Below, piece after piece: positions 1 through 64,000 of a DNA stretch of 64,000 bases. Position numbers and translations under genes: made by a program. The stretch lies in IMG/VR virus record IMGVR_UViG_3300045988_034541, positions 32,511-96,510 of that record. One strand, written 5' to 3'. Numbering within the stretch: position 1 is the stretch's first letter; each line of letters begins with the position of its first letter. This DNA is from a virus. The notes under the pieces were generated by a model. That model saw nothing but the letters and a program-made list of their open reading frames with translations. It was not told the origin of the DNA and did not search any database.

Positions 1-9
1 ATTTAGCTG

Positions 10-501
10 GTGGAGGTACAAATACTCCAACCAAGTGTGCCACTAGAGATAGAGTTCTTCGGACTTGAAACTAACGATAATTACGCTAATAATCAGTTAG
101 TTAAGGAAGAGGATATACAGTTGTCAACATTCCAGTATGACTTCAATATACATGTTTCAATAACTAACTCTGGGCTTACGTCTAAATCCTATGACTTTGT
201 AGCAGATGTTTACATAGATGGAGTTCCAGATGGGTTTATAACAATTCCTAGGTCTGGAACTCTAGACTATCAAGGGGTAACTTTCTTTGACAGAAACTTC
301 CACTTTAATTTACCAACTGATTTAACTAATGTCTCTAAATTATTGTTCACTGGATATTTCAGTACATACAGGGTGACTGTAGATGCAGATAGTGTAACAA
401 ATAACGCAATATGCCAATCTGGGGTAACTACTGAAATACCAATAAATCAGGCATATATAGGAGGTGACACAGCTAATATTTCTATAAATGTAATTATATA
501 A
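10..501 (+). CDS. receptor-binding/tail-fibre-like protein, paralog 1 (contains NNQLVKEEDI motif)
   Basis: ORF track. The N-terminal motif NQLVKEEDI recurs in two other RBP-like ORFs (5355-6392 and 9394-10014, minus strand). Confidence 0.45.
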   Translation: MEVQILQPSVPLEIEFFGLETNDNYANNQLVKEEDIQLSTFQYDFNIHVSITNSGLTSKSYDFVADVYIDGVPDGFITIPRSGTLDYQGVTFFDRNFHFNLPTDLTNVSKLLFTGYFSTYRVTVDADSVTNNAICQSGVTTEIPINQAYIGGDTANISINVII

Positions 502-743
502 TGAAGTTTGTAACATTCTTAAAGCAAGTATTCACATCCCACTCTGGCATATCATCTAAGAGACTCTGCGGAGTAGTAGGGTGGTTTGTCTGCTTGGGAG
601 TGTTAATATACTGTGCAATAAACGTGATTCAAGCCCCATTAATGATAGACACAGTCCTGTTGTGTTGTATGGGATTGCTTGGCATAGATTCAGTAACAGG
701 AATATGGAAGAGATTCACCAATAACGATAAATCGAATAAATAA
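501..743 (+). CDS. small membrane protein, two predicted TM helices (holin-like?)
   Basis: 80 aa with hydrophobic segments; lies between tail genes. Confidence 0.3.
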   Translation: MKFVTFLKQVFTSHSGISSKRLCGVVGWFVCLGVLIYCAINVIQAPLMIDTVLLCCMGLLGIDSVTGIWKRFTNNDKSNK

Positions 744-3700
744 TGAAAGTAATACCTAAACTACAACAAGGAAACACCATAGAGTCCGATAATACTAAAG
801 TAGTTAGGCCAGAAATTCATGAACCTATTAAAGCTAAACCTAAACAGTATTCCATTGTAGATTTAGGTGGAGAACCTTCTAATGATACCAGGTCAGCTGC
901 TGAAAGAAATAGAGACTATTGGCATCCTATTAAAGGAGCTAAAGCCAGATTCAGGGCTTCTATGTCCAATGAGACTAATCCTTTAGTTGGAATAGAAAGA
1001 ACTATACTTCCTTCAGCAGCTGGTGCTGCATTAGTAACAACTCCAGCCGCTGTTGTAGGAGGAGCTTTAGGTAATATGACTGTGGATAAGCTTACCGGGG
1101 GCTGGGGTAATTGGTTAGAAGATAAGACTGGCATTCCGTCTGAAATTGGAATTTATACTAATCCAGGAGCTTGGTATGGTGGTGCTAAAGGATATAAGAT
1201 TGGAAAGAACAAGTTAATAACTAAATCAATTAAAAGTGACGCTGACCTAGCTTGGAATCCTATTAACAAGAATCATTGGATATTTAATAAGGAAGCAAGG
1301 ACTCCTTCTAATATAGCAATGGCAACAGCTAACAGAATTACTCCATTTCTATCTAAGGTAGAGAAATTACCATTAAAAGTGGCTGCTTATAAAGCTGCCA
1401 AGAGAACTAACGGTAATGCATCAGTAAGTTTGCAAGATATAAAAACAATGCCAGCCGACTACACAGGTTCTTCAATACTAGGTGGAGGAAATTTAGAAGG
1501 TAGGAATCTATTAGCTAAATATATATTTGATGAGAATCCAGTAGTTAAAAGAATGTTCTTTAATAAAGCTACTAGTAATATCAAACCTATTAGCCGTAAT
1601 GAAGCAAGGAGAGGATTTAGTCATGGGGATAGATATGAGCAGCTTTATCCTGGAGTTCATAACAGAAGATACGAAATGAGTGCAGTAGTACCCTCTGGTA
1701 GACCTCTTAAGTTTGAGAATGTTACAAAGTTTACTGATTATGCTGGAAAGAATCCAATCGGCAAGGTTGTTGGTAAGGAGACTGAACCAGTAATGCGTAT
1801 GGGAGATAAAGAGTTTATGACCTTTAGGCAGCCAGGAACCGATTATATAGGTCCTATTGATGACGTTGCTGGACACTTGGTTAAGTTTCAAATGAATAAG
1901 GGTAAGCTTAGACAGACTTCTCAAGATATGTGGAAATTTAATCCTGCTGACTATGCTAAGAGGTGGAATGATTCTCCTAATACTGCTAACCAAGTTAGGC
2001 TTACTAAACAAGCTGCATTAATGGATAAAGTAGGTCGTCCGTTTATACTACAGCAATCTAATCCTATATGGATTGAAGGTAAGTCTGTTAGAAATCCAGA
2101 ATTGGTAACTATGGCACATGGTGGAAGATTTGATTTTAAGAAGTCCCCTCTGTTAAAGAAACAAGAAGAGATTAACGGTAAAAGGGATATGCGCAAGAAG
2201 TTCATCAAATCAAGTCGCCCAACCTATAAGAAGCGAATTAAGAAAGCTCAACAAGGAATGAAGTTCGTAAGTTATAATCCAGTAAGTAATCCTACAATAG
2301 ATTACACTGATATTACTAATCCTATTAATCCATTTAGTGAGTATAATTATAATACAACTTACGATAAACCAGAGGCTTTAGTAGTACCAGTAAGAGATAC
2401 TGATGAAACTGATGTAGTAGCTAATAATCCTACAGTAGAGCCAGTAATTAATAAACCAGTAGCTAGTAAAGTTACATATACTCCTAAATCCTATAAAGGA
2501 TTAGCTGCATTTAATAAGGCTTATGATGAAGTAGAAGCTAGTAATCCAGAAGCTAAGAAGTATAGGCAATTCCTTACTAAAATGGCAGAGCAGGAATCTG
2601 GATTTAACAGTGCAATTCAGAATAGAGCAGGAGCACCTGCCTATGGCTATTTCCAATTCATGCAGGATGATAAGAAGTATAACAACATTAGACAGTATGC
2701 AGATACGGATATAGAGACATTTAGAAACAATCCTAAGTTACAAATAGAAGCTGCAATTAAACTTGCCAAATCATTTGAGAAGGGATTCAGTAAAGAGGAT
2801 TTGGAACTTGCTAATAAGAATGGATATTCTACTTGGGGATTATTAGGTGGGGCTTGGTTAGCAGGTAATGGTGGTGTACGTAAGTTCTTAAGAGGACAAG
2901 GTAATCCTTCTGATAGACATTGGAGTAAAGAAGGTAAAGGTACTGATGTAGCTACTAGGATTAAGGCATTTAATTTTAAGGAAGGTGGTATTATTAAGTA
3001 TCAAGAACCTGCTCAACCTATTAAATATATGGGAGGTTATGATAAGAGAGGTAACATGGTATTGCCAGTTACTAATGAGAATGGTATGAATAATGTAACT
3101 TTACCAGAAGTAACAGTTACTCCTAGAAATATTAATCTAGCAGGAGCTGTAGATAGAGGAAGGAGAGAAGCCGCACCTTATGTTAGTACATTATTAACAG
3201 GTGCAATATTTGGACCATTATCAGTAGCAGGTGGATATGCAGGTAATGAAGCAGTTAATAAGATTACCAATGTAGCTAGTAATGACAAATATAAAGACTG
3301 GGCTGATATGCTTTCTAAGACTACAGGAATGAATCCGGTAGTTGCAGATTTCTTTAACATAGGTAATTTGGCAGGTGGATTTGGAATGCGTAACTTTGGA
3401 CCTAAGTTAAAGCCAGTAAAAGATATGGCTGTTGGTGGTAATAAATGGGCTAGAGCTAGAGTAATTAGTAAGACTATAAACAAAGGAACTCCTTCAGTTG
3501 AACCATTACCTAATAATGTAGGTTGGGGACCTAGACAATCCATACATGTAGTACATGACAAGAACAGTGCTAGACTCCCGAAATTATACTTTCCAGAAAG
3601 GTGGGATGCTATTCATGAAGGCGCTCCTGAAGCTGGTATATGGTATCAAGGTAAATTTGGCAATCCAAGAACAGCAGCTAATCACTCTATACCAGGTAAG

Positions 3701-3757
3701 GCAGAGAAAGCAGCTAAGGCTAGAGAGAGAGATTTGCCAAGAGACCTTACAGAGTAG
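743..3757 (+). CDS. large virion/tail protein with lytic transglycosylase-like domain
   Basis: 1004-aa ORF. The motif AEQES...GYFQFMQ resembles the family-1 lytic transglycosylase E-S/GLMQ signature found in phage internal/tail proteins. Confidence 0.6.
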   Translation: MKVIPKLQQGNTIESDNTKVVRPEIHEPIKAKPKQYSIVDLGGEPSNDTRSAAERNRDYWHPIKGAKARFRASMSNETNPLVGIERTILPSAAGAALVTTPAAVVGGALGNMTVDKLTGGWGNWLEDKTGIPSEIGIYTNPGAWYGGAKGYKIGKNKLITKSIKSDADLAWNPINKNHWIFNKEARTPSNIAMATANRITPFLSKVEKLPLKVAAYKAAKRTNGNASVSLQDIKTMPADYTGSSILGGGNLEGRNLLAKYIFDENPVVKRMFFNKATSNIKPISRNEARRGFSHGDRYEQLYPGVHNRRYEMSAVVPSGRPLKFENVTKFTDYAGKNPIGKVVGKETEPVMRMGDKEFMTFRQPGTDYIGPIDDVAGHLVKFQMNKGKLRQTSQDMWKFNPADYAKRWNDSPNTANQVRLTKQAALMDKVGRPFILQQSNPIWIEGKSVRNPELVTMAHGGRFDFKKSPLLKKQEEINGKRDMRKKFIKSSRPTYKKRIKKAQQGMKFVSYNPVSNPTIDYTDITNPINPFSEYNYNTTYDKPEALVVPVRDTDETDVVANNPTVEPVINKPVASKVTYTPKSYKGLAAFNKAYDEVEASNPEAKKYRQFLTKMAEQESGFNSAIQNRAGAPAYGYFQFMQDDKKYNNIRQYADTDIETFRNNPKLQIEAAIKLAKSFEKGFSKEDLELANKNGYSTWGLLGGAWLAGNGGVRKFLRGQGNPSDRHWSKEGKGTDVATRIKAFNFKEGGIIKYQEPAQPIKYMGGYDKRGNMVLPVTNENGMNNVTLPEVTVTPRNINLAGAVDRGRREAAPYVSTLLTGAIFGPLSVAGGYAGNEAVNKITNVASNDKYKDWADMLSKTTGMNPVVADFFNIGNLAGGFGMRNFGPKLKPVKDMAVGGNKWARARVISKTINKGTPSVEPLPNNVGWGPRQSIHVVHDKNSARLPKLYFPERWDAIHEGAPEAGIWYQGKFGNPRTAANHSIPGKAEKAAKARERDLPRDLTE

Positions 3758-3840
3758 AAGGTGATTTAGAGTTAGAGAGACCAATAGTTACTGTAGGTGA
3801 CGTACCTAACAGAGCAGCATTAGAACGAGCAGCTGATAAG

Positions 3841-4809
3841 ATGAGTGCTGACGGGGTAATCTTTAATAATGTATATGATAATGGATATTCTAATAACCAA
3901 GTAATCTTTAGTCTTAGAGATGATTTGAAGAATGGTAGAGTGTTTAAGAAAGGAGCTAAGCCATTAGAGAAGAGCCAGTTCATTGATACAGGAACTTCTA
4001 TGAATGGTGATTTAGACATTAATAAGAACATACAGAATTTCGTAGAGTATCTACTAAATCCTGAAACGCAACAGAGAATCGCTAGTATAGATGCAGAACT
4101 AGGGACTAAGTATGGCGAAGCAGCTAAGAGATTTGTCGATAGATATAACAATGGAAACTTAACTGTACTTCCCAGAAATAAGAGAGATGTAGGTTTGGAT
4201 AATGATATAATAAAGTTCTCTAGGTCTGTCCCTAGTGAGGAAATACTAACTACTAAAGACTTCGATAGAATTGCCTTTGAGATACTTAGGGACGATTTTG
4301 CTCATGTACCGGGTCATGAAGCTAAGCATGGAATAGAAACTGTGCAAGCAGCATTATTAAAAGATATGACTCCAACTGAGTATCATCAGTACGCTAAGAC
4401 TGGAGGACCTAGGCTACAAGCTCTAATGAAGGACAATATAGTATCAGAAGATGAGTTTGTTAAACGGATAATGAAAGAACATCCAGAGTATAACGAAGTA
4501 AGTGTTAGAAATAAATATAAATATCTAACTATCCCTTCAGAGTTTAACTCCCAACTACATCCCTTAATAGAGTTTGAACAAAGAGCAGGTAAGTCTGGAG
4601 TTCCCAACTTCAAGAGTGTTGATGAGATTGATAGACTTATTAATAATAATCCTTATGTGGGGACTAGTGAGAATAATGGACTTAGAAATCTTAGACTTCT
4701 ATTTAATTATATAATTAAGGATAAGAATGAATTTATGAGAAGATTTAATAAGTATGGATTTGGGGTAGTTCCTGCAACTACTGTTATTAACAATTATGAT
4801 AATGAGTAA
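3841..4809 (+). CDS. hypothetical protein
   Basis: 322-aa ORF with good coding continuity. Confidence 0.45.
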   Translation: MSADGVIFNNVYDNGYSNNQVIFSLRDDLKNGRVFKKGAKPLEKSQFIDTGTSMNGDLDINKNIQNFVEYLLNPETQQRIASIDAELGTKYGEAAKRFVDRYNNGNLTVLPRNKRDVGLDNDIIKFSRSVPSEEILTTKDFDRIAFEILRDDFAHVPGHEAKHGIETVQAALLKDMTPTEYHQYAKTGGPRLQALMKDNIVSEDEFVKRIMKEHPEYNEVSVRNKYKYLTIPSEFNSQLHPLIEFEQRAGKSGVPNFKSVDEIDRLINNNPYVGTSENNGLRNLRLLFNYIIKDKNEFMRRFNKYGFGVVPATTVINNYDNE

Positions 4810-5023
4810 CACATTTGTACCATGGTGGGGTGATAAAGAGGTAGTTACTGAATATGTAGCTCCTGGAATTAGATATATAAGAGATGCCAAGACAGGTGAG
4901 CTTTTGGCATTTATAGAGGGAGAGGAAGATGATGATATGCTAGATGAGCAACCTAGTAACAATACTTAACATATTGCCATTTGTTTAATCAACTGATATT
5001 GAGTAATTTTACATCATAAAACA

Positions 5024-5053
5024 AAGCCAGACTGCTGTACACAATCTGGCTTT
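5024..5053 (+). terminator. putative rho-independent terminator
   Basis: Hairpin aagccaga...tctggctt followed by ttt, downstream of 3841-4809. Confidence 0.4.
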
Positions 5054-5307
5054 GAACTTATCTACGTGGACGTCTTCTGTAATGCTTACAAACGTGTTCC
5101 AGTTTGCGATACCTTACACGAATGTACGAATGTACGAAGACAGTTTTTGCTTGTAAGCCATTTCTGCTCATAATACTCTGAATTAAATTAATAACTAACT
5201 AATCTTTGTAGATAGTAAGCATCTCTTTAGCTAGGGTGTATGACATAATAGTTTACGATGCAAATATAAAGATATTTATTGAATTATCAATAGCAAATTA
5301 ATATATA

Positions 5308-6392
5308 ATGAGTAAAATAGTAACACAAGACAAACTGAATGAATTAACAGGTAAGAATATAGATTATGGGAAGGGGGGGGGTATTGTCCTCACTACCAAA
5401 CCATAGTTAGTCTCTGGGGTAGCGTAGTTGCGTCTAGTAACTACCAGCCAAATCAATTAGTTAAAGAAGAAGATATAGTTGTAGACAAAGACCTATTCCT
5501 TATTAATGCGGAGACAGGTAGTTTATACTTTGCTGGCGGTGGTACCTATGCTCAAATTCCAGCTATAGACGGCCATGAGGATTTTATATACATAGCTGGA
5601 GGAGGTGAAGCAATTGGAGCATTGTCTATGCTTGGAGGATTGTATGTAGTTAATCAGTCTACCAAACAGTGGGAATTAAAATACAAAGATACTGTAAGAG
5701 CTTATGGTTATGCTCACTTGGCTAGGTTCTCTACTGGCTGGGTATTTTATAAGGGAGCAGGAGGAGACGGTAAGAACTATGTTATTATAGTGTATGATGA
5801 CGGTACAGTAAAGGAGCGTAGTGTTGTAGGCCCAGTCAGTAGCATATCAACTGGGCCTTATGATTACTGCTGTGTTGGGGCATCATATCAGGGAGGAGCT
5901 AGAATATATACCTTCTTGGCTACATCTGTACCAGATTCTCTTACTTATTATACTCCAGGAATGTTTACACCAAGTGCAGTAATACAAGGGTTTCATTCTT
6001 CGCCAAGAAGTGTAGTATATAGCACTACTAGTAATTATACATACGTTAGTGTTAACCCAACTGGAACTCAATGGACTGCTGCAACCACTAGACCACAACT
6101 AACAGGTTTGACTAAAGGATTGTATGTAAATGAAGCTGGGACTAATACATTTATGCTTATAGGAAATAATATGAAGAGTGTGTCTACAGATAGGGTTAAT
6201 AATTGGACTACATCTACACTAGGTAAATATACTCTTACTGATTTAATATATGTAGATTCAAATTGGTATGCAATTGGTTCGAATGGAACTAAAAGACTCC
6301 TATTGCAGAATACAGCTTCTACATTTGACCAAAGTAATAAAATACTTGACTTGCCTGACTATTCTAGACAAGTAATTAAAATTAATACATAA
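5308..6392 (+). CDS. receptor-binding/tail-fibre-like protein, paralog 2, interrupted by a G9 tract (frameshift)
   Basis: ATG at 5308 encodes MSKIVTQDKLNELTGKNIDYGKGGG, then hits the G9 run (5373-5381) and terminates. The adjacent frame is open from 5355 to 6392 (track ORF 5622-6392 begins at TTG) and contains NQLVKEEDIVV. G10 or G7 would fuse the two frames. Confidence 0.45.
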
Positions 6393-6407
6393 CAGGTTGA
6401 TATAATA

Positions 6408-6450
6408 AAGCCCGAGCCTAGTAATTAAACTAAGTTCGGGCTTTGTTGTT
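6408..6450. terminator. putative bidirectional terminator between convergent genes
   Basis: Stem aagcccga/tcgggctt followed by a T-rich run. Confidence 0.4.
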
Positions 6451-6574
6451 TATAATAAGATTCCGTCTCGGTAAGTGAGAATACGTCAGAGCACACTGTC
6501 GTAGACCACCAAGACGAAGATGTAAAAACTATCTTAGGCTTTGTGCCTAGCATCTACTGGCTGGTATCAATTTA

Positions 6575-7429
6575 TTATATAGCTGTAGTGTCTATAGAGA
6601 ATGTCACGTACCACCAATATAAATCATCTGCATTATCTATCCCAACTTCCAGTAGCTGTGACCAAGTTACTCCTTTGCATTTCCGTAAGTCCTTAAGTAC
6701 ATTCAGCACATCTTCCATGGGATTAATGATACATCCTTCAGCTCCATTTGTTCCATTGCTTATTGTCATATAAACTTGTAATTTAGATTCACCTCTAGGA
6801 ATAACAGCAAATGTTTCATAATGGTCTTTTATATTCAAAATAATATCTTCTATATGTTCTAGAACATTGGCTTGTAAGGGTTCGCCAGTCAGGTTACACA
6901 TTCTTAAGCCTTTGGGGGTTCTTTCATAATATAAATGCTTTAAGGACCCAAGTGTATCATACCAAGTTCCAGAGTTAAACAGTTTAACTACTTGTTTACG
7001 TTCCTCCTCATTATAAGGACTCCACCTATTCCCAAATCCTCTACTGGTTCTATCATTGTATGTTTCTGTTCCTGATTGTACTATATAGTCAATAATAGTG
7101 TCCAAATTAGATTCTACTATTTCGTTAGCGTAGTCTAAGGGATACTTTCCGTCAACTACTTTAGTAGTATCAGCCTCAAGAATGAGATATTCTTCATGCG
7201 AGAACAATAGCTCTCTGGTTTCGGAAGTAGAGAATATGCAGGCATTTGTGTCAAATAGAAAGCTGTCAGCCTGATGTTTTACTCCTGTTAGACAGTCAAT
7301 ACAGAATTGTTTTATCTTATCTCTTTGTGCCTTTAATGATGATGCTATATCATTACAATTGAACTGTAAATTTATAGATTGCATATCAAAGTAAAGGATT
7401 AGCCATTTATTATACTCCTCATTTGTCAT
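6575..7429 (-). CDS. hypothetical protein
   Basis: 284-aa ORF. Confidence 0.5.
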   Translation of the reverse strand: MTNEEYNKWLILYFDMQSINLQFNCNDIASSLKAQRDKIKQFCIDCLTGVKHQADSFLFDTNACIFSTSETRELLFSHEEYLILEADTTKVVDGKYPLDYANEIVESNLDTIIDYIVQSGTETYNDRTSRGFGNRWSPYNEEERKQVVKLFNSGTWYDTLGSLKHLYYERTPKGLRMCNLTGEPLQANVLEHIEDIILNIKDHYETFAVIPRGESKLQVYMTISNGTNGAEGCIINPMEDVLNVLKDLRKCKGVTWSQLLEVGIDNADDLYWWYVTFSIDTTAI

Positions 7430-7432
7430 AGT

Positions 7433-7717
7433 TCATTGATTGAAACTTCCATAGCTAGCTACTAAGCTCATTGGTATGTGTATTGTATCTTTTACTCTAC
7501 GAGTACCGTCCTCATTACAATGATTCTCAATACCTCTTCCCAATATTATTGATTTATCATCCATATACGCCAAGTAGCCCACTGTAGTTATCAAATTCTC
7601 ATCCGGACATTCTCCTAGTATATGTCCTCCACGCCATACGTATCTATCGTCCCAATGAACCCACATAGGTTCTCCTACTTCATATCCTAGTTTCTGTACA
7701 TTTAATTTATTCTCCAT
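7433..7717 (-). CDS. hypothetical protein
   Basis: 94-aa ORF, closely packed with its neighbours. Confidence 0.4.
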   Translation of the reverse strand: MENKLNVQKLGYEVGEPMWVHWDDRYVWRGGHILGECPDENLITTVGYLAYMDDKSIILGRGIENHCNEDGTRRVKDTIHIPMSLVASYGSFNQ

Positions 7718-7718
7718 A

Positions 7719-8399
7719 TTAACTACCTACAAGTATTTTAACATTACCAGTCTCTATATCGAGAGTAGCTTTCTCAAGCCATAAATCTTCTATACGATGT
7801 CCCCATATTCCATACTTACCTGGATTCTCCTTCTCTTCTTCGTAAATCCTTCTATATGCAAGGGTTATTTCATTTATTAAATCATTCAAATTGCGGCATT
7901 TAGCAGTGAATGTATACGGATTCTTTAATGGATAACTAATAGTTATATTTACTGTATGGTCTTTAAAGTAGTCAGCAGCGTTGCTAAATAGACTTACTGC
8001 ACAGTTAATAGAGTATTTATGAATCTTTATATTTACTCCTTTAGGAAGCAACTCTTGTTCTTTCTCTATTGTGAATTTAGATGGAAGTCTGTTTATCACT
8101 TCCTGTACATCGAAGTCCTTGTCCCTATACACACTTATCCCAGATTCTTTATGCTCCACATATATACAATACACTAGTCTATACTGACTATCTCCCACGC
8201 AAACATTCAGCTTATGCATACTAATATCATAATCTGGATTTAATTCCCTAATTTCATTTAGCCTATCGTTATCATTAAAGATTGCACAGATGATTTGGTC
8301 CGCTTGTTCCTCCGTTATCAAATTGTTCTCTAGTAATTTGCCTACTAGGACAGGTACTATCTCCTCCACTTCATCAACATTAATTAATCGCTTTCCCAT
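7719..8399 (-). CDS. hypothetical protein
   Basis: 226-aa ORF. Confidence 0.5.
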   Translation of the reverse strand: MGKRLINVDEVEEIVPVLVGKLLENNLITEEQADQIICAIFNDNDRLNEIRELNPDYDISMHKLNVCVGDSQYRLVYCIYVEHKESGISVYRDKDFDVQEVINRLPSKFTIEKEQELLPKGVNIKIHKYSINCAVSLFSNAADYFKDHTVNITISYPLKNPYTFTAKCRNLNDLINEITLAYRRIYEEEKENPGKYGIWGHRIEDLWLEKATLDIETGNVKILVGS

Positions 8400-8593
8400 T
8401 CTTCTTCTAATGTATTATATAATTTAATAAAATCTTCTCCTTTATATTCACATACACATTCATTATCCTTATTAAAGATAGTAAGCATGTGCATATCCTT
8501 AGATTGTCCATTGTCTACATAAGAATACATCCCGTGTACCAATACGTATTCGGGATGTTTCTCATTCCAGTTATTTACAAGTTCCTTCATCAC
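8384..8593 (-). CDS. hypothetical small protein
   Basis: 69-aa ORF in an operon-like array. Confidence 0.35.
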   Translation of the reverse strand: MMKELVNNWNEKHPEYVLVHGMYSYVDNGQSKDMHMLTIFNKDNECVCEYKGEDFIKLYNTLEEEWESD

Positions 8594-8831
8594 TAAGTGT
8601 TATTCCATTACTAGCATAAGATATAAATGTACCTGTGTCATATGGTCTCCAGCCACTATTATCTCTACGTATAGTAGTTGTCTGTCCTACGTTAAATTGT
8701 GGAATCTCTACTATGTTATCAAGAACTCTAAATAAGTCCTCTATTGATAAGTTTGGAAGTATCTGATGTAAATTCTCTAATGTCTTTCTAACGTCAATCA
8801 TAATAGTATATTTTAGCAAATTGTACATCAC
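8571..8831 (-). CDS. hypothetical small protein
   Basis: 86-aa ORF. Confidence 0.35.
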   Translation of the reverse strand: MMYNLLKYTIMIDVRKTLENLHQILPNLSIEDLFRVLDNIVEIPQFNVGQTTTIRRDNSGWRPYDTGTFISYASNGITLSDEGTCK

Positions 8832-9033
8832 CTATACTAATATTAGGCAGTAATACTTTATATAGTTCTGTAGATTCAAATGTATCTTTATATTCCCTAG
8901 GAACTAACAGAGTATCAACATGATGTCCTCTAGATATTCTAGCTAGATAGGAAATTTTACTGTCATCAAAGTCTGTAAGTTCCAACATAATGGCATTATG
9001 ATGCCTAGGACAATTTCCACTAAGTATTATCAT
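8794..9033 (-). CDS. hypothetical small protein
   Basis: 79-aa ORF. Confidence 0.35.
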   Translation of the reverse strand: MIILSGNCPRHHNAIMLELTDFDDSKISYLARISRGHHVDTLLVPREYKDTFESTELYKVLLPNISIGDVQFAKIYYYD

Positions 9034-9199
9034 AATTACTTCTCCTGTAGTAAGATTCTCATCTCTTCCTTCCAGTTCTTATACCACTGTTCATTAATAA
9101 GGTCTTCTGATTCAATTAATTCAATCAAATCCTTAGTGCCATTATGAATTTGGCTACATAAATACTGTGCTAATTGGTTCTTTAATTCATCCATAATTA

Positions 9200-9397
9200 T
9201 TAGTCTTTAGTTTTAACATAAAGTTGGCAATGGCAAGTCCCTTCTTCCATTTCCCTAAACTCTTTACACATACATACTGTATCTTCATCTCTTACTAAAG
9301 AGCATGGACAATACTTCTTACCATACTTCTCTTTATTCCTTTTAAGTCCTGCTAGGACTGTTTCCTTTACTTCTTTATTATCAGTTACTTTAATCAT
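9200..9397 (-). CDS. small Cys-rich protein with CPC...CMC...CHC motif (ferredoxin-thioredoxin-reductase catalytic-subunit-like)
   Basis: 65 aa. The spacing CPCx9CMCx10CHC resembles the FTR catalytic chain CPC/CPC/CHC signature. Confidence 0.4.
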   Translation of the reverse strand: MIKVTDNKEVKETVLAGLKRNKEKYGKKYCPCSLVRDEDTVCMCKEFREMEEGTCHCQLYVKTKD

Positions 9398-10039
9398 TGC
9401 GCTGACGCTGTATACAGTTCTATGTTTAGGTCTATTTCCCCACCAGTAAATCTAAATACTCTACCAGAATTATTCATTTTGACCCACCTTCCAGATGAAG
9501 GGAATGTTACTCCTTCTGCCCAATTCTCAGATTGAGAATCTACTGCTAATGTAATTTGAGACACTTGCCTAAGCATCACGTATCCCTCAAAACGTATCCA
9601 AACAGGTGTATTATATGGGTCTTGGTTAGGAAGTGCTAATTTCTCTAAGTAATATTTAAGAGGATTTGCTAAAGTCTTAGTGTACGTTCGTTCTCCTTGC
9701 TCTAATCTTGGAGTAATTGTAAAGTACATAGTATTGTCAGAATACGTAAACGGCTCTCCATTCACTGAACTCTCATTAACAAATGAGAAACGTACTCTAA
9801 ATTGCTGTATATTATTAATTGGCATATCCTGCCAACCATAATGAAGGATTACATTTGGAGCAGTTATAGCTGCCTCTATACCTTCTAACTCCACTAACTG
9901 ATTATCAGTATAACTAAATCCACTTTTAATCTGACATCCTAATTCAAGTGCTCTAGCTTTAGTACAGCACTTATTATCAATTACCGAGAGAGTCCCCCCC
10001 CATAGTCTTAGCTTCTAATTCTGTTGCTATTTTACTCAT
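9394..10039 (-). CDS. receptor-binding-like protein, paralog 3, interrupted at a C8 (coding G8) tract
   Basis: Minus-strand ATG at 10039 encodes MSKIATELEAKTMGG, then the poly-G run (plus-strand C8, 9994-10001) shifts it out of frame. The adjacent frame is open from 10014 through the GTG-start track ORF 9394-9894 and contains DNQLVELEGIE (the NQLV.E..I motif). Confidence 0.4.
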
Positions 10040-10301
10040 GGTTCTTGTATCGTTCTGTAATATTAATTAAATCCTTGTTGTCATGCAGTAACTCTAAGAA
10101 AGCCTTGTCTACTGCTATATCAAATGCAGTATTAGTAATGATTGGTTCTTTATGCACTCTCTCAATCTCTTCTCTAATCATTTGTTCAGATAATTGAGTG
10201 TATAATCGTCTGGTATAATCATTATACCAAGGCTCTTTAAATGTTACTATAATTTCTTCTCCTGTCATAAATATATTGTCTTTAGTAATCCAGGTAGGCA
10301 A
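10032..10301 (-). CDS. hypothetical protein
   Basis: 89-aa ORF. Confidence 0.4.
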   Translation of the reverse strand: MPTWITKDNIFMTGEEIIVTFKEPWYNDYTRRLYTQLSEQMIREEIERVHKEPIITNTAFDIAVDKAFLELLHDNKDLINITERYKNHE

Positions 10302-10371
10302 TACTTCCAGCCTGGATATATGTACGCATTCCTATATAATGCTTCTTCTACTAATTCTACTTCTTGTGTTA

Positions 10372-10683
10372 TCATTGATTAGCCTTTGCTCTTGCTAAAT
10401 AGTCTCTAGTTTGCCATCTGCCATCATATTCCATATCCCATGGAGCTACCTTATTTAGTATTTGTAGTAGCTCCTCACCACTTATAGAGTCTCTATGTTT
10501 GAGTGTATGAAGTATTTCATCCTTAAGGTTTCTAATATAGAAGTCTCTCATATGTATGTTAGCATATAATTCCTTTATATAATCCCTCATATACTCTGCT
10601 AATTCATAGTCATTAGTCTTTAATAATTCTAGAGCTCTCTGGTCTACATTATCATAATCACCTGGTATCTGTTCTAGTTTCAT
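10372..10683 (-). CDS. hypothetical protein
   Basis: 103-aa ORF. Confidence 0.45.
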   Translation of the reverse strand: MKLEQIPGDYDNVDQRALELLKTNDYELAEYMRDYIKELYANIHMRDFYIRNLKDEILHTLKHRDSISGEELLQILNKVAPWDMEYDGRWQTRDYLARAKANQ

Positions 10684-11054
10684 TGAAGTTTCTCTAAGTT
10701 CTTTACTATCGTGAATAGCTCATCTGGTTCGAATGATGTGATATCATTAATAACATCAACCATATACTCTTTAACTTCATCTAGAGTCATTATTTTAAAT
10801 TCATCCTTAGATAGACCTTTAGTTTTGATAAATTTACTAAATATGTCTATAATCTGGACTAAGTTGTGCTTATCTTGTAAATAGAACTCACCCTTCTCTG
10901 GATGAGATGCTAATTTAAATATATCTGCATTATCTGTAATTACTTGTTCATATTCCTCATCACTAAGAAGATTCATTAACGCTACAGCTTTATCATATAG
11001 CAATTTAACTTCCTTCTCTTCATACTGCTTATTAATTCTATCAATATGTCTCAT
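10680..11054 (-). CDS. hypothetical protein
   Basis: 124-aa ORF; 4-bp overlap with the downstream gene. Confidence 0.45.
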   Translation of the reverse strand: MRHIDRINKQYEEKEVKLLYDKAVALMNLLSDEEYEQVITDNADIFKLASHPEKGEFYLQDKHNLVQIIDIFSKFIKTKGLSKDEFKIMTLDEVKEYMVDVINDITSFEPDELFTIVKNLEKLQ

Positions 11055-11056
11055 TA

Positions 11057-11311
11057 TTAGCGAATGTTATTATAAATGCAAGATAGTTGCATTAAATATT
11101 CAATACCAGCTCCATTAGCTAGTCCGTCTTGCAATTTATTTAATAATTCTAATTTTACATCTGTTGTTTTATTGTCTAACTTCACCCAGTTAGTTGCCTT
11201 TGATTCATTACATCCTAAATCAGTATTTACTGGACATTCTGACAAACTAGTCTTTAATATTTTTACTTCATCTACTTCTTTACTTGTTAAGTCTTTAACT
11301 TCTTTAGCCAT
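11057..11311 (-). CDS. hypothetical protein
   Basis: 84-aa ORF, first gene of the minus-strand block. Confidence 0.4.
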   Translation of the reverse strand: MAKEVKDLTSKEVDEVKILKTSLSECPVNTDLGCNESKATNWVKLDNKTTDVKLELLNKLQDGLANGAGIEYLMQLSCIYNNIR

Positions 11312-11441
11312 TGGTATAAATTTTAGTTATTGTTAATAATTCTGATTTAAGTTCGCAAATATATTATTATTTAATTTGACAATACAAAATTAGTTATATA
11401 TTTCAATATTACCAAATGGTAATATAATTATTAATATATAT

Positions 11442-11658
11442 TATATATTGCCAACTCAAATTCACAGTTAATATTAAGTATATTGCCAACTCGGAACTCT
11501 ATGACGCGCTGTGGCAATCTGCGCCCCTTCGGGGCTTGCTTGCAATTAGTAAGATGAATAGAAATTAATATATATTGCCAACTCACAAGTACGGGTGCTC
11601 AAAATCACACCCCCCTCCCACTCCCGGGGTGGGTTATCATATTATATATTGCCAACTC
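11442..11658. promoter_or_regulatory. divergent regulatory region with 4 direct copies of TATATTGCCAACTC plus GC-rich hairpins
   Basis: Copies at about 11444, 11479, 11571 and 11645. GC hairpins gcccc-ttcg-ggggc (about 11523) and cccac..gtggg (about 11610). The region lies between the divergent gene blocks. Confidence 0.5.
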
Positions 11659-11966
11659 GGATGCTGGGTGAATATTGCAAGATTTGTGTATATTGCGGAT
11701 ACGACAGTCGTGTTACCCTTCACACCCCTCACCCATGTTTGGAGAAAATCAAAAGATTTATATCATTTGGTTTTGCTTTATAATATTCATTTTAAAATTA
11801 TTAGCTTATGTACACTATTTTATCAAACGGTTTAGTTCGTGTTAATTTTACAGGTTGTTATATCACAATGTCAGAATATAAAGAACTAATTGCAGGCGTA
11901 TAAAATTAAATCAAGAACGAGCAAATAAGCTCGTTCTATATTGTTTCACTAATAAATTATTAAACT

Positions 11967-12449
11967 ATGAATTTAGCAGAATTACAAGAAGTTAACAAGA
12001 AGTTACCGAAAGCAAGCAAGAACGAAATTGCAGCGGCTCTAAACCGTTTGGGTGTAAATCCTGATTCTATCAAGGTAGGCGACAAATTGAAGTTTCCCGC
12101 TGAAATTAACGAATTTAACGGAACAATCACAAAGGGAGTTGTAAACGGTAATACATTCTTTCAAGTTGCCGTAGAGGTTAACGGAACGGCAAGAAACGTG
12201 TCTATCAATTCTTTGTTCCGGTCTTTTAACGACCGTGAAAACAACAAGCGTATTACACCGGTTGACATTCTTCCAGAGGCGGACAAAGATAAATGTATTT
12301 TCACTATGTTTGAAAATAAGACAATAGCGGAATGTCTTACAGATTTACAAGGTACGGAAGTAACCGCAAAGGCGATAGAAACGTTTGAAAGCGTCGCAAG
12401 GGACGGCAGCCAAATGAACGTAAATGTTATTGCATATTGTAAGGAATAA
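11967..12449 (+). CDS. hypothetical protein
   Basis: 160-aa ORF, first gene after the regulatory region. Confidence 0.5.
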   Translation: MNLAELQEVNKKLPKASKNEIAAALNRLGVNPDSIKVGDKLKFPAEINEFNGTITKGVVNGNTFFQVAVEVNGTARNVSINSLFRSFNDRENNKRITPVDILPEADKDKCIFTMFENKTIAECLTDLQGTEVTAKAIETFESVARDGSQMNVNVIAYCKE

Positions 12450-12846
12450 CAAAGTACTTCTTATTGAAAGGCACATTTAGAAAGTCTATTTGTGTCTTTC
12501 TTTTTATCATGCTTATTCAGATATATTTGTTAGTATGTAGTTAGCTGAATAGTGAAATGAAAGCGAAGAAATCAAAATTAAGAACTGTATTTGGACGTAA
12601 TCGGAACGATGCAATTCATGCAAATAATGGTATAATGTATAAACTGACAAATCCTCTGTTTGAGGAAGCAGTAGGCTATTATTTGCTTGAACAAATCTCC
12701 ACTTGGAGTGGGACAAGATATAAAGTACTAAAGTACGTAGTTCAGACCGTTTGAATGTGTAAAATGAATATTATTAAGAGTATGTAGGTCTGTGATAGAT
12801 ATACATGCTCACCTTTTATTCGAGTTGACAATAATACTATATATTT

Positions 12847-13101
12847 ATGGACTACATCGAAGACGATTTCACAGATGCTCTAATTGATGCAATTTGTGAG
12901 AAATCACCAAGCACTTGGTATACCTTAATAGGAGAGAACTTTGACCCAGACGAAGAGACAATAGTCAAGGAAGCTGACAATAAGAAGGACATTGAAGATG
13001 CATTTAATGAAAGCAAAGACGACTTTGATTTATTATATGTAGTACTTAATGATGAATCTTATGCGGCATGTTCCAAAGGCTCTAAACTTATTTGGAAGTA
13101 A
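12847..13101 (+). CDS. small acidic protein
   Basis: 84 aa, rich in D/E. Confidence 0.4.
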   Translation: MDYIEDDFTDALIDAICEKSPSTWYTLIGENFDPDEETIVKEADNKKDIEDAFNESKDDFDLLYVVLNDESYAACSKGSKLIWK

Positions 13102-13118
13102 ATAACGATTAAAACCTC

Positions 13119-13436
13119 ATGGTGTATAGGTTAACCATGCGCACATTTATGGTATTCGAATACGTTCATTCAAGCGGAATTAAACTACGTCCGGCTAGAC
13201 CTTTAACTAACAGCATATTATACATTTACAATCCAATTGGCAACGAATGGATGCATTTGTGTAAAGAGGACATACATGGACACCTAGAGCTATTGACATG
13301 CTTTAGTAATGGTGCTACTATGTATCAAGTAATTGAAGGTCTTAAGAAGGTAGTAGAGTACTGGGGAGATGACTATCTCGTAGGTCGCAGAGACTTTTAC
13401 AAAGAGATTATAGACATCTATTCCTCACACCGATAA
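13119..13436 (+). CDS. hypothetical protein
   Basis: 105-aa ORF. Confidence 0.4.
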   Translation: MVYRLTMRTFMVFEYVHSSGIKLRPARPLTNSILYIYNPIGNEWMHLCKEDIHGHLELLTCFSNGATMYQVIEGLKKVVEYWGDDYLVGRRDFYKEIIDIYSSHR

Positions 13437-14038
13437 CATCACAGGGTTTAGCTCTTCTAAGTAGTTGCAAATGCTTGGAATCCTTTACGTGCAAAATGGA
13501 CATAATGCATGTATTGCCCAAATTAAGACGTTCCTGCTTCACGCGTTAAAGCAGGAGTCCACTTATGTTCAATTTTAAGGGTTCTTCTTGTTAAGAACTT
13601 GAAGAACTCACTTTAACTTATGTTTTTATATTTTTAAGAATTATGGGTGAGTTACTTTGGTCGGTACTTACCCTAAAAATTGAAGTTAAATTCTCTCCCT
13701 GTCCGAAAGGACCATTTTAAGGCTAAGTAAATTTAGACCAATACAAGTGTGTTTTGTATAAGTTTATGATGCCTTGGGAGAGCAGTTGGATAGGTCTGTA
13801 AAACTATCACTCATGGCTCTGATATAGTAACCCTGAGCAAGTAAATTATCAATAACACACATTGATTAATTCGCTATACAACCTGAAAAGACAGGCATTT
13901 AAAAAACTCAATAACTTCCCAAGACATTGAGGGCACCAGTTTCTTGTAGGTTACGCATGTGAGGACAAATATACTCCTTGCGATATAAGTTTTAGGTGTA
14001 AAATGCAACCACTAGAAACCTCACACTGAATAGGTAAA

Positions 14039-14338
14039 GTGTACATAGTTATGAGTAAATACGATGATTGTCACAGAGTTGACAATAGATATACCACAGC
14101 TATAGGAATGAGCGTGTGGAGATTCTTTAACATTGGCAAATATAAGAATCAGAAAGTGAAAGACGTCTGTTACTTTAATCCATTCTATGTAGCATGGTGT
14201 CTGGAGAGCTGGCAGGGATTTAGTCTTACTAGCTACGAACGTTCCAATTACATGAAAGGATTAGAACGTCAGTTAGAGAAAGACCCTGAAGACCAAGAAC
14301 TCATCTTAAAGGTGAGTAAATGTAAAACCATTGTATGA
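14039..14338 (+). CDS. hypothetical protein
   Basis: 99-aa ORF flanked by long non-coding stretches. Confidence 0.35.
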   Translation: MYIVMSKYDDCHRVDNRYTTAIGMSVWRFFNIGKYKNQKVKDVCYFNPFYVAWCLESWQGFSLTSYERSNYMKGLERQLEKDPEDQELILKVSKCKTIV

Positions 14339-14677
14339 TTACTTTCGTAGGAATAATATAATCTACCACCATAATGGGTACGCCCGGAGACTAATGCAGA
14401 GCATCTCTTATACCAAACAGTATCTTCCTTTAATACTGGAGAGATGTCTTATCGTGAGATAAGGCAAAGGAGTGTGGCACAGGAAGGTGGATTCCTTTAC
14501 TTGTAATAATATTTTTGTTCGTTTTATTACAGCATATCCTCCCGTGACGGGAGTGGCATCATGACTAAGCCTTTACGTGGCGATGCTATAAGTAAGTCAA
14601 TAGACTGAAACTAATTAGTTCTTTATTAACGTTTCACTAAAACCTCGTGAGTGTATAGGTAACTCATTAGATTAATT

Positions 14678-15484
14678 ATGAAGACATTAAAACCATCTCT
14701 CAAGTTCAGTGTAGTAGAAATCACACCGAAAGATGCAGAAGTACTATTGTCAAAGTATTTGCACAATCGGCCTATTTCTAGAGACAATATCAACAAGTAT
14801 GCTATTCAAATGTCTGAAGGTAAATGGCATTTGAACGGTGAGGCAATCATTATAAATGATAAAGGTCTTACTGATAACGGCTATCATCGTCTAGCAGCGT
14901 GCATACAGGCAGGTGTTCCATTTCAAACTGTGCTCATAGAAGGTGTTAAACACGAAACTTGGACTACCATAGATACTGGTAAAACAAGAAGTGCAGGTGA
15001 TGTGTTTGGAATCATGGGCATTACTAATCCTACCCAGAAAGCTTCCATTGTGGCTAAATATTACGCTTTGACCAAGGGCTTGAAAGGTTTGGCTGATGCT
15101 GGCGCTCTTCACAGACTTAGAGGGACTGGTCTGACTCGTCAAGATTTGTTGAACATGTACAGAAAGTATGAAACTACCTTTGATGAGGTTACAGGACTTG
15201 CACTCAAGTACAAGAAGTACACTAAAGGATTACTCCATGCATCTATGATTGGTGGTGTAACAGCTTATCTTGTTCTTGATAAGAAGCATAAATTAGATAC
15301 TCTTGACGACTTCTGGAACAAAGTATCTACAAGCACACTTCCGTTGTATACGAGTGGTCGTAATCGTTTGCTGTCTGTGCGTGGTCAGGACAAACAAAAG
15401 GTTGTGACTGACCTGTGGAATAAATATATCTCTTCTAAAGAGAACATCCGCGTTAATATCACGTCTGCAATAATCTTTAAGTAA
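14678..15484 (+). CDS. ParB-like nuclease domain protein
   Basis: The motif KGLTDNGYHRLAACIQAGVPF matches the ParB/sulfiredoxin N-terminal (D)GHHR motif region. Confidence 0.6.
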   Translation: MKTLKPSLKFSVVEITPKDAEVLLSKYLHNRPISRDNINKYAIQMSEGKWHLNGEAIIINDKGLTDNGYHRLAACIQAGVPFQTVLIEGVKHETWTTIDTGKTRSAGDVFGIMGITNPTQKASIVAKYYALTKGLKGLADAGALHRLRGTGLTRQDLLNMYRKYETTFDEVTGLALKYKKYTKGLLHASMIGGVTAYLVLDKKHKLDTLDDFWNKVSTSTLPLYTSGRNRLLSVRGQDKQKVVTDLWNKYISSKENIRVNITSAIIFK

Positions 15485-15523
15485 CCAAAGGAGTGTGAGA
15501 TTTCCATATTTTAAAACCTGGCA

Positions 15524-16063
15524 GTGAGTAGGTTAACTGCCAACTTATCTATGACTAATGAATTAGCAGAGGAATACAGAGAGCTTAAACGTAACTTAAT
15601 ACCCATATTGTTACAGACATGTGGTAAAGAGCGTTTATGTGATGCTGTAGACAAATGGTTATTAGTAAAATCCGGTATCAAAGTAATATCTAAATCATGG
15701 TATGAAGGTGGATTGCCTGGTAAAGAGTATGTGGTAATTAAGGATACTTCAGTACTTGCTAGCTATCCCTCTAAAGGTGCTAATTATGAACATCGTCTTG
15801 CGAGGTATAGAGCCTACACTAAGGCATTTAACCATGTAAGAGAAGAAGGAATACCTTTGGCTCCTATACAGGTTGATAAATTTACCAAAGTACTTGTCAA
15901 TGGAGTAACACTATGCCTTATCGGAACTTTTGAAGGTAAATCAGAGAATGACTTTATCAAAGAGATATCTGGTAAGGTTTACGTAAAGGCAGGTACTGAT
16001 TCGGTAGATGTTATTAATCTACAAACTAGAAGAACTAAAAGATATAAAGTTCAGTACACATGA
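15524..16063 (+). CDS. hypothetical protein
   Basis: 179-aa ORF. Confidence 0.5.
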   Translation: MSRLTANLSMTNELAEEYRELKRNLIPILLQTCGKERLCDAVDKWLLVKSGIKVISKSWYEGGLPGKEYVVIKDTSVLASYPSKGANYEHRLARYRAYTKAFNHVREEGIPLAPIQVDKFTKVLVNGVTLCLIGTFEGKSENDFIKEISGKVYVKAGTDSVDVINLQTRRTKRYKVQYT

Positions 16064-16404
16064 AACTATACTTTAACTATACACAGAACTTCATCCTTGC
16101 AGATTGTGAGGGTGAGATTATTGATATGAGAACTGGCCAGCCTACTGATGCCAAACTACAATCTCGACTTAATAGCTACAAAGATGAAACTACATCTAAG
16201 TGGATTCCTATTAAGGACTTGGGAGATTTGTATGATATGTCAGATAGTGATGTGACAGTTTCTGGCAGCTTAATCACGATGTCCATTGACGGACACAAGG
16301 TTACAGCTAGACATAAGGTGTCAGCAGGAGTTAATTATGTACAACTGACTGGACACTTCCCTCGCTACTTCTGGAAAGGATTTGCTAACTTATTAACTAA
16401 GTAA
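16060..16404 (+). CDS. hypothetical protein
   Basis: 114-aa ORF; overlaps the upstream stop by 4 bp. Confidence 0.45.
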   Translation: MKLYFNYTQNFILADCEGEIIDMRTGQPTDAKLQSRLNSYKDETTSKWIPIKDLGDLYDMSDSDVTVSGSLITMSIDGHKVTARHKVSAGVNYVQLTGHFPRYFWKGFANLLTK

Positions 16405-16650
16405 CAATGTTATCGCAGATACAATTTAGGAAACAGAGAATACCATGTACTCTCAATCATCAATCTATTACTTCTCGTGAAGGTAAGTTGCTTCTTGGGT
16501 TTGGAACTAACCAGCCCATGATGCAACAAGCCGAAAGACAAATTGCCAAATATCAAGTTCCTTATGAGACATCTGATTTAAATGGCATGCTTTCAATCAT
16601 TATTGATTATTCTATTATCAGCAGTGTAACAACAATCTAGCCTTTAAACA

Positions 16651-16893
16651 ATGGATATAAAGAACAGCCCTATAGTTAAACATGCAATTAACAATGACAA
16701 ATCTCTTCTTCCCGGAATCATCGCTTACAGCTGCAAAGAAGCTATGGTAATGGCTAAGAGAGAATGCGGTGATTTTATAGACTTCGCCAAGGAGTGGATA
16801 CAGTCCTCCAAACAGCTTTGCGAAGAAGAGAACATTCCATGGGAACAGATTAGGACAGCAACTGGAGATTCTATTGATAATTATATATCATAA
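16651..16893 (+). CDS. hypothetical protein
   Basis: 80-aa ORF. Confidence 0.4.
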   Translation: MDIKNSPIVKHAINNDKSLLPGIIAYSCKEAMVMAKRECGDFIDFAKEWIQSSKQLCEEENIPWEQIRTATGDSIDNYIS

Positions 16894-17205
16894 TCTCCTT
16901 TCCGTCTAAAAGAGAGTCTGATGAGTCGTTGAAAATTACGACGAAACTTCACTGTGATTTGGCACGTCACGGTGGAGTCACTCTTAACCAATATTAGTAA
17001 TTATGAAACTCACTAAGAATAAGAAAGACAATATAATAATTAGTTCTGCTATTGGAGCATTAGTAATTATTAATATCATGTTGCCTACAGCTGGCGATTT
17101 TACATATGTAGTCGGAGCTATAGGTATTGTTGCGGCCATAGGAGTCTGGTTCTTACCAGACTAATCAAATAATTAATAAATCAAACTCTTTAAATTTAGA
17201 AGGAA

Positions 17206-17829
17206 ATGAAGAAATTACAAGAACGCCTGAAAGCTGGTATTGATTTCAATCCAAAGAAAGACCCATGCTATGATTCTATCGTAGAAGAAGCTGAAACTAT
17301 TCTTGGGCATGTGCTCGATGCCGCTGAAGGCAAAGAAGTTCCTTACAAGAACTTCACTGTTGGTGGCGGTTATGACGAAAGGAAAGACCGTGAAATCGTC
17401 ATTGTTCGTGGTGACGGTGAAGACTTGCTCGTTATGGAAGTTAAAGACGAATCTATTCGTGTTCAACCTCATGAACGTCATGCTGTCACTCTGAATGAGG
17501 ATGACGAAGCTTCTGCCCGTGAAATCTTTGACATTCTTATGAAAATGAGAGACCAAAAACAAGGCTCAACATTTAAAGTCGAAGAAGGCAAGAAAGCTCT
17601 GTTTGAGTTTCTGAAGGATATATCTAAGGCTATCGGTGCTGATGTTGAAGGTGTTGAAACGCCAGAAGAGCTATTAAAAGCTCTCAAGGCTAGAGAAGAA
17701 GGCAATGAAGGAGCCATAGAAGATTTGATGCGTGAACAACGCATTCATCTTACTATGCACATGCTTGACTGTTCCCGTGAGAAGGCAGAGAAGATTGTAA
17801 AGAACTTTGAAGAAGCTGTGAAGCGTTAA
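17206..17829 (+). CDS. hypothetical acidic protein
   Basis: 207-aa ORF. Confidence 0.5.
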   Translation: MKKLQERLKAGIDFNPKKDPCYDSIVEEAETILGHVLDAAEGKEVPYKNFTVGGGYDERKDREIVIVRGDGEDLLVMEVKDESIRVQPHERHAVTLNEDDEASAREIFDILMKMRDQKQGSTFKVEEGKKALFEFLKDISKAIGADVEGVETPEELLKALKAREEGNEGAIEDLMREQRIHLTMHMLDCSREKAEKIVKNFEEAVKR

Positions 17830-17839
17830 TAATGCCAAG

Positions 17840-17908
17840 AGAGGATTAGTTTAATGGTAGAAGGCTAGTTGCGAACTGGCGGAGGGAGTTCGAATCTCCC
17901 ATCCTCTC
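17840..17908 (+). tRNA. tRNA, anticodon probably GCG (Arg); D-arm atypical
   Basis: Acceptor agaggat/atcctct, T-arm gggag-ttcgaat-ctccc, anticodon stem gctag/ctggc with loop ttgcgaa. Confidence 0.55.
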
Positions 17909-17990
17909 CCAATCATTTTAAAGTTTTGTATAGTTTAGGCTTGCCCCAGTCATGTTGTGAAACACACTTGGGCTTTTAATTAATAAGTGT

Positions 17991-18344
17991 ATGAATCAGA
18001 ATGCAGTTAATTCTTTAAGGAATGCCAAGAGGCATATTCTTATTAGCGATGTTGATAAGTTCAATAGCCATTTATTGTATTACATATTAAATGTTATATA
18101 TGGAACACATGACCATATTAAATTAAATACGATACGTGAAAGACTTGAACGTGAGCTTAAATGGTCATTGGATGAGCATATTCCTGATAAGGATGTAATT
18201 AGAGAATGGCTTGACAATGATTACCCTCTTATATGCATAACAGAGTTATCGTTTGACAGTTGTATTAAACTTGCCAACGATTTCCCAGATTATGAAATTG
18301 TAGTTTATAGTTGGATGAAACATGAAGGGAACTTACCATTTTAA
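17991..18344 (+). CDS. hypothetical protein
   Basis: 117-aa ORF. Confidence 0.45.
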   Translation: MNQNAVNSLRNAKRHILISDVDKFNSHLLYYILNVIYGTHDHIKLNTIRERLERELKWSLDEHIPDKDVIREWLDNDYPLICITELSFDSCIKLANDFPDYEIVVYSWMKHEGNLPF

Positions 18345-18480
18345 ATGGAATAAAAATAACTCCTAGGCTATTAAGTCTGTAATGGGTACGCTACTCAATG
18401 TAGCACAGGAAGATACTGATAGCTTTTTTGTTCAGGTTTGAGAGACCTCCTGGCATGAGAGGATAATCATGCCGTTCTAT

Positions 18481-19030
18481 GGGCCTAGATTTGGTTTTGA
18501 CAGGCGATTACAAGTTAGTAAGACGTGTAGAGTTCGTACCAACTCTTTAATAATGATACAGCAATTTAAGTGGAAACACTGAAGTAAGAATGGCAGCCTA
18601 AGCTGCTGGCTTATCTATTAATTTAGCTCTAAGTCGGGTTAATTGGAGAGACCTAGAAACAGAAGAGGTGTGGGAAGAAGCGTATAGAGCAGCCCACTTA
18701 ACTTGAAAGCCAAAGGTTAGTAAAGCTGAAATCTCCACTACCTATCTATGGGTTACAAATAGAAACGTTCTCCAACGTAAATGGAGTGGTGGAGCGACCG
18801 TTCGGTCAAGCCCAGGTTTGGAAGCGTCAGCTTCTGAACCTTTAAGTTTGGTAGTTTGTGAACAACTAAGTCGTAGCCCTACGAGGGAGACGTAATTGGT
18901 GAATTAACACTCGGCTTCTTAGTAAAACTACCTACATGCTGAACTCAACAGCTGATGTAATAAAATAGAGACACACGTAATCTTATTAATGAGGGTTGTT
19001 TGGACGGCGGTTCGACTCCGCCTAGGTCCA
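18481..19030 (+). ncRNA. ssrA: tmRNA (SsrA-like)
   Basis: 5' end GGGCCUAGAUUUGGUUUUGACAGG matches the tmRNA 5' consensus (GGGGCUGAUUCUGGAUUCGACGGG). 3' end GGACGGCGGUUCGACUCCGCCUAGGUCCAC matches the tRNA-like 3' domain. The acceptor pairs 18481-18487 with 19023-19029. Candidate tag frame ...NTEVRMAA ends in TAA (18603-18605), inside the hairpin GCAGCcuaaGCUGC. No ORFs in this 550-nt span. Confidence 0.75.
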
Positions 19031-19058
19031 CTATTATTAACGTTTAAATATCAATTTT

Positions 19059-19412
19059 ATGGGATTATTTATTATTGCAGTGATTGTTTTACTTATTTGT
19101 GTATGTCTTTCGCGAGTAGGGTCTAAAGACCTAAGAGAAGTTGCAGTGGCAGTTGAGATTGTATTCTCAATAGCAACAGTTGGGGCAGCGATTTCATTAC
19201 CATTCGCTATTACAAGGAATATTCAAATTATTGGCAAGCACGCAGTGCTCAAAGAAACATTGGAGGCTACTGATAGGAAGAATTACTATCTTATATCTAG
19301 TGATGTCTTAAGGCTTAATTATACCATCATGAATCATAGGAACTTTGTAGACAACTTCTGGATTGGGATATGGTATGATAAGGACGTAGCTAAATTGGAA
19401 CTATTAAAATGA
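19059..19412 (+). CDS. membrane protein
   Basis: 117 aa with a hydrophobic N-terminal half. Confidence 0.45.
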   Translation: MGLFIIAVIVLLICVCLSRVGSKDLREVAVAVEIVFSIATVGAAISLPFAITRNIQIIGKHAVLKETLEATDRKNYYLISSDVLRLNYTIMNHRNFVDNFWIGIWYDKDVAKLELLK

Positions 19413-19690
19413 AAGCAAGGTTATTAAAGAAACTTCGCAAGGAGTCAAAGAAGCTGAAATTAATAAGAGGTGAGGATTATCAATACATAGTTACTGATAG
19501 TCCTCATGACATATTAAGACCAAAGCTTGATACTTACTACAGTGGCACATACTACTGTGGTCAAGAATTATTATTTGACGAAGATGTAATTGCATGGTTA
19601 CATCAATGCAGACGTAATTGGATTCTGTCCGAGGTTAAACGAATGCGTGTACATCTGCGTAAATCTCGAATTAGAATATATAAAGAGTAA
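19409..19690 (+). CDS. hypothetical basic protein
   Basis: 93-aa ORF. Confidence 0.45.
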   Translation: MKARLLKKLRKESKKLKLIRGEDYQYIVTDSPHDILRPKLDTYYSGTYYCGQELLFDEDVIAWLHQCRRNWILSEVKRMRVHLRKSRIRIYKE

Positions 19691-19716
19691 TTGTTTCACT
19701 AAAAGTTATTGAAATT

Positions 19717-20214
19717 ATGGGAAAGAGGTCAATATCCGATGATGACATCGTTCGGATTTTTAACACGGTAAAGGCAATGAATCCTGGGCCTTTTAAGATT
19801 ACAGATGTAGTCAGGGATTTAAAGAAGAATGGCTTCCCAAGGCCAGAGAACTTCATGGCTGTTTTGCGTAAGCAGGGAGTGATTGAACCTGACGGTGCTA
19901 TCTATACTAAAGGATTTATGTGGAAAGAACATGGCCCTTTGTATAAGACTAGAGTCATTGAATTGATAACTATCAGCAGGAAAGAAATGGCTAAGATACA
20001 GAGAGATGCATATGCTAAGAGAATGGCTATTAAAGCTGGCACTTACGTAGCACCTCCTAAACCTAAGCCACAAGCTGAAATGGAAGCTGTTACAGAAGCG
20101 GAAGAAGACAAACATCTGATTCCTATTACACAGGCTGAAATGGAAGCAATCAAATTCCTGAAATCGAGAGGTTATAGAATCACTAAATTAATAACAGTTG
20201 AACAGATAGTATGA
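19717..20214 (+). CDS. hypothetical protein
   Basis: 165-aa ORF. Confidence 0.5.
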   Translation: MGKRSISDDDIVRIFNTVKAMNPGPFKITDVVRDLKKNGFPRPENFMAVLRKQGVIEPDGAIYTKGFMWKEHGPLYKTRVIELITISRKEMAKIQRDAYAKRMAIKAGTYVAPPKPKPQAEMEAVTEAEEDKHLIPITQAEMEAIKFLKSRGYRITKLITVEQIV

Positions 20215-20906
20215 AGTTTACAGTACAAGGGAACACGCCATTCAGTGCACACATTTGCCAATATCTATATGATTTGGAAAGCAACTTTGCTAAGGAGAAA
20301 TTATCATTGCCACTTAGTCAGATTATAGCTCATATCTTATATGGGACTAAGAGAATCAGACTTGGTAATGAAGCTATTCCGTCCGAAGCAATCACTATTT
20401 TGGAAGAATGTATTGAAGCCAATCAGCCAATACCAGTCAATTGTATCTTCGGCAGTTCTGAATCGGAGAAAGACTATGTTGACATTGCTGAATTTCAATC
20501 TCTTCAAACGTTGAAGGATATAAGCAGGAGAGTTGCTAAATTCTACTATCCAGGCTTGAACGTAAGACTAGATGTAGTAGGCGATTCAAAATATGTTAGT
20601 AAGGTGATGAGACTAGCAACAGTCCTGGGTGGTTTTACCATAGGCACACACCAATCAGCTATTAACGTATCATTCGCTCACTACCGGCCAGCACACTATT
20701 ATTATAAGTCTATTCCGTCTCGAAACATTCTACGAGGTGGATATGTTCCAGCTTGGGACGGTAGAGGTTATTTATACTTAGAATCCCCACATGATATTGT
20801 GAGTATGATAACTACAGCTGACAATCCTGACATTCTTTCGACGACTGTGGTGTTAGAAGCAAACGAAGAGACGGTAGACCTTCGTGTAGACTATCTAATA
20901 CCGTAA
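20211..20906 (+). CDS. hypothetical protein
   Basis: 231-aa ORF. Confidence 0.5.
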   Translation: MKFTVQGNTPFSAHICQYLYDLESNFAKEKLSLPLSQIIAHILYGTKRIRLGNEAIPSEAITILEECIEANQPIPVNCIFGSSESEKDYVDIAEFQSLQTLKDISRRVAKFYYPGLNVRLDVVGDSKYVSKVMRLATVLGGFTIGTHQSAINVSFAHYRPAHYYYKSIPSRNILRGGYVPAWDGRGYLYLESPHDIVSMITTADNPDILSTTVVLEANEETVDLRVDYLIP

Positions 20907-21286
20907 ATCCACTATTGACGAATGGTGGTAGCAAAACTTGGTCTGAAGAACCAGTAGACATATTCCGGAGTATGTCTATGACTTAAAGGCTATATCAAAG
21001 AGTTGAAACCTGTATCTATTCGAACAGTAGGAGTTCACCTGATTAAGCATCAGAAAACAGTAGTGCAAATCTACTATAGATATTGTGTAAGAGAGAATCT
21101 ACACGGTCTGCATTATATAATCAGCATGCAGATAGGTCACCAAGCAAACCTCTTTCCTGCCTGGTCAAGTGTGCATTACGGTCTGTAAGTGGCGAGCGGG
21201 TTAACGTATGTCCGATTGCCGTAATGCCGCTTGTTTATTGTTTAGAATAAAGAAAGACTCTCATAACAATAAATTTAAACAAAGAG

Positions 21287-22981
21287 ATGGAAATGAAAGG
21301 AGCACAAAGGCCAAGGAGGCCTTACCCTAATGCCGCACGTCAAAGGCGGGATGAGAATAAACCTAAGTTTGTGGATAATAATCAGTTATTCATAGACCAG
21401 TTTGTTAATCTTAAGAAATGTCTTCAGCCACGTACCTACGTGCAAGTGGCTAAAGATATGTATCCTTTATGGAAAGCTAATCCATTACTATGTACTAAGT
21501 TTACTGCATATACGAGAATGATAACTCGTAAATGTAGAATAATTACCCCGGAAGGAGTTATACAACTTGATACACAGCAAGGAGAAGGTTTGAAGAATGA
21601 AGGTATAATGAGAATGTTGTGGTTGGCAATCTATCACAAACCCACATTCCATGCCAACATTGCTTATTTTGCAGCAGCTGGATGCTGGAAAGATTTCATT
21701 ACTATGATGGCTTTAGATGTTCAACTCCATGGCTTTAAGCACAGATTGGATTGGGACTTCTTCAAGAAAGTCATATTCGCAGGTCTTGCCAACGGTCAGA
21801 CATGTGATTTAGTAAAGAAGTATCTTCCTCGTGTTCGTTCCAGTGTTGCATGTAAGACAGATGAGGCAAAAGCACGTAACACAGTAGCCAAATTCTTGGC
21901 GGAAGGCCTTTATGGTAAACCTAAGGATGAAGGAGACTATTCAACCTATCGTAAATATAGGAAGATGAAGAATAGTGGGAAAGCAGCCCAATGGCAGCAG
22001 TTAATCAGTCAAAAGAAATTCTTGGAAATCGATTTTGACACTGTTACTGGAAAGGCGCTGGCACAGCTAGTAGGCTCTAAATTCCTCAAACATCAAGGTC
22101 TTAAAGAGAAGTATCAGAACTGGTTGAAGAACCGTAAGAAGCCCTCTAATAGCGGATTTCTACATACTCTGTTCAAACCATACGGATTGGATAAAATTGC
22201 CGAAGAGATTCCAGAATTTATGGAAACTTCTATTAATGCAAGTTTCAATGTATTTGTTGATAATGCTAAACGCAATAGAGTAGCTCCGTTGTTGGTAGTA
22301 AGAGATATAAGTCATTCTGCTAATGGTGAGATAGAGAATAGCGAAACATCTGCTTACAGTTTGGGTAAAGCATATGCTTTATATCATTCTGAATTACTTC
22401 CTACAATATTCAAGAACTCCTATGCCGTGTTAGAGGATAACATGGTTCTACGTAAGTTCAAAGGTCAGAATGTCATTGAGAAATGGAAATCTGACAAAGA
22501 AGAAGCATTATGCCAGAATCCTTCTATTATTAATATAGCAGAAATGCTGTGTAAAATGAAAGAAGATTATGGTGTGGATGAAGGAGAGTTCCCTAGAGGC
22601 TGTGTGGTAATTACTAACCATACATATTTTACCAAGTTGAACAACCAAGCATTCGTGGAATTTAAGCAAAGACTGCTTAAAGCAAATTTCAGTAAGGAAT
22701 TTGTAAGAGCATTCAAAGTTATCATTTGGAGAGTTCCTTTAGCATATAAGGGAAGACCTAATGTGGCTTTGGTTCCAGGAGTGTCAAATTGCTTCTTAGT
22801 AAATGGACTTAATAATTCAACATCCTCATTTATTACTGGAGAGAAGAGGTTCCAGGTGCCTAAAACCACTAGAGACATCTTTAAGCATGCTATGAATCAA
22901 GAGTTGCTTAATATGATGATTCTAGAGAAGGATGTTGTCAAGAAGAATGCAAGCGTGCAGAAGAAGCCTGTGAAGGTCTAA
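21287..22981 (+). CDS. hypothetical protein (564 aa)
   Basis: Long ORF; no motif recognised. Confidence 0.55.
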   Translation: MEMKGAQRPRRPYPNAARQRRDENKPKFVDNNQLFIDQFVNLKKCLQPRTYVQVAKDMYPLWKANPLLCTKFTAYTRMITRKCRIITPEGVIQLDTQQGEGLKNEGIMRMLWLAIYHKPTFHANIAYFAAAGCWKDFITMMALDVQLHGFKHRLDWDFFKKVIFAGLANGQTCDLVKKYLPRVRSSVACKTDEAKARNTVAKFLAEGLYGKPKDEGDYSTYRKYRKMKNSGKAAQWQQLISQKKFLEIDFDTVTGKALAQLVGSKFLKHQGLKEKYQNWLKNRKKPSNSGFLHTLFKPYGLDKIAEEIPEFMETSINASFNVFVDNAKRNRVAPLLVVRDISHSANGEIENSETSAYSLGKAYALYHSELLPTIFKNSYAVLEDNMVLRKFKGQNVIEKWKSDKEEALCQNPSIINIAEMLCKMKEDYGVDEGEFPRGCVVITNHTYFTKLNNQAFVEFKQRLLKANFSKEFVRAFKVIIWRVPLAYKGRPNVALVPGVSNCFLVNGLNNSTSSFITGEKRFQVPKTTRDIFKHAMNQELLNMMILEKDVVKKNASVQKKPVKV

Positions 22982-23144
22982 GTATTTCGCGCACCGTTTA
23001 TTTAATAGTTGAATTAATGTTCTGATTGGATAGAAGATAGATTTCATTATGCATGGAGAAGAGCGCATATTTGGTATAGTAATCTTTGTGCATATCTAGT
23101 AACACTAGGTGGGAATTTATTGGATGATTCCATAGGGACTGGAT

Positions 23145-23218
23145 AGAGATATAGTTCAGTGGTAGAACAGCTAAAGTCAATCTTTAGAAGAACATCAGTT
23201 CGAATCTGGTTATCTCTA
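23145..23218 (+). tRNA. tRNA, isotype undetermined (irregular anticodon arm; candidate anticodon CAA)
   Basis: Acceptor agagata/tatctct, D-stem gttc/gaac, T-arm atcag-ttcgaat-ctggt. There is an extra nucleotide between the D and anticodon stems. Confidence 0.5.
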
Positions 23219-23468
23219 CACCATTTTATTAATATGATTCTTTCAACATATGCAGTGTCATTTCTATCTCGACTCATAGTCATTATTACGAGTTAAAGTA
23301 TCTGCAATTGTTGAATAACTACTAAGCTCATCGGTTCGAGAGAATATGTGAGCTTAGTTTAATACCGAGCAAACTTCTATCGTATTTAATACATATTAAC
23401 TTTTACATGTGGGGAAGATTCATTACCTTTGCACTCACAATTCACAGTTAATATGGATTGTGTGATTC

Positions 23469-23552
23469 GGGCACGTAACCGGTAATTGGTAGCCGCGTAG
23501 ACTGTAAATCTACTCCTTAATTGGACTGGAGGTTCGAGTCCTCCCGGGCCCA
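23469..23552 (+). tRNA. tRNA-Tyr(GTA), type II
   Basis: Anticodon arm gtaga-ctgtaaa-tctac, 14-nt variable arm, T-arm ggagg-ttcgagt-cctcc, acceptor gggcacg/cgggccc with one A.G mismatch. Confidence 0.7.
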
Positions 23553-23653
23553 CTCACACTGCGATAATTAAATACAATATCTGTTGAGGTCAAACTCGAC
23601 AAACCCTTCTATGGTTCGAGAGAATAGTAGAAGTAAACTGCGGGATTCGTATA

Positions 23654-23992
23654 ATGGTTATTATAACAGCCTTCCAAGCTGAAGATGACAGTTCAATTCT
23701 GTTATCCCGCTCATTATTAATAATAGATGAGATTATGAAAGAGACATCATTTAAGGCAGGTGTTATTGGTGGATTATGTGGAGTATTTACCTTCTTGGCA
23801 TTATTTGCAACCACAAGTAAAGCATCAATTAATGAGTCTGCTGCTACTAATGGAGATTATAAAATCAACAGAGTGCAGTATGAATTTATTAACGAACTAA
23901 CCATTTATAAGGTATCAGGTCCTGGTATTCCAGGTATTAAGTATGTGCTTAGAGATTCCGAGAAAGGTGGTTTATGTGTATTAAATCCATGA
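23654..23992 (+). CDS. membrane protein
   Basis: 112 aa with a TM segment. Confidence 0.4.
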   Translation: MVIITAFQAEDDSSILLSRSLLIIDEIMKETSFKAGVIGGLCGVFTFLALFATTSKASINESAATNGDYKINRVQYEFINELTIYKVSGPGIPGIKYVLRDSEKGGLCVLNP

Positions 23993-24270
23993 GTGAACAC
24001 TGTCTTATTAAGAAGAATACTCCAGAACTTCGTAAGAAACTAGAGGATGCTGGGTTAAGTGTGTGTATATGTACTACATTTGAGGATGCTGATTGGCTTA
24101 GTTGCTGGGGTTCTCATATGTCATATGATGTACATGGTGTGTATCCGGATGACGTGGACGATTTGTCTAAAGAAGCCTATCTGGAGATGTATCTCAAGGA
24201 AACGAATCCGATTATATGTGAATCGGATGATGAGTTTATTAACATGTGTAAACAAATTAAAGGGAAATGA
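23974..24270 (+). CDS. hypothetical protein
   Basis: 98-aa ORF. Confidence 0.4.
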   Translation: MCIKSMSEHCLIKKNTPELRKKLEDAGLSVCICTTFEDADWLSCWGSHMSYDVHGVYPDDVDDLSKEAYLEMYLKETNPIICESDDEFINMCKQIKGK

Positions 24271-24359
24271 TTATGCGGTAGATTACTTACAAGCCACCAT
24301 AAGATAGTTGATTATTAATTAAGGCAATTTATTTATTAACTTATTAACAATTAACTATC

Positions 24360-24698
24360 ATGGCAACAATTAAACAATTTAAACAAGAAATCGCGAATTT
24401 AGTAAAAGCACAGAAAGCAGCTAAGAATATTAATGACTGCTCATCAGTTTATTACAACAGAGGAAGATTACATGCAATGTATGTAGCTTATTACATATTA
24501 AAGCATAAACTAATCGGAGAAGCTATGAATGAGTATCTAGCTAAAGTTATCAAAGAATGGAAATCACTTGAAACTCAAGGTTGGTGTGGTTATTCTAAGA
24601 TGTATAGTGGAGAGAAGTATTTCCGAGAAAGAGTTGATTCACTGATTGATACATATTCTGATGAAGAGATTGTATGTGCTGATAGACCAGAAGCTTGA
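24360..24698 (+). CDS. hypothetical protein
   Basis: 112-aa ORF. Confidence 0.45.
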   Translation: MATIKQFKQEIANLVKAQKAAKNINDCSSVYYNRGRLHAMYVAYYILKHKLIGEAMNEYLAKVIKEWKSLETQGWCGYSKMYSGEKYFRERVDSLIDTYSDEEIVCADRPEA

Positions 24699-24948
24699 TG
24701 CAGTTTATGGTTGTGTACAAGGAGGTCATGCAGTAGCGCAGTGGTTATTAGAACATCCTAAGCAGGATTGGAATAATAACTATTTAATCTACTTATATGC
24801 AGACTTAGACAAATGGAAAGTAAGATTAGACTTAGTAAATAAGGACTATTCTTCATTCTATGAACCAGACCTTGGTAATCAATTAACAGCAATCGCATTA
24901 CAAGATGACGGTCGCATGTTCAAGAAACTTAAATTAGTAAGAGAATGA
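24646..24948 (+). CDS. hypothetical protein
   Basis: 100-aa ORF overlapping the upstream gene end. Confidence 0.4.
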   Translation: MIHILMKRLYVLIDQKLDAVYGCVQGGHAVAQWLLEHPKQDWNNNYLIYLYADLDKWKVRLDLVNKDYSSFYEPDLGNQLTAIALQDDGRMFKKLKLVRE

Positions 24949-25262
24949 TATACAAACGAGATTATTATGTTAGTGTAGGAGATGACCATGTAGTTATCAC
25001 TAAGAACCCTAATCCTCATTTAACCACATTAGAGGATTTAAAAGACCTCAACAAGAGGTATCTTTACAGAGAAGGGCAGAAGATTCTAACTCCTTTTGGC
25101 ATCGAAACCATTAAGGAGATTATTAGAACTCATAGCAAGCAACGTGGCTACGAATGGTTAATCCTTGTAGAAGAGAATGGAAACCAATATACTCCATTTG
25201 AACTAAATGGCATAGTAGTCAAGGAACTTACACTTGAACAGTGGAATCAAATTATCGAATAG
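24945..25262 (+). CDS. hypothetical protein
   Basis: 105-aa ORF. Confidence 0.45.
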   Translation: MIYKRDYYVSVGDDHVVITKNPNPHLTTLEDLKDLNKRYLYREGQKILTPFGIETIKEIIRTHSKQRGYEWLILVEENGNQYTPFELNGIVVKELTLEQWNQIIE

Positions 25263-25299
25263 TTGATGAGTTGTGGGTAATCTCGTAAAACCCTCATTC

Positions 25300-25371
25300 G
25301 CCCCATTACTTCAGTGGTAGAAGAGCAAATTCTAAACTTGTATGGCGTTGGTTCGAGTCCAACATGGGGCA
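25300..25371 (+). tRNA. suppressor tRNA, anticodon CTA (reads UAG)
   Basis: Canonical cloverleaf: acceptor gccccat/atggggc, D-stem cttc/gaag, anticodon arm gcaaa-ttCTAaa-cttgt, T-arm gttgg-ttcgagt-ccaac. Confidence 0.75.
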
Positions 25372-25373
25372 CT

Positions 25374-25452
25374 TGCGGAGGAATGAAACGGATATATAAA
25401 TCATACTAGTCTCATAAGCTAGTTATATTGGGTTCGACTCCCATCTCCGCAA
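25374..25452 (+). tRNA. tRNA-like, anticodon CAT, with an oversized D-loop (possible pseudogene)
   Basis: Acceptor tgcggag/ctccgca, anticodon arm ctagt-ctCATaa-gctag, weak T-stem; the D-loop is 14 nt and contains tatata. Confidence 0.35.
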
Positions 25453-25552
25453 CTACAATCATTGTACATTTGCATTTTCAAAATGTTAAGAAGACAAACA
25501 GCAATTTCCTGTATGTTGGCATAAGTAAATGAATCTATTGTCTTCTGATGAT

Positions 25553-25626
25553 GGGTGTGTAGCTCAGTCGGTTAGAGCACATCTCTGATAAGGATGAGGT
25601 CCCTGGTTCAATTCCAGGCACACCCA
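25553..25626 (+). tRNA. tRNA-Ile(GAT)
   Basis: gggtgtg ta gctc agtcggttagagc a catct-ctGATaa-ggatg aggtc cctgg-ttcaatt-ccagg cacaccc a. Confidence 0.85.
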
Positions 25627-25728
25627 CAATACAACAATTTTCAATAGCTTTGAATAAGAAGTCTTACAGCACGAAAGAAAGTGTTTCATATTTTATGATT
25701 TTAATTAAACTAAGAGACTTCTGTAGTT

Positions 25729-26589
25729 ATGGGTGTAATTCAGTAGGTAGAATGCTAGGTTTGGGAACTAAACTTTAGAGTATAACATATGGATTATACA
25801 AAATCTAAAGGTAACATTACAGAACTAACCTGCCTTATGGGATTCATGTCAATGGGATTTGATTGCTCAATTCCTTATGGTGATTGTGCCAGATATGACA
25901 TGATAGTAGATACTGGCGATGAACTTCTTAGAGTTCAATGCAAGTCTTCAAGTAATCCTATTAAGAATGGAATTAGAGATTTAGATGCATTTCATTTTAG
26001 TACAGTCACACAGACTACCAACACCAAAGAGACAATTCGTAGGAGATACGATGATGAGCAGATAGATTACTTTGCAACCTGTTACGATAACAAGGTTTAC
26101 CTTGTTCCAGTAAGTGAGTGTTCAACTGACAAGACATTAAGACTCAAACCACCTGCTAACAACAGTGGTGCTTATAACAAAGCAGAGGATTACCTGTTAG
26201 AGAACATGCTAGGACATAAAGTATCTAATTCTTTTGTTAGGAGTTCAGAGGAATCTGAGCCTTTACCTAAAGTTTATATCTGTTCTCAGTGTAACACTAA
26301 CAAAGTCTCTAAGGCTAATGGTATATGTGTAGAGTGTGCTACTAAGAATGCACAGAAGGTCGAGAGACCCACAAGAGAGCAACTAAAAGAATTAATTAGA
26401 TTTAAACCATTTACTCAAATTGGAAAGGACTTTGGAGTCTCAGATAACGCTGTTAGAAAGTGGTGTAAGAGCTACAACCTTCCAACCAAAACGTCAGATA
26501 TTAAATCTATTAACTCTAATGATTGGATAAATCTCTAAAGCATTAGTTCCTAGACCTAGTTGTCGCCAGTTCGAGTCTGGCTACCCATA
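25729..26589 (+). tRNA. split tRNA-Pro(TGG): 5' part 25729-25766, 3' part 26555-26589, separated by a 788-bp insertion in the anticodon loop
   Basis: 5' half: atgggtg ta attc-agtaggta-gaat g ctagg tttggga. 3' half: cctag ttgtc gccag-ttcgagt-ctggc tacccat a. Joined they form a perfect cloverleaf with the insertion at position 37/38. Confidence 0.6.
25789..26538 (+). CDS. endonuclease-like protein (PD-(D/E)XK-like N-terminal domain, C-terminal Cys4 zinc finger plus HTH) inside the split tRNA-Pro
   Basis: The N-terminal region contains YDMIVDTGDELLRVQCK (a D...E.K-like motif). The C-terminal part has CSQC...CVEC and an HTH (GVSDNAVRKWCKSYNL) typical of homing-endonuclease DNA-binding modules. 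Confidence 0.55.
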   Translation: MDYTKSKGNITELTCLMGFMSMGFDCSIPYGDCARYDMIVDTGDELLRVQCKSSSNPIKNGIRDLDAFHFSTVTQTTNTKETIRRRYDDEQIDYFATCYDNKVYLVPVSECSTDKTLRLKPPANNSGAYNKAEDYLLENMLGHKVSNSFVRSSEESEPLPKVYICSQCNTNKVSKANGICVECATKNAQKVERPTREQLKELIRFKPFTQIGKDFGVSDNAVRKWCKSYNLPTKTSDIKSINSNDWINL

Positions 26590-26814
26590 CTCCCCGTGGC
26601 ATCCAAGAGAGGATGCTGATAATCCCATAATAGCAAATATGGACAACTACTCAGTTCGTGAGAATAGAGTAGTTTTAATAAGAACCATAATTAACACAAT
26701 AATATATAGTTTCACTAAACAATCATCAAATCAACTCAACAATCAACCCAACAACTTTTAATTTATGATTTGATTAACCTGTTTCATAGTTAAGCCCATA
26801 AGTCGTATTGATAT

Positions 26815-26886
26815 GTGGGCTTGCCCGAGAGGTTTAGGGGCTGGTCCGCAAAACCAGTTAGGACGGTTCGATTCCGTCAGCCCACT
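26815..26886 (+). tRNA. tRNA-Cys(GCA), with C at position 33
   Basis: Acceptor gtgggct/agcccac, anticodon arm ctggt-ccGCAaa-accag, T-arm gacgg-ttcgatt-ccgtc. Confidence 0.65.
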
Positions 26887-26969
26887 CTCGATTTAGTGAA
26901 ACATAAGAAGGCGTACAGCACTAATCATTGTACAGTTTACATGTTTTTGATAACGCGCCTTCTGCGGAT

Positions 26970-27043
26970 GATTCCGTAGCTCAGCTGGTTAGAGCACGAT
27001 ACTTTTAATATCGGGGTCCTGCGTTCGAATCGCAGCGGAGTCA
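26970..27043 (+). tRNA. tRNA-Lys(TTT)
   Basis: gattccg ta gctc agctggtta gagc a cgata-ctTTTaa-tatcg gggtc ctgcg-ttcgaat-cgcag cggagtc a. Confidence 0.85.
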
Positions 27044-27297
27044 CATATGTACTAAGATTGTACATGATGTCAAAGAACGAGTTTAACCACTCAGTCTGTG
27101 AAGATAGAGTGGTTTATTTAGATTACTTATTTATTGACTAAAACTGATGTATTATGAGACTATTTAAGTTAATTAAGAAAGCAGTTCGTTGGTATTTTAG
27201 AATAGCTGCAAATAGCTATGCTTGGACACCAACAGGAGTAGTTCCTTACCATAGGGATTAACTCCGATGCAATCGGGATAGGTCAATTAAACATTAT

Positions 27298-27369
27298 GGC
27301 AAGTTAGCTCAGTGGTAGAGCAGTTGGCTGTTAACCAATTGGTCGCAGGTTCGAGTCCTGCACTTGCCG
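27298..27369 (+). tRNA. tRNA-Asn(GTT)
   Basis: Acceptor ggcaagt/acttgcc, anticodon arm gttgg-ctGTTaa-ccaat, T-arm gcagg-ttcgagt-cctgc. Confidence 0.85.
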
Positions 27370-27483
27370 CATTATTAACATTAAATTATAAGATTATGCA
27401 TAGTTTTGGTGCTTACATTGTGGGAGCTATAGTGCTAGTAGTACTGTATTATATCTTTAAAGATTCCACAATCTAAAATTGAT

Positions 27484-27558
27484 GCGTCCTTAGCTCAATC
27501 GGTAGAGCCCCTGTCTCCAAAACTGGGTGTGTTGCATGTTCGAGTCGTGCAGGGCGTG
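27484..27558 (+). tRNA. tRNA-Trp(CCA)
   Basis: Acceptor gcgtcct/agggcgt (two G.U pairs), anticodon arm cctgt-ctCCAaa-actgg (one mismatch), T-arm gcatg-ttcgagt-cgtgc. Confidence 0.7.
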
Positions 27559-27568
27559 CTTATTAATT

Positions 27569-27654
27569 GGAAGTATGGCAGAGTTGGTCGATTGCACTGG
27601 TCTTGAAAACCAGAGGTCCTTCGGGGTCCGGGGGTTCGAATCCCTCTGCTTCCT
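27569..27654 (+). tRNA. tRNA-Ser(TGA), type II
   Basis: Anticodon arm ctggt-ctTGAaa-accag, 17-nt variable arm, T-arm ggggg-ttcgaat-ccctc. Confidence 0.8.
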
Positions 27655-27673
27655 CAACTAATTTGAATGTACT

Positions 27674-27997
27674 ATGAAGTTTAAAGTGAAATTAAGGAGA
27701 GTGTCTACGTTAAGTAGAAACCAAATTTGTAGAGTGTACGAATCTGGAATGCGAGTAATGGTGAAACGTCCCACATTAGTTAGAGTCCTTCTTAAGGATT
27801 ACAAAACTAAAGAAGATGTTAATGCTTTACTTGAGCAATTAAGCGAAGCAAGTAGAGCCGCTGAACAGGATTTATATGCAGAGTACCCAAAGTTGCCCAG
27901 AAAGGCTAAGAAGGAACTCAAGAAAAGGTTGAATGCAGTCAATAATGCCTATTGTGTTGGTATTACTTTATTGCTGGCTGAATCAGATGGCTTATAA
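27674..27997 (+). CDS. hypothetical protein
   Basis: 107-aa ORF. Confidence 0.45.
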   Translation: MKFKVKLRRVSTLSRNQICRVYESGMRVMVKRPTLVRVLLKDYKTKEDVNALLEQLSEASRAAEQDLYAEYPKLPRKAKKELKKRLNAVNNAYCVGITLLLAESDGL

Positions 27998-28280
27998 ATT
28001 CATACCTACTCGATATGTAGACAATAACTCCAAGTTGTTGGCAAGAATTTACTTAAATAGGCAAAATTCTCGCCGAGTGGTATTACGAGGATACTATGAT
28101 TTTGATAAAGAGAAGTTTTACATTTCATCTATATCAAAGAAGGCTAATACAAGGTCTGTGATGAAGTTCTTACTAAAGACTATAGAATGTAGTAGATTTC
28201 ATTGGGAGTATTCAGGGAACTATGATGATAAGCTCTATCAAGAGTGGTTAAAGGAACATGCAGTATTTAATAGATTGTAA
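27987..28280 (+). CDS. hypothetical protein (track ORF 27933-28280, trimmed to the internal Met)
   Basis: A start at the MAYKF Met avoids a 65-nt overlap with the upstream gene. Confidence 0.4.
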   Translation: MAYKFIPTRYVDNNSKLLARIYLNRQNSRRVVLRGYYDFDKEKFYISSISKKANTRSVMKFLLKTIECSRFHWEYSGNYDDKLYQEWLKEHAVFNRL

Positions 28281-28329
28281 AATTATCGTATGAAAGGAAT
28301 TAATTTAACAGGATTGGACATGAAGAAGT

Positions 28330-28680
28330 TTGTTGGAACCGGCTACAACCCGTCTCAAGACATTATTAACACTAATGGTAGAGACGATGGAAGAACTAAG
28401 AACGGAGAAACTGAAGGATTCACTAATCCAAAGAAACAAAAGGTGGAGGAACCTAAAGAAAGACCAGAAGTATATTACTAGGATTAAACTCCACGCTGCC
28501 TACTGGTATAATCCAGATAAAACGGCAAGAGGTAGACATTGGACAGAATTATATAATTCTAAATATACGTTTGCCTATAAAACAACCAGTACTCCTTGTA
28601 GTTGTCCTATATGTAAAGGAGAACGCTATAATAGGAGACAGTTTAAGAAAGAGACAAGAGAATTACTTAATCTAGAATAA
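28330..28680 (+). CDS. hypothetical basic protein with C-terminal CxC..CPIC motif
   Basis: 116-aa ORF. Confidence 0.45.
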   Translation: MLEPATTRLKTLLTLMVETMEELRTEKLKDSLIQRNKRWRNLKKDQKYITRIKLHAAYWYNPDKTARGRHWTELYNSKYTFAYKTTSTPCSCPICKGERYNRRQFKKETRELLNLE

Positions 28681-28750
28681 CTGAATGGGTAATATAAGAA
28701 GGCATCAGCACTTTTACTGTGTCATGTAGTTCAATTTGCCTTCTGATGAT

Positions 28751-28823
<73 letters not shown>

Positions 28824-28829
28824 CTAATA

Positions 28830-29141
28830 GTGGTTAACATGATTGGGTTCGTAGAGTATTTAATTAGTAAAGGGTATAAACCTTATCGCAAGGTAATGTC
28901 TAAGAAGGGTTCTACATATGTAGAGGATTCTAATATAGGATTTTATTCTTCTATGTCAGAGCATATTGACCTTCGTCTTATTAAAGGTAAGAAGGAAGTA
29001 GTGTATGGATTACATGAGAGAGGACATTCTCCTACTCTTATATATCCTAGACCTAAATGGGTTAAATCTGATGCAGATATGGATAGACTATTTCTGAATT
29101 ATTCATTTGAAGAAATTGCTGAAATGATAGGTTTAAAATAG
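28830..29141 (+). CDS. hypothetical protein
   Basis: 103-aa ORF. Confidence 0.45.
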   Translation: MVNMIGFVEYLISKGYKPYRKVMSKKGSTYVEDSNIGFYSSMSEHIDLRLIKGKKEVVYGLHERGHSPTLIYPRPKWVKSDADMDRLFLNYSFEEIAEMIGLK

Positions 29142-29328
29142 TGCACAATGAGGAGGGTATGCATGTAGAGTTCTATAACATGCTATGGGTTGGAGTCGGA
29201 GACTGACAAGAACAGTTGGGGCATGACTAAGTAATTGTGCATTTTATAGGTTATCAGACCGGTAGGTAACCTTCCGTAATCAGTCGGACGTTGGGAGCTG
29301 ATAGCCCTACGATAGTGTGGCTAAATAT

Positions 29329-29403
29329 GGGCCTGTAGCTCAGATTGGCTAGAGCATCTGCCTTGCACGCAGAGGGTCGTGAGTTCGAGTCTCATCAGGT
29401 CCA
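29329..29403 (+). tRNA. tRNA-Ala(TGC)
   Basis: gggcctg ta gctc agattggctagagc a tctgc-ctTGCac-gcaga gggtc gtgag-ttcgagt-ctcat caggtcc a. Confidence 0.85.
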
Positions 29404-29431
29404 CAGATTGTTGAACTTAAATTGAAAGGTA

Positions 29432-30010
29432 ATGAATCGAGAAGAATTAGAAGATTTGAAAATAACCAAGATTAGTGAAGAGGAATATGAACGCCTTAAA
29501 GATTCAGACGAAGGAGAAGCTATGGAAGTGTCAATTGACTCATTAAAAGCTGAACAAGAGAAGCTAAAAGAGTCAGCATCATTACTTGATGAAGCAAAGA
29601 AGGCATTTTCAGCTTATTGGTTCTTACTGTCCCTCTTTATAGGACAGAATCTATGTTTGGGTGTTGTATTGTGTCAAATCTATTCAGCATGGTCTAAAGG
29701 AGAACCCCTCGGATTTATGGTACTATGTGCCATATCAATAATAGTGGCTGCTTCATATTCATGGAATGCAATAAGACCATATCGAGAACGATATAAGAAC
29801 TATAAACAAGTTCGCACTGCTTATAGTCGTCTGGTTGAAGCTAATAGAGCTGTGTTGGAATTACTAGAATATGTAGAATCCAAGCCCAAAGAAGAAAGAG
29901 CTGAAGAAGCCGAAGAGTTAGCAGAGCCAGTAGTTATGGCTGTAGCTGAACTATTCTTTGCTAGAATGGCATATACTAGGGCACTAAAAGAAGGATTAGA
30001 GTTGCAATAA
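29432..30010 (+). CDS. coiled-coil protein with a central TM segment
   Basis: 192 aa with acidic, coiled-coil-like ends and a hydrophobic core. Confidence 0.5.
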   Translation: MNREELEDLKITKISEEEYERLKDSDEGEAMEVSIDSLKAEQEKLKESASLLDEAKKAFSAYWFLLSLFIGQNLCLGVVLCQIYSAWSKGEPLGFMVLCAISIIVAASYSWNAIRPYRERYKNYKQVRTAYSRLVEANRAVLELLEYVESKPKEERAEEAEELAEPVVMAVAELFFARMAYTRALKEGLELQ

Positions 30011-30018
30011 CTCAATAT

Positions 30019-30092
30019 GGTGGCATTAGCTCAATTGGCAGAGCATTAGGTTGTGGTTCTAAGGGTTACGAGTTCAAGTCTCGTATGTCACC
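30019..30092 (+). tRNA. tRNA-His(GTG) with encoded G-1
   Basis: G-1 pairs with C73; anticodon arm ttagg-ttGTGgt-tctaa; T-arm acgag-ttcaagt-ctcgt. Confidence 0.8.
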
Positions 30093-30391
30093 CAATTCTG
30101 CTGTTTAGGTATAAACGTATCATAAATCTTCCTGTTTGGTTTGACTTATTCAGCAGAGTTATATTTTATCTTGAAACGGAATGCCGAGGATGTGGTTAGG
30201 TGAAAATCCTAAAGTGGAATGTAGGGTACGTTGCGTGACGAAGTAATGGGAGTAGGTGCGATGGCAGCTTAATTAATGTTGAGGCCTCGTTAATATATGT
30301 ATAGCTGTACAGCACCGAAGGATTTAGACTGTCCAAAGCAACTGGCGTAATAAAGCATAAAATCCAGTGAAGACGTATGTGTAGGCAGTAT

Positions 30392-30466
30392 GGGGCGGTA
30401 GCGCAGGTGGTCAGTTCGCGCTGGACTGAAAATCCAGAGATAATGGTTCGACTCCATTTCGTCCCA
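30392..30466 (+). tRNA. tRNA-Phe(GAA), enlarged D-loop
   Basis: Acceptor ggggcgg/tcgtccc (two G.U pairs), anticodon arm ctgga-ctGAAaa-tccag, T-arm aatgg-ttcgact-ccatt. Confidence 0.7.
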
Positions 30467-30495
30467 CTTTAATAGATTAAATAATTATTAGTAAG

Positions 30496-31017
30496 ATGGA
30501 CAATAACTTGTATTATATCTTAGGAGGCATCGCCTATGGTATATTTATCCTACAATTCATAATATCATGGGTTGCTGGGGAGTTCGATGTCGACGTAGAC
30601 TTTGATGGTGATGCTGATTTTGATGTCAGTGATGTTGTATCCTTTAAAGGATTTATCCATTTCTTCATGGGATTCGGAGGATGGACATCTATTAAGCAAT
30701 TATTAGGTTATGAAGTAACCTGGATTGATTGGTTAATAGGATTCTTTATAGGTCTTGTGTTTGTATTTATGCTGTATCATTTATATAAGTTCTGTATGAA
30801 ATTGCAGAACCTTCCTAAAGACGAACCGAAGACTAACTTAGTTGGCAGAACTGCTACTATCTATGTACATTTAGGTGAAGGGCGCCATTTGGCATCCGTG
30901 AACATAAGTGGAGCATTGAGAGAAGTAGAAGTTGTATCTCTTAATAAGAAGATATATCCTGTCAATGAGCCAGTAACGATTCGTAAATACGAAGACAATA
31001 AATTATACATAGATTAA
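30496..31017 (+). CDS. NfeD-like membrane protein (partner of SPFH/flotillin)
   Basis: TM N-terminus, acidic DVDVDFDGDADFDVSD segment and a C-terminal beta-rich domain; sits immediately upstream of the flotillin homolog, as in the yuaF-floT arrangement. Confidence 0.55.
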   Translation: MDNNLYYILGGIAYGIFILQFIISWVAGEFDVDVDFDGDADFDVSDVVSFKGFIHFFMGFGGWTSIKQLLGYEVTWIDWLIGFFIGLVFVFMLYHLYKFCMKLQNLPKDEPKTNLVGRTATIYVHLGEGRHLASVNISGALREVEVVSLNKKIYPVNEPVTIRKYEDNKLYID

Positions 31018-31030
31018 TACCAATTTCAAG

Positions 31031-32992
31031 ATGGAAATGACATCATTAATTATCGTTGGTGTAGTTGTACTAGTTGCAATCATCACTATCATTGGGATTC
31101 TATCCCGCTACCGTAAATGTAAATCTGACGAATTGTTGGTAGTTTATGGTAAAACAGGCTCTCACAAAGAGAAAGTTAGCGAACGCGACGCTAAAGGTAA
31201 TCTGGTTGACAGAGAAGTTGAAATTAAAACTGCCAAAGTTTATCATGGTGGTGCAGCTTTTGTATGGCCGATTATACAGGGTTATGAAGTAATGTCAATG
31301 CAGCCGATTCAATTGAATCTTGTATTGAAGAATGCTTTGTCAGCTCAAAATATTCGTGTAACTATCCCTACCACTGTAACTGTTGCTATTAGCCAAGAAC
31401 CGCTGATTATGCAGAATGCTGCTAATCGCTTACTAGGTGCTGATGATGACGTTAAAGAAAGTTTGATTTCAGATATTGTTTATGGTCAGATGAGGCTTGT
31501 TATTGCTTCGATGACTATTGAAGAGCTTAACTCTGACAGAGACAAGTTCCTAGCTCAAGCTAGAGACAATATCAATACAGAATTGAACAAACTTGGTCTT
31601 TATCTGATGAATATCAATATCAGTGACATTCAAGATGCTGCTCAATATATTGATAATCTTGGTAAGAAAGAAGAGACTAAAGCAAGAGCGCAATCACAAG
31701 CTGATATCGCAGAAGAAGAGAAGAAAGGAGCAATCCAGATAGCTCAAACTACGAGAGAGAAGGAGATTGCAATTGCAGCAGCTACTAAGGAGCAAGAAAC
31801 TATAGTGGCTGAAACTAACAGGGAGAAAGAAGTTGCTATTGCTAAGACCACTAAAGAGAAAGAAACTCAATTGGCCGAGCAGCATAAGGAGCAGCAAATT
31901 GCTGTTGCAGAGCAAAGAAAGGAACGTGAAATTGGTGTGGCTACAGCCCAAACTGAAGAAGCATCCAAAGTTGCCGAGCAAGAAGCATTAAGAGCTGCTA
32001 AGATTGCAGAGCAGCAAGCTTATGCAACTGCTAAAGAAGCAGAATTTACTGCCAAAGCTGAAGCCGCTAAGGCAGAAGCAGAAGCAGAGAAGGAAGTTCG
32101 TATGGCAGTAGCAGCACAAAACCAAGAAGCTGAAACTGTTAAAGCACAACAGGAAAAGGAAGCTAAAACTGCACAGTATGAATCAGAAGCCCGTCAAAAG
32201 GCAGCTGAAGCAGAGAAAGCAGCAGGAGTAGCTGAACAGAAAGCTACTATTGAAGTTTCCAAAGCTAAGGGAGAAGCAGAGAAAGCTAAAGCTGAAGCAG
32301 AAAGAGTAGCTGGTACTTCTAAAGTTGAAGCTCAAATGGCAGTTGCTAAAACAGAGCAAGAACGTCAGGTGGAAGTTAACGAAGCTAAAGCTAAAGCTGA
32401 AGAAGCTAAGCTTAAAGCTGAAGTAATTATACCTGCCGAGAAAGCCAAAGAGAAAGCTAAAATTGAAGCAGAAGCTGTTAAGAGTGTAGCCATTCTTGAA
32501 GCAGAAGCGGAAGCAGCTAAAATCTTGAAAGCAGCAGAAGCTAAAGCAAATGCTACTAAGATGCAACTGGAAGCAGAAGCTGAAGGTACCAAGAAGAAAC
32601 TTCTTGCTGAAGCTGAAGGTAAGAAAGCATCTTTAATGGCAGAAGCTGAACAGAAACAGGCAATGGAAATGGCTCCGGCTCTTGCAGTTGAACATATGAT
32701 TAAATCAGGTATGCATCCTGAAGCAATCGTTCAATATGCAATGACCGACAGGTGGAAAGAAGTTGCTGAAGCCAACGCTAAGGTGTTTGAACATATCCAG
32801 CTTGGTAATGTTACTGTGTATGGTGACTCCAATACTGCTGGGCAGTTCATGGCTAATATGGCTAAGAATCTTGCTCCTAGCTTGGAAATTGCTCGCAATT
32901 TGCCCATTGCAGATTCGCTTAAGCAAATAATCACTGGCAAGAAGCCGGAAGAATCACCAGCTAAAGGTGATGAATTTCCTCCTGTAAAGTAA
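31031..32992 (+). CDS. flotillin-like SPFH (band-7) domain protein
   Basis: N-terminal TM helix, then a band-7/SPFH core, then a roughly 300-aa Ala/Glu/Lys-rich EA-repeat coiled coil, then a conserved C-terminus; this is the flotillin (FloT/YuaG-like) architecture. Confidence 0.75.
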   Translation: MEMTSLIIVGVVVLVAIITIIGILSRYRKCKSDELLVVYGKTGSHKEKVSERDAKGNLVDREVEIKTAKVYHGGAAFVWPIIQGYEVMSMQPIQLNLVLKNALSAQNIRVTIPTTVTVAISQEPLIMQNAANRLLGADDDVKESLISDIVYGQMRLVIASMTIEELNSDRDKFLAQARDNINTELNKLGLYLMNINISDIQDAAQYIDNLGKKEETKARAQSQADIAEEEKKGAIQIAQTTREKEIAIAAATKEQETIVAETNREKEVAIAKTTKEKETQLAEQHKEQQIAVAEQRKEREIGVATAQTEEASKVAEQEALRAAKIAEQQAYATAKEAEFTAKAEAAKAEAEAEKEVRMAVAAQNQEAETVKAQQEKEAKTAQYESEARQKAAEAEKAAGVAEQKATIEVSKAKGEAEKAKAEAERVAGTSKVEAQMAVAKTEQERQVEVNEAKAKAEEAKLKAEVIIPAEKAKEKAKIEAEAVKSVAILEAEAEAAKILKAAEAKANATKMQLEAEAEGTKKKLLAEAEGKKASLMAEAEQKQAMEMAPALAVEHMIKSGMHPEAIVQYAMTDRWKEVAEANAKVFEHIQLGNVTVYGDSNTAGQFMANMAKNLAPSLEIARNLPIADSLKQIITGKKPEESPAKGDEFPPVK

Positions 32993-33079
32993 TCCTTTTA
33001 CAGTGAATTTCTAAGAAGACTTACAGCACTAAGGTAATCATAAGCGATTGATATAGCATAAATAAGTCTTCTGTGGATT

Positions 33080-33167
33080 GGAGAGTTGGGTGAGTGGCTT
33101 AAACCAGTCCCCTGCTAAGGGACCGAACCTCAAAAGGGTTCCGCTGGTTCGAATCCAGCACTCTCCG
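33080..33167 (+). tRNA. tRNA-Ser(GCT), type II
   Basis: Acceptor ggagagt/actctcc, anticodon arm gtccc-ctGCTaa-gggac, long variable arm, T-arm gctgg-ttcgaat-ccagc. Confidence 0.85.
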
Positions 33168-33219
33168 CGCTGGCTAATAAGAGTTTGCGAAAATCATTAT
33201 TAACCTAATTATTAGAATT

Positions 33220-33507
33220 ATGGTGAAGGTATTAAATTCAAGAGAATTGAGGAGTATAGATTTAAAATCTATTCCTGATGCAGTTATCTTAGCTTTTAAT
33301 ACTTTAATAGTTAAGAACTGGAGTGGTAAAGCTTCTGAATTTAAGCAATCAGATGTAATAGCCTATGTAGCATCTGAAGGTTTAACCGAAGAAGAGGTAA
33401 TTAAGAACCATTGGTTAGATGTAGAACCTCTATATCGAGAGAATGGTTTTGATGTGAAGTATGTAAGATGTCCAGAAGGTAACAAGTTTGTATTCTGGAA
33501 GGCTTAA
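33220..33507 (+). CDS. hypothetical protein
   Basis: 95-aa ORF. Confidence 0.45.
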   Translation: MVKVLNSRELRSIDLKSIPDAVILAFNTLIVKNWSGKASEFKQSDVIAYVASEGLTEEEVIKNHWLDVEPLYRENGFDVKYVRCPEGNKFVFWKA

Positions 33508-33515
33508 TAAGGTAT

Positions 33516-33588
33516 ACTGGATTCGACTAGTGGTTTAGGTCGACGCACTTTCGATGCGTAAACAGGGGTTCGAATCCCCTATCCAGTG
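33516..33588 (+). tRNA. tRNA-Glu(TTC)
   Basis: Acceptor actggat/atccagt, anticodon arm acgca-ctTTCga-tgcgt, T-arm agggg-ttcgaat-cccct. Confidence 0.85.
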
Positions 33589-33617
33589 CATTAGTAATGA
33601 ATTAATAATTACAGCTT

Positions 33618-34511
33618 ATGAAAGAATGTAACAAAGTATTCTTTGGCGAGAAGGGATTAACCCAAACTTCTGCCAATCACCTGGCTAATATAGCTAAGGA
33701 GACAGTGGAATCTAATAGACAAGCTTTAGATTCTGTAGGGTTTGTGAATGTCAATATTAGCTTGTTAAGTGGAGGTAACTCCAGGACTGTAAAGACAGGT
33801 AGAAATGAGGCATATCTTGATAATGTACCTACATTACTTCAAGAAGTTGCTAATATGAATGCCTTCTGCGCATGGATTCGTGAAGCTATTAAGGCTAGAG
33901 AAGAAGAACTTGAAATTATTAACAGGTACACTTGGGATGTATATGCTACAGATGTAGCTGGATTCAAGTTGGACACCCCGATTAAGGGTCATATCCTTAC
34001 CGAAGAGGAAGCAATTGCTTCATTGAGCATTGCAGAACGTATGGAATATTACAGACTAGAAGCAGAAGCATCTGCTATTGGTAAGTATATTCATCCAATG
34101 CGTCCGTTTGCAAACGCCCGTAGAGCTTTAATGGATGCCTATACTAATCCTACTAAGGTTGAAGGTTCTGGCACTGACACAATCGTGTACTCGTATGACC
34201 CGTCTGTTAGTAGTGATAAGGTAGAGAATACATTCTTTGCATTACAGCAGAAACACAGAGACATATCAGCTAGACTTAATAAGATTAAGTTCAAGATTGA
34301 TAAAATGGTAAAGGATTCTGAATATGAAGTCAATCAGGCTTATAAACAAGCTGTTGATAGATTCAATTTGGATGCCAAAACCCTGTCTCAACAATGTGAA
34401 ACTTGGAAAGTTGAAGAACGTAAGAAACTATTGGAACTTAAGATAGTAATTCCTAATGAGTTACAAGCAACTTATGAGTTACTAACTAAGATTTCCAATC
34501 CAGATAAATAG
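33618..34511 (+). CDS. hypothetical protein
   Basis: 297-aa ORF. Confidence 0.5.
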   Translation: MKECNKVFFGEKGLTQTSANHLANIAKETVESNRQALDSVGFVNVNISLLSGGNSRTVKTGRNEAYLDNVPTLLQEVANMNAFCAWIREAIKAREEELEIINRYTWDVYATDVAGFKLDTPIKGHILTEEEAIASLSIAERMEYYRLEAEASAIGKYIHPMRPFANARRALMDAYTNPTKVEGSGTDTIVYSYDPSVSSDKVENTFFALQQKHRDISARLNKIKFKIDKMVKDSEYEVNQAYKQAVDRFNLDAKTLSQQCETWKVEERKKLLELKIVIPNELQATYELLTKISNPDK

Positions 34512-34794
34512 GTGCTATAGTCTTGAATCTCATTGGATTCTAACATAGCTTTGCGTGAGTAGTATGAATTGCATCAAAGACTCTAGTCGATGCATTGTCG
34601 ACAAATTAATCGTGTTCTGTATTCCATACAGGGACGATTTCCAGCATAATTAAGTATTATTAATTCAAACCCTGTCAGTCTATTGCGAAGTTACAAAATT
34701 CCTTTGACTTTGCCCTAGATAGCAATAGGCTGGTCTTTGGCTTTAATCTTAATTTTGTCATAGTTGCAATTAACTACTCACGACTATTTAACAC

Positions 34795-34867
34795 GCAGCT
34801 ATCTACTAACTGGTTAGGTAATATGCCTCTCAAGCATAAAATACGGGTTCGAGTCCCGTTAGCTGTA
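34795..34867 (+). tRNA. tRNA-Glu(CTC)
   Basis: Acceptor gcagcta/tagctgt (G.U at the first pair), anticodon arm tatgc-ctCTCaa-gcata, T-arm acggg-ttcgagt-cccgt. Confidence 0.7.
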
Positions 34868-35171
34868 CCTCGTACATAATCCTTCCAATCAGGTAACTGG
34901 TTAGGCAATAATAATCATGTACACTCTAAGGCGACGTAAGGGATAGGAGCTTAGACGGTAGCTAGCACTGTAGTACGCAATGGTGGGATAGAAACGGCTA
35001 GCACCCACTTTTATGAATTGCCATGTCCCATTTGGCACATCTGGATAGTAATTGTGGGTTGGACACACGATTACAGTAAGAGAATGACTCAGCTAGCGGG
35101 AAGGGACAATATCTGAATAACTGATTGCCAGTCCAAGCATAGGTTTTGAGGGTAGGTTAAGCAAGCTTCAT

Positions 35172-35245
35172 GGTGCATTCGTTCAGTGGTCTAGGACGCC
35201 ACCCTGTCACGGTGGATATCACGAGTTCGAATCTCGTATGCACCG
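35172..35245 (+). tRNA. tRNA-Asp(GTC)
   Basis: ggtgcat tc gttc-agtggtcta-ggac g ccacc-ctGTCac-ggtgg atatc acgag-ttcgaat-ctcgt atgcacc g. Confidence 0.85.
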
Positions 35246-35303
35246 CTTTCTTTGATTTACGAAGGAGATGTCAGCACACTTGGTAACATCGTCTCCTGTT
35301 TAT

Positions 35304-35386
35304 GCCGACTTCGCATAGTGGTTGATTGCACGTGACTTGTAATCACGAGAGGAAACTCCACGTCAGTTCGAATCTGACAGTCGGCT
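35304..35386 (+). tRNA. tRNA with anticodon TGT (Thr) but a 14-nt variable arm (atypical)
   Basis: Acceptor gccgact/agtcggc, anticodon arm cgtga-ctTGTaa-tcacg, variable arm agaggaaactccac, T-arm gtcag-ttcgaat-ctgac. Confidence 0.55.
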
Positions 35387-35473
35387 CGATTGTAATCCTA
35401 GATGATTACAGTTAGATTATAAATTACCACACAGAGATGCTTATTGAATTTAACATGTTAAATGTAAGTGTAA

Positions 35474-35854
35474 ATGAGCAGTTTTAAAGAGAAATTAAGT
35501 AAGAGTGGACAAAGTGTACTTGATGCAAGAGCGCAGAATCTGTATGAATTGGCTAAAATCGAGGAAGACAGATTTGTTCAGGATTGTAAATTGAAAGTAC
35601 TCCGCATTCAGGGAGAAATCAACAAACACAATGACCTGGCTGTTAAATCAAGAGACTCTTTGAATCCGGGAGAAGGACTGAATCCGGCTGAATGGGTAAG
35701 AACAAGACATGAATTGGCACGTAAACTACGTGTTGCAAAGATTGAACTTGCTCTGGCTATGCAAGTCGATGCAGAAGAATTTCCCGCTGATGCATCAGAA
35801 TCCATTAATTTGGATGACGTGAAAGATGACGCTGCTGCAACTGTAAATGAATAA
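35474..35854 (+). CDS. hypothetical coiled-coil protein
   Basis: 126-aa ORF. Confidence 0.5.
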   Translation: MSSFKEKLSKSGQSVLDARAQNLYELAKIEEDRFVQDCKLKVLRIQGEINKHNDLAVKSRDSLNPGEGLNPAEWVRTRHELARKLRVAKIELALAMQVDAEEFPADASESINLDDVKDDAAATVNE

Positions 35855-35857
35855 TTT

Positions 35858-36790
35858 ATGGGAGCAGGTAGTTATTCTAGAATTGCTTATGATGTAGAGG
35901 CCGGCAGTAGGGGTTTATATACCTCCACTAGGGATGAACTCTTTAAGAGCCATGCCATTAATGCATGTAATACTGCTGCATCGCTTAACAACAATGTTAG
36001 GCAGTATAACACGCAGATAAGGCAAGAAATGGTTAACGTGGGTGTTCGTGAATCTCGTGATTCTAAAGAACATCCTTTCTCTACTCCGATAATCATTGCG
36101 CTAGACGTTACTGGTTCAATGATGGACACACCTTATGAAATGATTAGAGACCAATTCCCTAAGATTATGGACTCTCTCATTCAACTAGGTGTGCGTGACC
36201 CACAAATCATGTTTATGGCAGTTGGGGACCACGTTTATGACCGATATCCAATTCAAATTGGTCAGTTTGAGTCTGATACAGCTAAAATCCTTGACACTTT
36301 ACAGTCATTCGTGATTGAAGGTGGAGGAGGAGGTAATAGAGGTGAAAGCTATCTACTATCTCACATCGTAGCGGGTTATCATACTGAAACTGATTCCTGG
36401 TTTGAAAGACACACTAAGGGATTCTTATTTACTATTGGAGATGAACCAAATCTCGATAAGGTAGAGGGATGTTACTTGGAACGTGTTCTAGGGTATCAAA
36501 AAGGTGCTAAAACCATTACTTGTCAAGAAGCTCTTGACAAAGCAAAGGAACAGTACCATGTATTCCACATTCACATTACTAATGCCAGTCATGGCTCAAG
36601 GGTTGCTGAATCTTGGAAGACTTTACTTGGACAGAATGTATTGACATGTACATCTGGAGAAGTAGACAAGGTGATTGTCACCGCAATTAAAGAGAACTAT
36701 GAGGAGCCTGTTGAAGGCTTAGCTCCTAGTGCTTCTGTTAGTCAGGAATGGCAAGATGTGCCGTCTGATAGTAATGACAAATTTTATTAA
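35858..36790 (+). CDS. von Willebrand factor A (vWA) domain protein
   Basis: The MIDAS-like DxSxS motif IIALDVTGSMMD sits in an alpha/beta context. Confidence 0.6.
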   Translation: MGAGSYSRIAYDVEAGSRGLYTSTRDELFKSHAINACNTAASLNNNVRQYNTQIRQEMVNVGVRESRDSKEHPFSTPIIIALDVTGSMMDTPYEMIRDQFPKIMDSLIQLGVRDPQIMFMAVGDHVYDRYPIQIGQFESDTAKILDTLQSFVIEGGGGGNRGESYLLSHIVAGYHTETDSWFERHTKGFLFTIGDEPNLDKVEGCYLERVLGYQKGAKTITCQEALDKAKEQYHVFHIHITNASHGSRVAESWKTLLGQNVLTCTSGEVDKVIVTAIKENYEEPVEGLAPSASVSQEWQDVPSDSNDKFY

Positions 36791-36824
36791 ACTGAAATGA
36801 TTAGTATTGTATTAGGAACAGTAC

Positions 36825-37574
36825 ATGGGTAAGAAATTGACCGAGGAGGAAGTAATATCTAGGTTTAGAGATGTTCATGGAGACAAATACGACTATAGTA
36901 AAGTCGTCTATGTAGATATGAACTCTAAAGTAACCATTATATGTCCGGAGCATGGAGAGTTTGAACAAACTCCCGCCAAACATATTAATAGGAAGCATGG
37001 ATGCCCTAAATGCAAGGGTACTAAACTAAGAAACCACTTCTCTTCTACTACCGAAGAATTTGTAAGGAAGGCTGTTAGCAAACATGGCGACAGATATAAC
37101 TACTCTAAAGTAGAGTATGTTAATTCTAGAACTAAGGTTTGTATCATGTGCAAAAAGCACGGGGAATTTTACGTAACTCCAGATAACCATCTGAAAGGAC
37201 GTGGATGTCCTAGATGCAAACAGTCTCGTGGAGAGAACATGATTGAAGCATGGTTACAACGAAGTAATATTCGTTATGAACGACAATTCGTATTGATTAA
37301 CCAGGAGATAGACAGGCCCTCACATAGATTAGTTATTAATTTCTTTGTAAAGCATAAAGGACGTCAGTATTTCATAGAGTACGATGGGGAACAGCACTTC
37401 AGCCCAACCTATAGATTCTATGATAGCATGGCTGATTTCCAAATGCAACAACACAGGGACCAGCTACTTAATGATTTCTGTGATAGACATAAGGATGCAG
37501 TTACCTTGATAAGGGTGAATTGTAGACAATGTGAAGCAGAGATAACTCATACATTAAGTAGCACAATAGCATAA
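36825..37574 (+). CDS. putative homing-endonuclease-like protein (tandem zinc ribbons plus C-terminal endonuclease-like domain)
   Basis: Two repeats of KYDYSKV.YV...CP.HGEF...GCP.CK, and a C-terminal FIEYDGEQH motif. Confidence 0.4.
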   Translation: MGKKLTEEEVISRFRDVHGDKYDYSKVVYVDMNSKVTIICPEHGEFEQTPAKHINRKHGCPKCKGTKLRNHFSSTTEEFVRKAVSKHGDRYNYSKVEYVNSRTKVCIMCKKHGEFYVTPDNHLKGRGCPRCKQSRGENMIEAWLQRSNIRYERQFVLINQEIDRPSHRLVINFFVKHKGRQYFIEYDGEQHFSPTYRFYDSMADFQMQQHRDQLLNDFCDRHKDAVTLIRVNCRQCEAEITHTLSSTIA

Positions 37575-37578
37575 TTTT

Positions 37579-38646
37579 ATGATAAATATAGTTTTAGGTA
37601 GTTTCTTCGGCGATTGCGGTAAGGGACAGACAGTTCACAACTTATGTAACAAGTACATAGGTAAGCGAGAGTCTGTGTTAGTAGTCAGGTTTAGTGGTGG
37701 ACATCAAGTAGGACATACTGTAAAGCATGGAGACATGATGCACACCTTTAGTAACTTTGGCAGCGGAACCTTACTTGGAGTGCCGACGTACTGGTCCGAA
37801 TACTGTACTGTAGACCCAATTACCTCTATGTTGGAGGGTGCAGACTTAGCTAAAATGGGAGTTCATCCCATTGTTCAGTATCACCCTCACTGCCAAGTTG
37901 TAATTCCCTTCGATGTCTATTCCCAAGTTAATAACGAAGAGAACTTACGACATGGTACTGTAGGTACAGGGTTTAAAGCTTGTTTGGACCGAGTTAAGGC
38001 AGGATACAGCTTAACAGTTGTAGATTGTATGAATCCTTACATACTGCGTGAGAAACTAAATGCCATAGTGGATAACTATTACAACATGTCTAGTAAATAT
38101 CCTTCGATAGACCTAGACAACTGGTGTAGGTTAGCACATGCTTATTTCTTACATACAGGTACGGTTAATGAAGATTGCTTGTTGAATTATGATAACCTAG
38201 TGTTTGAAGGTTCACAGGGAATATTGCTTGACCAAAGATTCGGCATAATGCCTTATTGTACTCCGTCTAATACAACTTCACAAAACGCTTACGAGCTGTT
38301 GCGGAAAGTAGGTATACGTAAAGAAATCCAAACTTGTTATGTAACTCGTCCTTATATAACAAGGCATGGTAACGGCCCGTTTCCTTCTGGAATGTCTGTT
38401 AGGGATGTCGATGACCCTAATAATAAGTTCAACGATTTCCAGAAGACGCTTAGGGCTATTGATTTCGACAAAGACCTATTCGCACACAGTGTACGCATTA
38501 ACCGTTCATTTAAGGTTCCTTATAGGAATGAACGAACGGAGAAATTGTACGTATCACATTGGGATGAAGCATCTGACGCAGAGCGAGAAATGCTAGCAAA
38601 TTTATGGATGTCGATACAGCCCATGATATTCGATAAGTTAGTTTAG
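37579..38646 (+). CDS. adenylosuccinate synthetase family protein, short form (PurZ-like candidate)
   Basis: Motifs GDCGKGQ (compare PurA GDEGKGK), GGHQVGHTV (GGHNAGHT), GTVGTGF (IGTTGRGIGP), FEGSQGILLD...TPSNTT (FEGAQGTLLD...TSSNTT) and GNGPFP. At 355 aa it is shorter than the cellular PurA (about 430 aa). Confidence 0.7.
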   Translation: MINIVLGSFFGDCGKGQTVHNLCNKYIGKRESVLVVRFSGGHQVGHTVKHGDMMHTFSNFGSGTLLGVPTYWSEYCTVDPITSMLEGADLAKMGVHPIVQYHPHCQVVIPFDVYSQVNNEENLRHGTVGTGFKACLDRVKAGYSLTVVDCMNPYILREKLNAIVDNYYNMSSKYPSIDLDNWCRLAHAYFLHTGTVNEDCLLNYDNLVFEGSQGILLDQRFGIMPYCTPSNTTSQNAYELLRKVGIRKEIQTCYVTRPYITRHGNGPFPSGMSVRDVDDPNNKFNDFQKTLRAIDFDKDLFAHSVRINRSFKVPYRNERTEKLYVSHWDEASDAEREMLANLWMSIQPMIFDKLV

Positions 38647-38667
38647 GAGTCTTCGGACTCCTTTTAC

Positions 38668-38738
38668 TGGGCTATGGTGTAGTGGTAGTCACACAAGGTT
38701 TTGGCTCTTGTAGCCCAGGTTCGAATCCTGGTAGCCCA
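38668..38738 (+). tRNA. tRNA-Gln(TTG)
   Basis: Acceptor tgggcta/tagccca, anticodon arm caagg-ttTTGgc-tcttg, T-arm ccagg-ttcgaat-cctgg. Confidence 0.8.
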
Positions 38739-38836
38739 ACTACTAATTATTTCAGTTTAAAATAGAATTTATCATGAAGTCACTAACAACACTTACTCTT
38801 TGAGAACTGTTAATTGTGAGTAAACATGGGCGTTCG

Positions 38837-38910
38837 GGGCCCGTATCTCAATCGGTTAGAGAAACTGACTCATAATCAGGAGGTTGTCGGTTCAAGTCCG
38901 GCCGGGCCCA
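38837..38910 (+). tRNA. tRNA(CAT), elongator Met or Ile-lysidine type
   Basis: Acceptor gggcccg/cgggccc, D-stem tctc/gaga, anticodon loop ctCATaa, T-arm gtcgg-ttcaagt-ccggc. Confidence 0.8.
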
Positions 38911-38922
38911 CACAGTTAATAG

Positions 38923-39195
38923 TTGAATCGAATGAGTAAGGTAGTAGGTAGCATTGACGGCTACGATGTCATTTATGTGGAAGGCAAGAATATGATATTC
39001 TGTAAGAATACTATATTACCCTTTCCACTCATTAAAAGAATTATCAGAGGAGGTTTGTGTAGGGAAACAATCGAAGAGAAGAACCTGACTATCACTCAAG
39101 ACGGTTCTATTATTCAACTTGGTTGTTTAACTACAACAAGAGAGAATTGTGAGGCAATCATTAAAGAAGTAAATAAGATTAATAAACCTAATTAA
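38923..39195 (+). CDS. hypothetical protein
   Basis: 90-aa ORF. Confidence 0.4.
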   Translation: MNRMSKVVGSIDGYDVIYVEGKNMIFCKNTILPFPLIKRIIRGGLCRETIEEKNLTITQDGSIIQLGCLTTTRENCEAIIKEVNKINKPN

Positions 39196-39198
39196 GTA

Positions 39199-40656
39199 AT
39201 GGCAAAGAACATTATTCCGCAAGGAACTACAGCTGCTATTAAGCAGAGAGTTAACAAGTACGAGGAAACTCAGAAACAGAGAATGATTGAAGTGCTCCAA
39301 AGCAATGTGAAGTATGCTGATGCTCTGGGATTCATCGAAGGTGAAATCAAACAGTCCAAGAAAATGGCAAGTTTCAAATACTCGCTGCTTTGTTGGAAAC
39401 CAGACGGTGTATATCAGTTGAACAGAGCAATCAATGAAATCTTCGGTTCTGCCGTTAGTAAGGAGGATAACAGTCCTTCTGGAAACAGCAACATTGATAC
39501 CGTAGACGTTGTTCTGGCAGACGGTTCTCGTACCAAAGTTCCGTTTGGTAAAATTAGCCTTGAAGAATTGGGAGAAGATTCTGAAATCAACATCAACTAT
39601 GACAATGACCGTCATTTGCTCCTTATTAAAGGACAATGCCAGTTCAAATATCAGTCATTGATTGATGATATTGTTGACAGAACTAAAGAGCTGTTGGCGT
39701 CAGAATCTATCTATAAGAATCAGGCACTGGAAATCAGCAATCTGTCTGAACCTACTATCATGACACTTGCCGGCATTGAGAAACAATTCATGGTTCTTTC
39801 TAAGAAGACTGAATTTGAATTGCAACCGCTACGCTCAAGAATCTTGTATCCAGAGAAATGTCTGGCTAAAGGTATTCCATTGAAGTATGGTTGTTTGCTG
39901 GAAGGTAAATATGGTACAGGTAAGACCTTGCTGGCATTTAAGCTGGCTAAAGATGCTGTAACAAACGGTTGGTCGTTCGTGTATTTGAAGAATCCTTCTC
40001 TTCTTGCAGAAACTCTGCGCATGTGTAAAGTTGTTGACCGTTCGGGCCATGGTGTTGTCGTATTTGTTGAAGATATTGACCAAGTAACTAGAGGTAACAG
40101 AGATGCTGCTATGCAAGACATCCTGAATACTCTGGACGGTGGTGATACCAAAGACATGAACGTAATCACCTTGTTCACTACTAATCACATTGAATTGATT
40201 GAACCTACCTTCTTAAGAGGTAAGAGAATCGGCTCTGTGATTACCATGGACTGTCTGGACGCTGAAACTGCGGAGAAATTCATCCGTTCTACCTTCACCG
40301 CTGAAGAAGGATATACAATCGACGATGATTTGAGTGAAGTATGTAACTACATTCAAGAAGCTGAAATTGCTCCGGCATTTATGGCTGAAATCGTTGAATC
40401 AACCAAATCCAAACTTATCTTTACAGAAGAAACCCATGTAACATCGTTCCATATCAAAGCTAGCGTTGAATCTTATCAACGTCAACTTGGACTTGCATCC
40501 AAGAAAGCTGTTGTGGAAACTCCGGCTGAAAGATTGGTAAATGCTCTCAAACTCGTTCTGGGTACAGAGAAGCTTGAAGCAATCACTCAGATGTGTGAGT
40601 ATCAGTGGGAACTCGACCGTAAGGACTATTCTACGGAGAAGAAAGACAACAAATAA
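39199..40656 (+). CDS. AAA+ ATPase
   Basis: Walker A GKYGTGKT, Walker B VVFVEDID, sensor-1 TTN and arginine-finger region; the N-terminal roughly 200 aa are unknown. Confidence 0.7.
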   Translation: MAKNIIPQGTTAAIKQRVNKYEETQKQRMIEVLQSNVKYADALGFIEGEIKQSKKMASFKYSLLCWKPDGVYQLNRAINEIFGSAVSKEDNSPSGNSNIDTVDVVLADGSRTKVPFGKISLEELGEDSEININYDNDRHLLLIKGQCQFKYQSLIDDIVDRTKELLASESIYKNQALEISNLSEPTIMTLAGIEKQFMVLSKKTEFELQPLRSRILYPEKCLAKGIPLKYGCLLEGKYGTGKTLLAFKLAKDAVTNGWSFVYLKNPSLLAETLRMCKVVDRSGHGVVVFVEDIDQVTRGNRDAAMQDILNTLDGGDTKDMNVITLFTTNHIELIEPTFLRGKRIGSVITMDCLDAETAEKFIRSTFTAEEGYTIDDDLSEVCNYIQEAEIAPAFMAEIVESTKSKLIFTEETHVTSFHIKASVESYQRQLGLASKKAVVETPAERLVNALKLVLGTEKLEAITQMCEYQWELDRKDYSTEKKDNK

Positions 40657-40661
40657 ACCTT

Positions 40662-40692
40662 GGAGGGCGAGAGCAATCTCGCTCTCCTTTTA
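40662..40692 (+). terminator. rho-independent terminator
   Basis: 11-bp GC-rich stem ggagggcgaga-gcaa-tctcgctctcc followed by ttttatt, right after the AAA+ stop. Confidence 0.65.
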
Positions 40693-40703
40693 TTAACAAC
40701 TAA

Positions 40704-40922
40704 ATGAAACATTTATTGATATTCCTATTAGTCTTATTAATGTCTGCAACTAAGGTGGATAACACACCTAGAGACTTTCATGTAAGTATAGTAGGAGAAG
40801 AGAAAGTAGAACAATTTGAATCCAAATTCCCTCAAATAGTTAAGGACGAAGCCGTGTATATTGCATATCTTCAGCGATACTATAGAGGACATGAAGATGA
40901 ATTTATCAATTTGATGAAGTAA
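40704..40922 (+). CDS. small secreted/membrane-anchored protein
   Basis: 72 aa with an N-terminal signal-like segment. Confidence 0.35.
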   Translation: MKHLLIFLLVLLMSATKVDNTPRDFHVSIVGEEKVEQFESKFPQIVKDEAVYIAYLQRYYRGHEDEFINLMK

Positions 40923-40926
40923 CAAT

Positions 40927-41008
40927 GGGGTAGTGGCGTAACGGTAGCCGCGTTGGTCTTAGGAACCAATGAGCTAAGCTCGTGTGAGTTCGAGTCTCAC
41001 CTACCCTA
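40927..41008 (+). tRNA. tRNA-Leu(TAG), type II
   Basis: Anticodon arm ttggt-ctTAGga-accaa, variable arm gagc-taa-gctc, T-arm gtgag-ttcgagt-ctcac. Confidence 0.85.
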
Positions 41009-41187
41009 CTAGATTATTAACTATTAAATGTATTTAATTATGGTAGAAACTTTAAGTGAGCTGCTTGAAAATGCAGCTAACGTAGCAGAGGACAACGGTG
41101 GTAAGCTTTCAATAGCAAGCGCAGCAGTATTAATTGCTGAAGCTTACGAGTTAGGAATGGATAAAGCAACTAAATTACTGACAGAGG

Positions 41188-41646
41188 ATGCCAACAATTG
41201 TTGATATGAGACCGTCAACTAACACTTTCAGACATGCAACTTTGATAGTAATATGGCTGGTGGTGTGCTTAGTAGGACTAGGAGGATGTAAATCTAACTT
41301 AGTTAAAGAAACCTGTACTGATAGACCCGTGTGGACTACAGTAGTTGCTAAGGACTGTTATACAGAAACAATTAATCAGCAGACGCATACTGTATATGAG
41401 CTTACACTAATAGCCGACGGTAGGGACAATCAGTTCAAACTACGTGTAGACAAACCAACCTATGATAGAGCTTTTATTAATAACAAGCCTAATAGGCTTA
41501 GCTTTAATCTTAATAGAAGTGATTATGGGACTGGTTGGGAGCCATTAATTGTTGCATTGTATTTCCTTATGCTTGTTGGTGGGCTAGCATGTGTGATAAT
41601 TGAAGGTATAAAATACATGATTGATATTAAAGAACATTTATCATAG
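41188..41646 (+). CDS. putative lipoprotein with C-terminal TM
   Basis: Signal peptide with lipobox-like LGGC; hydrophobic C-terminus. Confidence 0.45.
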   Translation: MPTIVDMRPSTNTFRHATLIVIWLVVCLVGLGGCKSNLVKETCTDRPVWTTVVAKDCYTETINQQTHTVYELTLIADGRDNQFKLRVDKPTYDRAFINNKPNRLSFNLNRSDYGTGWEPLIVALYFLMLVGGLACVIIEGIKYMIDIKEHLS

Positions 41647-42472
41647 TATGGAGAAATTGAGTGCAGATGCGTTACGTTTAGCCTTAGTAACAGCATCTAT
41701 GGAGTACTATAAGAAGTACGTAGAAGGCAATCAAGACTTTGATAATTCCGAGCAAATCAAAGAGGAGCTTGGTAAGTTAGAAGCAGCAGGTTTAGGTAGA
41801 ACTAAGAATGCAGAAACTCTTAGGACTATTCTCGAGTCTAAGAAGTATAAGTCAGCTTTAGGTCCAGAGAAATTAGACCTGAAGAAGGTTAACGAAATAA
41901 CATCCTGGATTAAAGAATCGTATCCTGATGCACTGGTTGTAACTTACGAGGATTTCTTTGCAATCCTGAAGAAGTACAATTTGTATTGTGGTCCAATATC
42001 GACCTTCAGCGGATTCATTCCAAGTGAGAATGTGTCACAAATAGCAAAAGCTTCTAACGCTTTGAACTCTTTAAATCTTAACTACGTCAGTTGGGTTGAA
42101 GCTGCGAGAATAGATTCAAGAATGTCTAAGGACATGACCAAACGGCTTGTTGAGTATTTCTCTAGATTCCCATTTGTATTCAAAGGTATTGACCGTGGTT
42201 ATCAGTACATGAGGTCTATAGGTGGAAGTTACAAGGAGGAAGATTACCTACATCTTGGCACCTCATATCTAGACCATAGTGCTTGGCTAATTGCAGCACC
42301 CTATGACACTATGGAGAATAATATTCGCATAGAAATCTTCTCTAAAGCTGAAGAAGACCGTAAAAGAAGGTTAGAAGACCCAATAGTATTTAGGGCTACC
42401 AAAGTAGGTATTGTTATCGTGTCTATGTGGGGAGAAGAAGCATCAGACAGCATGTTCGATAAATACCGATAA
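41621..42472 (+). CDS. paralog family protein A (C-terminal ...VSMWGEEASD.MFDKY)
   Basis: Shares conserved blocks with 47100-47966 and 49983-50921. Confidence 0.5.
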   Translation: MILKNIYHSMEKLSADALRLALVTASMEYYKKYVEGNQDFDNSEQIKEELGKLEAAGLGRTKNAETLRTILESKKYKSALGPEKLDLKKVNEITSWIKESYPDALVVTYEDFFAILKKYNLYCGPISTFSGFIPSENVSQIAKASNALNSLNLNYVSWVEAARIDSRMSKDMTKRLVEYFSRFPFVFKGIDRGYQYMRSIGGSYKEEDYLHLGTSYLDHSAWLIAAPYDTMENNIRIEIFSKAEEDRKRRLEDPIVFRATKVGIVIVSMWGEEASDSMFDKYR

Positions 42473-42614
42473 ACATGTAATCCACCACTTAAATGTGAGC
42501 AGGTGTAGAAATGACTATAGGGCTATTTCAGTTTAGCAGACGTGCTATTCCATAGATTAGCTGACGTCAATAATTGGTAAGGCAGCTCGCAGCCCTACCA
42601 GGCGGATTATTAAT

Positions 42615-42688
42615 GGCGAGATAGCTCAACTGGTCAGAGCGTGATACTCATAATATCAAGGTTGGGTGTTCGAGTCACCTTCTCGCCA
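42615..42688 (+). tRNA. tRNA-Met(CAT)
   Basis: ggcgaga ta gctc-aactggtca-gagc g tgata-ctCATaa-tatca aggtt gggtg-ttcgagt-cacct tctcgcc a. Confidence 0.85.
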
Positions 42689-42713
42689 CATTATTAGTTA
42701 ATACTTAAAGATT

Positions 42714-43109
42714 ATGTTTGTAAAATTTGTAAAAGATGATAAGACAATAGAGGAAGTATCAATCTCATCAGAGATGATTCCATTTCCTACTGATATAGTA
42801 GTGTTAGAAGCTGGTAAATTCACCGTAGAATCTAGAGAGTATGATATACTTGATGGAACTTGTACAGTTATATTAGACCAACAAATTACCTGGGCAGAAC
42901 ATCCTCAAGAGTATAGTGATGCAATGCTTGCATGCAGGAAGCGTTGGAATAATACAATTGATTTGTCATGTGAAGACTTCTTTAAGATGAAACAGTTTGT
43001 ATCGACTGGTTCCAAACTGCAAGCAATTAAGCATGTAAAAGAATCTGCTAAATGTGGTTTAAAAGAAGCTAAGGATTTTGTTGACACTTATTGCGATTAC
43101 GTATTATGA
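42714..43109 (+). CDS. hypothetical protein
   Basis: 131-aa ORF. Confidence 0.45.
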   Translation: MFVKFVKDDKTIEEVSISSEMIPFPTDIVVLEAGKFTVESREYDILDGTCTVILDQQITWAEHPQEYSDAMLACRKRWNNTIDLSCEDFFKMKQFVSTGSKLQAIKHVKESAKCGLKEAKDFVDTYCDYVL

Positions 43110-43343
43110 GGTGGTTGTATCATATCCTAATTAATTGGATAGACTTAGTAAGAGATTGATATGGAAACAGCATTAATGATTACTGTAGTCATTGCATTTG
43201 TGGCTGCATTAATAGCTATGTTACTAACTATATGGGATTGTGACTTTAAATGGGTTAAGATATTCTTAAGTGTAGCTGCTATAAGTACTATAGGAATGAT
43301 AATTGTAGTTACAATCAAGGTCATGATGTCAGTATAAGGGTAT

Positions 43344-43429
43344 GGCTTGATGGCGAAATTGGTAGACGCCCCAGATTTAAGCTCTGGTGTCCAGAAATGG
43401 ACGTGTGGGTTCGAATCCCACTCAAGCTA
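43344..43429 (+). tRNA. tRNA-Leu(TAA), type II
   Basis: Anticodon arm ccaga-ttTAAgc-tctgg, long variable arm, T-arm gtggg-ttcgaat-cccac. Confidence 0.85.
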
Positions 43430-43454
43430 CTAATAATTAAAGGAAGGAGGATTT

Positions 43455-43631
43455 ATGAAAGAACTATTAGAAGAATTAAAGAAACAGTATGAGGGCAATA
43501 GCATCATGGAAGCTGTTGCTGTATCTATAGAGAAGGCATATAAAATCGGGTATTCTGAAGGTTTTGCTGCTGGTGAAGAAGCAATGAAGAATCTAATTGA
43601 CAAGTTAACATCACCTACAATATCTAATTAA
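43455..43631 (+). CDS. small protein (58 aa) missing from the ORF track
   Basis: A strong RBS (aggaaggagg) 8 nt upstream of the ATG; ORF MKELLEELKKQYEGNSIMEAV...; it fills the gap before 43633. Confidence 0.35.
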   Translation: MKELLEELKKQYEGNSIMEAVAVSIEKAYKIGYSEGFAAGEEAMKNLIDKLTSPTISN

Positions 43632-43632
43632 T

Positions 43633-44124
43633 ATGACTATAGAAGAGTTCCTGCGTAAAATAGTTGAGATTGATTTAACTCAAGCTCAACACGTGTTCCA
43701 TGATTGGGATGCTGCTCTGGAGAATTATGCTATTAGGTATAAGAAACACGGTTCACCCAATGTAGTCAGGTTATTAAAGATTGCCAACTCATTGGGTGAA
43801 CTTGTTGATTTATATAGGGGAGTAGTGCTAAGAAGATATCCAATGACTATAGCTTCGTTGAATAGTAAAACTGTCAGATATAATGAGTTGATATCTTACT
43901 ATAACTACAAGAATGGGCAAGAGTTAACCTTGTTTGAAAGGATAAGTAATGGCTCTACCATGGAAGAGAGATTAAACTTTGTATATTTAATGTCTAAAGC
44001 CGATGCATTACAAGGAGAGACTATTGACCGAAGGAAAATCCTTCAGAACCTCAGAGAAGGGAAACTCTATGACTCCTCTAATCAAATCTGGCCAAGAGCA
44101 TGTCTTGAGTCCTATAAATCTTAG
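43633..44124 (+). CDS. hypothetical protein
   Basis: 163-aa ORF. Confidence 0.45.
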   Translation: MTIEEFLRKIVEIDLTQAQHVFHDWDAALENYAIRYKKHGSPNVVRLLKIANSLGELVDLYRGVVLRRYPMTIASLNSKTVRYNELISYYNYKNGQELTLFERISNGSTMEERLNFVYLMSKADALQGETIDRRKILQNLREGKLYDSSNQIWPRACLESYKS

Positions 44125-44288
44125 CGATGTAGAGGTAGGTGATATAGTATTCTGCAAAGTTAAAGGTAGATACTATACTCACTTAGTCAAAGCTAAGGGA
44201 GACAGAGGAGTTCTTATAGGCAACAATCATGGTAAGATTAATGGGTGGACCAAATCCGTATTTGGTAAAGTAACTAAAATACTATAAC

Positions 44289-45482
44289 ATGAGTGAACGA
44301 AGACTTAAACTTGGTCATAGGAAAGAGTATAAACGTAAAAGCAAGCATACTCGTAATCCAAGCTACTATCCTAGACACCTTACTAAAGTGACGCTAGCTG
44401 ATTTTGATGCTGATTTCAATTTGAGAGTATCTAAAGAAGTGGCAGCGCAGAGAGGATATGGTAGAAAGGTATTAGACAAAAGTTGTCATATAGCTTGGGA
44501 CCACGGTTATGGATACGTTAAAGAATCTAGGATTGTGAAATTCATAGCCAAGTATGTAGGTAAGCCTTATAAAGAGCTAGCCAAAGCCTGGAATGAGTGG
44601 ATTAAGCCAATTAAGAATACTGACAAAACTGAATACCTAGACGACTACTTCACTGATTATAGGTGGAGACAGGCGTTCTTTAGAGTTGATGATAATGGAT
44701 TAGTACAATCTGTTGAGCAGACTCCTAGAGGTCGTCGATACAACATTAGTACTAAGCAATGGAAGGAGAACAGGAATCATGCTTTGCCCAAGTTTGGTAA
44801 GATTGCTAAACCTCATAAAGCAGCAGACTATTATGATTACTGTTATGGATTTGCCAATTCTAATCCTGACTCCAATGGAACAGACTCTGACTTTTATAGA
44901 CCGAGGTTGCTAGGTCATTATTGGTGTATGGTTAATGGTACTCCAGTTGAGTTGCCAGTATATCATGTGCGTGATGCTCGTGACTATATAAGGTGGTGGT
45001 TAGACGGCAAGCAAGGCAGACTTCCTGGGACTAGAGAAGTAGTTAAAGTTGATACGTACCAGCAACTCTTTAGACCTGGAACTCATGCTTATGAACAAGC
45101 TGTTAAGTTTGATAACAACTGGGTTTATCTTCCGATTCCATGTAGCAAAGGAGGTTATATAGGTGAAACATCTAAGCATTTTATGCATTTAGAGACGGAG
45201 CAGATTCCTAATCCTAGATATGCAGAAATTCAAAGTAGCTTAGATGCTCTTACTAAGAGTGTAGAAGATATAGAAGCGGGCATAACTGTTACATTTAGTG
45301 ACGGAGTAACTCCTGTAACTATGGAGTATCTTACTAACGAAATTAACAATGCTCACTATCGTCTGTCTATAACATCTAGGTGTATAACAGTTAATCACGG
45401 CTATGGGCAACTATATCCATTAGTAAAACGAATTGATTATGAAAGAACTATTCAAGAAATGGCTAGAGAAACTAGCATGTAG
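44289..45482 (+). CDS. hypothetical protein (397 aa)
   Basis: Long ORF with no recognised motif. Confidence 0.5.
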   Translation: MSERRLKLGHRKEYKRKSKHTRNPSYYPRHLTKVTLADFDADFNLRVSKEVAAQRGYGRKVLDKSCHIAWDHGYGYVKESRIVKFIAKYVGKPYKELAKAWNEWIKPIKNTDKTEYLDDYFTDYRWRQAFFRVDDNGLVQSVEQTPRGRRYNISTKQWKENRNHALPKFGKIAKPHKAADYYDYCYGFANSNPDSNGTDSDFYRPRLLGHYWCMVNGTPVELPVYHVRDARDYIRWWLDGKQGRLPGTREVVKVDTYQQLFRPGTHAYEQAVKFDNNWVYLPIPCSKGGYIGETSKHFMHLETEQIPNPRYAEIQSSLDALTKSVEDIEAGITVTFSDGVTPVTMEYLTNEINNAHYRLSITSRCITVNHGYGQLYPLVKRIDYERTIQEMARETSM

Positions 45483-45749
45483 GCATGAATGGACTATAAT
45501 AGCAAAAACTAGCTATACTGATTGTAACAGATACTTACTAGTATGTTCCAAGTGTGGTAAGCTTAAAAGGAAACGAGTATAGACCAGGCTGGAATCTGGG
45601 TTAAATAAAGTCCAGCGATGACAACTAAAGCAGAGTTGAGCGTATGTAATAAGACGTGCAGTTTAGCGCTGACTGTGGGGTGGTTGCAGAACACCTCTTT
45701 AGGAATGACTATCAGTGTTTGACTATTAGTATTCTAACCACTGCTCCAT

Positions 45750-45832
45750 GCGGTTGTAGTGTAAAGGAGGGCACATCACTAATTTTAGTATGCGCACAAG
45801 TGATAGATTGGGTTCGATTCCCGACAGCCGCT
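45750..45832 (+). tRNA. tRNA-like gene with an 18-nt anticodon loop (isotype undetermined)
   Basis: Good acceptor (gcggttg/cagccgc), D-arm, T-arm (ttggg-ttcgatt-cccga) and anticodon stem tcact/agtga, but the loop is aattttagtatgcgcaca. Confidence 0.4.
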
Positions 45833-45864
45833 CACCCTGAACCCTGTAATTCTAATCCTATAAG

Positions 45865-46116
45865 ATGTTTGGAAAGAAACAATCAGCCGAACCGGCTAAA
45901 GTAACAAGTACCTCACTAGCCGAGGAATCAGCTAAGATTATTGATGTATTTGAGAAAGCTGTTACCAATCTTAAAGAGGTAGCATCTAGAGCTCAAGCAG
46001 AGAAAGAGGTTAGAGAACAAGAGATTATCGAATTACAAACTGAAGCTGCAAACCTTGAAGCAGTTTCTAACAAAGCAACAGCCATGGCCGAGAAGATTGG
46101 TGGGTTGCTATCATAA
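45865..46116 (+). CDS. hypothetical coiled-coil protein
   Basis: 83-aa ORF. Confidence 0.4.
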   Translation: MFGKKQSAEPAKVTSTSLAEESAKIIDVFEKAVTNLKEVASRAQAEKEVREQEIIELQTEAANLEAVSNKATAMAEKIGGLLS

Positions 46117-46120
46117 CATT

Positions 46121-46585
46121 ATGGATAAAATCAGAGACGTATCAGAAATTGATTTCAAAGTGGAGGAAGTAATGAAAGCTAAATCTTTCAATGACTTCGT
46201 AAACGGAGATGTAGAGAAGGCTTTCTATTTGGGCTTCTTTAGAAATGAATTGCAACAACCTCTATCTGTTGCTATGCAAATTAGAGGTGATGAAGGCATA
46301 GCCTTAGTAAAGAGTTTTGACGAAGCGATGCAGAAGGCTAGACCTTATGTAGAAGAAATGTCTGCTATAGCTGACGATGCTATGGCTAAAGAGGAGTTCA
46401 CAATGTTAGATGTAGTTAATGAAGTCTCTGACAAGGTTAACTACAAACAGGAGGAAGACAAATTCTATGTCATCTTTATCTTAGGTATGTGGGTTAAGCA
46501 TCTTATTGATGAGGATGTCATATCCGAAACCGAAGAAGATGAGGATGATGAGGATTTTGTTGAGAATCCTAATGCCGACGCATAA
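46121..46585 (+). CDS. hypothetical protein with a highly acidic C-terminus (track ORF 46055-46585, trimmed to the internal Met)
   Basis: The C-terminus ETEEDEDDEDF is strongly acidic. Confidence 0.45.
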   Translation: MDKIRDVSEIDFKVEEVMKAKSFNDFVNGDVEKAFYLGFFRNELQQPLSVAMQIRGDEGIALVKSFDEAMQKARPYVEEMSAIADDAMAKEEFTMLDVVNEVSDKVNYKQEEDKFYVIFILGMWVKHLIDEDVISETEEDEDDEDFVENPNADA

Positions 46586-46979
46586 GTACAGAATATACTG
46601 TGATGGTGCCTATTCTCCTGCGAGAAATCAAGGGGGAATAGGCTTTGTCATTTTAGAGGATGACAAGAAGATATTCCAATACAGTAAGATGTATAAGAAC
46701 AGCACCAATCAGCGGATGGAGCAAATGGCTGTCATAGTTGCCCTGGAATCCATAAAGGAACCTTCTGAAATTACAATAGTAACAGATTCTATGTATATTG
46801 TAGGAACTCTTACTAAAGGGTGGAAGAGGAAAGCCAATACTGATTTGTGGGAACGTCTTGATAAGGCTGTGAACAGGCATAAAGTAGTGTCTGTTGAGTG
46901 GTGTAAAGGTCACGCAAGTGATGAACATAATAAGGAAGCCGACAAGCTTGCTTATAATGCTAGTAACGAAATAGGATAA
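46572..46979 (+). CDS. rnhA: ribonuclease HI
   Basis: YCDGA...GGIGFVI...TNQRMEQMAVIVALES...TDSMYI...WCKGHASDEHNKEADKLA matches the RNase H fold and catalytic D-E-D-D positions. The start is taken at MPTHKY to avoid the overlap. Confidence 0.8.
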   Translation: MPTHKYRIYCDGAYSPARNQGGIGFVILEDDKKIFQYSKMYKNSTNQRMEQMAVIVALESIKEPSEITIVTDSMYIVGTLTKGWKRKANTDLWERLDKAVNRHKVVSVEWCKGHASDEHNKEADKLAYNASNEIG

Positions 46980-47099
46980 ACCTATGAAATACAAGAAGAA
47001 AGTACAACGTCTTAAAGACCGACAGGCTTGGTGGGATAAGCAATCTGATTCATTTAAGAGAGCTACTACCAGACCAGGTTCAGTTAAACAAAAGTAATT

Positions 47100-47966
47100 A
47101 TGAACAATTTTAGTCCTTCTACAGATACGTCTGTAGGCACAAAGAGATTCACAGCCCAAGAAGTGCAATTAGCTTATACTCTAATGGCTGTAGAGTACAT
47201 GAAGACTATTAAGGGTCTGAATCCGAATCATCAACTAGTTGATAAGGCTGTCAAACTGAAAGCTTTAGGATTTACTAATTCTAAAGAAGTAGGTGATGCT
47301 ATCACTTCGGAAGAGGACCTTAAAGTCTTAAAATGTTATAGCTTTTTGCAAAGACATTTCCCTGGCTCATTGATACTTAAGGAGGAGGATTTCATTAATC
47401 TGAATGTTAAGTATGGATTAGTTGTTGGAAGACTATCAGCTTATAAAGGTTCTGTGCCTGACGAGAACATTGATGAAATCTCTAAGGTAATGGCCACTGC
47501 TCAAGCACTTGAAGCAAATGAGTATGTTAACTATAGCGGAAACGGTTCACCTTTACGGTATGTTACTGGTATGCAAGTTGCTACTCACCCTATGCCTATT
47601 GATAGCAGGTCCTATCCGGTTGGAAGGTACTTCATTAGGCAGGAACCTTCCCATATTGGACTTATGTATTTGAGTAGAAATAAGGCTAGAGTGAATGCAT
47701 ATCCATTCTTTCATATCCTTAATAAAGCCAAGGCACATGATGTGAACATTGCTGATTCGAAAGAATGTAGCAGCGCTGACTTATTCATTGCCGCTCCTAT
47801 TGAAGAAATGAATGAAACTATGCGGTTTACAGTTCCAGAAAGGAAGATTATTCCTATCAATAATGACCCATTTGTGTTTCAAGTAACTCCAATAGGGGTA
47901 ATGATTCACTCTAAATGGGGAGTAGAAGCCGAAGACAATATATTCGACAATATTAAACCTTTATAA
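47100..47966 (+). CDS. paralog family protein B (C-terminal ...IHSKWGVEAEDNIFDN)
   Basis: Shares blocks with 41621-42472 and 49983-50921. Confidence 0.5.
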   Translation: MNNFSPSTDTSVGTKRFTAQEVQLAYTLMAVEYMKTIKGLNPNHQLVDKAVKLKALGFTNSKEVGDAITSEEDLKVLKCYSFLQRHFPGSLILKEEDFINLNVKYGLVVGRLSAYKGSVPDENIDEISKVMATAQALEANEYVNYSGNGSPLRYVTGMQVATHPMPIDSRSYPVGRYFIRQEPSHIGLMYLSRNKARVNAYPFFHILNKAKAHDVNIADSKECSSADLFIAAPIEEMNETMRFTVPERKIIPINNDPFVFQVTPIGVMIHSKWGVEAEDNIFDNIKPL

Positions 47967-47970
47967 GATT

Positions 47971-49983
47971 ATGGAATTTGTCAAGTTTAAAAGAGCAGTC
48001 CATGCGCAGTTTAATCAACTAGCTGCTGGTGCAGACATGCTCTTTCTGACTAATGTAGACAAGGACGCATTATGGGATTGTTACCTTAATTCCTTTCCGG
48101 AGGAAGAGAGACAATCTCATAATTGCAACAATTGTAAACATTATATCAGACATTATGGTAGAGTTGTCGCCATTAAAGACAATAAAGTAGTAACCATGTG
48201 GGAGAACCTACAGTTGGATGAACCTTATGCTACTGTAGCTAGAAATCTCGATGCATTAGTGAAATCAAAACCAGTTGTAGATGTTTTTATCACTCGTGAT
48301 TATGAACTAGGAATTGATAGAAACAATGCCTATATTGACAGTTTGCAAGGTCCTAAAGTAATTACCTGGAATCATCTTTACTATCATATGCCAAATCAAT
48401 TGGTGTATACAGGAACTGAATCCGTATCTGCTGTAATGGGGACTTTACGCACAACTAAGGAAGTGTTCAAACGTGCACTGGAGGAATTAACTATCGATTC
48501 TATAGAAACAGTTCTGGACTTAATAGGTCAGAATGCTTTATATAGAGGAGAACAGTTTAAAAATGACTTAAGTGTATTCCTGGGTCATAAAAGATACTAT
48601 GATTCATTACCTGATGAAGAGAAAGACAACTGGTGTTGGGCAAACTTCAATCGTGTAGGATGTGCACGCATTCGTAATACGGCAATTGGTACATTGTTGG
48701 TAAATATATCATCAGGACTTGAATTGGACGATTGTGTGACTGCATACGAACGTATAATGGCTCCAGAGAACTATCAAAGACCTAAGTCAATTGTTACTAA
48801 AAGAATGATTGAGGAAGCACAGAAGAAAGTGCAGGAACTAGGTCTTATGGATTCTCTACCTCGTAGACATGCTGCCTTAGAGGATATAACAGTCAACAAT
48901 GTTATATTCGCTAACCGTGATGCCAAGAAGGTAATGGCTGGAAACATATTCGAAGAACTGGCCGCAGACACTAAAGTTAATCCTAAGAAGTTTGACAAGT
49001 TAACTGAAATTAGCATTGATGATTTCATTGCTAATGTGGTACCCACTGCCACTAACATAGAAGTGTTAATGGAGAGTAGGCTGTCTAATAACTTAGTAAC
49101 TCTTACAGCTCCTGTTAATAAGGATGCTAAGAATCTATTTAAATGGCCAAACAACTTTGCTTGGACATATAATGGAGGAGTAGCTGATTCTATTAAAGAG
49201 AAAGTAAGAGCTGCTGGTGGTCAGACTGAAGGCTTCTTAAGATGTTCATTAGCGTGGTCTAACTATGATGACTTGGATTTGCATGTCGTTGAACCTAATA
49301 ATCTTGAAATTTATTACTCCAACAGAATCGGCAGAAGTGGTGGTAAGCTAGACGTGGATGAAAATGCCGGATATGGCAAAACTCGCAAACCCGTTGAGAA
49401 CATTATATGGGTTAACGAACGCAAGATGCTTGAAGGTAAGTATGTTGTGTATGTTAATAACTTTCATTGTAGAGAATCTGTTGATACAGGATTTACATTG
49501 GAAATAGAACACAATGGAGAAGTCCGACAATTTGTCTATGACAAACCCGTTAAACATAAAGAGAATGTCATGGTTGCCGAGATTACTTACAGTAAATCTA
49601 AAGGTATCCAAATAAGAGAGCTAATACCCAGTACTAGCCATTCGTCAGTAAGCCTATGGAATATTGATACTAACAAGTTCCATAAGGTGAACGTGATGAT
49701 GCTGTCCCCCAATTATTGGGATGAGCAGGGTATTGGCAATAAACATTACTTCTTTATGTTGGATGATTGCAAGAATCCGGAGCCTGTTCGTGGATTCTTT
49801 AACGAATATCTTAACAGTGAGCTAACTCCTCACCGTAAGGTATTTGAGGTTCTAGCTGATAAGATGAAGACTCCTTACCAAGAACATCAATTGAGTGGAT
49901 TAGGGTTCTCATCTACTATGCGTAATTCCGTTATTGTTAAAGTGGACGGAACATTTAGTAGAACTTTAAAAGTCAATTTCTGA
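47971..49983 (+). CDS. large hypothetical protein (670 aa)
   Basis: Long ORF flanked by paralogs B and C; no motif recognised. Confidence 0.55.
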   Translation: MEFVKFKRAVHAQFNQLAAGADMLFLTNVDKDALWDCYLNSFPEEERQSHNCNNCKHYIRHYGRVVAIKDNKVVTMWENLQLDEPYATVARNLDALVKSKPVVDVFITRDYELGIDRNNAYIDSLQGPKVITWNHLYYHMPNQLVYTGTESVSAVMGTLRTTKEVFKRALEELTIDSIETVLDLIGQNALYRGEQFKNDLSVFLGHKRYYDSLPDEEKDNWCWANFNRVGCARIRNTAIGTLLVNISSGLELDDCVTAYERIMAPENYQRPKSIVTKRMIEEAQKKVQELGLMDSLPRRHAALEDITVNNVIFANRDAKKVMAGNIFEELAADTKVNPKKFDKLTEISIDDFIANVVPTATNIEVLMESRLSNNLVTLTAPVNKDAKNLFKWPNNFAWTYNGGVADSIKEKVRAAGGQTEGFLRCSLAWSNYDDLDLHVVEPNNLEIYYSNRIGRSGGKLDVDENAGYGKTRKPVENIIWVNERKMLEGKYVVYVNNFHCRESVDTGFTLEIEHNGEVRQFVYDKPVKHKENVMVAEITYSKSKGIQIRELIPSTSHSSVSLWNIDTNKFHKVNVMMLSPNYWDEQGIGNKHYFFMLDDCKNPEPVRGFFNEYLNSELTPHRKVFEVLADKMKTPYQEHQLSGLGFSSTMRNSVIVKVDGTFSRTLKVNF

Positions 49984-50921
49984 TGTTTAGATTTCTAAAA
50001 CGCAATGATTCTGAAGTTATAACTCCAGAAGTGGTTGACGTGCCGGTGATGACTATTCAGTCCAACATAGCTATGGCTCTTGCTTTATGTATGGAGGAAT
50101 ATCTACGTTCTGTTTCCAAGACATCAGTTGATATTCCTAATAGAGATACATTAGTAAGAGAATACAACACGTTGGTTGATGCTGGACTGGGTAGCTCAAA
50201 GAATGCTAGGTTATTGCAAGCTAAAATATCGGAATATAATCAGATAGCTCTGGATGCCATGCGCGCTAAGAACTTGTTTAGTTTCGTAAAGCGTGCAAGA
50301 GAGGTATTCGGAGAGAGTACTCTTCTAGTTGGTTCTAAACAATTTGATGATGTTTGTAAGAAGTATAAACTTGTCAAAGGTCTACTAAAACAGTACACTG
50401 GAGTGATTCCTGACCGTAATATTAGAGAAATCTTAGAAGTTAAGCGTAAACTTAATGGTGAAGGACCAATGTTCTCTGATTTAGGGTTGGAGTATGCTAA
50501 TGGGGCGTATTATTATGTTACAGGTATTAACTACGGATACAGTGACAGTGAAACTATGTTGAACAATCTGAAGAAATACATAGAATCACACAATCACATA
50601 GTTATTGGCCCTGATACAGAAGGCACACTCAGGCTGTCTAGTATAATTAACAAGAATCCCGGCCTTCCTGCTGATGTAAAGGCTTTTAGCTACCCTAACA
50701 TAGTTTCCTTTGATGCTGTTAAGATAGGTAGAAATGAGCTATTTGTAGCTTGCCCTCCTAGTCAATTAAACAATCCAGAGGTTACAATCACTAAGAAGGC
50801 AGTAGACCCTATTGTGTACCAGCCTTGTGCTTATGGTATTCTCATTCACAGTATGTGGGGAGAAGAATCAGAGGACAAAGTGTTTGAAGAATATAAACGT
50901 ATTAACAATTTAATGCTATAA
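49983..50921 (+). CDS. paralog family protein C (C-terminal ...IHSMWGEESEDKVFEEY)
   Basis: Shares blocks with 41621-42472 and 47100-47966. Confidence 0.5.
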   Translation: MFRFLKRNDSEVITPEVVDVPVMTIQSNIAMALALCMEEYLRSVSKTSVDIPNRDTLVREYNTLVDAGLGSSKNARLLQAKISEYNQIALDAMRAKNLFSFVKRAREVFGESTLLVGSKQFDDVCKKYKLVKGLLKQYTGVIPDRNIREILEVKRKLNGEGPMFSDLGLEYANGAYYYVTGINYGYSDSETMLNNLKKYIESHNHIVIGPDTEGTLRLSSIINKNPGLPADVKAFSYPNIVSFDAVKIGRNELFVACPPSQLNNPEVTITKKAVDPIVYQPCAYGILIHSMWGEESEDKVFEEYKRINNLML

Positions 50922-50923
50922 TT

Positions 50924-51298
50924 ATGTTTGAGAAAGCATCTAGAATGAAATTGCGTTTTAACACGCAACGTGGAGTTCTTTCTGTTGAAGACTTGTGGGA
51001 TTTACCCTTAATTCAACTTGACAATATTGCAATTGCTCTTAACAAGAAATTGCAAGAGTCTAAAACTGAAAGCTTCATCAAAACCCGGACTAAAGACACT
51101 ACCGAACTTGAACTGAAATTCAATATTGCAAAACACATTATTGATGTTAAGTTGCAAGAACAGGAAGACCGTCTACTTGAAAGTGAGAAGAAAGCTAAGC
51201 GTCAGAAGATTCTTGACCTTATGGCTAAGAAACAAGACGCTGAACTCGAAGGCAAATCTCTGGAAGAATTAGCTAAAGAACTTGAAGCACTTAATTGA
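50924..51298 (+). CDS. hypothetical coiled-coil protein
   Basis: 124-aa ORF. Confidence 0.45.
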   Translation: MFEKASRMKLRFNTQRGVLSVEDLWDLPLIQLDNIAIALNKKLQESKTESFIKTRTKDTTELELKFNIAKHIIDVKLQEQEDRLLESEKKAKRQKILDLMAKKQDAELEGKSLEELAKELEALN

Positions 51299-51561
51299 TT
51301 ATGAACTTTGAGAAAGAAATAAAGAAATGGCAGAAGGTGAACAGCTCTGAAACTAAAGCCCAGCTCTTTGAAGCAGTAGATTACATCTGCGCTGATGAGC
51401 CTAATGGATTAGTAGGAGTGACTGGTTTGCTATTTGATGCCGATAAACTCAAGAGGAGTATCAATGCTGCGCTTTCCATGAGAGCGGAAGCTAACGTGGT
51501 TACACGTAGATATGGTTTGCGTCAGCAGGTGCTATACTTGATGTACTATGGCGAAGAGTGA
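51295..51561 (+). CDS. hypothetical protein
   Basis: 88-aa ORF; 4-bp overlap with the upstream gene. Confidence 0.4.
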   Translation: MIMNFEKEIKKWQKVNSSETKAQLFEAVDYICADEPNGLVGVTGLLFDADKLKRSINAALSMRAEANVVTRRYGLRQQVLYLMYYGEE

Positions 51562-51708
51562 CTATAAGTGCTCTTGCGCTGGAAGAGGCTAAACTTTAAA
51601 GGAAGCATGTAAGTAATACTGTGAGTTATGCTGACAGACCGTCCACGTGAAAAGCCCAGTACGTGATACTGGCAAGGGCGGCCGTTAAATCGGAATTGCT
51701 TCCTGTAT

Positions 51709-51780
51709 GGTCCCATAGTTCAATGGATAGAACGCTGGTCTACGGAACCTGAAATGGCAGTTCGACTCTGCCTGGGACTA
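51709..51780 (+). tRNA. tRNA-Arg(ACG)
   Basis: Acceptor ggtccca/tgggact, D-stem gttc/gaac, anticodon loop ctACGga, T-arm ggcag-ttcgact-ctgcc. Confidence 0.8.
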
Positions 51781-51800
51781 CTAACTTAATAAGGAAAGAG

Positions 51801-52403
51801 ATGACTAACTTAGAAATTATTAAAAGATTAAAGACTGCTAAAGACTTGTACGATAAAGATACAAAGCCAGGTAGTGATAAGAATGGTGGTATGTGCCACT
51901 ATATGAAGCAAGCATTCAACGGAGTGTTTAAAGAAGGAATACCTCCCTCTTATAATGAATTAGTGGCATTAATTCCGGAGTTTAACCCAGAGTTTCTAGG
52001 AGGTAATGTCAAACAAGAAGAAGTAGCTAGGCTGGTCTTTTGGTGGCCCGTAGATGAGAAGAAACACAGGCTTATAGCCTTCGATAAACTCATCCATTGG
52101 TACACAGAAAGAATCAATAAGCACACTATCTTACTAAAAGCTAAGAAGCTGTTTGAAGACCATTCAGAATACTGGGGAATGTGTTTCTGCATTGAACATG
52201 CTATGGCTGGCACAGAAAGAGGAATCAACATCTACGATGAACGTGATGTAGTTGCTATGTTTCCAGAGTTCAATAGAGAGTTCTTAGGCGCACCTAAAGA
52301 CAGGTATGGTAAGGCATTTTGGTGGACTCCCGATGACGAGAAGGGTCACAATGCTAGGATTGAAGCATTTGATAAACTGATTAAGTATTACGAAGGAAGA
52401 TGA
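51801..52403 (+). CDS. hypothetical protein with an internal tandem duplication
   Basis: Two repeats: ...PEFNPEFLGG...FWWPVDEKKHRLIAFDKLIHWY and PEFNREFLGAP...FWWTPDDEKGHNARIEAFDKLIKYY. Confidence 0.5.
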   Translation: MTNLEIIKRLKTAKDLYDKDTKPGSDKNGGMCHYMKQAFNGVFKEGIPPSYNELVALIPEFNPEFLGGNVKQEEVARLVFWWPVDEKKHRLIAFDKLIHWYTERINKHTILLKAKKLFEDHSEYWGMCFCIEHAMAGTERGINIYDERDVVAMFPEFNREFLGAPKDRYGKAFWWTPDDEKGHNARIEAFDKLIKYYEGR

Positions 52404-52765
52404 ACTGGATAAAAAGAATCATGAATAAGTTATTTATTGATAATGAGTCCTATGACATTGAAGAGGACAATATCACTATCTCACAAATCAAGCGTAAAAT
52501 TTACGTAAATGGTAAATTAATATCTGAAACGAATAAGGATAGTGTACATATCAGTTTTACTGGTAACGTAAAAGAGCTTAACTGCAACACATGTGATATT
52601 GACGGAGACGCATTTACTGTACATGGTAATAGTGTTAAAGTTAAAGGCAATGTGGGAGGTTCTATAGAAGCTAACAGTATTGAGGTTGGTGGTAATGTAC
52701 AAGGAGACATTGATGCTAACTCTGTTAAAGTAAAAGGCAGACACACTGGGAGTATTAACGTATAG
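52400..52765 (+). CDS. bactofilin-like (beta-helical repeat) protein
   Basis: Repeats G-N-V-x-G-x-I-x-A-N-S (VKGNVGGSIEANSIEVGGNVQGDIDANSVKVKG), as in the bactofilin/CcmA DUF583 domain. Confidence 0.5.
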   Translation: MNWIKRIMNKLFIDNESYDIEEDNITISQIKRKIYVNGKLISETNKDSVHISFTGNVKELNCNTCDIDGDAFTVHGNSVKVKGNVGGSIEANSIEVGGNVQGDIDANSVKVKGRHTGSINV

Positions 52766-52772
52766 CTTTCAA

Positions 52773-52846
52773 GGCTCAGTAGCTCAATAGTATAGAGCAT
52801 CTCCGTCCTAAGGAGAGGGTTGTGGGTTAGAGCCCCACCTGAGTCA
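52773..52846 (+). tRNA. tRNA-Arg(CCT)
   Basis: Acceptor ggctcag/ctgagtc, anticodon arm tctcc-gtCCTaa-ggaga, T-arm gtggg-ttagagc-cccac. Confidence 0.75.
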
Positions 52847-52866
52847 CAAACCAATTATTAGTTATT

Positions 52867-53190
52867 ATGAAGAATATCTTTAATTTTGGTAAATTGTTGG
52901 AAGGTGAATCTATGAATGCGGACGAGGCATATTCAGTTGCCACTTACAATGAAGTGGTGACACAAGAAACTCTAATTAAGAGGTTTCTAGATACTACTGA
53001 CCAACTTATTAAGGCTAAGAGTGAGAACAATTACTTTAGTCTTGTTATGGATTTGAATGATGATGTAGCTAAAGCCAAGGATGAAATCCTTAAATACTAC
53101 GAAGATAAACGATTCTTCGTTAAGGTTATTGATAAAGAAGGATATCCTGGCTTAGTTGGAGAATATCTATTCATATCCTGGAAGAAGTGA
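52867..53190 (+). CDS. hypothetical protein
   Basis: 107-aa ORF. Confidence 0.45.
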   Translation: MKNIFNFGKLLEGESMNADEAYSVATYNEVVTQETLIKRFLDTTDQLIKAKSENNYFSLVMDLNDDVAKAKDEILKYYEDKRFFVKVIDKEGYPGLVGEYLFISWKK

Positions 53191-53343
53191 ATTTCTTTAT
53201 TCTAACATAACCACAGGCATAATTGAGAGTGAAATGCCTGTTTAAGCAGTCCCCACTGCTGTAATGGTGATTTGATTACCATACATTATCTTAAGCCCTT
53301 GAGGGTTGGTGTGAATAGACTATTCACATGTTCTTAACATTAA

Positions 53344-53712
53344 TTGTTAACAACAATGACATTCGATGAACAAGACTCTCTTATAGAGTCATTGAACGCG
53401 GCTTATGATAAAGCCGGAACTATTACAGATGAAGACATCAAAGAACTGTTTGCCAAGAAGAATGCAATCGCTGATGAAGACGAGCAAACTTCTTATGAGT
53501 TCGATGAATTCTTTGCAGAAGTAGTGAGTAAATGGGCGCAAGACGGGCTGACTGATGAGAAAGCTCAATTACTGCTCAATCTTATTGATAGCGCTGACGG
53601 TAGTGTGGACGATTCTGAAGACGCAATGTTGGAAGAATTATCTATGGCTGAACTGACTGGCGTGGACATATCTGAAATATTAAAAGATAAGTTCCCAGAC
53701 TACTTTGAATAG
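53344..53712 (+). CDS. highly acidic protein (DNA-mimic/anti-restriction candidate)
   Basis: 122 aa, strongly D/E-rich throughout. Confidence 0.45.
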   Translation: MLTTMTFDEQDSLIESLNAAYDKAGTITDEDIKELFAKKNAIADEDEQTSYEFDEFFAEVVSKWAQDGLTDEKAQLLLNLIDSADGSVDDSEDAMLEELSMAELTGVDISEILKDKFPDYFE

Positions 53713-53986
53713 TTCTTATGTATGGTGATAGGTTATGGAATAGACATTCCAGCCAAAATATCACTAGGGGGGGGGGTGTAGGCTCCTCTTCGTTGCTTTT
53801 AGCAACACACCTAATGCCAGGCATTGGCATTATTGTTATCAGTTTATGGTAACGGACTTTAGGCTACGTTATATTTAATGTAGTGCTAATCGCGCAGAAC
53901 GATATTCGTACTGCCGTTTAGGGTCAAATTCAGATTAGTTATTAGATTATTCTTTACTTCTAATGAAGTAAGGTCTATTCTAGTGA

Positions 53987-54292
53987 TTGTCTGGGTTTGG
54001 CCCTTCTTTTTTAACTTTAGATATGCAGAAATTTAAGTACGAAGACAATGAATTAATACCCATTTTACAGGTAGGAGACCTTATCACTGTAAACGGCAGT
54101 CCGGTAGAAATCGTTGACAGTGGTTGCGCGTGCTTTGGCTGTTACTTTAAAGCCAGTGACTGTACTATGGAGTGTAGATGTCCACTTGACGAAGACTTGA
54201 TATTTCGAAAGGTGGAAAAGAAGATTAAACAAGATGAGAGGGTTGAGCAAACTAAAAGCATGGCTGAAGAGGAAGGGATTTACTTCTACTAA
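53987..54292 (+). CDS. hypothetical Cys-containing protein
   Basis: 101-aa ORF. Confidence 0.4.
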   Translation: MSGFGPSFLTLDMQKFKYEDNELIPILQVGDLITVNGSPVEIVDSGCACFGCYFKASDCTMECRCPLDEDLIFRKVEKKIKQDERVEQTKSMAEEEGIYFY

Positions 54293-54710
54293 TTATAAGG
54301 GAGATTCGGAGTACTACACATTGAACGGATTCTCTGCTACTGTGAGGTTAGCAGACCATGTAGGAAGAGAAGGAACTGAAACTGATAAATATATAAATAT
54401 CATTCCAGACGGAGTTGATAGATATGTATTTATTTATGACAGAATATCTACTTCTATGAGCCATAAGGAACTTATTAAGGCATTAGATGCTTTAATATAT
54501 CTGCATGGTAAAATTCCCAAGTATTTCGAGAATAGAGACCTTATTAAGAAGAGATACGAAGATGCTGTTTCCAGCGTCCAATCTCATTTAGCTAGAAGGA
54601 CGGTAGACCAACGAGCAGTGTTGGTTAAGGGTGTTAGTACCTTAGAACCCGTCATACTCGAGTTGCAGAAACTATGTTGTCAATTTAGAGTAGAGAAAGA
54701 GAAATTGTGA
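54234..54710 (+). CDS. hypothetical protein
   Basis: 158-aa ORF; the true start may be internal. Confidence 0.45.
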   Translation: MRGLSKLKAWLKRKGFTSTNYKGDSEYYTLNGFSATVRLADHVGREGTETDKYINIIPDGVDRYVFIYDRISTSMSHKELIKALDALIYLHGKIPKYFENRDLIKKRYEDAVSSVQSHLARRTVDQRAVLVKGVSTLEPVILELQKLCCQFRVEKEKL

Positions 54711-54919
54711 TTGTAATATTAATAGTGCTCGCACTGTATGGTGTGTCTTACTTACTAAACATTGTACTGAACTACATGCTTGCATACTACGACTTGGATG
54801 AAGAATACTTCTGGGAAGTCGTAGAGGAGGATGTAGGTTGGTGGATGACATGTCCAGTCATATCACCATTCTTATACTTATGGCTAATAGGTAAGGTATT
54901 AGAAGAACAATCAGATTAA
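54707..54919 (+). CDS. small membrane protein
   Basis: 70 aa with two hydrophobic segments. Confidence 0.35.
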   Translation: MIVILIVLALYGVSYLLNIVLNYMLAYYDLDEEYFWEVVEEDVGWWMTCPVISPFLYLWLIGKVLEEQSD

Positions 54920-54948
54920 ACTAATACTAACTTTACGGATAATCAAGT

Positions 54949-55221
54949 ATGATTATTGAAGAAGCTGACTTTAGAATGGAATCTGTAGGTGACAATTTAC
55001 ACTTCTGGGACCTATCTATACTAAAGACTATTAAATCTAAGGACGGAGAACGTCAGGAGTTTAAAGTAATTGGTTATGGACTTCCCATATCTGCATGTCT
55101 TCAAAGAATAGCGGATTATAGAATAGAGTGTAAGCACCCAGATGCCATGTCTCTGAAAGAATATATTCAAGATTACAAACAAGAAGTAACTAGATTAGAA
55201 GAGTTAACTAAAGGAATTTAA
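54949..55221 (+). CDS. hypothetical protein
   Basis: 90-aa ORF. Confidence 0.4.
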   Translation: MIIEEADFRMESVGDNLHFWDLSILKTIKSKDGERQEFKVIGYGLPISACLQRIADYRIECKHPDAMSLKEYIQDYKQEVTRLEELTKGI

Positions 55222-55224
55222 GCT

Positions 55225-55401
55225 ATGGCTTCACGTAAGAAAGGTACGGCACCTCATAAGCCGAAGAAGGTGTATGAATCTGTTAAGTTAATGAATTGTG
55301 CAAGGTGTGGTAGAGATACTACTCACACGCTGTTCGATTATGACAACAGGCTTTATAAATGTAATGTCTGTGGGGCAGTTTATACCAAACGTGGTAAATA
55401 A
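55225..55401 (+). CDS. small zinc-ribbon protein (58 aa, missing from the ORF track)
   Basis: MASRKKGTAPHKPKK...CARCG...CNVCG; CxxC...CxxC; it fills an otherwise empty gap. Confidence 0.4.
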   Translation: MASRKKGTAPHKPKKVYESVKLMNCARCGRDTTHTLFDYDNRLYKCNVCGAVYTKRGK

Positions 55402-55431
55402 CTAATATTTAACTCATTAAACTTATCAGTA

Positions 55432-55890
55432 ATGAAGAAGGAAACTATCAAAGAGACTCCAGAGGAGAGATTCAAAAGACTAAGAATCAAGGATTTGACC
55501 GATGATGCTTTCATGGTGGCAGAGCATTTAAGACAGCCGTCTGTAACACCACGTGACCCAAGTGTGTGGAGTAAAACTCCTAAAGAACGTAAGTTGTGGA
55601 AACGCTATAGACGATTCCCCGCTCCAAGTTATCAATGGCCGGCTCCTGCCAAATCTATTCCTATTCCTGGAACTCTGGTCGTGTATGTAAAGGGTGGTAA
55701 CTTTACTACTGGTAAAATGAATCCAAAGACCAACAAACCTATACCAAAGAACACATTTAGCCATAAATGTATTCAATCTGACATCCCTTTCTTATTAAGT
55801 AAATATAAGACAGAGAAGTCCCAGGTTACTAAATATTCTTGGAATGGCAAAACCTACGCCCCCGACTGTCTACCATTCTGGGGACGTTAA
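55432..55890 (+). CDS. hypothetical basic protein
   Basis: 152-aa ORF. Confidence 0.45.
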   Translation: MKKETIKETPEERFKRLRIKDLTDDAFMVAEHLRQPSVTPRDPSVWSKTPKERKLWKRYRRFPAPSYQWPAPAKSIPIPGTLVVYVKGGNFTTGKMNPKTNKPIPKNTFSHKCIQSDIPFLLSKYKTEKSQVTKYSWNGKTYAPDCLPFWGR

Positions 55891-56188
55891 ACTAACAGTA
55901 TATCCTTCCTTTCTATATGAAGTACAACTATACCTCATTAGGAAGGATAGGGTAGAATGTGTAGGTTCTAAGTTCTATACTACTGATAAGCCTATTAAGG
56001 TAAGGGAATCGCAGTTTATTAAAGTCGACGATGAGATTACATGTGCTAAGTATATTACTTGGCTAGCAGCTCCCCTAGATTATTTAATGAACAACAATTT
56101 TAAAGTGTTAGAACGTGAGAATGCTAGACAAAGACGGAAATCCAATACAGGAGAAGACAAGCGAAGGAGTTCAAACCGTAGGCGCTGA
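55844..56188 (+). CDS. hypothetical protein
   Basis: 114-aa ORF overlapping both neighbours; the start is uncertain. Confidence 0.35.
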   Translation: MAKPTPPTVYHSGDVKLTVYPSFLYEVQLYLIRKDRVECVGSKFYTTDKPIKVRESQFIKVDDEITCAKYITWLAAPLDYLMNNNFKVLERENARQRRKSNTGEDKRRSSNRRR

Positions 56189-56195
56189 ACCTACT

Positions 56196-56756
56196 ATGAA
56201 GTATACAGAGCAGGTGATTGATAAGTCTAGACGTGTTTGCCCACTATCAACTGTAATGGTTGAGATGTTGGTAAAACAGATGTCAGCCGAACTTGCCAAC
56301 CATGCTCTGTATATGACCTTTGCCAATTACTTTGAAGTAGAGGGTTTACCAAAGCTAGGTATTTACTGGAGAGGTCGTGCTAAGGAAGAATATTTGCATC
56401 ATTCTTGGATATTTGAATATCTAACCACTAACGATGCTCTGTTCCAATATCCGCCTGTTCCAGCCATTAATGTTGAAATCACTGATAGAGTCATGCCCTT
56501 TGCTGCCACAGTAGATAGGGAGATTGAGACTACTCGTGGTATTAATAAGATTGTAGACCAAGCTCAAAAAGAGAGTGATTGGGCTACATTCCAATGGTTG
56601 AATGGAGAGGATGAGGATGAAGGTATGTTAGTTAAAGAGCAAGTAGAAGAAGAATCTATTAGTCGTACTATTCTTGATATGGCTAAAGAACAGGCTACTT
56701 GGCTTCGTAAAGAGAATGCAATACTTGATTTCTATAATGGTCTAGGTCGCAAGTAA
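56196..56756 (+). CDS. hypothetical protein (track ORF 56115-56756, trimmed to the internal Met MKYTEQ)
   Basis: Avoids the overlap with the upstream gene. Confidence 0.45.
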   Translation: MKYTEQVIDKSRRVCPLSTVMVEMLVKQMSAELANHALYMTFANYFEVEGLPKLGIYWRGRAKEEYLHHSWIFEYLTTNDALFQYPPVPAINVEITDRVMPFAATVDREIETTRGINKIVDQAQKESDWATFQWLNGEDEDEGMLVKEQVEEESISRTILDMAKEQATWLRKENAILDFYNGLGRK

Positions 56757-56820
56757 TTGCCTATAATCAGATTAACTTATCTAAAGAGATTACATTTGGA
56801 AACATTTAATCTACAAGTTT

Positions 56821-57348
56821 ATGAAAGAAAGAGTTGAGTATAGAGTTGACAGTTTTGTTGATTTTACTGGCATGGAACGTAAGTTCGTAATGGTTGCATT
56901 GTCACAAGAAGTATGTGCTGAAATTGACCCAGATACAGAGAACTGGGATGAAGATGCACTCTTAAGTGATAAATGTCTGTCTATTGGCGTATCTGTATGT
57001 CAACCAGAAGATGAGTTTGATGAGAATATGGGAGTTCAAATAGCTCTTGGTAAAGCTCGTAAACTACATAATCATGCTCTGTACAGTACTGACCCCGGAT
57101 TGATTAACCGTGGTGTAGTTAATGCTCTTCTTGACCAGGAAGTAGCATTCTTCAAACAATGCCCTGGCAAGTATCTGAAAGGATATGATACAGCTAAGGC
57201 TATCTATGAAGAAGGACGTAAAATGGTTGAACTAGAAGCATCACTATCTGATGAAGAACGTACATGCTTGGATACCTTATTAACTTCTAAGAATGATAGA
57301 GTGGATGTTATCTATGATATCTATAACTACTATCAGTCTCAGAAATGA
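56821..57348 (+). CDS. hypothetical protein
   Basis: 175-aa ORF. Confidence 0.5.
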   Translation: MKERVEYRVDSFVDFTGMERKFVMVALSQEVCAEIDPDTENWDEDALLSDKCLSIGVSVCQPEDEFDENMGVQIALGKARKLHNHALYSTDPGLINRGVVNALLDQEVAFFKQCPGKYLKGYDTAKAIYEEGRKMVELEASLSDEERTCLDTLLTSKNDRVDVIYDIYNYYQSQK

Positions 57349-57662
57349 AATTTAAGGATGCTTTCGTTGGAGGTGTGATTGCTGCTGCTATATGCCTTGG
57401 TATAGCATGGGCTTGCAAGGATAGAAACACAGTAGTTATTCCTGACAACACTAAATATGAGCAAGCTATAGACTCGCTCAATAAGGAAGTAAGGAAGTTA
57501 GAAATTACTAACGACAGTCTAATTAGTGTCATTACCAATTCTAAAGGTAAGATAGACACTATTAATAATTGGTATGAAAAGGAGCTTATTGATATTACTA
57601 ATCAGTCTATTGCCGCTGATGCATCTTTCTTCGCAGAATATGTATCCCAAGCTGGTAGATGA
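57345..57662 (+). CDS. membrane-anchored protein
   Basis: 105 aa with an N-terminal TM segment. Confidence 0.4.
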   Translation: MKFKDAFVGGVIAAAICLGIAWACKDRNTVVIPDNTKYEQAIDSLNKEVRKLEITNDSLISVITNSKGKIDTINNWYEKELIDITNQSIAADASFFAEYVSQAGR

Positions 57663-57987
57663 CTCTTTAGTTGTGATTACTCCACAGCAATTAAAGGCTA
57701 GTAACCTTATATTTCTGGAGCATAAGAAGCTTAAGCTAGAGAGGTTTGAACTCAATAAACAGCTTACATCTTATGAATTACTAACTGCTAACTATGCTAA
57801 AACTGATAGTATAAGACTTCAACAACTAGCACGAGCAGAATTGCAAATGCAGATGTATGATGAAGCTATTAGTAAGCAACGGGAGCAGATAGCTAAGATG
57901 AACAAAAAGAACAAGAGATTAACTACATTGTCAATAGGAGGATTTGCTATCAGTGTAGGCTTATTATTAGCCTTACTGATTAAATAG
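57574..57987 (+). CDS. signal-peptide protein with coiled coil and C-terminal TM
   Basis: 137 aa; overlaps the previous ORF by 89 nt in another frame, so the true start is probably internal. Confidence 0.35.
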   Translation: MKRSLLILLISLLPLMHLSSQNMYPKLVDDSLVVITPQQLKASNLIFLEHKKLKLERFELNKQLTSYELLTANYAKTDSIRLQQLARAELQMQMYDEAISKQREQIAKMNKKNKRLTTLSIGGFAISVGLLLALLIK

Positions 57988-58016
57988 CAAATTCTTGGCA
58001 AACTACTATTCGGAAC

Positions 58017-58223
58017 ATGGCGAACAAACTATCTGACAGTTTTGATAAGGACAGAGATGGAGTAAAGTACAAATACCCCGAGAGAACTTGCAAAGACTGT
58101 TCTAGATATCCCTGTTTCAGAGGTATTGAGCGCAGTGTTTGTGATTTCGCCAAGTATGGTTGTGTGCATTATAAAGACGGTGGGGTTAATAAACGACAAA
58201 ATGAGCTGGTGGGCTCGGAATGA
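58017..58223 (+). CDS. small Cys-rich protein
   Basis: 68-aa ORF. Confidence 0.35.
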   Translation: MANKLSDSFDKDRDGVKYKYPERTCKDCSRYPCFRGIERSVCDFAKYGCVHYKDGGVNKRQNELVGSE

Positions 58224-58525
58224 TGATTCAATATACCATACGCGTTGAATTACTAGCTAGTAAGGAAGATGCTGGTGGTTATATAGTCTATGCATTCAAA
58301 GATTTGTCAAACGGCACATATAAAATGTGTACCCGATGTCCTAACTGGGAAGGTCCATTCTTAAGAGTTGGTGACATCGGGTATTTGAAATGTAAGGAAG
58401 TATATGCAGGGGAAGACACATGGTATAATCCCATCACTGACTCCTTTGAGAAGTATAAATATACCGATATATATTTCGAAGACTTTGTTTATGAGAAACC
58501 ACCAGAAGGTGAGATTATACTGTAA
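58220..58525 (+). CDS. hypothetical protein
   Basis: 101-aa ORF. Confidence 0.4.
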   Translation: MMIQYTIRVELLASKEDAGGYIVYAFKDLSNGTYKMCTRCPNWEGPFLRVGDIGYLKCKEVYAGEDTWYNPITDSFEKYKYTDIYFEDFVYEKPPEGEIIL

Positions 58526-58581
58526 AAGATTATCTAAATTAACGAGATTAGACCATTATCTAAAATTAATATGATATATCT

Positions 58582-59424
58582 ATGTTCAGAGAGAAATTGG
58601 CATCAGCTATCGATAGAAAGAATAATGACATCAACTCTTTCATTTGGAAGGGTCGTAAGCAAGAAGTAAATGGAGCTTTAGTACAAGAGGAGAAACGCTT
58701 GGTTGATTGTACTGAAGAAGAACTTCGTAATTTCTATGCACATTGTGATTCTATGCTCTATAATACTAACAAGGACTATCCTGGTCGTTATGTTCTATTG
58801 GACATTATTAAAGACCAGCGTCAGCGTTGTAACGCAGAATTGTTCTTGCGCTGGTTAGAACAGGAGCAGCATATGCCAAGGTTTAAGTTCCTAGAGGCGT
58901 TAGTCTCTTTCTTGGATATTAATAAGGACGGTATAGACCCGAAAGAGTATCCAATTGAAGGAACTATGTGCGGCTGTCCTAAAGAGTTTGGAGACATTCC
59001 AACAGAGACAGTACGCGAAGGTTGTTTGGACAGACTGGGAAAGTTCAACAAACAACACATTACTCTTACATTTATTCTCAAGCAAGGTCTATGGTTCACT
59101 GCTCAAGAGAGCAAGGACTTAGTGGAGAAAGACCCTAAGACAGGTCAGATAAGAGATAAGATTGAAGTGGCGAAGGAAAGACTAGGTCTGAAGCCCACAA
59201 TGCCTCTTTATGTTACTCCTAAAGGACTTAGCTATTCACAGCTTCGTTCTATGGTTAATTTGAAGAGTAAGAAGTATACAGAACTAACTACTGACCAATT
59301 AAAGGTTCTTAGAAATAGAATCTTGTATTCTTTGGAAGATGAAGTGAAGTTCCATATATCTCAGTGGGAAACTCGCAAGAACCAAATTAAATTAGTATGT
59401 GATGCTAAAGGCTATACTTTATAA
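58582..59424 (+). CDS. hypothetical protein
   Basis: 280-aa ORF. Confidence 0.5.
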   Translation: MFREKLASAIDRKNNDINSFIWKGRKQEVNGALVQEEKRLVDCTEEELRNFYAHCDSMLYNTNKDYPGRYVLLDIIKDQRQRCNAELFLRWLEQEQHMPRFKFLEALVSFLDINKDGIDPKEYPIEGTMCGCPKEFGDIPTETVREGCLDRLGKFNKQHITLTFILKQGLWFTAQESKDLVEKDPKTGQIRDKIEVAKERLGLKPTMPLYVTPKGLSYSQLRSMVNLKSKKYTELTTDQLKVLRNRILYSLEDEVKFHISQWETRKNQIKLVCDAKGYTL

Positions 59425-59577
59425 TGTACTCTGGATGCTGACCACAGTTAATCCAGATTACTATGTAGTAGGTATAAGCTGCTTAACGTAACTTGTGAGA
59501 ATTTACTAATATTAAATAACAGGGTTCAAGGTAATAGATTCAAATGAGTTATTAATTAAGGGCTTAGCCTATAACAA

Positions 59578-60852
59578 GTGGCAGACTTATTCGGAAACGT
59601 AAGCAGAGATGAACGCCAAGCAATTGGTGTTCAACGTTGGGTAGATAATAAGTTGCGTGGTTCTTTAGTCTATTGTACCGGTTTCGGTAAGACTAGAACT
59701 GCCATTATGTGTATGAAAAGATTCTTGGCTAAGAATCCTGGTAGAAGAATTATAATAGTAGTACCTACTGATGCACTACAGAGACAATGGCTTAGTGATT
59801 TAACAGAGCAGCAAGTCCCAATGGTGTACGAGGTACTAATAATAAACTCTGTTGTGAAACATGAGTGGACATGTGATTTGCTAGTACTTGATGAATGTCA
59901 TAAATATGCTTCCGACCTGTTTGGAAAGGTATTTGAAGTAGTCAAGTATAAAATAATTCTAGGTTTAACTGCAACTATGGAACGACTAGACGGTAAGGAT
60001 AGTTATATCAAGAAGTATTGTCCAGTAGTTGATAGAGTAGATGTTAGTGAAGCTACTGCTAGAGGCTGGCTATCTCCTTACAGAGAATACAAAGTCATGG
60101 TAGAAGTAGACAATCTAGACAAATACTATGAGTTAAATAGAGAGTTTTATGAGCATTTTGCTTTCTTCGGTCATGATTTTACACTTGCTATGGCTTGTGC
60201 TACTAAATGGCAGAAGAGAATTGAGCTAGCTAAAACTATGCTTCCCGACTTTGACAAGAAACCAGATGAATGGAAAGCTCTTAATAAGACCATTCTAATT
60301 CATGCTATGGGTTTCAATAGGACTTTACAGGCAAGGAAGAAGTTCATTTATGAACATCCTAAAAAGATAGAACTTACAAATATGATACTTGAGCATAGGC
60401 AAGACAAGAAATGTATTACTTTTAGTAAGACAATCAAGATTGCCGAACAAATCAAGTATGGTAAGGTACTATCTAGTAAGGAAACTAAGAAGAAGGGAAG
60501 GATGACTTTAGAGGAGTTTAAATCAGCATCTGTGGGAGTACTTAATACTTCTAAGATGTTAGATGAAGGAGCTGACATACCAGGACTGTCAGTAGCCGTT
60601 ATTCTTGGATATGATTCCAGTCCTACGTCTAAGACGCAGAGAATAGGTAGAGTTATTAGAAAGGCAGAGAATAAAGTAGCGGAAGTCTTTACTTTAGTAA
60701 TCAAGGGAACTGTTGAAGAAGAATGGTTTCGCAAGAGTACTGGTAGTAAGGATTATATCACTATAGCCGATTCTGATTTATTAAATCTACTAGAAGGGCG
60801 AGAATTTACTCCTAAGAAGAACAAAGAAACTAAAATGATATTTAGGTTCTAA
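59578..60852 (+). CDS. superfamily-2 DEAD/DEAH-box-type helicase
   Basis: Walker A CTGFGKT, DECH box (LVLDECHKY), TAT motif (LTAT), and C-terminal helicase-domain motifs (QRIGRVIR). Confidence 0.75.
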   Translation: MADLFGNVSRDERQAIGVQRWVDNKLRGSLVYCTGFGKTRTAIMCMKRFLAKNPGRRIIIVVPTDALQRQWLSDLTEQQVPMVYEVLIINSVVKHEWTCDLLVLDECHKYASDLFGKVFEVVKYKIILGLTATMERLDGKDSYIKKYCPVVDRVDVSEATARGWLSPYREYKVMVEVDNLDKYYELNREFYEHFAFFGHDFTLAMACATKWQKRIELAKTMLPDFDKKPDEWKALNKTILIHAMGFNRTLQARKKFIYEHPKKIELTNMILEHRQDKKCITFSKTIKIAEQIKYGKVLSSKETKKKGRMTLEEFKSASVGVLNTSKMLDEGADIPGLSVAVILGYDSSPTSKTQRIGRVIRKAENKVAEVFTLVIKGTVEEEWFRKSTGSKDYITIADSDLLNLLEGREFTPKKNKETKMIFRF

Positions 60853-61052
60853 TGTTTAGAGTGTTATATTGCAACATAGGTGCTGAAGGGCAGCCTGATA
60901 GAACTTCAACAGTATCTACTGATGTTGATGCTGTTAAGCTATTAGAGCTGTTAGAGAAGCATTCAGAGCATCGTATTTGCATGATGTCTGTGCATTTAGA
61001 GCGCAGCCCTCTAGATGTGCAAAGTCTTATTACGAGCCTGAAATTTAAGTAG
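60852..61052 (+). CDS. hypothetical small protein
   Basis: 66-aa ORF. Confidence 0.35.
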   Translation: MFRVLYCNIGAEGQPDRTSTVSTDVDAVKLLELLEKHSEHRICMMSVHLERSPLDVQSLITSLKFK

Positions 61053-61112
61053 ATTCGTTTTGAAATGTAACAAGATTATCGTATCTTTGTAATCCTTAAC
61101 GGTCAAAATTAC

Positions 61113-61337
61113 ATGACAACTGAAAGATTGTTTGAACTTGTAATGCTTACTAACACGTTTGATAGTATCATTCATGCTAGTGGTGTCAACGAAAACGGTG
61201 AAATTGAATTTGAAGGTGGAATCTATGACGTCAAGGCTATGGTAGCAAGGCAGACAGAACTCTTTAAAGAGTTTATAGCTCCTTACGAAGTAGCAGGCGA
61301 AGCTTATGTGATTGAGGACACTGAGAAATCAGAATAA
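61113..61337 (+). CDS. hypothetical small protein
   Basis: 74-aa ORF. Confidence 0.35.
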   Translation: MTTERLFELVMLTNTFDSIIHASGVNENGEIEFEGGIYDVKAMVARQTELFKEFIAPYEVAGEAYVIEDTEKSE

Positions 61338-61390
61338 CAAAGTATCACAGCTGATAGATTAGTAAGTTATTTACTTATTAATCAATACGC

Positions 61391-62014
61391 TTGGAGAAAT
61401 TAAGTTTAACAATAGAGAATCAGTTGTTAATAATGGAGCAGTATAGGCTTACTGCTGAGGAGTTGTTAATGATTGAGTTGCTATTCTTGGCACAACCAGA
61501 AGAGGGACATAAAGACTCCCTCATCCGATATCTGGGAATGCCAATAACTAAAACCCGCCTTAGAGACGTATTATTAAGTCTACAGGTGAAGGGAGTCATT
61601 ACTAAGAAGTATAAAATTCCCGCAGAGGGTCAGACGTTTGACCCTGAATCTGTAATCTTTAATGAAAACTTCATTAAGAATTATAGAAAGTATTCCGGAG
61701 ACCTGGGAGGAGAGTTCTGGGAAGCATACCCAGATATTGTCATTATTAATGGTAGGGAGTATAGTTTAAAGAACTGGTCTAAGAAGTTTAACACTTTGGA
61801 AGACATGTTCTTTAGATATGGCAAGAATATAGGGTGGAAACTTGAGAATCATAAAAGAGTGATAGAGTTAGTCAATTGGGCTAAGCAGAACAAATGTAAT
61901 CTGATAAATGTCAACATTGCTGACTTTATAATGTCTAAGGCTTGGGAAGGCATCGAGAAGTTTAAAGATGGAACATATGAAGAATTAGTGTTTGATACTA
62001 TGACGGAACTATGA
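61391..62014 (+). CDS. hypothetical protein
   Basis: 207-aa ORF. Confidence 0.45.
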   Translation: MEKLSLTIENQLLIMEQYRLTAEELLMIELLFLAQPEEGHKDSLIRYLGMPITKTRLRDVLLSLQVKGVITKKYKIPAEGQTFDPESVIFNENFIKNYRKYSGDLGGEFWEAYPDIVIINGREYSLKNWSKKFNTLEDMFFRYGKNIGWKLENHKRVIELVNWAKQNKCNLINVNIADFIMSKAWEGIEKFKDGTYEELVFDTMTEL

Positions 62015-63102
62015 CATATACTAGCAGACTAATCGAACTTATCAAAAGAGGTAGAGAAGGTGACAATCAAGGGTTATCACTTGGAATGCCTAAGCTGGAG
62101 CATATAATTGACGGATTAACTCAAGAGACCTATTACCTGATTGCCGCAGGAACTGGTAACGGTAAGACTAGTTTCGTGCTTCACTCCTTTATATATAAGG
62201 CTCTACTGGACTCTGATTCTGATAAGGATGTTCAGTTTATTATATTCTCTTTGGAGATGAGTGCTGAGCAGTTACTTGCTAAATTGCTCTCTCTTCATAT
62301 ATATGAGACATATGGTAAACAAATATCTTTTAAAGAGTTATTGTCTAGAGGCAAGGACTCTACACTCTCTAATGAGGATTATGAGTTAGTACAGGAATGT
62401 ATTCCATGGCTAGAATCTATAGAGGACAGACTAATAATACATGACGGCACTCTCAATTCAGAGAAGTATAAGTCTCTAATCATAGAGGATTTAAAGAAAT
62501 TTGGAACCTTTGTTGATGAAGATACTTATGAACTTAATAATCCGAAACAAATTATCGCAGTAATTACTGACCACTTAGGCTTAGTGAGACCACAGTTGGG
62601 TCGTAGCAAGAAAGAGGAGATTGATACAATATCGGCATATGGTGTCTCATTTAGAAATAAATGTAAGATATCTCCAATCAATATTATGCAGTTCAATAGA
62701 AATGCTAATAATGCAGAACGACTAAAACAAGGCTTGCAAGAACCTGATTTGTCAGATTTAAAAGAGAGTGGTTCTCCGAGTGAGGATGCCAATGTAGTAT
62801 TGGTATTATTTAATCCATTTAGAAGCAAATTGTCTACATATAGAGGATATTGCATTAAAGAGCTAAAGGATGGTTTCAGGTCATTATTGGTTCTTAAGAA
62901 TAGATTTGGTGCGTCTGACGTAGCCATTGGTGTAGGATTTTATGGTAGATGTGGTATCTTTAAAGAGCTTCCATCTGCGTCTGAAATCAATGATTATGAC
63001 AAGTATAAGAATCCAGATTGGACTATTATTGATTTCCCAGACAGGGAAGTCGAGATAGAACGAACTAAGAAAGATGATTTACGCGTAACCATAACATTAT
63101 GA
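62011..63102 (+). CDS. DnaB-like replicative helicase (RecA-fold C-terminal domain)
   Basis: Walker A AAGTGNGKTSF and the DnaB H1a-like FSLEMSAEQL motif. Confidence 0.65.
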   Translation: MTYTSRLIELIKRGREGDNQGLSLGMPKLEHIIDGLTQETYYLIAAGTGNGKTSFVLHSFIYKALLDSDSDKDVQFIIFSLEMSAEQLLAKLLSLHIYETYGKQISFKELLSRGKDSTLSNEDYELVQECIPWLESIEDRLIIHDGTLNSEKYKSLIIEDLKKFGTFVDEDTYELNNPKQIIAVITDHLGLVRPQLGRSKKEEIDTISAYGVSFRNKCKISPINIMQFNRNANNAERLKQGLQEPDLSDLKESGSPSEDANVVLVLFNPFRSKLSTYRGYCIKELKDGFRSLLVLKNRFGASDVAIGVGFYGRCGIFKELPSASEINDYDKYKNPDWTIIDFPDREVEIERTKKDDLRVTITL

Positions 63103-63106
63103 TTTA

Positions 63107-63799
63107 ATGAGCCAAATTATAGGACTTGGAGGATTTTCGGGAAGTGGTAAGTCTAGTTCCCTACAGTATTTAAACCCAAAGGAGACATTTATCATTAGCT
63201 GTACTCCTAAACAATTATCAATTCCAGGATTTAGGAAGAATTACAAGAAGCTAACTCAGGACAAAGACAAGAACTATGTTGGAAATTGGTATTTCAGCAA
63301 TGAATTTGCCAAAGTGATGAACATCATGAATGTAGTTAATGTTAAAATGCCAGAGATTAAGGTCTTAGTAATTGACGATAGTAATTATCTTCTTTCACAA
63401 GAGGTGATGTCTAGAAGTGCGGAGAAAGGATATGATAAGCATATTGACTTTGCAAAGCACTATTATGATTTAATAATGAAGGCTATGACTCTTAGAGAGG
63501 ATTTAATTGTAGTGTTCATATCTCATATTGTAAATGACGGTAACGACTATGACCCTAAATATAAGTTATTTACTACTGGAAAGATGTTGGATAGGTCTGT
63601 TAATATAGATGGACTGTTTAATTATTTGCTGTATGCAGAGAAGATTGTAAATGATGAAGAGGTTGACTATAAATTCAGAACAAGGTCACTTGGTCCAGAT
63701 ACTTGTAGAAGTACCGCAGGATGTTTCCCTGATTTATATGTTGAACCTAATATGAAGATGGTGATTGACACAATCAATAAATTTGAATACGGAGAATGA
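63107..63799 (+). CDS. P-loop NTPase (possible replication/recombination ATPase)
   Basis: N-terminal Walker A GGFSGSGKSS, and a Walker-B-like VLVIDDS motif. Confidence 0.55.
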   Translation: MSQIIGLGGFSGSGKSSSLQYLNPKETFIISCTPKQLSIPGFRKNYKKLTQDKDKNYVGNWYFSNEFAKVMNIMNVVNVKMPEIKVLVIDDSNYLLSQEVMSRSAEKGYDKHIDFAKHYYDLIMKAMTLREDLIVVFISHIVNDGNDYDPKYKLFTTGKMLDRSVNIDGLFNYLLYAEKIVNDEEVDYKFRTRSLGPDTCRSTAGCFPDLYVEPNMKMVIDTINKFEYGE

Positions 63800-64000
63800 T
63801 AGTTAAAATGCTGTTAACTTTGGACTTTGACCCAGCTACTGGAGAGTATAAATCTCTAAAGCAGGAAATTGTCAAAGAAGAAGTAAAGACTAGAACAGTC
63901 AAGGAAGAGGTTCCAGAGACATCTGAACCGCAAATTACCCTAGACCCTAACAAGTACATACTTAATAAAGCAGCTGCCCAATTAATGGGAGTTGCTTGGG
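63796..64000 (+). CDS. hypothetical protein, truncated by the window end
   Basis: ATG overlaps the upstream stop (ATGA); the frame stays open to position 64000. Confidence 0.4.
   Translation, partial: MIVKMLLTLDFDPATGEYKSLKQEIVKEEVKTRTVKEEVPETSEPQITLDPNKYILNKAAAQLMGVAW

Follow-up and report, generated by a model that had tools for sequence, protein, structure and literature searches.

Known intervening sequences and endonuclease genes of tRNA genes

According to textbooks, the tRNA introns of bacteria are ribozymes that splice themselves, and splicing of tRNA introns by proteins is limited to archaea and eukaryotes. A 2026 survey of bacterial tRNA introns reported group I and rare group II introns only (PMC13011429). 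Homing endonucleases of the I-Ssp6803I type constitute the family PF11645 (PMC3424549), and the I-Ssp6803I intron of cyanobacterial tRNA-fMet is a self-splicing ribozyme at site 33/34 that carries its endonuclease ORF as a passenger (PMC13011429). In phage T4, SegB is a free-standing homing endonuclease of the tRNA cluster (PMC2330249).

Here we analyze a 64,000-nt stretch of viral DNA from IMG/VR (hereafter, the window), in which a 788-nt element interrupts a tRNA-Pro(UGG) gene. The element resembles the tRNA-fMet intron in its endonuclease family (PF11645; PDB 2OST), its anticodon-arm target, its placement as an intervening sequence in the anticodon loop, and its mobility, but it has no ribozyme, is filled by its ORF, lies most likely at 36/37, adds a Cys4 zinc ribbon and a helix-turn-helix (HTH)-like region to the nuclease, and is carried by a phage. 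With the bulge-helix-bulge (BHB) introns of archaea and the protein-spliced introns of eukaryotes it shares the lack of a ribozyme, an ORF-filled insert, and ends whose pairing, mutual and with the anticodon loop, extends the anticodon stem, and any splicing would likewise fall to proteins. It differs from them in having no BHB motif, in its probable position away from 37/38, in bacterial hosts without known EndA, and in encoding a PD-(D/E)XK endonuclease where archaeal introns encode LAGLIDADG enzymes. Like genes of the SegB type, it is a phage endonuclease gene in a tRNA array that targets the tRNA genes of relatives; those genes, in contrast, lie between genes and disrupt nothing, whereas this one sits inside an anticodon loop and comes with a helix that spans the junctions.

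A mobile endonuclease cassette in tRNA-Pro(UGG)

Placed precisely inside the anticodon loop of the only detectable tRNA-Pro gene of this phage, the 788 bp form a mobile cassette with a homing-endonuclease gene of the I-Ssp6803I/PF11645 family. Exon 1 (25729..25764, + strand) comprises the acceptor 5' strand, the D arm, and loop positions 32–36, with the 5' strand of the anticodon stem at 25755–25759 and the anticodon TGG at 25762–25764. Exon 2 (26553..26589, +) comprises positions 37–38, the 3' strand of the anticodon stem (26555–26559), the variable loop, the T arm, and the acceptor 3' strand, followed by discriminator A; CCA is not encoded. In the joined gene, GCTAGGTTTGG of exon 1 meets GACCTAGTTG of exon 2. 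The halves (25729–25764/66 and 26553/55–26589) form one perfect tRNA, as the initial annotation had proposed from a manual fold: ARAGORN reports tRNA-Pro(tgg) for the in-silico joined halves and tRNA-Pro, i(38,788) for the native split stretch. The gene is missing from an ARAGORN scan of the whole window with introns allowed, and the Rfam tRNA model recovers the 3' half only, as a weak match of 17.9 bits. The 28-tRNA array of the window contains no second tRNA-Pro, which is consistent with an insert that is neutral to its host.

Two IMG/VR contigs, L104 and L105, with flanks 87–96% identical to the window, carry an uninterrupted tRNA-Pro(UGG) at the same position, identical to the window's joined halves. 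The 788 bp are therefore a precise, mobile insertion, and the comparison with relatives bears out the suggestion that a homing-endonuclease gene entered an intact tRNA gene. Presence and absence alternate at one exact site between collinear relatives, without target duplication. The element also occurs, at 98% identity, in IMGVR_UViG_3300045988_042445. A parallel case exists in culture: Enterococcus phage EFP01 (KY549443) has an interrupted tRNA-Asn with an empty site among 29 Schiekvirus relatives, and the EFP01/EFDG1 pair places that insertion at exactly 36/37. The insertions in EFP01 and in the lineage of the window are both recent, being sporadic and flanked by exons identical to the empty alleles, so that intact exons are weak evidence there.

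The boundary in the window is ambiguous by the dinucleotide GA, which allows 36/37, 37/38, or 38/39: exon 1 may reach 25766, and the 788-nt element, given here as 25765..26552 (+) under the 36/37 convention, may equally be written 25766–26553 or 25767–26554. Related Pro-type loci with differing flanking bases restore G37 under 36/37 only. Together with EFP01, they make 36/37 the most likely site in the window rather than the canonical archaeal 37/38 first assigned to it, which the GA ambiguity still allows there. Other family members are inserted at 35/36.

The ORF (25789..26538, +; 249 aa) encodes a PD-(D/E)XK homing endonuclease of the I-Ssp6803I family, and the architecture initially read from the translation, a PD-(D/E)XK-like N-terminus followed by Cys4 and HTH regions, holds. 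Residues 4–135 match PF11645 (PDDEXK_5) with E=5.8e-20 and 72.1 bits (Pfam curated cutoff, 26.1). The closest fold is 2OST (E=8.7e-7), with a conserved D...QxK catalytic motif. A Cys4 zinc ribbon follows, its cysteines C165, C168, C180, and C183 invariant, and the C-terminus is helical and HTH-like (approximately aa 195–248). The ORF is as long as its free-standing homologs. Because occupied and empty alleles are both precise, we infer site-specific DNA cleavage; the endonuclease presumably cuts the anticodon-arm DNA of uninterrupted tRNA-Pro alleles in co-infecting relatives, and the cassette would then be copied in by repair. Precise excision of the DNA by the endonuclease was dropped as an explanation, as the 3-nt overhangs at the two junctions, judging by their sequences, would be non-complementary.

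Absence of a ribozyme

The insert contains 38 nt of non-coding sequence (24+14), and nuclease-only family members leave approximately 40–60 nt. Covariance-model searches returned no Rfam intron or ribozyme match, either in the window (E<=10) or in 20 loci (E<=0.1), and a synonymous-site scan, in which sites are saturated, found no frozen or constrained synonymous window in the ORF. The space is thus too small for a group I or II core, as had been noted at first inspection. A group I catalytic core (P3–P9, at least about 180 nt) is absent, and so is the group I hallmark of a 5' exon ending in U and an intron ending in G: exon 1 ends in G36 (or G37/A38), and the intron ends in ...CCTA under 36/37, with a terminal G under the 37/38 reading only. 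Group II hallmarks are likewise absent, with no Rfam match to domain V/VI RNA and a PD-(D/E)XK ORF in place of a reverse transcriptase. Based on the permissive Rfam searches and the synonymous-site scan, we rejected a group I or II ribozyme.

A conserved RNA helix spanning both junctions

In the predicted fold of the transcript, the tRNA body is normal and its anticodon stem runs unbroken through both junctions. In this model, an invariant A/CA internal loop separates helix Pa from the 8-bp helix Pb, which ends at the stop codon of the ORF, so that the ORF forms the "loop" of one long hairpin. The 5' strand of Pa (25760..25771, +; tttgggaactaa) consists of loop positions 32–38 and the first five intron bases, and pairs with the 12 bases that immediately precede position 39 (26543..26554, +; ttagttcctaga), two G·U pairs included, in both MFE and centroid folds and with covariation across 25 loci. 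Within Pa, the anticodon (positions 34–36) is paired with the bases at the end of the intron, and G37/A38 pair with U33/U32; such pairing between intron and anticodon loop is also a feature of archaeal and eukaryal introns. The 1×2 internal loop consists of an unpaired A (25772, +; a column of alignment A2) facing an unpaired CA (26541..26542, +; columns C33 and A34 of A2), all invariant, and also emerged from a search that made no assumption about loop identity. The Pb 5' strand (25773..25780, +; ctttagag) ends 8 nt upstream of the start codon and is a perfect complement of the 3' strand (26533..26540, +; ctctaaag), which includes the stop codon TAA (26536–26538). Across the family the helix lies 8–20 nt from the start codon.

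Over the 25 loci, 94.7% of helix cells are paired, vs 60.8% in shuffles and 32–46% in slid registers. Both sides change in 20 of 22 pairs, and none of 500 shuffles reached the observed covariation. When the precursor is folded at its full length of 861 nt, both the tRNA body and the helix are retained (z=-5.2). At anchored positions G·U outnumbers A·C by 41 to 9 (p=6e-6), so that selection acts on the + strand RNA; this asymmetry also disfavors transposon-like ends, that is, an inverted repeat at the DNA level. The 3' end of the intron is adapted each time to the anticodon of the interrupted tRNA (Pro, Asn, Ser, Gly, Asp, and Arg). The A/CA loop lies at a variable 6–10 bp from the junctions, a spread that led us to drop a fixed "ruler", and in the Asn-type subclass the motif is replaced by CUGA/CUGAUGU.

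The motif cctaga just before exon 2 had been taken for a copy of the 3' anticodon stem. In locus L007, the anticodon stem is ctgca/tgcag, yet the insert still ends in ttcctaga; persistence of the motif with unrelated anticodon stems rules out a duplication of the stem or target site. The motif is the 3' strand of the conserved RNA helix, predicted to pair with anticodon-loop positions 32–38.

The free-standing homologs L021, L024, and L025, which are 47–50% identical and lie beside an intact tRNA-Pro, have no such helix. Across the sequences compared, the covarying RNA architecture occurs only where the endonuclease gene is inside a tRNA.

Distribution of the family

The same architecture recurs in tRNA genes of many identities and in approximately 30 independent lineages of phages, EFP01 among them. 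The carriers are phages of Firmicutes and gut crAss-like lineages; EFP01 infects Enterococcus, and the window phage, in which an SLT domain is encoded, has relatives of the crAss-like kind. About 38 of the approximately 55 distinct nuclease-domain loci sit inside anticodon loops, as the window ORF does, while the family also includes free-standing members between genes (My1, FKP10, L021, L024, and L025). After in-silico excision the tRNA body is intact in 23 of 24 cases, despite saturated synonymous sites in the ORF; in L004–L006 the T arm is aberrant and ARAGORN makes no call. Conservation between the window and L007 is 57% for the endonuclease and 35% for the neighboring TROVE-like protein. 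No ORF-less derivatives of the Pro-type termini were found in IMG/VR. Other endonuclease insertions have destroyed phage tRNA genes (Bop hegA and L054).

A second ribozyme-less class, which includes ORF-less inserts of 44–76 nt, occupies the same phage tRNA arrays; we count its existence in favor of introns.

ARAGORN identity calls are unreliable when introns are allowed and were revised manually or by reference to empty sites; for example, "Asp 35/36" in EFP01 is Asn 36/37, and "Ser" in L026 and "Gln" in L040 are both Pro. The inserts apparently form a large, undescribed class in phage tRNA genes. A full-text literature search, with primary I-Ssp6803I papers outside its scope, found no earlier account of phage tRNA genes with endonuclease inserts that lack a ribozyme.

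Spliced intron or selfish insertion

We give about even chances to the element being a ribozyme-less, protein-dependent mobile tRNA intron. In that case, the helix would keep both exon ends in register while two endonucleolytic cuts, with a stagger of 3 bp where the site is 36/37 and of 1 bp where it is 35/36, would free the ORF-bearing RNA as the endonuclease mRNA. The cutting could fall to the PD-(D/E)XK protein that the element encodes, which would recognize RNA that mimics its DNA site, or to a general double-strand RNase of the host; a host or phage RNA ligase (RtcB- or Rnl-type) would then seal the nicked anticodon loop and restore tRNA-Pro. A bolder proposal, which we hold tentatively and with rather less than even confidence, is a third kind of tRNA intron beside group I/II and BHB introns: mobile, ribozyme-less, built as a continuous extension of the anticodon stem with a conserved internal loop, and removed in bacterial cells by proteins, possibly by its own PD-(D/E)XK endonuclease, with a ligase sealing the exons.

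Endonucleases that live in spliced elements usually target the most critical site of a gene, as here. The predominance of inserted over free-standing loci and the intact tRNA bodies are also consistent with an insert that is neutral to its host. Against excision by proteins, neither bacteria nor their phages are known to splice tRNA by proteins alone, and a Pfam search of the 54 ORFs of the window, itself part of a genome, found no EndA, RtcB, Rnl, or Pnkp domains. A helix without bulges is no substrate for EndA, and the varying distance between A/CA loop and junctions offers no simple ruler. Since carriers occur among phages of Firmicutes and crAss-like phages, the machinery would have to be autonomous or universal. 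The recent insertions, the destructive Bop hegA and L054 cases, and the lack of an ORF-less derivative weigh on the same side.

The strongest competing explanation, plausible though on balance somewhat improbable, is an unspliced selfish insertion that inactivates the tRNA, the loss being tolerated and the element spreading by gene drive in co-infections. The helix would then serve the endonuclease mRNA, recruiting the anticodon stem-loop into ∼25 bp of dsRNA with an internal loop that acts as an RNase III-type processing site or a stabilizing clamp and so frees or protects the mRNA within the tRNA-operon transcript. The T7 early mRNA sites are examples of phage hairpins with internal loops that RNase III processes. 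Like them, the helix is a long, imperfect dsRNA with a small asymmetric internal loop that flanks an ORF in a polycistronic transcript; it differs in being half made of tRNA exon, and is a candidate cleavage site. The position of the helix, at the stop codon and close to the start codon, fits such an mRNA-centered role, and the stronger conservation of the endonuclease than of the TROVE-like neighbor fits horizontal spread. The patchy occurrence of the element beside near-identical relatives with empty sites, demonstrable destruction of phage tRNA genes by other endonuclease genes, splicing enzymes that are neither known nor detected in the window, the aberrant L004–L006, and termini that never persist without the ORF all point the same way. 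However, an mRNA-processing helix could be built from the intron alone, yet every lineage pairs through the junction with positions 32–38, and the 3' end had to re-evolve for every new anticodon. Moreover, the inserted state is the family majority, with nearly all tRNA bodies intact despite saturated ORF divergence, and the free-standing relatives in the same tRNA arrays do without the helix.

Of the options offered by the initial annotation, a novel protein-dependent intron gains from the lack of room for a ribozyme and from the junction-spanning helix, and a homing-endonuclease insertion is borne out by the empty-site alleles; sequence alone does not settle whether the tRNA is spliced or inactivated. 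Because the conserved junction-spanning helix is specific to the inserted state, it tilts the balance towards the protein-dependent intron.

Excision by a new, very small autocatalytic RNA motif, formed by the A/CA loop and its flanks (5'-CAA A CUU / 5'-AAG CA UUG) and possibly docked to the tRNA, is very improbable. Autonomy would suit a mobile element spreading across distant hosts, and the A/CA motif holds the only invariant non-coding bases amid saturated divergence, but it lies 6–10 bp from both junctions, which are within regular helix, the Asn-type subclass carries a different motif, and no Rfam ribozyme matches. We know of no self-splicing RNA this small.

We hold it extremely unlikely that the halves are made separately and act in trans, as also suggested initially, or that the element is an archaeal-type BHB intron cut by EndA. 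Anticodon–intron pairing and an ORF-filled intron do resemble endonuclease-bearing BHB introns of archaea, and the PD-(D/E)XK fold is distantly shared with EndA. Against both stand the bacterial hosts and the lack of promoter- or terminator-like signals above chance inside the element, whose precursor is predicted to fold into a single tRNA with a lengthened anticodon arm. BHB/EndA membership was rejected: the motif requires two 3-nt bulges 4 bp apart, whereas the helix is continuous in MFE and centroid folds and in 25 aligned loci, and the similarity of the ORF protein to EndA-like folds is generic only.

That the element is an ordinary group I (or II) intron, with a ribozyme that went undetected or shares its sequence with the ORF, is scarcely credible: PF11645 endonucleases do occur in cyanobacterial tRNA-fMet group I introns (PMC13011429; PMC3424549), RF00028 can miss group I introns (PMC13011429), and some of the same contigs have genuine group I introns in tRNA-Leu(UAA), but the non-coding sequence here compares with 184 nt in the smallest bacterial tRNA group I intron surveyed (PMC13011429), an ORF of free-standing length shows no synonymous constraint, the intron at 36/37 follows a G and ends in A, and no covariance model matches.

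Implications for phage tRNA genes

Standard annotation misses interrupted genes, as the unannotated tRNA-Asn of EFP01 and the ARAGORN mislabels illustrate, and phage tRNA repertoires are therefore undercounted. The family extends over dozens of lineages and tRNAs of many identities, includes at least one phage in culture, and combines the lack of a ribozyme with a strongly covarying structure that spans the junctions. EFP01 and its intron-less sibling EFDG1 make the splicing question directly testable. If the elements are unspliced, endonuclease genes would routinely sacrifice phage tRNAs and build an mRNA processing signal partly from the destroyed gene. If they are spliced, bacteria or their phages would possess an unrecognized protein-based route of tRNA splicing, and homing endonucleases would live in genes without the help of a ribozyme or intein. 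Should they prove to be a third kind of tRNA intron, protein-catalyzed tRNA splicing would exist in the bacterial world.

Precise insertion of an endonuclease gene into tRNA-Pro(UGG)

The initial annotation paired two stretches of the window (25729–25766 and 26555–26589, + strand), by sequence reading, as halves of one tRNA-Pro(TGG) gene, and this holds: ARAGORN reports the halves joined in silico as tRNA-Pro(tgg) with a regular cloverleaf and, with introns allowed, reads the native stretch as tRNA-Pro i(38,788), and relatives carry the gene intact. A plain scan of the window lists 28 tRNAs (17.8–52.8 kb) and no tRNA-Pro. The joined anticodon-arm sequence is present in two IMG/VR contigs, L104 and L105, whose flanks are 87–96% identical to the window and which, at the corresponding position, encode tRNA-Pro(UGG) without interruption and with the exact sequence of the joined halves. 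Because these contigs hold the intact tRNA at the same place, the 788 bp are a precise insertion; target duplication is absent. A third contig, IMGVR_UViG_3300045988_042445, has the occupied allele (protein identity 98%).

The insert contains a 249-aa ORF (25789–26538, + strand) matching PF11645 (PDDEXK_5, E = 5.8e-20) and the sequence of PDB 2OST, I-Ssp6803I (E = 8.7e-7), whose family is listed among homing endonucleases, with a target of 17 bp (PMC3424549). Searching with the ORF recovered 442 homologs. An alignment of 37 sequences shows no variation at D37, Q50, K52 and four cysteines, and conservation of the C-terminal helical module reaches the last residues; this Cys4+HTH module is found also joined to HNH and GIY-YIG nucleases.

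Since the dinucleotide GA occurs at both window junctions, sequence alone permits insertion at tRNA positions 36/37, 37/38 or 38/39. Comparison with EFDG1 puts the insertion in Enterococcus phage EFP01 exactly between U36 and A37 of tRNA-Asn(GUU), and the ARAGORN call of "Asp 35/36" for EFP01 is wrong. In Pro-type loci with differing junction-flanking bases (L004, L020, L023, L026, L027, L040), 36/37 alone restores G37. On these two grounds we would place the window intron at 25765–26552 (36/37); the 37/38 site first proposed is permitted by the GA ambiguity in the window, but relatives with distinguishable flanks need 36/37. Ser, Gly, Asp and Arg members use 35/36. The element is a mobile homing-endonuclease cassette, inserted precisely just 3′ of the anticodon.

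Absence of a ribozyme

The ORF nearly fills the insert, leaving 24 nt upstream of the ATG and 14 nt downstream of the stop. Rfam searches gave no match to any intron or ribozyme family, either in the window at E ≤ 10 or in 20 related loci at E ≤ 0.1. Because group I introns can escape RF00028 (PMC13011429), the ORF was tested directly for a hidden RNA core, using third-codon positions and 15-codon windows in 17 full-length homologs. The former are saturated (identity 0.37–0.57 in conserved codons) and relative entropy is 0.39–0.75 across all windows, so no RNA core is hidden within the coding sequence. Nuclease-only family members have inserts of just 450–485 nt, ORF length is equal in free-standing homologs, and the group I introns surveyed in bacterial tRNA genes measure at least 184 nt (PMC13011429). 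The short non-coding ends, the Rfam searches and the saturated positions confirm the early view that a group I or II core has no room.

A junction-spanning RNA helix

On the + strand, the anticodon stem (25755–59 with 26555–59) runs on unbroken into a helix. Its first part, Pa (25760–25771 with 26543–26554), comprises U32-A, U33·G, U34-A, G35·U, G36-C, G37-C and A38-U, then five intron pairs; a 1×2 internal loop (A25772 opposite C26541-A26542) separates it from Pb (25773–80 with 26533–40), 8 bp that include the stop codon. The sequence cctaga, initially read as a duplicated anticodon stem, is the 3′ strand of this helix.

An anchor search that left unpaired-base identity free found the same layout in about 30 loci, always with A opposite CA. 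In 25 distinct anchored mini-precursors, whose anchors were picked by pairing yet coincide with an invariant motif, 94.7% of cells are paired, compared with 60.8% after shuffling and 32–46% in slid registers; both-sided changes occur in 20 of 22 pairs, and 0 of 500 shuffles reached the observed covariation. The 12 anchored positions beside the loop hold 205 Watson-Crick, 41 G·U and 9 A·C pairs (p = 6e-6). More than half of the A·C pairs, five, are at position 12, the tRNA 32·38 position in most loci. Because G·U exceeds A·C, the complementarity is selected in + strand RNA, and a DNA inverted repeat is disfavoured. The last intron bases are re-tuned to the anticodon of each host tRNA. MFE and centroid folding of the full 861-nt precursor both preserve the extended helix along with the acceptor, D and T arms (z = −5.2; mini-precursor, z = −7.2). 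An Asn-type subclass (EFP01, L049, L059, L069) has CUGA opposite CUGAUGU instead of A/CA, a motif that resembles a box C/D kink-turn in sequence. The element thus far described has no ribozyme, and a selected RNA helix joins both its junctions to the anticodon stem.

Full-length homologs at three loci (L021, L024, L025; 47–50% identity) are free-standing, directly beside intact tRNA-Pro(UGG), and lack the helix, as do the My1 and FKP10 homologs; the helix thus goes with insertion into a tRNA gene rather than with ORF expression within a tRNA array. A direct repeat, (T/C)AGTAGATAGTT, flanks such free-standing homologs (L024, about 1160–1200 and 1945–1975; L025, about 2055–2080) and could be a cassette boundary mark or regulatory site. 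In-silico excision leaves a recognisable tRNA body in 23 of 24 helix-bearing loci, and none in L004–L006, where the T arm is aberrant. No ORF-less derivative of the Pro-type termini was found in IMG/VR.

Distribution across phage tRNA genes

We examined contexts of homologs at 76%, 59% and 57% identity and of 80 IMG/VR loci. PF11645 genes lie exactly within anticodon loops of Pro-UGG, Asn-GUU, Ser-UGA, Gly-GCC, Asp-GUC, Arg-CCG and other tRNAs in roughly 38 of about 55 distinct nuclease-domain loci; the others either stand alone between tRNA genes or, rarely, are destructive insertions. The hosts of insert carriers are bacteria: the window phage has a DnaB nearest to those of human-gut crAss-like phages and an SLT domain in one ORF, and the cultured EFP01 (Herelleviridae) has a 463-nt member within an unannotated tRNA, with an empty site in 29 Schiekvirus relatives. 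Its GenBank record KY549443 (locus L100, 1426–1961 and 2424–3010) annotates neither the interrupted tRNA-Asn nor its 5′ exon and gives the ORF, EFP01_109, a later start; about 500 nt farther downstream, the tRNA region also encodes a ROOL RNA (265 bits).

Enterococcus phage vB_OCPT_Bop (L103, 590–1417; also phage 113) has the HNH gene hegA in place of the tRNA-Gln anticodon arm, with 5′ and 3′ tRNA-Gln remnants persisting beside it; the phage tRNA gene has thus been destroyed by an endonuclease insertion. Likewise, an orphan 3′ half of a tRNA follows the PF11645 ORF of contig L054.

Other inserts and features of the tRNA arrays

A second ribozyme-less class comprises ORF-less inserts of 44–76 nt in phage tRNA anticodon loops (L067:1933–2057, L072:578–697, L064:2163–2315, L047:845–993, L027:2710–2855 and 187–325, L063:1464–1605) and inserts of 600–900 nt encoding GIY-YIG/HNH nucleases with the same ZnF-HTH module (L070/L071, Trp; L078 and L088, Met; L011, Arg-UCG). 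Their termini form an acceptor-stem-like helix of about 7 bp, they hold a T-arm-like hairpin (e.g. ATAAG-TTCAAAT-CTTAT), and they end in N-CCA-N directly before exon 2. Such an insert is a tRNA minihelix mimic, which suggests that RNase P or other tRNA enzymes process it. A tRNA-Glu(UUC)-like gene (L088:338–461) with a 51-nt ORF-less hairpin insert in its anticodon loop, spanned by the Rfam tRNA model (49.8 bits), fits neither class cleanly. Inserts of 180–230 nt with group-I-like sequence, at U|..G|AA in tRNA-Leu(UAA) and related tRNAs (L054:29–342, L062:2638–2928 and 1949–2205, L136:204–480, L145:194–474), are probably genuine group I introns in similar contigs and useful internal comparators.

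The sole tRNA-Val candidate of the window is a tRNA-like gene at 45750–45833 whose acceptor, D and T arms are well formed but whose "anticodon loop" is 20 nt long (taattttagtatgcgcacaa); according to ARAGORN it is tRNA-Val(cac) interrupted by a 13-nt intron. A tRNA with anticodon CTA (25300–25372; amber suppressor, "Pyl" by ARAGORN) precedes the split tRNA-Pro by two genes. Endonuclease ORFs of many related loci carry in-frame TAG or TGA, and stop-codon recoding is therefore used in their phage lineages; in the window itself, the large ORFs around this tRNA have no in-frame TAG. A TROVE/Ro60-like protein gene (DUF2828/DUF7788, weak vWA_Ro60; 21287–22981) heads the window array, and in L001 (1–1261) and L007 (24–1703; 35% identity to the window copy, E = 5e-109) it immediately precedes the interrupted tRNA-Pro, with a weak YrlA (Y RNA-like) match nearby in L007 (4354–4421); the region could constitute a module for RNA repair or quality control. 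A 355-aa adenylosuccinate-synthetase-like ORF (37579–38646; PF00709, E = 2e-33), shorter than cellular PurA, could be a PurZ-type enzyme of 2-aminoadenine (Z-base) genomes. A pooled scan of 34 mid-size window ORFs found a ferritin-like domain (E = 4.5e-13) and a ribosomal L7/L12 C-terminal domain (E = 5.9e-6), in one ORF each.

Splicing or selfish insertion

With about even confidence, we read the element as a ribozyme-less intron: the helix would keep both exon ends aligned while two staggered cuts freed the ORF RNA, and a ligase would then reseal the anticodon loop. This is favoured because the helix crosses the junctions and must re-evolve for each new anticodon, because the inserted state is the family majority and tRNA bodies are intact, and because the second class, with ORF-less inserts, shares the arrays. 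Endonucleases aimed at a gene's most critical site usually reside in spliced elements, which argues the same way. Against splicing, bulges are missing from the helix and its internal loop lies at no constant distance from the junctions; searches of the window ORFs found neither a ligase nor EndA; both the window lineage and EFP01 acquired the insert recently; some endonuclease insertions do destroy phage tRNAs; and bacteria have no known protein-dependent tRNA splicing pathway (PMC13011429).

The main rival, somewhat less favoured, is an unspliced selfish insertion. The endonuclease mRNA would then be stabilised by the helix or processed at it by an RNase III-type enzyme, with the anticodon arm recruited to lengthen the duplex; against such a role, free-standing homologs lack the helix. 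A tiny novel ribozyme is improbable. Split-tRNA or BHB readings are more so: the architecture is most like that of archaeal BHB introns bearing endonuclease genes, but the window element has no bulge-helix-bulge motif and sits in bacterial viruses. A cryptic group I intron is the least probable, given the saturated third-codon positions.

The nearest known system is the cyanobacterial tRNA-fMet group I intron with I-Ssp6803I, which shares the endonuclease family and the kind of target but is a ribozyme inserted at 33/34 (PMC13011429). Yutin et al. (PMC7886860) describe crAss-like phages as intron-rich without reporting tRNA introns, and our full-text literature searches found no description of ribozyme-less endonuclease inserts in phage tRNA genes. 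We rate the window element as a homing-endonuclease intervening element; that it represents a categorically new intron type is a tentative proposal, to which we lend a little less than even credence.
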